From positions 1-32,000 of the forward strand of contig NQJD01000019.1 in the NCBI GenBank assembly GCA_004284765.1: DNA of 32,000 nucleotides, read 5' to 3'. The DNA is from Candidatus Electronema aureum. Lineage in GTDB: Bacteria > Desulfobacterota > Desulfobulbia > Desulfobulbales > Desulfobulbaceae. A program made the position numbers and the translations under genes. The notes beneath the pieces were generated by a model. It was not told the DNA's origin. It saw only the letters and a program-made list of their open reading frames with translations, and made no database searches. Within the stretch, counting starts at the first letter, position 1; each line of letters begins with the position of its first letter. Below, one piece after another: positions 1-32,000 of the stretch.

Positions 1-91
1 TCAACAATGCTGAAAGACCGGTCGCCGTCGTTTGACCGAAGGAACTAATGAGATACTCGCTGTATAAATCAAGCAGGTTCTTTTTTGTCAT
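1..91 (-). CDS. 5' end of a DDE (IS4-like) transposase gene, cut by the window edge
   Basis: Absent from the ORF track because it is too short. The reverse-strand ATG at 91..89 opens a frame that runs off the window: MTKKNLLDLYSEYLISSFGQTTATGLSALL... I recall the Y-x-x-YLISSF-x-x-TTATGLS N-terminus from IS4-type DDE transposases. Only 30 codons are visible, no catalytic residues are seen, and there is no clear SD. Confidence 0.4.
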   Translation of the reverse strand, partial: MTKKNLLDLYSEYLISSFGQTTATGLSALL

Positions 92-123
92 GCAGGTATC
101 TTACGCCATCTGGGTGCGTAAGG

Positions 124-132
124 TGAGATAAT
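124..132 (+). promoter_or_regulatory. possible extended -10 promoter for the SOR-like gene
   Basis: TGaGATAAT at 124..132 matches the TGnTATAAT extended -10 at 8 of 9 positions. There is no good -35. It would give a 5' UTR of about 55 nt before the ATG at 193. Confidence 0.3.
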
Positions 133-192
133 AAGTTGTGTTCTAATGCAGCAAGTTCCTCTAAAATTTTTCCGCATACGGAGAAAAAAAAC

Positions 193-609
193 ATGATGAA
201 CATTGATAGACGGGATTTCCTCAAGACAGCCGCTGCCGCAGCTTCTGTTGTCGCTGTGGGTTCAGCAGCTTCAGCTTTTGCCGCTGATGCTGCGCCTTCT
301 TTGGCTGGCATCGTTTATACTAAGGAGCAGCCGGGCCAGTGGAAGGGCAAGGAAGGCAGTCATGCGCCAACCGTGACAGTTGAGGGCAGCAAAGTTTCCG
401 TTATCACTCCGCATCCGATGACTGCCGAGCATTTCATCGTTCGCCATACTCTGGTGCTGGCCGATGGTACGGTGCTTGGGGGCAAGAGCTTTACTCCGAC
501 TGACAAGCCAGAATCCTCCTTTGAGCTACCCAAGGACTACAAGGGTAAAATCTGTGCTACCAGCTTTTGCAACCAGCATGATTTTTGGCTGACTGAAGCG
601 ACCGTCTGA
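193..609 (+). CDS. Tat-exported desulfoferrodoxin/neelaredoxin-family (superoxide reductase-like) protein
   Basis: I chose the ATG at 193 because GGAG lies about 11 nt upstream; the ORF-track start at 136 is an unlikely extension. The N-terminus MMNIDRRDFLKTAAAAASVVAVGSAASAFA is a twin-arginine signal. The mature part carries the SOR centre-II ligand motifs: SHAP (His), HPMTAEHFI (His..His) and CNQHDFW (Cys..His). Confidence 0.8.
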   Translation: MMNIDRRDFLKTAAAAASVVAVGSAASAFAADAAPSLAGIVYTKEQPGQWKGKEGSHAPTVTVEGSKVSVITPHPMTAEHFIVRHTLVLADGTVLGGKSFTPTDKPESSFELPKDYKGKICATSFCNQHDFWLTEATV

Positions 610-641
610 TTTTTAGTCTCGCATCAATTTGTCCTGACCGA

Positions 642-668
642 GCCGCACTACCCAGTGCGGCTTTTTTT
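642..668 (+). terminator. Rho-independent terminator after the SOR-like gene
   Basis: Perfect 8-bp stem GCCGCACT (642..649) / AGTGCGGC (654..661), loop ACCC, followed by TTTTTTT at 662..668. Confidence 0.75.
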
Positions 669-772
669 CTGCCTTCACCTTTCCTTGCTGACTTTTCTGC
701 TATGTTGTGAAACAATGCAAATATAGTTTTACCCTGATTTTATTCAGCAATCACAGTGGTGAAAGTTGGCAA

Positions 773-2611
773 ATGAAACGTATCTTTTTATTCTTATTCA
801 TTTTTCTGGTGGCCACAGATGCTCTTTATTGCATCGTGATTCAGCCACAGCCTGCTCTCCGAGAAGCGGTGCGTTTGCCAACTCTCAACGAATTGGCAAC
901 TGCCGGAAAGCAAATTGCCGAATCCCGCATCGTGCGCCAGATCGTCTCTGGGGATTGGCTGCGTCCGCAACCGCTTGATCCCATAGCCTTGGTGCCGGAA
1001 GAGGCAGTGCTCATGCTCGACACGGCCAACGCCGCAGCAGCTGGCCGCGCTTTTTTATCTTCGCGGTTCGGGCAAACGTTATACTCTGTCCGCTGGTCTG
1101 CTGTACTTGATCAGCTTGAAGTGCCGAAAATATTTCGTCTGCCGGTTGAGCAGCAGCTTGCTAACCTGACTACCCTGCTTGCCAATCCGCTGCTTCAAGA
1201 TATTCTCAAAAGAAGGACAGTAATCGCTCTACTGGCTCCGCCGCCGCCAACCGCTGCCTCACTCCAAGGCATTCTCGAACATAGCCTCCTGCTCACTGCT
1301 TCTACACAGGGAAACAGCACCGCTGCTGTCCTTTCTCTGCTAAAAGCAACCGAGAAACAAGTTGATGTGGTCTATCATCAAGGAGTCGGCATCTTGGTGC
1401 TTGAGCAACAGGGCCGCAAGCTCCATGTCGCGGCTATCGGAGGACAATTAGCTTTTTCCTTTGGCATAAAGCCGGTGCAGCGGAGCATTGACCTCTTTGT
1501 TAGGCATTTTGTCTATAAGCAGACCGGGTTATTGCGAAATCAAGATTATGCAGAACTGAAACAGCAAGCCCAAGGCCAAGATGATTTTTTCCTCTATGCG
1601 GACATCATTCGGCTCAAAGCACTGCTTGCTCCCACTGAAACGAATCTGTCACCTGCTTTAGACAATCCTACCGGTTCTCGCAGCATGGCCTTGTTTCATC
1701 ACCAAGGGGAAAAACGACAACAGTTCAGTGCAGCAGTGCGTTTTTCGCCAGAGCAGCTGCTTCCTTTTCAACGAGAAATCTATACGTCCACACCAGTATT
1801 GAATCGTACATTAGCAAAGATGCCAGCCAGCCTGCTGCTCTATTTCTGGATTGGTTGGTTAGAGCCGAACTTCTGGTATCAGACCTTGGTCAACAGTGGC
1901 AAGCAAGATGTGGTGGACAAAGCAGATGTTTGGTTCAACGAGCAAACCGGAATGACTTTTGCTGAAATTCTCTCCTTGTTCGGACGAGAATTCAGCGTTA
2001 ATATTGCCGAGATCAGCACTGCCGGACTTTTTCCTATACCCCGACTTTGCTTCATCATGGAGGTGCAGGAAAAGAAAAAAGCAGAACGTCTGCTTGCCAA
2101 ATTGATCTCTGGCCTACAGGTTAAGCGAGAAAAAATGTCGGGCGGTGTGACTGTGGTCTCGCTTCAAGCGGCACAAGGATTACTCCAGCCTTCTTACGCC
2201 GTTGTCGATGGCTTTCTCTACATGGCTGATAGCCGTGAGCAGTTACTGGACATCTTAGACGGAAAAAGCGAACGGATGATCGAGAACAGCACGTTTCAAG
2301 CGGTGGACACCGGGATGGGACAGCCTGCCAATCTGATGTTTTTTGTCCGCACGGCCCAGTTAGTTGATGGCCTCAAAGAATTGGTGGCGTGGGTTGGAAC
2401 GATGATCGCTGTTCGAGATGAGCAGGCTGGAGCGAAAAGCAAGATATTGGTCGATCAGGTTATTATGCCGATATTAGATAGTTTCCGAGGATGCGAGACA
2501 GTGGCACTGCGCAGTGTTACTCGCAGCGGCGAACTGATCGTTGAAGCATCGGCTTTTCAGGCTGAGGAAAAGCAAGAGCAAACGGCTGCTCTTCAAACAG
2601 AAGAACAGTAA
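773..2611 (+). CDS. hypothetical exported or membrane-anchored protein (613 aa)
   Basis: Long uninterrupted ORF. I chose the ATG at 773 (MKRIFLFLFIFLVATDALYC...), which gives a hydrophobic signal or anchor at the N-terminus; the track start at 707 adds a non-hydrophobic leader. I recognise no catalytic or family motif. The C-terminal tail is Glu/Gln-rich. Confidence 0.65.
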   Translation: MKRIFLFLFIFLVATDALYCIVIQPQPALREAVRLPTLNELATAGKQIAESRIVRQIVSGDWLRPQPLDPIALVPEEAVLMLDTANAAAAGRAFLSSRFGQTLYSVRWSAVLDQLEVPKIFRLPVEQQLANLTTLLANPLLQDILKRRTVIALLAPPPPTAASLQGILEHSLLLTASTQGNSTAAVLSLLKATEKQVDVVYHQGVGILVLEQQGRKLHVAAIGGQLAFSFGIKPVQRSIDLFVRHFVYKQTGLLRNQDYAELKQQAQGQDDFFLYADIIRLKALLAPTETNLSPALDNPTGSRSMALFHHQGEKRQQFSAAVRFSPEQLLPFQREIYTSTPVLNRTLAKMPASLLLYFWIGWLEPNFWYQTLVNSGKQDVVDKADVWFNEQTGMTFAEILSLFGREFSVNIAEISTAGLFPIPRLCFIMEVQEKKKAERLLAKLISGLQVKREKMSGGVTVVSLQAAQGLLQPSYAVVDGFLYMADSREQLLDILDGKSERMIENSTFQAVDTGMGQPANLMFFVRTAQLVDGLKELVAWVGTMIAVRDEQAGAKSKILVDQVIMPILDSFRGCETVALRSVTRSGELIVEASAFQAEEKQEQTAALQTEEQ

Positions 2612-2819
2612 TCTTGAGCAAAAAATGTTCCTCTGAAGAACAAACGCACAATCTCTATCGTTCCAGTAAGATATCAACAGAAAGCCTGCTCGCCTGACCT
2701 TGTCGCAGTTGCAAGCATCTTGACAAGTTGCGCAATTCATGTGAAGTAGAGCAGAATCAATTCAAACATCAGCTTTTCAGCATATTCACTTCTTCAACAC
2801 CAACTAAGGAGCAACGCAG

Positions 2820-3716
2820 ATGGCACTGACGGTAAAGGCAATCGCCGAGAGCATCAACATCATGGGCAAACGAAGCGGCGCAGCCATGAGAGAGCGCATT
2901 CAAGGGCCGATTCAGGAAATGGCCCGTGAGGAGACTGAAGCCGGAGCATCGTATCTTGACCTCAACATCGGGCCAGCCCGTAAAGACGGCATAGAGCTGA
3001 TGCCGTGGATGGTTGAGACGGTGCAGAATACTCTTGCTACTCCGCTTTGCTTAGATACCACCAATACCGCTGCTATGATTGCAGGCTTTCAGGTGGTGAA
3101 AAACAAGACCGCAGCAATCATGAACTCCATCTCCGCCCAGCCAGAGCGCATGGAGAAGCTGATTCCGGCAGCTGCTGAGGCAGGCTGCAATGTTATCGCT
3201 CTGCTCTGGGGGCCAGAGGGAATGCCTCGTGATTCCAACGAGCGAGCAGCAATGGCGGTTGATTTGATGATGGCACTCAACGGAGCAGGAATCCCTAATG
3301 AGAAGATTCTCTTTGATCCCATTGGCACCCCAATTACCCTTGGTGCGGATCAGATCGCTTCTGGGTTAGAATTTATGATGATGTTGCAGGAAATTGCGCC
3401 AGGCTCAGGCTCTACGGTCGGACTGTCCAACGTCTCCAATGGTGTAGCCGAACATCTGCGCAAGTACCTTGACCGCACCTATTTGATCATGCTGATGAAA
3501 TACGGGATCAGCACTGCCATTGTCAATGCGTATGATAAAGAACTGATGGCTATTTGTCGGGGTGAGCGGCAGGATTTGGTAGATATGGTCCACGGTATGA
3601 TGGATGGTGATGATCCTGATTCCTCAGCCTTGACCGGAACAGCCTTGGAGCATTACAAAACCTACAAGGTATTGTCTGGACAAGCTGTGTTCTCTGAGTC
3701 TTGGCTGACGCTGTAG
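2820..3716 (+). CDS. pterin-binding (DHPS-like) methyltetrahydrofolate:corrinoid methyltransferase, AcsE/MeTr-like
   Basis: Strong SD AAGGAG 8 nt upstream. The sequence is collinear with my recollection of Moorella AcsE: ...YLDLNIGPA..., ...LCLDTTN..., ...MNSISA..., ...DPIGTPI..., ...GLSNVSNG... Confidence 0.8.
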   Translation: MALTVKAIAESINIMGKRSGAAMRERIQGPIQEMAREETEAGASYLDLNIGPARKDGIELMPWMVETVQNTLATPLCLDTTNTAAMIAGFQVVKNKTAAIMNSISAQPERMEKLIPAAAEAGCNVIALLWGPEGMPRDSNERAAMAVDLMMALNGAGIPNEKILFDPIGTPITLGADQIASGLEFMMMLQEIAPGSGSTVGLSNVSNGVAEHLRKYLDRTYLIMLMKYGISTAIVNAYDKELMAICRGERQDLVDMVHGMMDGDDPDSSALTGTALEHYKTYKVLSGQAVFSESWLTL

Positions 3717-3728
3717 CAGATCGAAAAG

Positions 3729-3761
3729 GGAGCAGGCGCAGAGCTTGCTCCTCTTCTTGTT
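3729..3761 (+). terminator. weak hairpin plus T-rich tract (possible attenuator or terminator)
   Basis: GGAGCAGG (3729..3736) pairs with CTTGCTCC (3744..3751), with one G-U pair and a 7-nt loop. It is followed by TCTTCTTGTT. The T-tract is interrupted, so this is weak. Confidence 0.3.
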
Positions 3762-3796
3762 AGAAAAGCAATCAACAGGTTGTTCAAGGGAACTAT

Positions 3797-4894
3797 ATGA
3801 AGGCAAATGCCCTACGGAAACCGCTGATCAATACGGCGGTTGTTCTGGTATTTTTTATCGTGCTGCTCTCGATCAGCATCGCCAACCCGGCAACAACAGC
3901 ACTGGGTTCTTTTGGGTTGATCATTCTTGCTGGCCTCCGCGCTCTCCAGCTCTTTGTTGGTTTATCTATCGCGTTGATTTTCTGTTTAGCCTTCCTCTTC
4001 GCCATCTTTTTCGGTGCAGTTGCTTTAGCAAACCCGGATACCGCTGCCCGTATGTACGGAGAATTTCGTCAGACACTCGCTGCTTGGCTTGGAGAGATCA
4101 TACCTGCTTGCAAAAAAAAAACACAGCAGCACGTCAATCTTGAACCAATGCGCCAAGAATTGAAACAGGAACTTCAAGCTGATCTTGCGGCTATTCAGAC
4201 TCAGCTGCACGCCACCAGAGAACTGCTGGGCGGTAAAATTGAGCAGCTTTCTCACCGAATTGACGTACTGGAAACAATGACCACCCAGATGGCTAACACG
4301 GGCGAAGTGGAAGCTCTGAGCAAGGAAGTGAAGGGTGCGGTGGCCTCGTTGGCTGGAATCGAGGGCGCAGTGAATAGTATGAAAGTCTGTGTCGAGCAAA
4401 CAGCCCAGCAGATTCTTCAGATGTCACCAGAGAAGGTTCTCGGTGACGTGCCAGAGCGACTGCGGACGCTGGAGCAACACCAGCCAAAGGTGATCGACAT
4501 CACCCCGTTAGAAAAAGACATCGCGGTCATGCAGCAGGAGTTAGCTTCTGTGCGAGAGAAGGCCGATAAAGTTCTGCTTGCTGCTGCTCCTGAAACCGTG
4601 CTTGTGCAAGAGCCAGTGCTGGTTGTCGCAGAACCAGAACAGGTGGCGGCACAGCAGGTAGAGGTACAGACAGGTTCAGCAGAGGAAGAGCATCGGATAC
4701 TCAGCTATTTCGATAACCATGCAGACAAGCAGAGATTTATTGAATTAGCCGATGCAGCGTTAGAGAAAGGTTTGAATCACAAGCAGGTGATTGATTATTT
4801 AGTCAGAGGATTAGGGCAGCAGAAAGGGAAGATCATCAGCTCGCACCCATCACTGATTAAAGACTACATCAAAAGCTGTCGGCGGAACGACTAA
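3797..4894 (+). CDS. hypothetical membrane protein: about 3 N-terminal TM helices, a long coiled coil, and a small C-terminal domain
   Basis: SD AAGGGA lies upstream. The N-terminal ~95 aa form three hydrophobic stretches (VVLVFFIVLLSISIA, FGLIILAGL..., LIFCLAFLFAIFFGAVALA). The middle has heptad-like Q/E/L-rich sequence. I recognise no family. Confidence 0.65.
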   Translation: MKANALRKPLINTAVVLVFFIVLLSISIANPATTALGSFGLIILAGLRALQLFVGLSIALIFCLAFLFAIFFGAVALANPDTAARMYGEFRQTLAAWLGEIIPACKKKTQQHVNLEPMRQELKQELQADLAAIQTQLHATRELLGGKIEQLSHRIDVLETMTTQMANTGEVEALSKEVKGAVASLAGIEGAVNSMKVCVEQTAQQILQMSPEKVLGDVPERLRTLEQHQPKVIDITPLEKDIAVMQQELASVREKADKVLLAAAPETVLVQEPVLVVAEPEQVAAQQVEVQTGSAEEEHRILSYFDNHADKQRFIELADAALEKGLNHKQVIDYLVRGLGQQKGKIISSHPSLIKDYIKSCRRND

Positions 4895-4917
4895 TCCCAG
4901 CAGAGATCAGCACGAGA

Positions 4918-4957
4918 AGCGGAAGAGATGACCCTATCTCTTCCGCTTTGTTTTGTT
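4918..4957. terminator. shared terminator between convergent genes
   Basis: Perfect 12-bp stem AGCGGAAGAGAT (4918..4929) / ATCTCTTCCGCT (4936..4947), 6-nt loop, then TTGTTTTGTT on the plus strand. It sits between the stop of 3797..4894 and the stop of the PilZ gene. Confidence 0.7.
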
Positions 4958-5346
4958 CAATCACAGCAAGAGCAAAAACACTGTTCTCGGTGTTCCTCTT
5001 CTGCATGGGCCATGCCTTGGGTTGGTAGAATTTTCTGCACAAACGCCTGCCAGCCTGCTGGAGCCTCAGCAATATTAAAGCCTACATCAACCAAAATACC
5101 ATTATTTCTTCGCCAGCGCGGGGCAACTTTCAGCTTGTAACAAGGTGCATCTGATCCACCAGAAACCACAACGCTGTATTTCTTTCCTGCTTCAGCAAAC
5201 TTGTCAGGCAGATCGTTGAGTCGCAAGCCATCTATCGACACATCTTCCACCATGCCGCCGTAGATAAAGTGTCCGTCCGCAATATCGGCAATATATCCCT
5301 TGAGTTTCGCTCTGTTCTGCTGTCGATTTTCAACTGTCTCCTCCAT
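4957..5346 (-). CDS. single-domain PilZ (c-di-GMP-binding) protein with a Cys/His-rich C-terminal tail
   Basis: SD GGGAGAGGG lies upstream. Both PilZ signature motifs are present: RQQNR (RxxxR) near the N-terminus and DVSIDG (D-x-S-x-x-G). The protein ends ...HAEEEHREQCFCSCCD. Confidence 0.7.
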   Translation of the reverse strand: MEETVENRQQNRAKLKGYIADIADGHFIYGGMVEDVSIDGLRLNDLPDKFAEAGKKYSVVVSGGSDAPCYKLKVAPRWRRNNGILVDVGFNIAEAPAGWQAFVQKILPTQGMAHAEEEHREQCFCSCCD

Positions 5347-5372
5347 CGTACCCTCTCCCTTGGTAGTGATGA

Positions 5373-6062
5373 TTATACGTTGCTCTCAGCAATCAACTCG
5401 TTAAATGAATCAATCGACGGGTAATGCGCTGAATAGCTGACTGGCCTGCGACTGCTGGGTCGAGCAATGTGAATGAGGCAGCCAATGCCATGTTTCTCTG
5501 CTGTTCGTAGCACCTTCTGGGTATCATCGGCCAGCAGCGAGCGGGCTGGATCGAACTGAAGCAGCTCTTGCAGCTGGTGCCAAAACTGCGGTTCTTCCTT
5601 AGCAAAGCCCACCTCATCAGCGCAGATCAAGCGGTCAAAGTATGCACCTATATCTGCTTTATCGAGCTTGATCGCTAAGGTGCGCGGATGAGCATTGGTC
5701 ACAAGATAGAGCTTCTTGCCTAACTTGCGACAGAAGGCAAGAAACTCTGGCACATGCGGATGCACATCAATCAAATGATCAATCCGCATCTTTAATTCGG
5801 GGATATCTAAGTTCAGTTCGCGCGACCAGTGTTCTATATCCGACCACTGGAGCGAGTTCTCTGCTTGCCGATAGCGTTCCATCAGCTCAATAGCAGCCTC
5901 TTCCACGGATATATCATGAACTAAGCTGTAATGCTCCGGTAGGTAAACTTCCCAGAAGTAATCATCAAAGTGCTTATCCAAGAGGGTGCCGTCCATGTCG
6001 AGCATGACTGTATCAATGGCATCCCAAGGAACGTGTGCTGATATTTTGATAGAACTGTGCAT
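5373..6062 (-). CDS. yrfG: HAD-superfamily hydrolase, YrfG-like GMP/IMP nucleotidase
   Basis: The N-terminus MHSSIKISAHVPWDAIDTVMLDMDGTLLDKHFDDYFW parallels E. coli YrfG as I recall it (MHINIAWQDVDTVLLDMDGTLLD...). It has the HAD motif I DxDGT, LVTNAHP, and a late DD motif (LLADDT). Confidence 0.8.
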   Translation of the reverse strand: MHSSIKISAHVPWDAIDTVMLDMDGTLLDKHFDDYFWEVYLPEHYSLVHDISVEEAAIELMERYRQAENSLQWSDIEHWSRELNLDIPELKMRIDHLIDVHPHVPEFLAFCRKLGKKLYLVTNAHPRTLAIKLDKADIGAYFDRLICADEVGFAKEEPQFWHQLQELLQFDPARSLLADDTQKVLRTAEKHGIGCLIHIARPSSRRPVSYSAHYPSIDSFNELIAESNV

Positions 6063-6071
6063 AATAAGGCT

Positions 6072-6100
6072 ATTATATCTATGGTATCTTTTTTTGTACA
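6072..6100 (-). promoter_or_regulatory. sigma70-like promoter placed for a nearly leaderless yrfG transcript
   Basis: On the minus strand: TGTACA (6100..6095), a 17-nt spacer, then a perfect TATAAT (6077..6072). The -10 ends only 9 nt before the ATG at 6062, and no SD lies between them. Confidence 0.4.
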
Positions 6101-6198
6101 GGGCTTATTCAGGCTGTTCTGATTGCACCAAGGGCAATACTACTTGGTACCAGCCTTCGGTATCAGCCTGCTGGTACCGGGCACGTCAGCAGGCTGTG

Positions 6199-6299
6199 AC
6201 GAAAAACATGCGCCTCGGCATACAGAGCATATGCGGAGGCTCATACGAGGTGTATGCGGAGGCGCATACGGAGCGTATGCCGAGGCGCATGTTTTTCGT
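6199..6299. repeat. perfect 25-bp inverted repeat enclosing three tandem 23-nt dyad-symmetric units
   Basis: Left arm ACGAAAAACATGCGCCTCGGCATAC (6199..6223) is the exact reverse complement of 6275..6299. The tandem units start at 6219, 6242 and 6265 (CATACnnnnnnTATGCsGAGGCn). Each contains GTATGC-N6-GCATAC-type dyads. Confidence 0.85.
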
Positions 6300-6384
6300 G
6301 AAGCCCTCCTCGGTCTTGATGAGCCGGGTGCCTCATAGATGCGGTTCGTGAATCGTCCTTACTTGCCCAGCAGCTTGCCGTCTT

Positions 6385-6453
6385 GTCATTTCGACCGCAG
6401 GGAGAAATCTCAGGGCGTGGGTGCAGGAGATTCCTCGCTACGCTCGGAATGAC
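6385..6453. repeat. REPIN/MITE-like hairpin element (27-nt inverted arms, 15-nt spacer)
   Basis: GTCATTTCGACCGCAGGGAGAAATCTC (6385..6411) matches the reverse complement of 6427..6453 (GTCATTCCGAGCGTAGCGAGGAATCTC) at 22 of 27 positions. From memory, the GTCATTCCGAGCG...GAGGAATCTC core belongs to a short repeat family seen in many bacterial genomes that yields spurious ORFs such as ...RFLATLGMT. Confidence 0.6.
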
Positions 6454-6462
6454 AACCCGCCT

Positions 6463-7788
6463 CTACTTGCCCCGCAGCTTGGCGCGAATATCTTCTAATG
6501 CCTTGCGCCATTCTTCCAGTTTAGGATGGCCAAGCTCTTCCGCAAGCTGCACAGCTCGGCTGATGTATGGCTCCGCCTTGCTCAGGTCGCCCTGCTTTAT
6601 GTACGCAATACCGATATTCCAGCTTGTCTCTGCTTCCCCTCGCCTGTCGCCAATCTCCCGGCGGATGCTAAGGCTCTGCTCTAAATAGGTTAGGGCATCG
6701 CCCTTGGCATGATGAAGCGCACCGATGTTACTCAGCGTTGTGCCTTCCATTGTCCGGTTGCCGACTTCCCAATGAATGACAAGGCTCTGCTCTAAATAGG
6801 TCAGGGCAGTGGTGTAGTCTCCTCGCGCATCGTAAATCTGGCTGATGTTGTTCAGCGTTGTGCCTTCCCCTTCTTTGTCGCCAATCTCCCGGCGGATGAC
6901 AAGGCTCTGCTCTAAATAGGTCAGGGCAGTGGTGTAGTCGCCCCGCGCATGGTAAATCTGGCTGATGTTGTTCAGCGTTGTGCCTTCTACTGCCCGGTTG
7001 CCGATCTCCTGTGTTATCATCAGGCTCTGCTCTAAATAGGTCAGGGCAGTGGCGGAGTCGCCCCGCGCAGAGTAAATCTGGCTGATGTTGTTCAGCGTCA
7101 CGCCTTCCCCTGCCTTGTCGCCAATCTCCCGGCGAATGACAAGGCTCTGCTCATACAAGGACAGGGCTTCGCTGTAGCGGGCAACCCGGTGGAAGTCATA
7201 GCCTGCCTCGTGCAAATAGAGCGCGCGTTCCTTCTTCTTGTCTTCCGGCAGCAGGGCAGCGGCCTTCTGCCAGTAGGCGGCGGCCTTGGCGTAGCGCAAC
7301 TGCACTTCTTGCAGCTTGGCCAAGTCTGCATTGGCCTCAGCAGCAGCAATGCTCTGCTGCTTGGCAACGTCCTCCAGCAGCTGTTCCGCCTTGGCGTAGT
7401 CGCCAGCCTCAATGGTCTGCTTGGCCGTTTGGTCGTCTCCCACGCGGGCCAGCAGTTCTTTGTAGTTGGCGGCTATCTCGCGCAGCTTGCTGTCTAAGTC
7501 GCCCGGCGGCACCTGCTGCTCCTCCAGTATCTTGAAGAAGCTGGCAAGGGCGGCCTCGGTGACGGCGAGCTGGCCTGCAAGCTCCTCAAGGCGTTGCGGG
7601 GGGATAACGCTGTTGTTGTATGTCACCGTGACATGACCCTTCTCCGCAATGATCGCCGGGGACTGGTTGCCAGTAGTGAAGATGCGGCCCAGCAGACGGC
7701 AAAAGAAGTTGTTCACTTGCTTGCCGATGGCGTGGTCGCCTATGCCAGTGTTCTGCTCGCCACCGCCGCTCTCAAACTTGTTGTCCAT
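6463..7788 (-). CDS. tetratricopeptide-repeat protein (TPR_10/12-type 40-aa repeats) with an uncharacterised ~150-aa N-terminal region
   Basis: Strong SD AAGGAGAG 5 nt before the ATG, which lies 33 nt downstream of the mfd stop. It contains about 6 repeats of the form EGTTLNNISQIYxARGDYTTALTYLEQSLVIRREIGDK. Confidence 0.85.
   Translation of the reverse strand: MDNKFESGGGEQNTGIGDHAIGKQVNNFFCRLLGRIFTTGNQSPAIIAEKGHVTVTYNNSVIPPQRLEELAGQLAVTEAALASFFKILEEQQVPPGDLDSKLREIAANYKELLARVGDDQTAKQTIEAGDYAKAEQLLEDVAKQQSIAAAEANADLAKLQEVQLRYAKAAAYWQKAAALLPEDKKKERALYLHEAGYDFHRVARYSEALSLYEQSLVIRREIGDKAGEGVTLNNISQIYSARGDSATALTYLEQSLMITQEIGNRAVEGTTLNNISQIYHARGDYTTALTYLEQSLVIRREIGDKEGEGTTLNNISQIYDARGDYTTALTYLEQSLVIHWEVGNRTMEGTTLSNIGALHHAKGDALTYLEQSLSIRREIGDRRGEAETSWNIGIAYIKQGDLSKAEPYISRAVQLAEELGHPKLEEWRKALEDIRAKLRGK
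6670..7140 (-). repeat. in-frame tandem DNA repeats (111+120+120+120 bp) inside the TPR gene
   Basis: Units start at 6670, 6781, 6901 and 7021, each with AAGGCTCTGCTCTAAATAGG (the 7021 unit begins CAGG...). The first ~88 nt of the three 120-bp units are nearly identical, with 3 differences between the 6781 and 6901 units. The last ~30 nt diverge. Confidence 0.9.
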
Positions 7789-7821
7789 GTTCTCTCCTTA
7801 TACGCTGCATCGGAGCAGCAA

Positions 7822-10800
7822 TCACTCCTGCCAACCAAGCAAGCGCAGAATCGCCGCAAGCTGTGCGAACAGCTCCGGCTCGGTTTTCAGGGCGACAATC
7901 AGTCGCCCATCCGGGGTGAGACGCACGGGTTCTGGCGCAGGCTTCTGCCCCTTTCTCAGCAGCTTGGGCTGCTTGAGTCGGAAGCGTTCGATAAAGGCCA
8001 GCAGGGTTTCTGGGGCAACCGTGGTCTGCTCGCTGAAACTAAAGACTAACCCCACTGGTGCCTGCTCCACCTTGCTGATGCCTAAGCAGCGCAACGGATG
8101 CTTCAACGCCAGCAGCGAGAACAGTGTTTCGGCTTCAGGCGGCAGCGGGCCAAAGCGGTCAATCAGCTCGTCCTTCAGGTCAGCAAGCTGCTCAGGAGCA
8201 GCAGTGCCTGCTGCCGACAGCCTGCGGTAGAGACGGTAGCGCAGGCCGGTTTCGCGGACATAATCATCCGGCAGGAAGGCAGCCACAGGCAGCTTGATCT
8301 CCGGCTCTGGCACAGTGGCTTGAGGCGCACCGCCAGCAGCGGCCTGACTCTTCAGATCAGCGACTGTCGCTTGCAGCAGTTCTAAGTACAGATCATAGCC
8401 GACTGCGGCGATGTGGCCGGACTGGGACTCGCCCAGCAGACTGCCGCCGCCGCGCAGTTGCAGATCGTTCATCGCCAGCTTGAAGCCGCTGCCCAGCTCT
8501 GAGCAGTCCATCAAGGCGCGGAGCCGCTGCTCGGCCTCGCTCGTTAGCTGTTCAACATCCGGCACGAGCAGATACGCATACGACTGGCGCGTTGCCCGGC
8601 CCACCCGCCCGCGCAGCTGGTAGATATCAGCCAAGCCGATGCGGTCAGCCCGGTTGATGATGATGGTGTTGGCATTGGCAATATCTAAGCCGGACTCAAC
8701 AATGGTGGTGCAGACCAGCACATCCACCTCATGGCTGATGAAACTGACCATGATCTCTTCCAGCTCGCTGCCCGGCATCTGGCCGTGCGCCACGGCAATC
8801 CGGGCGGTCGGCGCAAGCTGATGCAGATGCTCGGCCATCGCGTGAATGGACTGGATGCGGTTGTGGATGAAGAAAACCTGACCGCCCCGCGCCAGCTCCT
8901 GCTGCACCGCTTCTCGGATGACTAAATCATCCTTGCGGGCTAAGAAGGTCTTCACGGCCCGGCGATGTCGGGGCGGACTGGAGATCACGGACAGATCACG
9001 GATGCCGAGCAGGGACATCTGGAGGGTGCGGGGAATGGGCGTGGCGGTCAGCGTCAGCACATCAATATTGGCCCGCAGCCGCTTCAGCCGCTCTTTGTGC
9101 GAAACCCCGAAGCGGTGCTCCTCATCGACAATCAGCAGGCCGAGCTTATGGAAGGATATGCTGTCCGAGAGCAGCCGGTGTGTGCCAACCACGAGGTTGA
9201 TCTGGCCGGACTTGAGGTCGTTGCTGATCTGCTTCTGCTCCTTGCTGCTGCGGAAGCGGCTGGTGCAGGCCACGTTGATGTTGAAACCAGCAAAACGTTC
9301 GCGGAAGGTGGCCGCGTGCTGTTCAGCTAAAACCGTGGTCGGCACTAAGACCGCGACCTGAAAGCCGTCCTCAATCACCTTGCAGGCTGCACGCACTGCC
9401 ACTTCTGTCTTGCCATAGCCCACGTCGCCGCAAACCAGCCTGTCCATCGGCTTCGGGGCCAGTAGGTCGCGCAGCACATCGTCAATCGCGGCAGCCTGTC
9501 CCTCAGTCTCGTCATAGGGAAAGGATTCAGCCAGCTCCTTGTACAATCTACCCGGCGGCTCGAAGCTGTGGCCTTGGCGCATTTCGCGCCGGGCGTAGAT
9601 ATCTAGCAGCTCCTGCGCCTTCTGCCAGACTGCCTCTGTCACTTTGCGCTTGGCCGTCTGCCAGCGCGAGGAGCCGAGCTTGTCTAATTTGGGTTGCTCG
9701 TCACTGAGGCCCTGGTAGCGGCTGATCAGGTGGAGCTGATCAACCGGCACATAGAGGCGGTCATTGCCGAGAAACTCCAGCAGGAGGAAGTCACCGCGCT
9801 GTCCGGCAAAGTCCATGTTGACCAAGCCCTGGAAACAGGCCAGACCATGATCACGGTGAACAGCGGTTTCGCCGACCGCGATGTCCTCCAGTGCCAGCTG
9901 CTCTTTCTGGGCAATGCGGCCTTTTCTGCGCGAGCTTGGGCCAAGCCGTTTCTCACCAAACAGCTCGCCTGCGGACAGGATATGCAGCCCTTCGTCTGGC
10001 AGATCAAAGCCTTGCGAGAGCGGATGTTCGACGAGGAGCAGCGCACCGCGCGGGCAATCGGCAAGAACAAGGGGAGTCTTGGCCCGCTGCGAGTGCAGGC
10101 CGCAGCCTGCCAGCATCTCTTCTAAATGCTCGGCTTGCAGGCTGGACCGGCAGGCGATGATCGCTGTCTCTTTGGCCCGCAGCCAGTTAGTCAGCCGCTC
10201 GGCCAAGGGCGCGATCACGCCCCGCTGCTTGCGTCCCAGCTCGATCTCCTGCTGAAGCAGGGTATGGCCGCTGCCCTGCTGACCGTCTGGCGCAAGCTCT
10301 GGGCAAAGATCAAAGCGCGGTCGTTCTGCCAATCGCCGTTCCAGCTCTGCCGGGCTGAGGAACAGGCTTTTCGGCGGCAGAGCAAAGCCTTCTCCAGCCG
10401 CTTCCGCACAGTTGTGTTCGATGCGCTCCCAAAGCAGCCCGACTTTATCGCTCACCGCAAGCGGGTCTTGCACCACGCAGACTGCGCCTTGCGGCAGATA
10501 GTCAAACAAAGTCTGCGGCTCAGGGCAGATCAGGGGCAGAAGAAACTCAATGCCGGGGAAGCGGTGCTGCTCTTTGAGCTGCTGCAAAGCTGTGGTGTCG
10601 GTAAAACCAAAAGCCTCGGCCCGATGAGCCAGCTCCTCCTGCCATTGCGCCAAGGCAGCAGCATTGCGGGGAAAGAGGATGTCGGCTGCGGGCAGGAGAA
10701 TCGCCTCGTCCAGCTCTTCCTCAGAACGCTGGGTGAGCGGATCAACCACCCGGATGGATTCGACCATGTCGCCCTTGAAGGCGAGACGCAGGAACTTGCC

Positions 10801-11319
10801 CTCAAGGGCAGGTCGGAAAGGCGGGGGAAAGCAATCGACAATCCCGCCGCGCCCCGCCAGATCACCGGGCTGCTGCACCAGCTCGCAATGCTGATAACCG
10901 TTGCCGAGCAAGGCTGTAAGCAGCCCTTCACGGTCGGAGTCTTCTCCGGCCATGACTAACTCGCAGTGATCATTCAGCACGTTTCCGGGCAGCACCCGCC
11001 GCAGCACTGCTTCTGCTGAGGCTAAGATAATGCCGGGCTGACTACGTTCATGCAGGAAATGGAGCGCGGCGATGCGGGCAGCAGTGGTGGCTGGATCAGG
11101 GTTGAGGCGGGCGTAGGGCGGAATCTCAAAGGCCGGATACAGCAGCACCGGTGTGCTGGTAAACAGGCTGATGTCCCGCGCCAATGGCTCCAGCAGCTCA
11201 TCTGTCGGGATGATGCAGCAGATGCTCTGCTGCTGTTCCGCCTGAAGCCGGGCTATGCACAGGGCGGTGCTGCCGTGGTTGGGGCAGGAGAAGGAGAGTT
11301 GGTTATGAATGGGAAGCAT
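7822..11319 (-). CDS. mfd: transcription-repair coupling factor Mfd
   Basis: 1165 aa. It has the UvrB-homology N-terminal module, an RNAP-interaction region, and a superfamily-2 translocase with Walker A GDVGYGKTEVA, DEEHRFGV and QLRGRVGR. The length and order are typical of Mfd. Confidence 0.95.
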   Translation of the reverse strand: MLPIHNQLSFSCPNHGSTALCIARLQAEQQQSICCIIPTDELLEPLARDISLFTSTPVLLYPAFEIPPYARLNPDPATTAARIAALHFLHERSQPGIILASAEAVLRRVLPGNVLNDHCELVMAGEDSDREGLLTALLGNGYQHCELVQQPGDLAGRGGIVDCFPPPFRPALEGKFLRLAFKGDMVESIRVVDPLTQRSEEELDEAILLPAADILFPRNAAALAQWQEELAHRAEAFGFTDTTALQQLKEQHRFPGIEFLLPLICPEPQTLFDYLPQGAVCVVQDPLAVSDKVGLLWERIEHNCAEAAGEGFALPPKSLFLSPAELERRLAERPRFDLCPELAPDGQQGSGHTLLQQEIELGRKQRGVIAPLAERLTNWLRAKETAIIACRSSLQAEHLEEMLAGCGLHSQRAKTPLVLADCPRGALLLVEHPLSQGFDLPDEGLHILSAGELFGEKRLGPSSRRKGRIAQKEQLALEDIAVGETAVHRDHGLACFQGLVNMDFAGQRGDFLLLEFLGNDRLYVPVDQLHLISRYQGLSDEQPKLDKLGSSRWQTAKRKVTEAVWQKAQELLDIYARREMRQGHSFEPPGRLYKELAESFPYDETEGQAAAIDDVLRDLLAPKPMDRLVCGDVGYGKTEVAVRAACKVIEDGFQVAVLVPTTVLAEQHAATFRERFAGFNINVACTSRFRSSKEQKQISNDLKSGQINLVVGTHRLLSDSISFHKLGLLIVDEEHRFGVSHKERLKRLRANIDVLTLTATPIPRTLQMSLLGIRDLSVISSPPRHRRAVKTFLARKDDLVIREAVQQELARGGQVFFIHNRIQSIHAMAEHLHQLAPTARIAVAHGQMPGSELEEIMVSFISHEVDVLVCTTIVESGLDIANANTIIINRADRIGLADIYQLRGRVGRATRQSYAYLLVPDVEQLTSEAEQRLRALMDCSELGSGFKLAMNDLQLRGGGSLLGESQSGHIAAVGYDLYLELLQATVADLKSQAAAGGAPQATVPEPEIKLPVAAFLPDDYVRETGLRYRLYRRLSAAGTAAPEQLADLKDELIDRFGPLPPEAETLFSLLALKHPLRCLGISKVEQAPVGLVFSFSEQTTVAPETLLAFIERFRLKQPKLLRKGQKPAPEPVRLTPDGRLIVALKTEPELFAQLAAILRLLGWQE

Positions 11320-11381
11320 GGTGTTTGATACCTACCATGCAGCTTTTCAGAAGTAAACTGGAAGATGCAGTGAGCAGGAGC

Positions 11382-11418
11382 AAAAAAAACTGCCCAATCT
11401 GAAGATCAGACTGAGCAG
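11382..11418 (-). terminator. Rho-independent terminator downstream of the pal-like gene
   Basis: On the minus strand: CTGCTCAGTCTGA / TCAGATTGGGCAG, a 13-bp stem (two G-U pairs) with a 3-nt loop, followed by TTTTTTTT (plus-strand A-run at 11382..11389). Confidence 0.7.
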
Positions 11419-11454
11419 TGGAAACAACAGATGTACAGGCGGCGTAGGAGAAGA

Positions 11455-12162
11455 TTACTCCAGCACGAAGTCGGAGCGACGGTTCAGCTCGTAGTCAGAC
11501 TCCTCGGTGCCAGGGAACAGCGGACGCTCTTCACCAAAAGACATGGTTCTAACTCTGCCTGCCTCAACGCCTAAGTTGATCAGATACTTTTTGGCGGCCA
11601 TTGCCCGGCGTTCACCCAAGGCTAAGTTGTACTCTTTGGTGCCGCGCTCGTCACAGTTGCCCTCAACAATCACTCTGCTGCCGGCATTCTTCTTCAAATG
11701 CTTGGCATTCGCTTCCATCTTGGCAACTTGATCGTTACGCACCGCAGATTGGTCGAAATCGTAATAAATGGACTTCATCTGAGGGGACGAACGGCCATTC
11801 TTGCGTTTGTAATCAGCGGATTCGTTATCCGTAAAGCCAGAAGCCTTTTGGGATACACCGCTTCCCTCATTGAGGGCTTCTACAGCAGGAGCTGCATTCG
11901 GAGAATTTTGGATATCAGCCGCCATTCCTCCCGGTGAGGAAGGCAGGTTATCCAAGGCGGCATAATCACCGGGAGTACCGGTACCGGTGTCAGCAACAGT
12001 GCCATCGTCTGCTGCTATACCTGAATCGGGATCAGAGAAGGTGGAGTTTCCGCTCTTGGCTGGTTTACTGTACGGTTCTACTGGCTTAGGTCCGCAGCCA
12101 GTTAAAGAAAGGGCAAAGGTCATGCAAGCGCAAAGCAACATGCGATTCACAAAGGCACTCAT
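11455..12162 (-). CDS. pal: peptidoglycan-associated lipoprotein (Pal/OmpA-family)
   Basis: Lipobox LSLTGC follows a signal peptide, then a ~110-aa low-complexity linker. The OmpA-like C-terminal domain reads YYDFDQSAV...VIVEGNCDERGTKEYNLALGERRA...RRSDFVL. The gene is not flanked by tolQRAB. Confidence 0.8.
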   Translation of the reverse strand: MSAFVNRMLLCACMTFALSLTGCGPKPVEPYSKPAKSGNSTFSDPDSGIAADDGTVADTGTGTPGDYAALDNLPSSPGGMAADIQNSPNAAPAVEALNEGSGVSQKASGFTDNESADYKRKNGRSSPQMKSIYYDFDQSAVRNDQVAKMEANAKHLKKNAGSRVIVEGNCDERGTKEYNLALGERRAMAAKKYLINLGVEAGRVRTMSFGEERPLFPGTEESDYELNRRSDFVLE

Positions 12163-12236
12163 AACAAATCCTCAAGCAATTTAATAAATTAAAAAAAGAG
12201 ACAAACGGATGGAAACAACGAGCATGGAAACCTCAT

Positions 12237-12265
12237 AGAATACTTTTTCCCATCTCTATCGTCAA
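12237..12265 (-). promoter_or_regulatory. candidate sigma70 promoter for the pal-like gene
   Basis: On the minus strand: TTGACG (12265..12260), a 17-nt spacer, then TATTCT (12242..12237). Confidence 0.3.
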
Positions 12266-12366
12266 GAAAAAACATTGTTTTCACGTAATAGAGCGGCAGT
12301 ACTGCATTTGCTCTGTGTTTTCCAGCAGAACGAGAAAAATCCGCCGAGAGCTGCCGAGATTAGCTG

Positions 12367-12396
12367 TTGACAGAAGAATCTTTTCTGCGCTAAATG
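12367..12396 (+). promoter_or_regulatory. candidate sigma70 promoter for the AAA+ gene
   Basis: TTGACA (12367..12372), an 18-nt spacer, then TAAATG (12391..12396). It overlaps the first ATG of the ORF, so if it is real, translation starts further downstream (for example the ATG at 12499). Confidence 0.3.
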
Positions 12397-14769
12397 ATGA
12401 ATCAGGCACGATCTGGCCATGATTGCGGCGTTTCAGTGGTTTTCTCGCAGACAGCCTGCCTGCTTCTCCTTGTTCTTTTGACTAAAAACAGCCAGCCCAT
12501 GACCATGACCGCCCACAGCTCTAAGATACTTTTCCTTGGCTCCAACGTCAAAATCACCAACTTGCCAATCAAGGAAGTGAGCTTGTTGGAAGAGGGCAGC
12601 TTGCCCGCCTATGGTTACAACCCAGGTGATAACATTGTCTTGTTAGCCGGGCCAGTTACCATCGAAAAGGGACGATTAGAACAAAGCCTGACGTGGTTGA
12701 CTAGCTATTTAGCTGGTTCAGAGCTGAGTCCTCGAATCAACACTCTTTCTTACGGTACAGAACGGCAGGTTTATCAGTTGTTTCGTAAACGGCGGGGCAG
12801 CCGAGACAGCAAGGAAGAGGGCTGGTTTATGGTTAAACAGCTCCTGCCTGCCGAAGAGCGCGGCTCAATTGGACCGACATTCACCTTTAGTGCGCATGAA
12901 TACGCCATTGCTGGTTCCAACACCGGCATGGTGCTGATCGATGACTCCGGGATGCCGCCGCAAATCTGCGACGAAATGAGCGAGCTAAACCCTGGTATGT
13001 GGTGTATCGCCTTGGGAATTTCGGTTGCCCACTGGCAGCAATGGGCGAGGTTGCTCGGTGAACGCTTTACCCTTTTCTGCCGCCTCTCTGATTTGGAAAC
13101 TACCCGGATGGAGATGGATTCCTCGGTCAACTGGGAAACCATTGTTGCTATGTGCTTGCGTGCTTTGCGCACACCTGAAGTTGGCCTTTGGGACAGCCAG
13201 CAGCACCGCTTTCTCTGTCGGATTATTATTGAGATGTTTCCTCATGCTATTCTCTATGTCGGCCCAGATGCGATCTATTTTCGTTATCGCAAAGGCAGCT
13301 TGCCGGAGAAAAGTTCCTCACGTAAACGCGGCTCTGTACCTTGTTACGACACAATGGTCACGGCCATGCTCACTTTGAAGGCCCTGCACACGAACGGCTT
13401 AGACTTTTCGCGCCGAGCCTTCTACGATTTCTCCAAGCAAGTGCTGTGTAATTGGAAAAAATTAGATGCACACGGCTATCATTTTGACGAAGGATTACGT
13501 CTGCCCACGCTGGATTGTTCTTCAGCCTGCCTCAGCGGTCTGCCTTGTTCGTGCGCTGACAGTGTTGAAATTGATCCTTCCTTTATCGAGATGCCCTATT
13601 TCACTCCAGAATTTGAAGAGAACCTCGATTTTGCTGCTGGGCAGGCTTGGGGCGAGAAAAAGAAAAAGGCCTTGCGTTCCTTATTCCGCCATCAGTACGC
13701 GTATCCTTATTCAATCGAAGATATCAGCGGCACACAGCACCTGAGCTACATCGACATCATCATGTCTGTGCTGCATTGCCTCAAGGAAGAGGTGAATCGA
13801 GGTACTGGCTTTGATAATCTGCCTATTTTTCAGCTCGGACATCTTCGCACCACGGACCCAGCAGAAATCGATCCTGTGCTGACTCTGCATCAGGTCATGG
13901 ATTCCTATGTTTCCAAAGAATCAGTGCTGCGACCGCTCTGCATCGGCGTATTTGGCCCGCCTGGTTCGGGTAAATCCTTTGCAGTCAAGCAGGTGGCCGA
14001 TGAGATCGCTAATCAGTCTGGTGGCAATCCTTTTGTTTTCTTTGAATTCAATTTAACCCAATTTGCTGGCCCAGACGAAATCAACGCAGCCATTGATCCT
14101 ATTCGTGCTTCAGTGGCGCAGGGCAAGGTACCCATTGTTTTCTGGGATGAATTCGACTGTCGCTACGATGGGCATGAGTTCGGCTATCTTCGCTATTTTC
14201 TGCCAGCGATGCAGGACGGCGTTACCTATGTACAGGGTATTCCTTATCATATCGGCAGGGCCATTTTTGTCTTTGCTGGCGGGGTCAAAGCCAGCTGGGA
14301 AGGAATGGAGCGGCTACTTACTCCCAAGAAGCCGAAAGACCTCCAGTTGACGAAGACTTTGAAAATACCAGATTTTATGAGCCGCCTGCGGGTAGTATTA
14401 GATATCGACGGCATTGAATTGCCAGAATACCTGCTCAAAGATTCAGTCACTGAGGAAGAAATGGAGGAGCTGCGGCGCATTCTCCTCAAACGGGCATTTA
14501 TCATTGCCCACCAAATGCAGACCCACTGGAAAAGCGCGGCCCGCAAAACCTCTGGCCTGCTGCTCCGATTGCTTTTGGCTGATTACAAGTTCGGTGCCCG
14601 TTCGATTGAAGCAGTCATTGAGGCCAGTCGGGCTGCTGACCGTTTGGTTTATGGTCTGCCAGAGCTGATTGCACCTTCCGCCGCCCGTATTCATGCTGAT
14701 TGGCGAGTGGATATGGAACGGAAGATTGACCAATTCCGCAAAGGAAAGGGCGTGCGAGCTGTGTGGTAA
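12394..14769 (+). CDS. AAA+ ATPase with a large uncharacterised N-terminal region
   Basis: A single long ORF. The classic AAA module is in the C-terminal third: Walker A GPPGSGKS (13954..13977), Walker B IVFWDEFD (14134..14157), then ...IFVFAGG..., ...FMSRLR..., and a lid ...GARSIEAVIEASR. I recognise no motif in the preceding ~480 aa. The start is uncertain (12394, or the ATG at 12499), and neither has a clear SD. Confidence 0.8.
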   Translation: MMNQARSGHDCGVSVVFSQTACLLLLVLLTKNSQPMTMTAHSSKILFLGSNVKITNLPIKEVSLLEEGSLPAYGYNPGDNIVLLAGPVTIEKGRLEQSLTWLTSYLAGSELSPRINTLSYGTERQVYQLFRKRRGSRDSKEEGWFMVKQLLPAEERGSIGPTFTFSAHEYAIAGSNTGMVLIDDSGMPPQICDEMSELNPGMWCIALGISVAHWQQWARLLGERFTLFCRLSDLETTRMEMDSSVNWETIVAMCLRALRTPEVGLWDSQQHRFLCRIIIEMFPHAILYVGPDAIYFRYRKGSLPEKSSSRKRGSVPCYDTMVTAMLTLKALHTNGLDFSRRAFYDFSKQVLCNWKKLDAHGYHFDEGLRLPTLDCSSACLSGLPCSCADSVEIDPSFIEMPYFTPEFEENLDFAAGQAWGEKKKKALRSLFRHQYAYPYSIEDISGTQHLSYIDIIMSVLHCLKEEVNRGTGFDNLPIFQLGHLRTTDPAEIDPVLTLHQVMDSYVSKESVLRPLCIGVFGPPGSGKSFAVKQVADEIANQSGGNPFVFFEFNLTQFAGPDEINAAIDPIRASVAQGKVPIVFWDEFDCRYDGHEFGYLRYFLPAMQDGVTYVQGIPYHIGRAIFVFAGGVKASWEGMERLLTPKKPKDLQLTKTLKIPDFMSRLRVVLDIDGIELPEYLLKDSVTEEEMEELRRILLKRAFIIAHQMQTHWKSAARKTSGLLLRLLLADYKFGARSIEAVIEASRAADRLVYGLPELIAPSAARIHADWRVDMERKIDQFRKGKGVRAVW

Positions 14770-14939
14770 GCAAGACGAAACCACCGCCTCTGCGCCGTTT
14801 ATTGGTATCTCTCCTCCGCCAGAACTGTTGCGGTAGCCTGCGAAATTGTGGTATGTAACAGTCTGCCTGAGAAGCATTCTTTCGGGCAGCGGTTACTGCG
14901 CTGCGACCGCTGCTCCGGTTGCACATCTTGTTCAGGAAC

Positions 14940-17876
14940 ATGGAAGCTAACACCAAGATCATTATCGGAAATCCGCTTTCTCTGCCCTGTGCCGCGTTAC
15001 TCGCTGCCGCGCTGGCTCTGCATTTGATCAGCCTGTACAACTATCTTCTTTTTCACACCTTAACCGAAATCTTTAGCGTAACGGTTTCCTGCGCAATTTT
15101 TATTTTTGCTTGGAACACGAAGCAAATGCAGAGAAACCACTGCCTGCTCTTCCTCGGCATCGGCTGCCTGTTTACCGGCTGGCTCGATTTGCTCCATTGC
15201 CTAAGCTATAAAGGGATGAATATTTTCAATCAACCCCAAATAGCGACTGAAAATGTCTCCTGTCAGCTTTGGATTGCCGCCCGATATATAGAGAGTGTCT
15301 CGCTGCTGTTAGCCTTTCTTTTTTTGAACAGAATCCTCAGTTCGCACCGGGCCGTGGCTGCTTATTTGACGATAACGTGCCTCATTGTCTTCACCATTTT
15401 CATCTGGCCCATTTTTCCGCTCTGCTATGATGAACAGGCCGGTTTGACCGTCTTCAAAAAAAGCAGCGAATACCTGATATCCTTCTTTTTAACCTGCTCG
15501 TTGTTGCTTCTACACTGGCACCGTGGCCGCTTTGACCGTGATGTTCTCCGCTTGATGCAGGCCGCAATTCTTTTCGCCATCGCAGCAGAGTTATTCTTCA
15601 CTTTTTATGTGGACAGTCACGATCTCTTAAATTTTGCTGGACACTGCTTCCGCATTTTCTCCTGTTACGCCATTTATCGGGCAGTGATTGAGACGGGATT
15701 GACTCAGCCTTTTAGCACGTTGTTTCGGGAATTAAACACACACAAGACCGAATTAGAGAACAAGGTACAGGAGCGCACCGCCGACCTGCAACAAAGCCGA
15801 GATAATCTCCAAGAAGAAATGGCCGAGCGACTGAAGGCAGAAAAGGAGCTGCTTTGGGAGCTATCCGTCAACCGAACACTGGCGCAAGTTGCTGATGCCC
15901 TTATTTCTCGCTCGTTACCGGTACGAGAGATTGAAAAATTAGTAGGTCGGGCAGTTAAGGAGTTGATCGGTAGTGAATACGGTACGGCCAAGGCCGCCCA
16001 TTACGATCCGACAGAGGACAGCGACTCAGGTATGCCGTGGGAAAGCGTTCTCAACACCCGCCAGAGCTTTTTCACTAATTCCATATCTTCGAATGAGCGC
16101 ATCATGGGCATTCCACCGAATCAGATGCCCTATCGAAACTATCTGCATGTGCCTGCGATCATTGACGGCAGAGCAGTCGGACGCATTGCTTTAGCCAACA
16201 AAGAGGGCGAATTCAGTAAGCACGACTTGATTGCTTCAGAACGAATCGCCGCTGTGTTTGCCTTGGCCGTGCAACGCAAACAAACCGAGGATTCCTTGAG
16301 CCGAAGCGAGCGTAAATACCGCAGCTTGTTTAATGATGCTCCTGATATGATTCATATCGTTGGGATCGACAAACGGATCGCTGATGCTAACCCAGCTGAA
16401 CTACAAACGCTGGGTTGCGCCCGCGAAGAGTTGGTCGGCACGCCGCTTTTGAACATCATTCATCCTGAATTCCGCCACAAAAGCGCGCAAGCCCTCGATC
16501 AAATATTTTCTTTCGGTCGCTGTATGCAACATTACGAAACCGCCCTGATCACCAAAGAGGGTGACAAGATTGATGTGGAAGTCAGCGCGGTACCGCAGGT
16601 AGAGAGCGGCAGAGTAGTGACAGTGCGAGCAATTATGCGCAACATCACTGAGCGAAAACGGGAGGAGCAGGAACGCAAGAAGCTGGAGGCCCAATTGCGG
16701 CAATCGCGGAAGATGGAAGCCATCGGCACTTTGGCTGGCGGTATCGCCCATGATTTCAACAACATTTTGGGGCCGATTCTTGGTTATACTGAGATGGCCT
16801 TAGAATTCCTACCAGCTGGCAGTAACATCGCCCCTTGGTTAGAGGAAGTGCAGTGCGCAGGAAGTAGGGCTAAAGAATTAGTGCGACAAATTCTCGCTAT
16901 CAGCCGCAAATGCGAGCAAGAGCTACAACCGCTTCGTATCCAGCCGATCATCAAGGAAACGCTCAAACTGCTACGTTCTTCTCTGCCTGCCACGATTGAA
17001 ATCCGCCAGCAGCTTGATCCTGCCTGCGGTACCGTGCTGGCTGATCCCACTCGGATTCATCAGGTGGTGATGAACCTTTGCACTAACGCCTACCATGCAA
17101 TGCGAGAAACCGGCGGATTACTGGAAGTCTCCTTGCGGCAGATCGAGCTAACTGCTGACACCTTGCAGAGTAAACTGCGACTACCGCTTGGCATGTATCT
17201 TCAGTTAGAGGTAAGGGACTCTGGCTGCGGTATGCCAGAAGAAATGTTGGAGAAAATTTTTGAGCCGTATTTCACCACCAGAGCTAAAGGTGAAGGGACC
17301 GGGTTGGGATTGGCCTTGGTGCAGAGTATTGCGCTCGATTTTGGTGGCGATGTTACCGTGACGAGTGAACTGGGCAGAAATACGGTTTTTCTGGTATATT
17401 TACCGGTGATCCAAACCGCTAAAGAAGACCGTATAGGCAATGATGCTAGATTGCTGCCGACCGGTTCTGAGCGGATAATAGTAGTTGATGATGATATCAA
17501 CATCGCTGAACTGAGCAGAAACATGCTGGCAAGTCTTGGCTACCGGGTCATGGCACTGAACGGCAGCACTGAGGCCTTAACCGTGTTTGAGCAGCAGCCA
17601 GAGGCTTTTGATCTGGTTTTCACTGATATGACCATGCCGCAGATGACTGGCGCAGTTTTGGCCAGAAAAATTCTTGCCCTTCGTCCTGAGCTGCCGGTGG
17701 TGCTTTGTACCGGCTTCAGCGAGTTGATCGATGAGCAGAAAGCCACAGAAATCGGCATCTGCGCTTTGCTCATGAAGCCCTTTACCAAAGGGGAATTGGC
17801 TTTGACAGTGCGTACCGCGCTCGACCGGAACGTGCAGAAGTTGCCACTCATTGAAAAAAGAGATATAACATGCTGA
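14940..17876 (+). CDS. hybrid sensor histidine kinase/response regulator (MASE3-like membrane domain, coiled coil, GAF, PAS, HisKA, HATPase_c, REC)
   Basis: I chose the ATG at 14940; the track start at 14919 is a TTG. The protein has about 7 TM helices including [23 protein letters not shown] (MASE3-like). The H-box is [10 protein letters not shown]. The ATP-lid motifs are DSGCGM and GEGTGLGLA. The receiver domain reads IIVVDDD...[10 protein letters not shown]...K. Confidence 0.9.
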
Positions 17877-17936
17877 TCTTCATGATGCAGTTAAGGGGGT
17901 AGTTGATTGGGTAAAATTTTCTACGGGAGAAGCAGC

Positions 17937-18467
17937 ATGAAATATTCCGTGTACCTGTCGGCAATAGCTTTGTTGCTGCTGGCGGCAAAACCATCAGCGG
18001 CACTTGCTTCTGGCAGTAAAACTGCTGCGGATGCGGCAGAAGCTGACAAAAAACTCCACGAAGTCTTAGTTTCCTACACCGCGCCTTTTCACCAAGTAGT
18101 GCTCACCAAAGACCTGCATCTTACTGACACCGAGGAAGTGACTGAATACGATAATCCGGTTTCTTCGACCCCTTCAAAAACCGTCACGGTGAAAAAAACT
18201 GCCCAAATATCCAAGGAGCAGGCAGCAGAACTGTTGCTCTTCATCAAAGAAAACGGTTTTCATCAGCTCAAGGATGAATACGGAGCCGGGCCGCAAGAGC
18301 GCAACTATCCCTACACAATCCTTGTTCGAGAAGACGGAACGCGCGAAAAGCAAGTAGTTTATCGCAGCAACCCAGCAGCAGCGGCCCGCCCTAAGGCGTT
18401 TTCTCAAACGGAAAAAAAGATCATCGAGTTCGCCAGCAAGGCGGTTCAACTCAAAACAGGAGAATAA
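17937..18467 (+). CDS. exported hypothetical protein (176 aa)
   Basis: The ATG at 17937 is preceded by GGGAGAAG. The signal peptide is MKYSVYLSAIALLLLAAKPSAALA. I recognise no family. The stop is 1 nt before the next gene's ATG, with AGGAG embedded in the 3' end. Confidence 0.65.
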   Translation: MKYSVYLSAIALLLLAAKPSAALASGSKTAADAAEADKKLHEVLVSYTAPFHQVVLTKDLHLTDTEEVTEYDNPVSSTPSKTVTVKKTAQISKEQAAELLLFIKENGFHQLKDEYGAGPQERNYPYTILVREDGTREKQVVYRSNPAAAARPKAFSQTEKKIIEFASKAVQLKTGE

Positions 18468-18468
18468 T

Positions 18469-19422
18469 ATGAAAGCGGCAAAATTAGTGTTGGTTGCAGT
18501 ATCTCTGCTGCTGTTCGCAGGTACACTGTCCTCTGACTGGGCAGAGGCGCAGGGACGCAGACAGCGGGAAGCAGAACGCGAGGTCGAGGCAGGCGGCTGG
18601 CAGGTGGCCTATGGCAAGGAATTGACGGAAACAGATGCCGAGCAAGGTGAGGTCGCATCGGGAGTTTCCATTTTTGCCGGACGTGGCACAAGAGAAATGG
18701 GTGTGCTGCATAATTGGGCGGACGCGCTGGTGCGGCAAGCAGTGGGCTTACTGCCACCTGCGGCGACTCGTGATTTTGAGCAAGAGGAGCGATTTCAGGC
18801 CATGCGTTTCACCGTGCGCACCGTGCGGGAGCTGCTGCGTGACAGACGTTCCGGCGTAAAGCAGATGGAACTCAATTCAGTGGAACTCAAGGTCGGTGTG
18901 CTGGAATACCGAGGCAGTCGCAGAGACAGAGAATGGGGTGCTGAAAGGGAAAGAAGATCAGATCTACTTTTTGTCCCTTATGTAGGAATGCGGGCAAAAG
19001 TAGATAAAGAAGACTGGCGCAGCGACCGTGATGAACTCCGTGAGCAGCGTGAGCCAAATGCCGCTTACGCACCGCCGGTCATTGATTCTCCGCATCAGTA
19101 TCAACATGTGCCAATGGGACTGAGTTCTGCTGAAGTGATGAATGAGTTATCGCTCAACAACACTGCCCGCAAAATCAACGATAAACGCTGGGAGTGGACC
19201 GCTTACATTGACGGGCCTGCATCGTATCTGCGCCGGATCAGCTCGGTCACGTATTATCTACATCCTTCGTTCAATCCCAGCACCCAGCAGGGCGACCGCA
19301 CTCGGCCCGGCCATCCGCTGACCGCAAACGGTTGGGGAGTTTTTGTTCTCAAAGCAGAAGTTGTTTTAGATGATGGAACACGCCGCATTTATCAACACCA
19401 GCTGCGACTTGGGCAGCTCTAA
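18469..19422 (+). CDS. exported protein: novel N-domain, Arg/Asp/Glu-rich linker, and a C-terminal YEATS-like (pYEATS) domain
   Basis: The signal peptide is MKAAKLVLVAVSLLLFAGTLSSDWAEA. The N-domain is paralogous to the next gene. The C-terminal ~90 aa read KRWEWTAYIDGP...VTYYLHPSFNP...NGWGVFVLKAEVVLDDGTRRIYQHQLRL, which matches the YEATS pattern (LHxSF and G-aromatic-G-x-F). Confidence 0.7.
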   Translation: MKAAKLVLVAVSLLLFAGTLSSDWAEAQGRRQREAEREVEAGGWQVAYGKELTETDAEQGEVASGVSIFAGRGTREMGVLHNWADALVRQAVGLLPPAATRDFEQEERFQAMRFTVRTVRELLRDRRSGVKQMELNSVELKVGVLEYRGSRRDREWGAERERRSDLLFVPYVGMRAKVDKEDWRSDRDELREQREPNAAYAPPVIDSPHQYQHVPMGLSSAEVMNELSLNNTARKINDKRWEWTAYIDGPASYLRRISSVTYYLHPSFNPSTQQGDRTRPGHPLTANGWGVFVLKAEVVLDDGTRRIYQHQLRLGQL

Positions 19423-19485
19423 TCCAATGCAACTTGGCCTTTTGATGTGTTGTCAGAAGGCCGCTAAAAATAACCACAGGAAAAG

Positions 19486-20073
19486 ATGATGAGAGCATCA
19501 AGATTGGTATTAGTCGCAGTGTCTGTGCTGCTGCTCGTTGCCGCAGCACAAGACGTTTTTGCTCAGAGAAGGTGGCGAGCAAAGGAAGAAGTGGAAGCGG
19601 GCGGCTGGTATGTAGCCTACGGTAATGAACTGACGGAAGGTGATGCTGCGCGAGGTAACGTGGAATCATGGGTTTCTTTGCAAAACAGTGACAGAGAGAC
19701 CATCAGAACATGGTCTGACTCATTGCTCCGGCAGGCTATTGCCTTGATGGTGAGCAATGCTGGCCCAGAGTCAGCAGACAGATTTGAGCGAGAGCATCAA
19801 CGCGATGCGCGAAGATTCGGCGTTGAAACGCTGAGAGACTTGCTTGGCAGCAGGACTTCTGGCGCGCAGATATTGTCGTTGCGTTCGATTGAATTCAAGG
19901 CAGGGGTGATGGAGTATAGAGATAGAAACTCAGATTACGGCAGGCGGCGGGATACCGTGTTCATGCCATACTTTGCCCTACGGCCAAAATATGGCCATCG
20001 CTCTCGTCATGATGGATATCGAGATGACCGGGACGACTACAGACGGGATAGATACGACCGACGGGGATATTGA
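19486..20073 (+). CDS. exported paralog of the N-domain of 18469..19422, with an Arg/Asp/Tyr-rich tail
   Basis: The signal peptide is MMRASRLVLVAVSVLLLVAAAQDVFA. By eye it is about 40% identical to the upstream gene over ~150 aa (EVEAGGWxVAYGxELTExDA, LLRQA, RFxVxTxRxLL, SxExKxGVxEYR). The tail reads RSRHDGYRDDRDDYRRDRYDRRGY. Confidence 0.7.
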   Translation: MMRASRLVLVAVSVLLLVAAAQDVFAQRRWRAKEEVEAGGWYVAYGNELTEGDAARGNVESWVSLQNSDRETIRTWSDSLLRQAIALMVSNAGPESADRFEREHQRDARRFGVETLRDLLGSRTSGAQILSLRSIEFKAGVMEYRDRNSDYGRRRDTVFMPYFALRPKYGHRSRHDGYRDDRDDYRRDRYDRRGY

Positions 20074-20096
20074 CAATTTGATCTGCTGAAGAGAAT

Positions 20097-20130
20097 AGAG
20101 GGTAGATGTAGAAATATCTGCCCTCTGTTT
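20097..20130 (+). terminator. probable terminator of the kinase/exported-protein transcription unit
   Basis: AGAGGGTAGAT (20097..20107) pairs with ATCTGCCCTCT (20116..20126), an 11-bp stem with one G-U pair and an 8-nt loop. It is followed by GTTTCTGAATTT. Confidence 0.5.
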
Positions 20131-20155
20131 CTGAATTTAGGAAAAAATATTCGAC

Positions 20156-21004
20156 ATGGCACAACACGACGAGCTTGATATTCAATTACACAAACAGCAA
20201 GCAGAAGAAGCCACCGCTTTTCTTCGCGCCCGGTTACCGGTTTTGCCGGAAGTGTTGATTCAGCTTGGCACCGGACTCGGTGGTTTAGCCGCAGCAATGA
20301 CAGAAAGTATCAGTATTCCTTACAAGGACATCCCCCATTTTCCCCGCTCTACTGTCACTACCCACGCCGGAAATTTAGTTTGTGGCAAGTTGGCTGGGAA
20401 ACCTGCCGCTGTCCTTCAAGGTCGCTTTCATTATTATGAAGGCTACTCCGCCCGCGAGGTTGGCTTTCCTCTTCGAGTGCTGTCGCTCTTGGGAGTGAGG
20501 ACGGCGATCATCACCAACGCCGCAGGTGGCCTCAATCCGGCTTGGCAGGCAGGAAGTATCATGATCTGCAACGATCACCTCAACCTGCTGCCAGACAATC
20601 CTTTACGCGGCCCCAACGTGGATGAATGGGGGCCACGTTTCCCTGATTTTTCCCAACCGTACAGCGCGGAGCTGCGCGAACTGGCCGGTCAAGCGGCCAG
20701 CAGGCTCGGCTTTACCGAAGTCTGTTCCGGCACCTATGTCTGCATTCCCGGCCCCAGCCTTGAAACTCCGGCAGAAACTCGGATGCTGCGGCTCCTCGGT
20801 GCAGATGCGGTGGGTATGTCCTCGGTGCCAGAGGTGATTACTGCGTTGCACGGCGGCTTGCGGGTGCTGGGACTGTCGGTAATCGCCAATCTCAATGACC
20901 CGGACAAATTCGTCCCCATTCTCATCGAGGACATTGTTGCAGCGGCGCAGCGGGCGGAACCCCGGCTCCAAGAACTCATTTTAGATATTGTGCGAGAACT
21001 GTAA
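20156..21004 (+). CDS. punA: purine nucleoside phosphorylase (trimeric PunA/PNP type)
   Basis: Motifs ...[37 protein letters not shown]... and ...[29 protein letters not shown]... are characteristic of the PNP/MTAP family, in PunA-like order. Confidence 0.85.
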
Positions 21005-21006
21005 AC

Positions 21007-22965
21007 ATGGGCGTAGCAGCAGACATTGTCATCATCGTGGTCGCAGCCTTAGTTGGCGCATTGATCGCCCAGCGGCTGAGACAACCGCTGATCTTGGGGT
21101 ACATTGCTGCTGGAATCGTGGTTGGCCCAAACACGGGCGGGATAACGGTTGGTGATATCCACGAAATCGAGCTGTTGGCGGAAATCGGCGTGGCTCTGCT
21201 GCTTTTTGCCTTGGGCTTGGAATTTTCCCTCAGCGAGCTGAAACCGGTGCGCAGGATTGCCCTCTTCGGCACACCGGTACAAATTCTGCTCACTATCGTT
21301 TTCGGCTTTTTCCTTGGCACATACCTTGGCTGGCCGTGGACTGCTGCGGTCTGGTTAGGCGCGCTGATCTCGCTGTCCAGCACGATGGTAACGCTGAAAA
21401 CTCTGATGAGTCGGGGTTTAGTGGGTACGCTGTCCAGCAAGGTCATGATCGGGATGTTGATTGTGCAGGACATTGCCGTCATTCCGATGATGATCATTCT
21501 GCCGCAACTGAGCAGCCCAGAGACCGGTTTGCCGCTCCTCGCGCTTGCCGCAGGCAAATCTGCCATCTTCCTCTTGCTGATGCTGTATATTGGCAGAAAG
21601 CTGCTGCCGTGGCTGCTGGCGCATGTTGCGCAATGGAATTCCAGAGAATTGTTTATTCTTTCTATCACCGCAATAGGACTTGGAGTCGGTTATGCAACCT
21701 ACCTCTTTGGTCTTTCCTTTGCCTTTGGCGCATTTGTCGCAGGCATGGTACTCAGTGAGTCAGATTACGGGCATCAGGCATTGAGCGACATTATTCCGCT
21801 GCGGGACATCTTTGGCCTGCTCTTTTTTACCTCGGTTGGGATGCTCCTTGATCTCTCTTTCCTGGTTGAAAATTTAGGAAAGATTTTTTTCTTAGTTGCT
21901 GCTATTGGTTTGTTCAAAGGTGCCTTGTTTTTTGCCTTAGCCGTCTTCTTTGGTTATAGCAATATTGTACCCTTGGCTGTTGGTTTTGGTCTTTTCCAGA
22001 TTGGTGAATTTGCTTTTGTACTGGCACGAGTCGGATTAGAAACAAAGGCGATTGATCAAGATATGTACTCAATGGTACTTGCTCTTTCTGTCATAAGTAT
22101 GGTGCTGACCCCCTTTGCTTCAGCGTTGGTTCCCACGCTTTATAAAGTAAAAAAACGTTTATTTCAACATGAGCCGCTGCAAACAGAGAACATCCCTCAT
22201 GATGGCCTGACGGATCACGTAGTGATTGCTGGCGGCGGGAGAGTTGGTCAGCATATTGCCCAAGTATTGACTAAGCTCAATTTGCCGTTTGTCATCATCG
22301 AAATGAATTACCAGCGGATGATGGAATGCAAGGATGCAAGCTATCCCGTCATCTATGGCGACATGAGCCAGCCTACTGTCATTACAGCTTCGGAGTTGCA
22401 AGCAGCCAGAGTGCTTCTGATTACCGCTCCTTCAGTTGTCACCTCGCAGGCGATTGTCCAACAGGCACATCTTCTCCGCCCTGATTTACATATCATTGTT
22501 CGGGCTAATGGTGCTGATCAAGCGCAGACCTTATATGAAAGCGGTATTTACATGGCCGTGTTACCAGAAATGGAAGCTGGACTTGAGATTGCCCGGCAGG
22601 CTCTGCTCCATTTAGAGATTCCAGTAGCGGTGATTCAGCAATATACCGACGCGGTGCGGCAGCAGCTCTATGCGCCGATTTATCAAACGGGAAATGGCCA
22701 TCAGCTTTTAGCAAAACTTGACAATATCAAGAATATGCTCGAAATATCATGGTTTACTATCATGCCAGAAAGTACGTTAGTCTGTAAAAGTATCAAAGAT
22801 GCCGCTGTCCGCACCAAAACTGGAGCCTCTATTGTTGGTATCATCCACGAGAAGAAATTTATTTCCAATCCACAGATAGATTATTCTTTTCAAGAGGGTG
22901 ATTTAGTAGCGGTGGTTGGCAATCAAGACGAGCGGAACGCTTTCAAAAAGCTGGCGGGTATTTGA
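21007..22965 (+). CDS. CPA2-family monovalent cation:proton antiporter (Kef-type) with TrkA-N and TrkA-C (RCK) domains
   Basis: It has about 12-13 TM helices with the typical N-terminus [22 protein letters not shown] Rossmann GxGxxG ([10 protein letters not shown]) follows, then a C-terminal TrkA-C-like segment. The gene starts 2 nt after the punA stop. Confidence 0.9.
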
Positions 22966-23369
22966 TGACGCAGGACGATTTTCCCTTTCATTTCAACAGT
23001 GATGCCTGTGCAAGCTGCGGCGGACGCTGCTGTCGTGGCGCGGGCGGCTACGTCTGGGTGAGCTGGGAAGAGCTGGAAGAAATGGCAAAAGTAAGGGGAA
23101 TGAACGCGGGCCTCTTTGCTAAACAATATGCGCGACGAGTACAAGACAGGCTATCCTTACAAGAGCGCATCATTAGCGGTGAGCATTTCTGTTGCTTCTT
23201 TGATCGGATTGACTGCCGCTGCACCATCTATGAAAGCAGACCAACACAATGCAGAACCTTTCCCTTTTGGGAAAGGTTCAAGCAAGACCCGCAAGAGCTT
23301 TTTGCTGAATGTCTTGGAGTTGTAAAAATCCCCCAGCTCATTATCTGCGGGGGATCAAATACAACGTAA
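22965..23369 (+). CDS. YkgJ-family (CxxCxxCC) Zn/Fe cysteine-cluster protein
   Basis: The ATG at 22965 overlaps the kef TGA (TGATG). The motifs are CASCGGRCC near the N-terminus and CCFF...CRCTIYESRPTQCRTFPFW later. Confidence 0.75.
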   Translation: MTQDDFPFHFNSDACASCGGRCCRGAGGYVWVSWEELEEMAKVRGMNAGLFAKQYARRVQDRLSLQERIISGEHFCCFFDRIDCRCTIYESRPTQCRTFPFWERFKQDPQELFAECLGVVKIPQLIICGGSNTT

Positions 23370-23380
23370 ACTTTTTCTTT

Positions 23381-26300
23381 TCAACTCCCCCGAATTAAAT
23401 CGAGTAGCTCCTCTGCGCTCAGGCGCGCTCCTGCATCTGTACCTTCCAACAGCGAATTGGCTAAATTGCGCTTTTCGTGATGCAAGCGAACAATCTTCTC
23501 CTCAATCGTGTTAGCGGTGACTAAACGATATACGGTCACGGGCCGTTTCTGGCCGATACGATGAGCGCGGTCAGCAGCCTGATCTTCCACTGCCGGATTC
23601 CACCACGGGTCCATGTGGATGACGTAATCCGCCGCTGTCAGGTTCAAGCCTAATCCGCCCGCTTTGAGGCTAATCAGGAAGAGATCGCCGTCGCCCGCTT
23701 GGAAGGCATCAACTTGGCGAATGCGCTCTTTGGCCGGTGTGGTGCCGTCGAGATACTTGTAATGAATGTTTTTGCTGTCCAAATACTCGCGGATAAGAGC
23801 CAGATGGCCGGTGAACTGGCTGAAAATCAAGGCCTTGTGCCGCGATGCCAGCAGTTCTTCCACAACTTCGCCAAAGACCTCTAACTTACTGGAAGGAATC
23901 TTACACTGCGCGTCAATCAGCTTAGGATTGCAGCAGGCCCGGCGCAGCCGCATGATTTCTGCGAGAATTTGCAAATGCCGCCCAGCTTTTGGGTCGCTGC
24001 CCTCAATGTTCTCCAAAGCCTGCTGACGAATAGCCTCGTAAAACATCATCTCCGATTTCTTCATTTCCACCCGCAGCGTGATTTCAGTGCGCGGTGGTAG
24101 CTCGTCTAAAACCTGCGACTTGATCCGGCGGAGCATGAAAGGCCGAATCAATTTTTTGAGCTGGCGGCGGGCAATGCGGTCGTTGTGCTTCTCAATCGGA
24201 ATGCCAAAGCGAGTGTTAAACTGCTTGTAGGTACCAAGCAATCCGGCATTGATAAAGTTGAACAAATTCCACAACTCTCCGAGATGATTCTCAATCGGCG
24301 TACCCGTGGTGATCAGGCGGAACTTGGCCTTCAGGCGCATGGATGCCTTAGAACGCTTGGTGGCCGCATTCTTGATCGACTGGGCTTCGTCGAGGACGAC
24401 TGTCTGCCAAGCCACGGTTTCTAACAGTTCCACTTCTTGCTGAAGCAGAGTGTAGCTGGTAATCAGGATGTCTCGTTTACCCAAATTATCAATGATTCCT
24501 TGCCGCTCATCGGCATTGCTTAACGTGCGGAGGGTCAGCGTAGGGGCAAAGCGGCCTACTTCCTGCTCCCAGTTCATGCAGACCGATGTGGGCGCGATAA
24601 CCAGCGTTGGACCGTCTTCAGAGCGATCAAGAATCACCGCCAAGGATTGCAGCGTTTTGCCGAGACCCATATCATCGGCCAAGCAGCCGCCCACCCCAAG
24701 ATGAGCCAGCCGAGACATCCAGACAAAGCCCTCTACCTGGTAATCACGCAGATCGGCTTGCAAAGTAGAAGGGACTTCTGGCACAAAATCTTGGACAAAC
24801 TCAATTCGGGCCAACTGCTTGCGCCAACCCTCATCAGCTTGGGTGTTGGCCTGTCGAGTCAAATCATCGAGTGCCAAGGCAGCCAGCGGATGAATGCGAA
24901 TTTCATCATCACCCTCACCGGTTTTTCCGCCTGCCTCGCTGAAGCGGAGCAGCTCCTCTAAACGGCTACGAAATTCCTGAGTCAGGGCAAGAAACTGCCC
25001 CTTGCCAAGTGGAATAAAGCGGCTGCGGGCCTCGCGTACCTTGTCTAAGAGCGTTTTCAGGTCGATGATCTCATCCTGATCAACCTGAACATGGCCGGAA
25101 AGGGCAAACCAATCCTGCTGACCAGTGCGGATATTGAGGTTGAGCTGGCTAACTCCTGCCTGTTTGCGCACAGCCAGCTTCTCACCCTCTGGCCATTCCA
25201 GCACCGCCCGGTCGCGGATTTCCTCCAGCTCCAGCAGAGCTTGCAGGCATTCCTCTGGGTCAAGTAAATGCCACTCGCGGTCGTTTTCCTGCTCTAAATC
25301 CGTAGCGAGGTCAAGAATTGGGCAGCTTTCTTCGATTTCGCGGGCTTTTTCCTCTTCTATCGGCAGATTGCGACGAGTCTGCATCCGCCGTCCGCCTACT
25401 TCTGCCATCAAATTAGCCACACCTGCGCCGGGCTTGAGATACGGCCCTTTGCGCGAGAAAGGCTGAACAAACATCTCCAACCGGAAGCCGCTGCCGTAGG
25501 GGATGATGTGGATATGCACGGTGGGATCAGCCTCGACAATCTTGACATCCTTTTCCGCTGATCCTACGTCGATGGAGGAATGCACGGTCATAAAGGAAGC
25601 CATATTGCCGATAGCGTTCAACACTTGGCTACCAGCGGCGGCTGGGTAGCGTTTACCGCCCGCCCCGATGATTCCGGCCACCCGCCGGTGCTCATCGTTG
25701 ATTTCCATCACCCGGAAACGGGTCGGAGTTTCTTGCCAGACCGTCACTCGGCCTTCGCCGATTTCTTGGAGGAAATGAATGAAAAGGAAACCATCCTGTT
25801 CTTCAACCATCAGCTCCGGCTCGCCTGCCACAATTTCCACCGGTACGTTACCGGAATTCTCAAGAAAGACATGCGGGTGGCCAACCAAGGCAGGCAGTGC
25901 CTCCTCTATGTTGAATTCACAGCCACCGTTACGGGAATTCGGATCACCTACCTGACGTAACGCAGCAGCGATTTTAACGTCTTGGGCGGTAAGAAAGTCA
26001 AAGCAGCTGGGAGGCATCAACCGATTGAGGCCAACCCCTTTACCCTTGCTCCATTTGCTACCCGGCTTTTTTTTCTGTTCCTTAGCGGCTAAGGTCAATG
26101 TACCTTCGGCGAATTCAACGGTCCAAGCAAGGCGGCTGGTTTTTTCTGGTTGTCTGGCCTTGCCGGTGACACTGATCAGTTCTTCTAAACTTTGCTTCCA
26201 AGATTCTTCGTTAGGCGCGACCAAATTGACAACGCTGCGGCAGCCAATTTCCTTGGCCAAACTTTCAGCGATTTTGACCATATCCTTACGGGAAGGATCA

Positions 26301-27547
26301 GCAGCAACCAGCAGCTGGGCCGCTTCCATTGCCAGCCAGAGGAAGCTGTTGCTCTTCGCCTTGCTACAGAGTAATTCTAAAGCGACCCGCAGCTTCTCCG
26401 GCAGCTGTACACCTAGCCAGTGTAGAGCCAATCCAGCGGTCAGGGTATTGAGGCTGCGCTCCTCTTTTTCAAAGCTCTCGGTCAATATCCGCATGTCAGG
26501 CAAGGCTCCTTCCATCGTGCCGACATAGGTATCCAAAAAGCGGAAGGCCAGCTCATCCGGGCAGCCTTGGCAGCGGAGAACCAAAGCCACTGCCCGTCGG
26601 ATTGCGGCGCGGTCGCCGGGGCTGCTGCGGGCGAGCAGAGCCATGATGCAAAAGAGGCCGCTGATATTGAAGAAGAAGCCACCTTCTGGCCCGGCATATT
26701 TGTTAAGCAGAGCTAAATCTTGCTCAAAGAGCTTCAGGGCTTCATCGGTGTGTCCCCGGAGAAAGGCCGCGCTGCCTGCAAAACCGGAACCTTGGAAGGA
26801 GTCGGCATGAGCGGTTATCAACAATTCCAACTTACCGGTGCAGCCCCGCAGCAGATAGTGGCCAGCAAGCAAGCGACGAAAGGGGACGCGCTCATCCTCA
26901 GAGAGAAGTATTTTATCTTCAGCCTCCAGATACGCAGTTATCTCTGGATAATCTACGGCGTGCTCTGCCGAATAGCGGAAAATTTCGTTAAGCAGGTAAA
27001 ATTGGAAAAAACCAGATAACCCTCGGAACCAATCCACGTCAAAGGTCTCAGCAACAATCTGTATCGCTGGCGGCGACCCGCCCTGTTCTTTGCATTGCTC
27101 TTTGAGGAAAAGGGCCGCCTCCTCCATTTTATCCATGTTGCTGGTGTGCAAGCCGATACGAAATTGGCGCAGGGCGCGGCGGCAGCGGGTTGACCATTTG
27201 CCATAGAGATAGGAGACCGGTGCCTTGTGTTCAATTAATTCGGCCAAAACGGTAAAACGCCCTTCAGCAGCAGCGTGCCGAGTCAGTTGTTCCGCTAACA
27301 GTGCCGTACACTGATTGAACTCATTCAGCAGACCGATTTCACGCAACCTCGTCACCATGCTTTCTAACTCATCGCTACCTAAACGTCTAAGGCCGGGAAG
27401 ATCGACCCCGGATAGGCAGGTGGCGAGAAAGGCCGCTGAAACAGGTTCGTAAATTACGGAAATGAAGGTAAGCAAAAATTGCTCCAAGGGCGGCAGGGTA
27501 CGCACTAACTCCATTTGGCTCTTGTTCTGATGATCTAACGAGGACAT
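23381..27547 (-). CDS. SNF2-family helicase/translocase with a 931-aa N-terminal extension
   Basis: The C-terminal 457 aa form the SNF2 core: DYQVEGFVWM, DDMGLGKT (motif I), VLDEAQSIKN (motif II), TGTPIEN, then the helicase-C part LISLKAGGLGLNLTAADYVIHMDPWWNPAVEDQAADRAHRIGQ. Residues ~480-930 resemble the beta-rich bacterial SNF2-associated region. Residues 1-460 are helical and I do not recognise them. Confidence 0.9.
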   Translation of the reverse strand: MSSLDHQNKSQMELVRTLPPLEQFLLTFISVIYEPVSAAFLATCLSGVDLPGLRRLGSDELESMVTRLREIGLLNEFNQCTALLAEQLTRHAAAEGRFTVLAELIEHKAPVSYLYGKWSTRCRRALRQFRIGLHTSNMDKMEEAALFLKEQCKEQGGSPPAIQIVAETFDVDWFRGLSGFFQFYLLNEIFRYSAEHAVDYPEITAYLEAEDKILLSEDERVPFRRLLAGHYLLRGCTGKLELLITAHADSFQGSGFAGSAAFLRGHTDEALKLFEQDLALLNKYAGPEGGFFFNISGLFCIMALLARSSPGDRAAIRRAVALVLRCQGCPDELAFRFLDTYVGTMEGALPDMRILTESFEKEERSLNTLTAGLALHWLGVQLPEKLRVALELLCSKAKSNSFLWLAMEAAQLLVAADPSRKDMVKIAESLAKEIGCRSVVNLVAPNEESWKQSLEELISVTGKARQPEKTSRLAWTVEFAEGTLTLAAKEQKKKPGSKWSKGKGVGLNRLMPPSCFDFLTAQDVKIAAALRQVGDPNSRNGGCEFNIEEALPALVGHPHVFLENSGNVPVEIVAGEPELMVEEQDGFLFIHFLQEIGEGRVTVWQETPTRFRVMEINDEHRRVAGIIGAGGKRYPAAAGSQVLNAIGNMASFMTVHSSIDVGSAEKDVKIVEADPTVHIHIIPYGSGFRLEMFVQPFSRKGPYLKPGAGVANLMAEVGGRRMQTRRNLPIEEEKAREIEESCPILDLATDLEQENDREWHLLDPEECLQALLELEEIRDRAVLEWPEGEKLAVRKQAGVSQLNLNIRTGQQDWFALSGHVQVDQDEIIDLKTLLDKVREARSRFIPLGKGQFLALTQEFRSRLEELLRFSEAGGKTGEGDDEIRIHPLAALALDDLTRQANTQADEGWRKQLARIEFVQDFVPEVPSTLQADLRDYQVEGFVWMSRLAHLGVGGCLADDMGLGKTLQSLAVILDRSEDGPTLVIAPTSVCMNWEQEVGRFAPTLTLRTLSNADERQGIIDNLGKRDILITSYTLLQQEVELLETVAWQTVVLDEAQSIKNAATKRSKASMRLKAKFRLITTGTPIENHLGELWNLFNFINAGLLGTYKQFNTRFGIPIEKHNDRIARRQLKKLIRPFMLRRIKSQVLDELPPRTEITLRVEMKKSEMMFYEAIRQQALENIEGSDPKAGRHLQILAEIMRLRRACCNPKLIDAQCKIPSSKLEVFGEVVEELLASRHKALIFSQFTGHLALIREYLDSKNIHYKYLDGTTPAKERIRQVDAFQAGDGDLFLISLKAGGLGLNLTAADYVIHMDPWWNPAVEDQAADRAHRIGQKRPVTVYRLVTANTIEEKIVRLHHEKRNLANSLLEGTDAGARLSAEELLDLIRGS

Positions 27548-27590
27548 TTTTTTCCTGAACAGGTTGTATGAGCTGCGCCGGGCAGCATTT

Positions 27591-27628
27591 GCAGAAATAC
27601 AACAGGCGGGGCATTGCCTCCCCGCCTG
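27591..27628 (-). terminator. Rho-independent terminator downstream of ppiD
   Basis: On the minus strand: CAGGCGGGG / CCCCGCCTG, a perfect 9-bp stem (27603..27611 and 27620..27628) with an 8-nt loop, followed by TTGTATTTCT. A second 8-bp hairpin at 27640..27658 lies just after the stop. Confidence 0.6.
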
Positions 27629-27661
27629 CTCAACTGCCGTGCCGAGTGAGACTCGGCAGGC

Positions 27662-29560
27662 TTACTCAAGCGGCGTGTCGCGCTCGAACATATTGTCATT
27701 AATCCTTATCTTCGCTTGAGCTTGAAGACTACCTAACCAAGCGGTCAACAAATCTCGCCGGGCAGTGGCTAACTGCTGCTCTCTCGCCTGCTCATTGGCC
27801 TTGGTCGCGCCCGCCTTCCGCTCTTTGACTTCATAGACAAACCAAGCCTCACCCACCTGCACCGGCTGGGCAGGTAGTTGCTCTTTCCAAGAAAGTTTAA
27901 AGGCTTCTTGGAGCATTTGTTCTGGTGGAGCATCTTTACCTGCTGGAGCCGAACGTTTGAGAAATTCAGTAGTTGTCACGACCACACCTTCAGCCGTTTG
28001 CAGTGCTTTTTTCTCTCGGCTGGCAGCGAGCAATTTAGTGGCAGCTTGAGCAGCTAATTCCGCCGCTTTTGCCTTGGCATGATCCGCAATAACTTTTTCC
28101 CGCACTGTGTCCAACGTAGGTAAGGCAGGCTCTTGAATATCATCGGCAAAAAGAACGGCATAGCCCTCGCGCAGCTCAATGATCGAGGATAGCTCACCTT
28201 TTTTCAAACCAAATGCTGCCTCGATAAATTTAGGATCAGCAGGCAACGTGGCTGGGCGTTCTGTGCGGGAAAAATGCTCCGTAGTTTGCACCTTGCCCTG
28301 CTCCTTTTGGCTGTACTTATCCAAACTGCCTGCCTTCATGATCGACTCATAGGCAGTAGCAGCCCGTTTAAAGGTCAAGGCCTTGGCTCGCTGCCGCCGA
28401 ATGCCTGCGGCGAGGTTATCTTTAACCTGCTCGAAACTGCGTACTACTTCCGGGCGCACTTCCTCTAACTTAATCAGGTGATAGCCAAAGTTAGTTTCTA
28501 CCAGTCCGCTGGTCTCCCCCGCTTTCATGGCAAAAACTGCTGCGTCAAAGGCAGGTGCCATTCGTCCGGCAGGGAAAAAGCCCAGATCACCGCCCTGTTC
28601 TTTGTTACTGGTATCATCAGAATACTCTTTGGCTAAGGCGGCAAAATCGCTGTCTTTGGCCTGAGTTTTGGCCAGCACTTCCTCAGCCTTTTTTTTCTTT
28701 TCAGCCTTTATTGCTTCCGAAGCCCCTTCTTCGACTCGAAAAAGAATGTGGCGGGCATGACGCTGTTCTGGCTGACGGTAGCTTTCTTTGTCCTGCTCGT
28801 ACTTGGCCTTTAGCTCTTCCTCAGCAACTTGCACTTGCTGCTCGTCCTCGCTTTGATTAAAGAGCAAATACTTCAGCCGAATTTTCGGCTCAGAGCGATA
28901 CTTGGCTTTATTTTTTTCAAACCAAGCTGCGAGTTCGTTGCCGTCCGCTTTGACTTGAGACTCAAAGGCAGCAGGCTCAAATTTTACGTAAGCTATTTTG
29001 ATTTCTTCGTCTGTATAGGCTGCCCAACGCTCAACGGCATTATCAGGCACCACGGCGAAGTTACCAACCAATTCTTGTACTCGGTCAGTGCCAAGATCGG
29101 ATTTGAGGCCTTTTTCAAAGCTGCCTATAGTCATTTTGTTCTGGGCGAGGACATCTTTGTAGCGTTGAAGGCTAAAATGACCATTTTCTTGAAAAACATC
29201 CATTTGCTCAATTCGCTTCTGCACTGGTAAATCGCTGACCGTGATGCCCGCCTCGGTGCCGCCCTGTCGAAGCAGCTCCGCTTGGATCAGGCGGTATAGT
29301 ACCTGTTCCTTAATACCCAGCTGCTCGACAAAGCCGGGTGGCATTTTTCCGCCAAACTGCTGCTGGAGACCGTCCACCGCTTGCCCGTAGGCCCGCTGAA
29401 AATCGACACCGGAAATATCCGTGTCGTTAACTGAGGCTACCGAATTACGGCGACCTCCCAGATTGGTGCCAACTCCCCAGAAGATGAAAACGACCATGAT
29501 GATCAGCACCACGGCCTGGATCAAGGTTGACTGCGCTTTCTTGCGTAAAAAATCCAACAT
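27662..29560 (-). CDS. ppiD: periplasmic chaperone / peptidyl-prolyl isomerase PpiD
   Basis: The N-terminus MLDFLRKKAQSTLIQAVVLIIMVVFIFWGVG is the typical PpiD anchor. A SurA-N-like region follows, then a parvulin segment (ARHILF...DLGFF...GYHLIKLEE). The length of 632 aa is typical. Confidence 0.85.
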   Translation of the reverse strand: MLDFLRKKAQSTLIQAVVLIIMVVFIFWGVGTNLGGRRNSVASVNDTDISGVDFQRAYGQAVDGLQQQFGGKMPPGFVEQLGIKEQVLYRLIQAELLRQGGTEAGITVSDLPVQKRIEQMDVFQENGHFSLQRYKDVLAQNKMTIGSFEKGLKSDLGTDRVQELVGNFAVVPDNAVERWAAYTDEEIKIAYVKFEPAAFESQVKADGNELAAWFEKNKAKYRSEPKIRLKYLLFNQSEDEQQVQVAEEELKAKYEQDKESYRQPEQRHARHILFRVEEGASEAIKAEKKKKAEEVLAKTQAKDSDFAALAKEYSDDTSNKEQGGDLGFFPAGRMAPAFDAAVFAMKAGETSGLVETNFGYHLIKLEEVRPEVVRSFEQVKDNLAAGIRRQRAKALTFKRAATAYESIMKAGSLDKYSQKEQGKVQTTEHFSRTERPATLPADPKFIEAAFGLKKGELSSIIELREGYAVLFADDIQEPALPTLDTVREKVIADHAKAKAAELAAQAATKLLAASREKKALQTAEGVVVTTTEFLKRSAPAGKDAPPEQMLQEAFKLSWKEQLPAQPVQVGEAWFVYEVKERKAGATKANEQAREQQLATARRDLLTAWLGSLQAQAKIRINDNMFERDTPLE

Positions 29561-29724
29561 CTTGCTTCACTCTCTTATGAATTCTTGGTCAGAAAGGGGC
29601 TGTGTTTCTCCCACCTTATCCGCACAACATAGCAGGTTGTCAGCTAAAAAGCCAATTATTGTGTATTCGCAACCTCAGTTCCTTGCCAAAGCGGTCTTCG
29701 CAGGCAAAAAAAAGCGAAGATTTC

Positions 29725-29753
29725 TTGACAAAGAAAAGGCCATATAGTATGAG
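29725..29753 (+). promoter_or_regulatory. candidate sigma70 promoter for dsrC
   Basis: TTGACA (29725..29730), a 17-nt spacer, then TATGAG (29748..29753). It lies about 80 nt upstream of the ATG, and the SD GGGAGAAAG precedes the start. Confidence 0.4.
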
Positions 29754-29835
29754 TTCTGTTTAACGTCCAACTAGACCGCAACGGTGAATAATCTTTTATT
29801 CATTTCAATCTATCTTTGCCCAAGGGAGAAAGACT

Positions 29836-30156
29836 ATGGCAACCATTGAACACAACGGAAAATCTTACGAAGTTGATGAAGACGGCTTCTTGCTGAATGG
29901 CTCTGAGTCGTGGGATGACAACTGGGTCAGCTACGTCAAAGGCGTGGAAGGCATCGGCGATCTGACCGAAGAACACAAGAAGGTGATCGACGCGCTTCAA
30001 GAATACTACAAGAAAAACGGTATTGCGCCTATGGTTCGTATTCTGTCCAAGACCACTGGCTTCCCGCTGAAGAGAATTTACGAGCTATTCCCGTCTGGGC
30101 CTGGCAAAGGAGCCTGTAAGATGGCCGGTCTGCCCAAACCCACTGGCTGCGTCTAA
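29836..30156 (+). CDS. dsrC: DsrC (TusE/DsrC/DsvC-family sulfur-relay protein)
   Basis: 106 aa. It ends ...GKGACKMAGLPKPTGCV, with the two conserved cysteines of the flexible C-terminal arm that separate DsrC from single-Cys TusE. Confidence 0.9.
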   Translation: MATIEHNGKSYEVDEDGFLLNGSESWDDNWVSYVKGVEGIGDLTEEHKKVIDALQEYYKKNGIAPMVRILSKTTGFPLKRIYELFPSGPGKGACKMAGLPKPTGCV

Positions 30157-30189
30157 TCCTTTTTCAGGACAGACTCAACGTTTCAGAAA

Positions 30190-30213
30190 GGCTGCCGCAA
30201 GGTGGCCTTTTTT
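30190..30213. terminator. terminator hairpin between convergent dsrC and the ABC ATPase gene
   Basis: GGCTGCC (30190..30196), loop GCAA, GGTGGCC (30201..30207), with two G-U pairs, followed by TTTTTT (30208..30213). Confidence 0.6.
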
Positions 30214-30216
30214 ATT

Positions 30217-31113
30217 TCATCTATCCTCCGCACACAGAGTCTGGAAGGAATGAGGATGAGCCAGATCAAAACTGCTCGCATGACGGATGTACTTGGGGTT
30301 AAACCCCTCCTGCCGGATTTGCTGAATCAGCGCGCCGAATTCGGCAGTGGTTTTGACAAGGGTTGACTGGGCTACTTTGGGGAGCGCATAGTCAGCAACG
30401 ATGCGGGCACCGCGCCGCACTTCTTCGCCGTGGCCTCGGTTGTCAGTGTAGTATTGCGACAGGACAATGATCCGGGTACCAAGAAACACCGCCTCTTCTA
30501 GGTCGTGGGTGACAAAAAAAATGGTCATTTTGAACTCTTCCCACAGCTCCAGCAGGAATATCTGCATGTTCTCCCGCGAGCCAGGATCAAGCGCACCAAA
30601 CGGTTCGTCCATCAACAGGATTTTTGGCTGCATGATCAGTGATTGGGCAATCGCCACCCGCTGCCGCATCCCGCCAGACAGTTCGTGCGGGAACTTGCGA
30701 CTGTGCTCTTGCAGGCCCATCCGGGTAAGATAGGTCATCGCCCTTTCCTCAAACTCCTTGCGCCGTCGTCGTCGTTCAAAAAAGCCATACGAAAGACGTA
30801 GACCAAGCAGCACGTTATCGAGGACATTCAGATGAGGGAACAGTGAGTATTTTTGATAAACGATGCCTCGGCTGCGGTCAGCGAAGCCGCAGGGCTGGCC
30901 ATCAACCAGCACCGTACCGGAAGAGGGAAACTCCTGCCCCAGCACTAAACGGAGCAGGGTTGATTTGCCGCAGCCTGACGGCCCGACCACGGTGACTATC
31001 TCGCCCGCTGCTACAGCTAAGTCGATGTTATCCAGCACGACCTTGCTGCCGTAGGCCTTGTACACATCCTCAAGAAAGAGGCAGCTTGTCTTGCGCAGCT
31101 CATCTGGGTTCAT
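30217..31113 (-). CDS. ABC transporter ATP-binding protein (NitT/TauT: nitrate/sulfonate/taurine type)
   Basis: Walker A GPSGCGKST, Q-loop, signature LSGGMRQRVAIAQ, Walker B LLMDEPFGALD, and H-loop VTHD. The TauB/SsuB-like organisation has a ~50-aa C-terminal extension. Confidence 0.9.
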   Translation of the reverse strand: MNPDELRKTSCLFLEDVYKAYGSKVVLDNIDLAVAAGEIVTVVGPSGCGKSTLLRLVLGQEFPSSGTVLVDGQPCGFADRSRGIVYQKYSLFPHLNVLDNVLLGLRLSYGFFERRRRRKEFEERAMTYLTRMGLQEHSRKFPHELSGGMRQRVAIAQSLIMQPKILLMDEPFGALDPGSRENMQIFLLELWEEFKMTIFFVTHDLEEAVFLGTRIIVLSQYYTDNRGHGEEVRRGARIVADYALPKVAQSTLVKTTAEFGALIQQIRQEGFNPKYIRHASSFDLAHPHSFQTLCAEDR

Positions 31114-31565
31114 ACTTTTCTTTCAGAATGCTTGGAATCAACGCTGAATGCGCCGGGGCCATTGGCGATAATCATCATCAGCCCTCCAATAATCGACAAA
31201 TTTTTCATAAATGACTTCAGCTGATCCTGGATTAGTTCCGGTTCCGTGAATGTCCAGAAATGATGAAAATAATATGTCCCTGAGATGGTGAAGATCAGGA
31301 GCAGCATTGCCCCAATTCGTGCCTTGAAACCGACAATCAGCGACAGGCTACCTGCGAGCAGGAAAGCAATTGCGCCGACCAGCATAACGCTGGGAAAAGG
31401 AACTCCCTCGTGCGCCATTCGTTCAGTAACATGATGGAAATCTGGAATTTTGCTGACAAGTGCGGTCAGCAAAAAGACCGAAGCGAGCAGTATTCTGCCG
31501 ATCAGATTGATGATCCCAGCTTGAGCAGTTTTCATCTTTATGCTTTGTCTGCCTCCTGTTTGCAT
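31110..31565 (-). CDS. DoxX-family integral membrane protein
   Basis: Four hydrophobic helices in a typical DoxX layout (IGRILLASVFLL..., VMLVGAIAFLLAGSLSLIVGF, ARIGAMLLLIFTISGTYYFHHFW, ...IIGGLMMI). Its stop overlaps the ABC ATPase start (ATGA), and its start is 12 nt after the permease stop. Confidence 0.65.
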   Translation of the reverse strand: MQTGGRQSIKMKTAQAGIINLIGRILLASVFLLTALVSKIPDFHHVTERMAHEGVPFPSVMLVGAIAFLLAGSLSLIVGFKARIGAMLLLIFTISGTYYFHHFWTFTEPELIQDQLKSFMKNLSIIGGLMMIIANGPGAFSVDSKHSERKV

Positions 31566-31577
31566 TCCTTTCCTATC

Positions 31578-32000
31578 CTACTCCTGCGACTCCAAATACC
31601 AAGCATAGCGTGTTCTCAGGATAAGGCGCAGCACAGAATCCACCACCGCGCCGATCAGAACAATCCAGAGTACATAGGGAATGATCAGATCCATTGCCAG
31701 ATAACGCCGCACCAGAAAGATGCGGTAGCCGAGTCCGTTGGTGGCGGCAATGGCCTCAGCCGCAATGAGGAAGAGCCAGGCTGGCCCCATATTGATCCGC
31801 ACGGTTTCGATCAGGCGCGGCATGATCTGGGGAAGCACGATACGGTAGGCCAAACTGGTTTGAGACGCGCCCAAGGTGCAGGCTTTTATGATCTGCTCTC
31901 GTGGTATCTTCTTGACCGTCAGCTGGATGTCTCTGGTAATGAGCGGAAAGGTGCCGATGAAGATCAGTACCACCTTGGCCAGTTCATCTACGCCAAAGAC
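31578..32000 (-). CDS. ABC transporter permease (TauC/SsuC-like), 3' part; the gene continues beyond the window
   Basis: The binding-protein-dependent transport permease signature region is ...GASQTSLAYRIVLPQIMPRLIETVRINMGPAW.... The frame stays open to the window edge, so the track start at 31973 is internal. Confidence 0.8.
   Translation of the reverse strand, partial: VFGVDELAKVVLIFIGTFPLITRDIQLTVKKIPREQIIKACTLGASQTSLAYRIVLPQIMPRLIETVRINMGPAWLFLIAAEAIAATNGLGYRIFLVRRYLAMDLIIPYVLWIVLIGAVVDSVLRLILRTRYAWYLESQE

Follow-up and report, generated by a model that had tools for sequence, protein, structure and literature searches.

The window, i.e. the whole 32,000-nt stretch of Candidatus Electronema aureum DNA analysed here, encodes at 18469..19422 a 317-aa protein that consists of a signal peptide, an orphan N-terminal domain (N-domain), a linker, and a C-terminal pYEATS domain, and for which 28 full-length orthologs were found. 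This gene and all other features given with coordinates below lie on the forward (+) strand. The reading frame is free of stops, and its translation is the 317-aa protein cited in an earlier note on this DNA, whose coordinates for the ORF and its two motifs are correct (LHPSF at residues 264–268, GWGVF at residues 288–292). The C-terminal stretch quoted there starts at K239 (nt 19183) and not at ~19150, a trivial deviation.

The first 27 residues (18469..18549) form a predicted Sec-type signal peptide with cleavage expected at AEA/QG. The N-domain, an α/β domain delimited by its AlphaFold2 (AF2) fold and by ortholog conservation, spans residues ~35–179 (18571..19005). It is followed by a linker of variable length (residues 180–227; 19006..19149), disordered as judged by pLDDT and the ortholog alignment, and by the Ig-like pYEATS domain (residues 228–314; 19150..19410), which was identified by Pfam, a PDB sequence search, and Foldseek. 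Mean pairwise identity among the orthologs amounts to 68% in the pYEATS domain, 53% in the N-domain, 39% in the signal, and 35% in the linker, the pYEATS domain being the slowest-evolving region of the protein in this alignment.

Directly upstream lies p186 (17937..18467), a gene for a protein of 176 aa counted from the ATG at 17937, which is predicted to be exported; its listed ORF begins at a TTG at 17907. The stop codon of p186 (18465..18467) ends one base ahead of the pYEATS ATG, and an AGGAG Shine-Dalgarno motif (18458..18462), read directly from the DNA, sits 6 nt before this ATG within the 3′ end of p186. In L045 and L046, two loci with orthologs of 41–42% identity, both genes overlap by 4 nt. 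By its sequence layout, the pYEATS gene is translationally coupled to p186. This adjacency is conserved, with p186 adjoining the pYEATS gene upstream at all examined loci with upstream DNA except the distant L047.

p186 in turn directly follows a gene for a hybrid sensor kinase (14919..17876) with the Pfam architecture MASE3-GAF-PAS-HisKA-HATPase-REC. Downstream of the pYEATS gene, alignment identifies a tandem paralog of 195 aa (19486..20073), which comprises a signal peptide, an N-domain, and a tail rich in R, D, H, W, and Y, and is devoid of a pYEATS domain. The usual order in Electronema is an OmpA-like lipoprotein gene on the (−) strand, a gene for a 791-aa AAA-like protein, the MASE3 kinase gene, p186, the pYEATS gene, and the paralog. 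Among nine distinct related loci of Electronema type, eight have kinase, p186, and pYEATS gene in this succession, as does the distant L046, while the kinase is missing upstream in L011, a MAG; the assignment of the kinase to the p186/pYEATS unit is positional only. A scan for promoters and terminators yielded results at chance level, and at the examined loci the surroundings of the pYEATS gene hold no conserved acyltransferase, deacylase, or peptidoglycan enzyme. In one distant locus, a gene for a type IV pilin lies ahead of the gene pair; a pilin link was discarded, as neither the window nor the Electronema loci contain a pilin motif.

The pYEATS protein comes from a cable bacterium (Ca. Electronema). 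It is 97% identical to VU08_03760, a hypothetical protein of “Desulfobulbus sp. F5”, which is Ca. Electronema nielsenii isolate F5, and the neighbouring genes are 97–99.5% identical to this isolate. Full-length relatives were found only in Ca. Electronema (nielsenii F5, PJ, JM, KV, halotolerans, JC, and V4), two Desulfobulbaceae MAGs, and metagenome contigs. In all Electronema genomes scanned, the cassette occupies the same chromosomal position and its divergence tracks that of its neighbours. This vertical, syntenic inheritance argues for a core cellular role. Moreover, the cassette is lineage-specific, since no relative of p186 or of the N-domain is present among the neighbours of 32 non-cable pYEATS loci.

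Fold and ligand pocket of the C-terminal domain

The C-terminal Ig fold of YEATS type proposed in the earlier note is borne out by Pfam, phmmer, and Foldseek. The Pfam pYEATS profile (PF20305) matches residues 241–312 with an E-value of 1.8e-15 (57 bits; gathering cutoff 26.9), spanning positions 1–72 of the 73-position model, and the eukaryotic YEATS profile (PF03366) matches with an E-value of 2.9e-08 (34 bits; cutoff 22). Thus, both HMMER comparisons that had been proposed with the fold score above cutoff. PF20305 is also assigned to all 28 orthologs in precomputed annotation, and the top phmmer match among PDB sequences is the YEATS domain of human YEATS2 (E 5e-05). In the AF2 model of the pYEATS protein, which is based on 28 homologs, the C-terminal β-sandwich is confident between residues 228 and 311 (block pLDDT 78–94). 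The structure comparison proposed alongside the profile searches, Foldseek with this model against the PDB, returned YEATS domains as all of its best 50 matches (E ~1e-05, probability 1.0), including AF9, ENL, YEATS2, GAS41, Yaf9, Taf14, and Sas5. TM-scores normalised to the target are 0.5–0.6 over ~100 aligned columns, the pYEATS domain being shorter than eukaryotic YEATS domains. Judged by sequence profiles and the predicted model, membership in the YEATS-type Ig fold lies far beyond chance, and in all tests applied the 317-aa protein qualifies as a Pfam pYEATS member. The domain call as such is already present in Pfam and NCBI annotation, with homologs named “pYEATS domain-containing protein”. 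With the pYEATS domain as the sole query, a word-indexed search for homologs found a single protein.

In YEATS2 bound to H3K27cr, the ligand is contacted by H259, S261, Y262, W282, G283, E284, and F285 (PMC4856769). W282 forms an aromatic sandwich together with Y262 and, together with S261, hydrogen bonds to the amide, and a side chain at G283 is not tolerated (PMC4856769). Alanine mutants of all these contact residues show weakened or lost Kcr binding; binding is lost upon mutation of E284, which contacts the histone peptide (PMC4856769). In the cable-bacterial protein, pocket motif 1 (L264-H265-P266-S267-F268; 19258..19272) aligns with L258-H259-P260-S261-Y262 of YEATS2, and pocket motif 2 (G288-W289-G290-V291-F292; 19330..19344) with G281-W282-G283-E284-F285. 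In the HMMER alignment, H265, S267, F268, W289, G290, and F292 therefore take the positions of H259, S261, Y262, W282, G283, and F285, respectively. The sole YEATS2 pocket residue that is not retained is E284, which is replaced by V291 and is mostly Thr across the pYEATS family. H265, F268, G288, W289, G290, and F292 are invariant in the 28 orthologs, while position 267 is Ser or Thr. Across 129 pYEATS domains from 70 other proteins, the corresponding frequencies are 81% for H, 87% for S/T, 86% for F, 79% for W, 91% for G, and 93% for F. The claim that the pocket motifs are retained is thus corroborated by the YEATS2 alignment and by ortholog conservation, which supports strong purifying selection on both motifs. 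The proposed equivalence with the YEATS2 pocket rests on the sequence alignment.

YEATS2 (PDB 5IQL, 5XNV, 6LSD, 7EIE), a reader of acylated lysine at H3K27, thus resembles the cable-bacterial domain in its Ig sandwich and in its motifs (LHPSY/GWGEF versus LHPSF/GWGVF). In contrast, YEATS2 belongs to the chromatin of eukaryotic nuclei and its YEATS domain comprises ~130 aa, whereas the domain described here is part of a bacterial protein predicted to be exported, comprises ~90 aa, is basic (pI 10.0), and carries Val in place of E284; its binding activity is predicted. Hence the chromatin and histone context of eukaryotic YEATS readers does not apply. Of the acyl-lysine reader put forward in the earlier note, the retained pocket residues stand, but V291 in place of E284 and a pI of ~10 point to a ligand context that is not histone-like. 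We infer that the pYEATS domain may bind an acyl-amide, and that the protein would work like a chromatin YEATS reader without being one. To our knowledge, YEATS domains are experimentally known solely as nuclear readers of histone acylation, and we know of no pYEATS domain for which a ligand has been shown so far.

Export signal and the extracytoplasmic branch of the family

The N-terminus (MKAAKLVLVAVSLLLFAGTLSSDWAEA/QG) combines the basic residues K2 and K5 with a 15-residue uncharged hydrophobic core (L6–L20) and with A25-E26-A27 at positions −3 to −1. This n/h/c layout is kept in 28/28 orthologs, although the segment is just 39% identical among them, and the Sec-type signal described in the earlier note agrees with it. 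The next Met, M77, sits within the conserved N-domain, so the signal is not bypassed by an alternative start. The mature pYEATS protein contains no cysteine. Export signals were called by a heuristic that also flags N-terminal transmembrane anchors and that gave one apparent false positive among ~nine cytosolic proteins when applied to the ORFs of the window; the same heuristic assigns signals to the paralog and to p186. The pYEATS protein is supported as a Sec-exported, predicted soluble component of the envelope.

If the N-terminal hydrophobic segment instead remained uncleaved, it would act as a signal anchor that holds the protein at the inner membrane and leaves its two domains in the periplasm. 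We consider this highly improbable. AF2 renders residues 2–40 as one long helix of low confidence, as an anchor would predict, and the heuristic does not tell a signal peptide from an N-terminal transmembrane helix; however, at ~15 residues the core is short, and in all orthologs a polar c-region that has small residues at −3/−1 comes after it. The compartment of the pYEATS domain is unaffected by this choice: with a cleaved signal or a membrane anchor, the domain is predicted to face the periplasm either way.

The combination of an export signal with a pYEATS domain, which had been presented as special to this copy, turns out to be common. It was examined by an exhaustive HMMER search over 1.84 billion cluster representatives with a 3-sequence profile. 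As this profile included the N-terminal part of P0029, its 2026 matches at E ≤ 1e-3 mix two domains, and counts of exported pYEATS proteins were restricted to matches whose best stretch lies in the pYEATS part. Among the 60 nearest pYEATS representatives, which belong to other phyla, ~47 carry an N-terminal hydrophobic segment of export type, and most of the others are 5′-truncated fragments. All 48 representatives scanned were confirmed as pYEATS proteins; mostly they are ~220 aa long and consist of a signal followed by two tandem pYEATS domains. Fusions to Peptidase_C1 (8/48), which is joined to two or three pYEATS copies, and to an M10-like metallopeptidase (2/48) occur as well. In a further exported class, an HExxH domain precedes the pYEATS domain; a member of this class, P0029, has the closest outside pYEATS domain (56% identity).

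In species-representative genomes, pYEATS is also fused to patatin, TIR, and SIR2 in cytoplasmic proteins and occurs as a stand-alone domain in Nitrososphaera archaea; a caspase-pYEATS fusion bears a signal, and in one case with an effector domain TPR-S is a neighbour. By these sequence architectures, the family is divided into a cytoplasmic effector-fusion branch and a large extracytoplasmic branch, and the cable-bacterial gene belongs to the latter. It shares the PF20305 match and the pocket motifs with the cytoplasmic proteins, which are without signal peptides and possess effector domains typical of conflict systems, whereas the cable-bacterial protein is predicted to be exported, carries an orphan N-domain, and has no PADLOC match. 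With exported pYEATS proteins of other phyla it shares the N-terminal export signal and the C-terminal pYEATS domain with an intact pocket. In contrast to these, which have peptidase partners or tandem domains, it has a single pYEATS domain and no recognisable peptidase, and its gene forms a lineage-specific cassette together with p186 and a paralog that lacks the reader.

The recurrence of pYEATS behind several unrelated secreted peptidases and in tandem repeats fits a substrate-targeting or ligand-binding module. This bears on a reading in which the domain is no reader at all but a structural Ig-like spacer or a protein–protein interaction domain, which might, for instance, oligomerise the protein or dock it onto p186, its paralog, or the kinase, with the motifs acting as fold determinants. 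Ig-like domains are common as passive modules in exported bacterial proteins, the peptide contact E284 of YEATS2 is not kept, and the neighbourhood holds no modifying enzyme, all of which would suit a spacer. However, conservation across phyla is strongest on the loop residues that line the pocket, including the side-chain-free Gly and the Ser/Thr hydroxyl, and not in the buried core, and C-terminal attachment to unrelated secreted peptidases as well as tandem repetition are typical of targeting or ligand-binding modules. We therefore regard a purely structural role as unlikely, though it deserves to be taken seriously.

N-domain, paralog, and p186

Together, the N-domain and the linker make up two thirds of the pYEATS protein; like the paralog, p186, and the cable-bacterial origin, they were overlooked in the earlier note. 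E40, G43, W44, G60, W83, K141, G143, P170, and Y171 of the N-domain are invariant among the orthologs. Modelled alone by AF2, the domain reaches a pLDDT of 91.7 and a pTM of 0.86, while Foldseek against the PDB found no fold match better than an E-value of 0.2, and searches of Pfam, NCBIfam, and PDB sequences revealed no relative. The linker varies between 22 and 88 aa across orthologs, and its pLDDT is below 50 for residues 180–215. The paralog aligns with the N-domain of the pYEATS protein at 45% identity over 148 aa (E 5e-33). It forms a separate family of 16 clusters, which is restricted to Electronema and absent in E. halotolerans.

p186 shows weak similarity to DUF6438, with a score of 24 bits (cutoff 30) in 5/5 members, and in E. 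halotolerans it is a lipoprotein, as indicated by its lipobox. Neither p186 nor the 791-aa neighbour has a significant match in PDB sequence searches. A relationship between the N-domain and p186 was considered and rejected, as profile comparison found similarity of their signal peptides only.

The fusions of pYEATS to patatin, TIR, SIR2, and caspase, and the single TPR-S neighbour, invite the comparison with an exported conflict or toxin cassette, in which the N-domain would be the effector, pYEATS the targeting module, and p186 an immunity-like protein. The existence of secreted peptidase fusions and the tight coupling of a small partner gene are in line with such a design, yet we judge it very improbable. 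Neither the pYEATS protein nor the paralog has a match in PADLOC-DB, p186 has a marginal one to RT_UG26 (E 0.0013, 15.5 bits), and the N-domain resembles no known toxin or enzyme. Further, the cassette keeps a fixed chromosomal position in Electronema and is free of mobile-element or polymorphic-toxin signatures, and the supposed immunity gene p186 lies upstream and has an export signal of its own.

A proposed ligand-binding role at the cell envelope

The explanation we favour, with moderate confidence, is that the gene encodes an exported protein in which an orphan domain is joined to a pYEATS domain that binds an acyl-amide of the envelope. In this mechanism, pYEATS would be the ligand-binding end and would grip an N-acyl-amide, a planar group, where it is accessible in the periplasm or the cell envelope. 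The pocket would be formed by the aromatic pair F268/W289, by H265 and S267 as hydrogen-bonding residues, by the side-chain-free G290, and by F292. The most plausible target would be an N-ε-acylated Lys or DAP amide of isopeptide type, located on peptidoglycan peptides or on envelope proteins; some other envelope molecule that bears an N-acetyl or N-acyl group is less likely.

N-ε-acyl amides of Lys and DAP do occur outside the cytoplasm, namely as isopeptide bonds in peptidoglycan cross-links and in proteins attached to peptidoglycan. The earlier statement that no acyl-lysine reading is known in that compartment overlooks these well-established envelope amides. One might speculate that a domain as basic as this one (pI 10) suits the acidic stem peptides of peptidoglycan. 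LysM, SPOR, and OmpA-like domains offer an analogy, as they are exported non-catalytic tethers to amide-rich envelope polymers, which is the role that pYEATS may play; their folds and sequences are unrelated to pYEATS, and their ligands are known.

Ligand binding would position the N-domain, while the paralog would supply an N-domain without a reader. The pYEATS protein would be co-produced with exported p186, usually downstream of the MASE3 kinase, and may serve as a periplasmic accessory of an envelope module. It is gene order that points to p186 as a putative partner and to a possible tie with the kinase, and the roles of the N-domain and of p186 are guesses. The proximity of the MASE3 kinase suggests that the pYEATS protein may be a periplasmic accessory or a co-sensor.

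Extended to the family, the exported pYEATS domains would be the first extracytoplasmic readers of N-ε-acyl amides, with the cable-bacterial cassette tethering its orphan domain to the shared envelope and with pYEATS guiding secreted peptidases to their substrates elsewhere. In cable bacteria, such a tether may serve the architecture of the envelope or of the periplasmic fibres, or co-sensing together with the MASE3 kinase. We put this broader proposal forward as a long shot. Apart from it, the analysis reveals a prokaryotic YEATS branch that has the same pocket and is routinely exported, in tandem, on secreted peptidases, or on the cable-bacterial orphan domain. Identifying the ligand would give a function to a domain family that spans several bacterial phyla and could add a component to the poorly understood envelope of cable bacteria.

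What is new at the family level is the abundance of exported pYEATS proteins. For this gene, the novelty lies in the compartment, in an orphan domain as the partner of pYEATS, in a paralog without the reader, in the coupling to p186, and in the restriction to cable bacteria. In the literature searched, the word “pYEATS” does not appear and cable bacteria are never linked with YEATS; the cable-bacteria genomics papers among it do not mention the gene, and in the Aravind-lab paper on conflict systems “YEATS” occurs solely as the name of an author, while its supplement does not contain the word. A distant protein that combines an N-domain with a pYEATS domain is encoded, without p186, in one low-GC organism.

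Exported and cytoplasmic pYEATS architectures

In the exported class formed by P0029 (which carries the closest pYEATS domain outside the orthologs), P0047, P0048, and P0089, the pYEATS domain is preceded by an HExxH domain, a putative metallopeptidase that is not recognised by Pfam. The HExxH N-terminal part of P0029-type proteins also occurs without a pYEATS domain, and such proteins account for a large share of the 150 representatives listed in the profile search of cluster representatives.

Cytoplasmic pYEATS fusions are found at L019, L025, L027, and L032, with patatin as the partner in Runella and Spirosoma and TIR in a planctomycete. A conserved protein of about 231 aa, for which a Pfam search returned no match, recurs in the neighbourhood of these fusions. 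In L019, a TPR-S protein is also encoded upstream of the fusion, which suggests a conflict-system context for the cytoplasmic branch.

Distant relatives and the N-domain paralog

The distant ortholog P0028 shares 42% identity; on its contig, a gene for a type IV pilin (L045:320-832) lies immediately upstream of the pair consisting of the pYEATS gene and p186, the coupled gene for an exported protein. The pilin motif was looked for in the window and in the Electronema loci, and none was found. A further distant relative, L047:300-1235, codes for a protein with a distant N-domain (E 2e-07) and a pYEATS domain, on a contig of 35% GC, and has no p186 upstream. The N-domain and pYEATS architecture is thus not strictly limited to cable bacteria.

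R/D/H/W/Y-rich low-complexity stretches, such as RHDGYRDDRDDYRRDRYDRRGY, are repeatedly seen in the pYEATS orthologs and in the paralog, which shares the N-domain, all of them exported proteins. In the paralog, the stretch lies in the tail (window 19990..20070); in orthologs such as P0008, P0012, and P0020, it occurs within the linkers. In isolate F5 of Ca. Electronema nielsenii, the paralog is broken into two frames (L005:7383-7834), probably owing to a frameshift error of the single-filament assembly.

Other features of the window

The 791-aa protein at 12394..14769 (+) retains 80-99% identity throughout all Electronema loci, a conservation far above that of its neighbours. Its AAA match is weak (26 bits), its bpMoxR match falls below threshold, and a PDB sequence search yielded no relative. 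Pfam gave no match for two sizeable ORFs with N-terminal hydrophobic segments, at 707..2611 (+, 634 aa) and 3797..4894 (+, 365 aa). The small protein encoded at 136..609 (+) carries both a desulfoferrodoxin-like domain and a twin-arginine (TAT) signal, a pairing that points to export of a superoxide-reductase-like protein. Finally, GC content reaches 0.60-0.62 at ~7000..11000 versus about 0.50 elsewhere in the window; this stretch is a compositional island that takes in mfd (7822..11319, -) and the end of a TPR gene.
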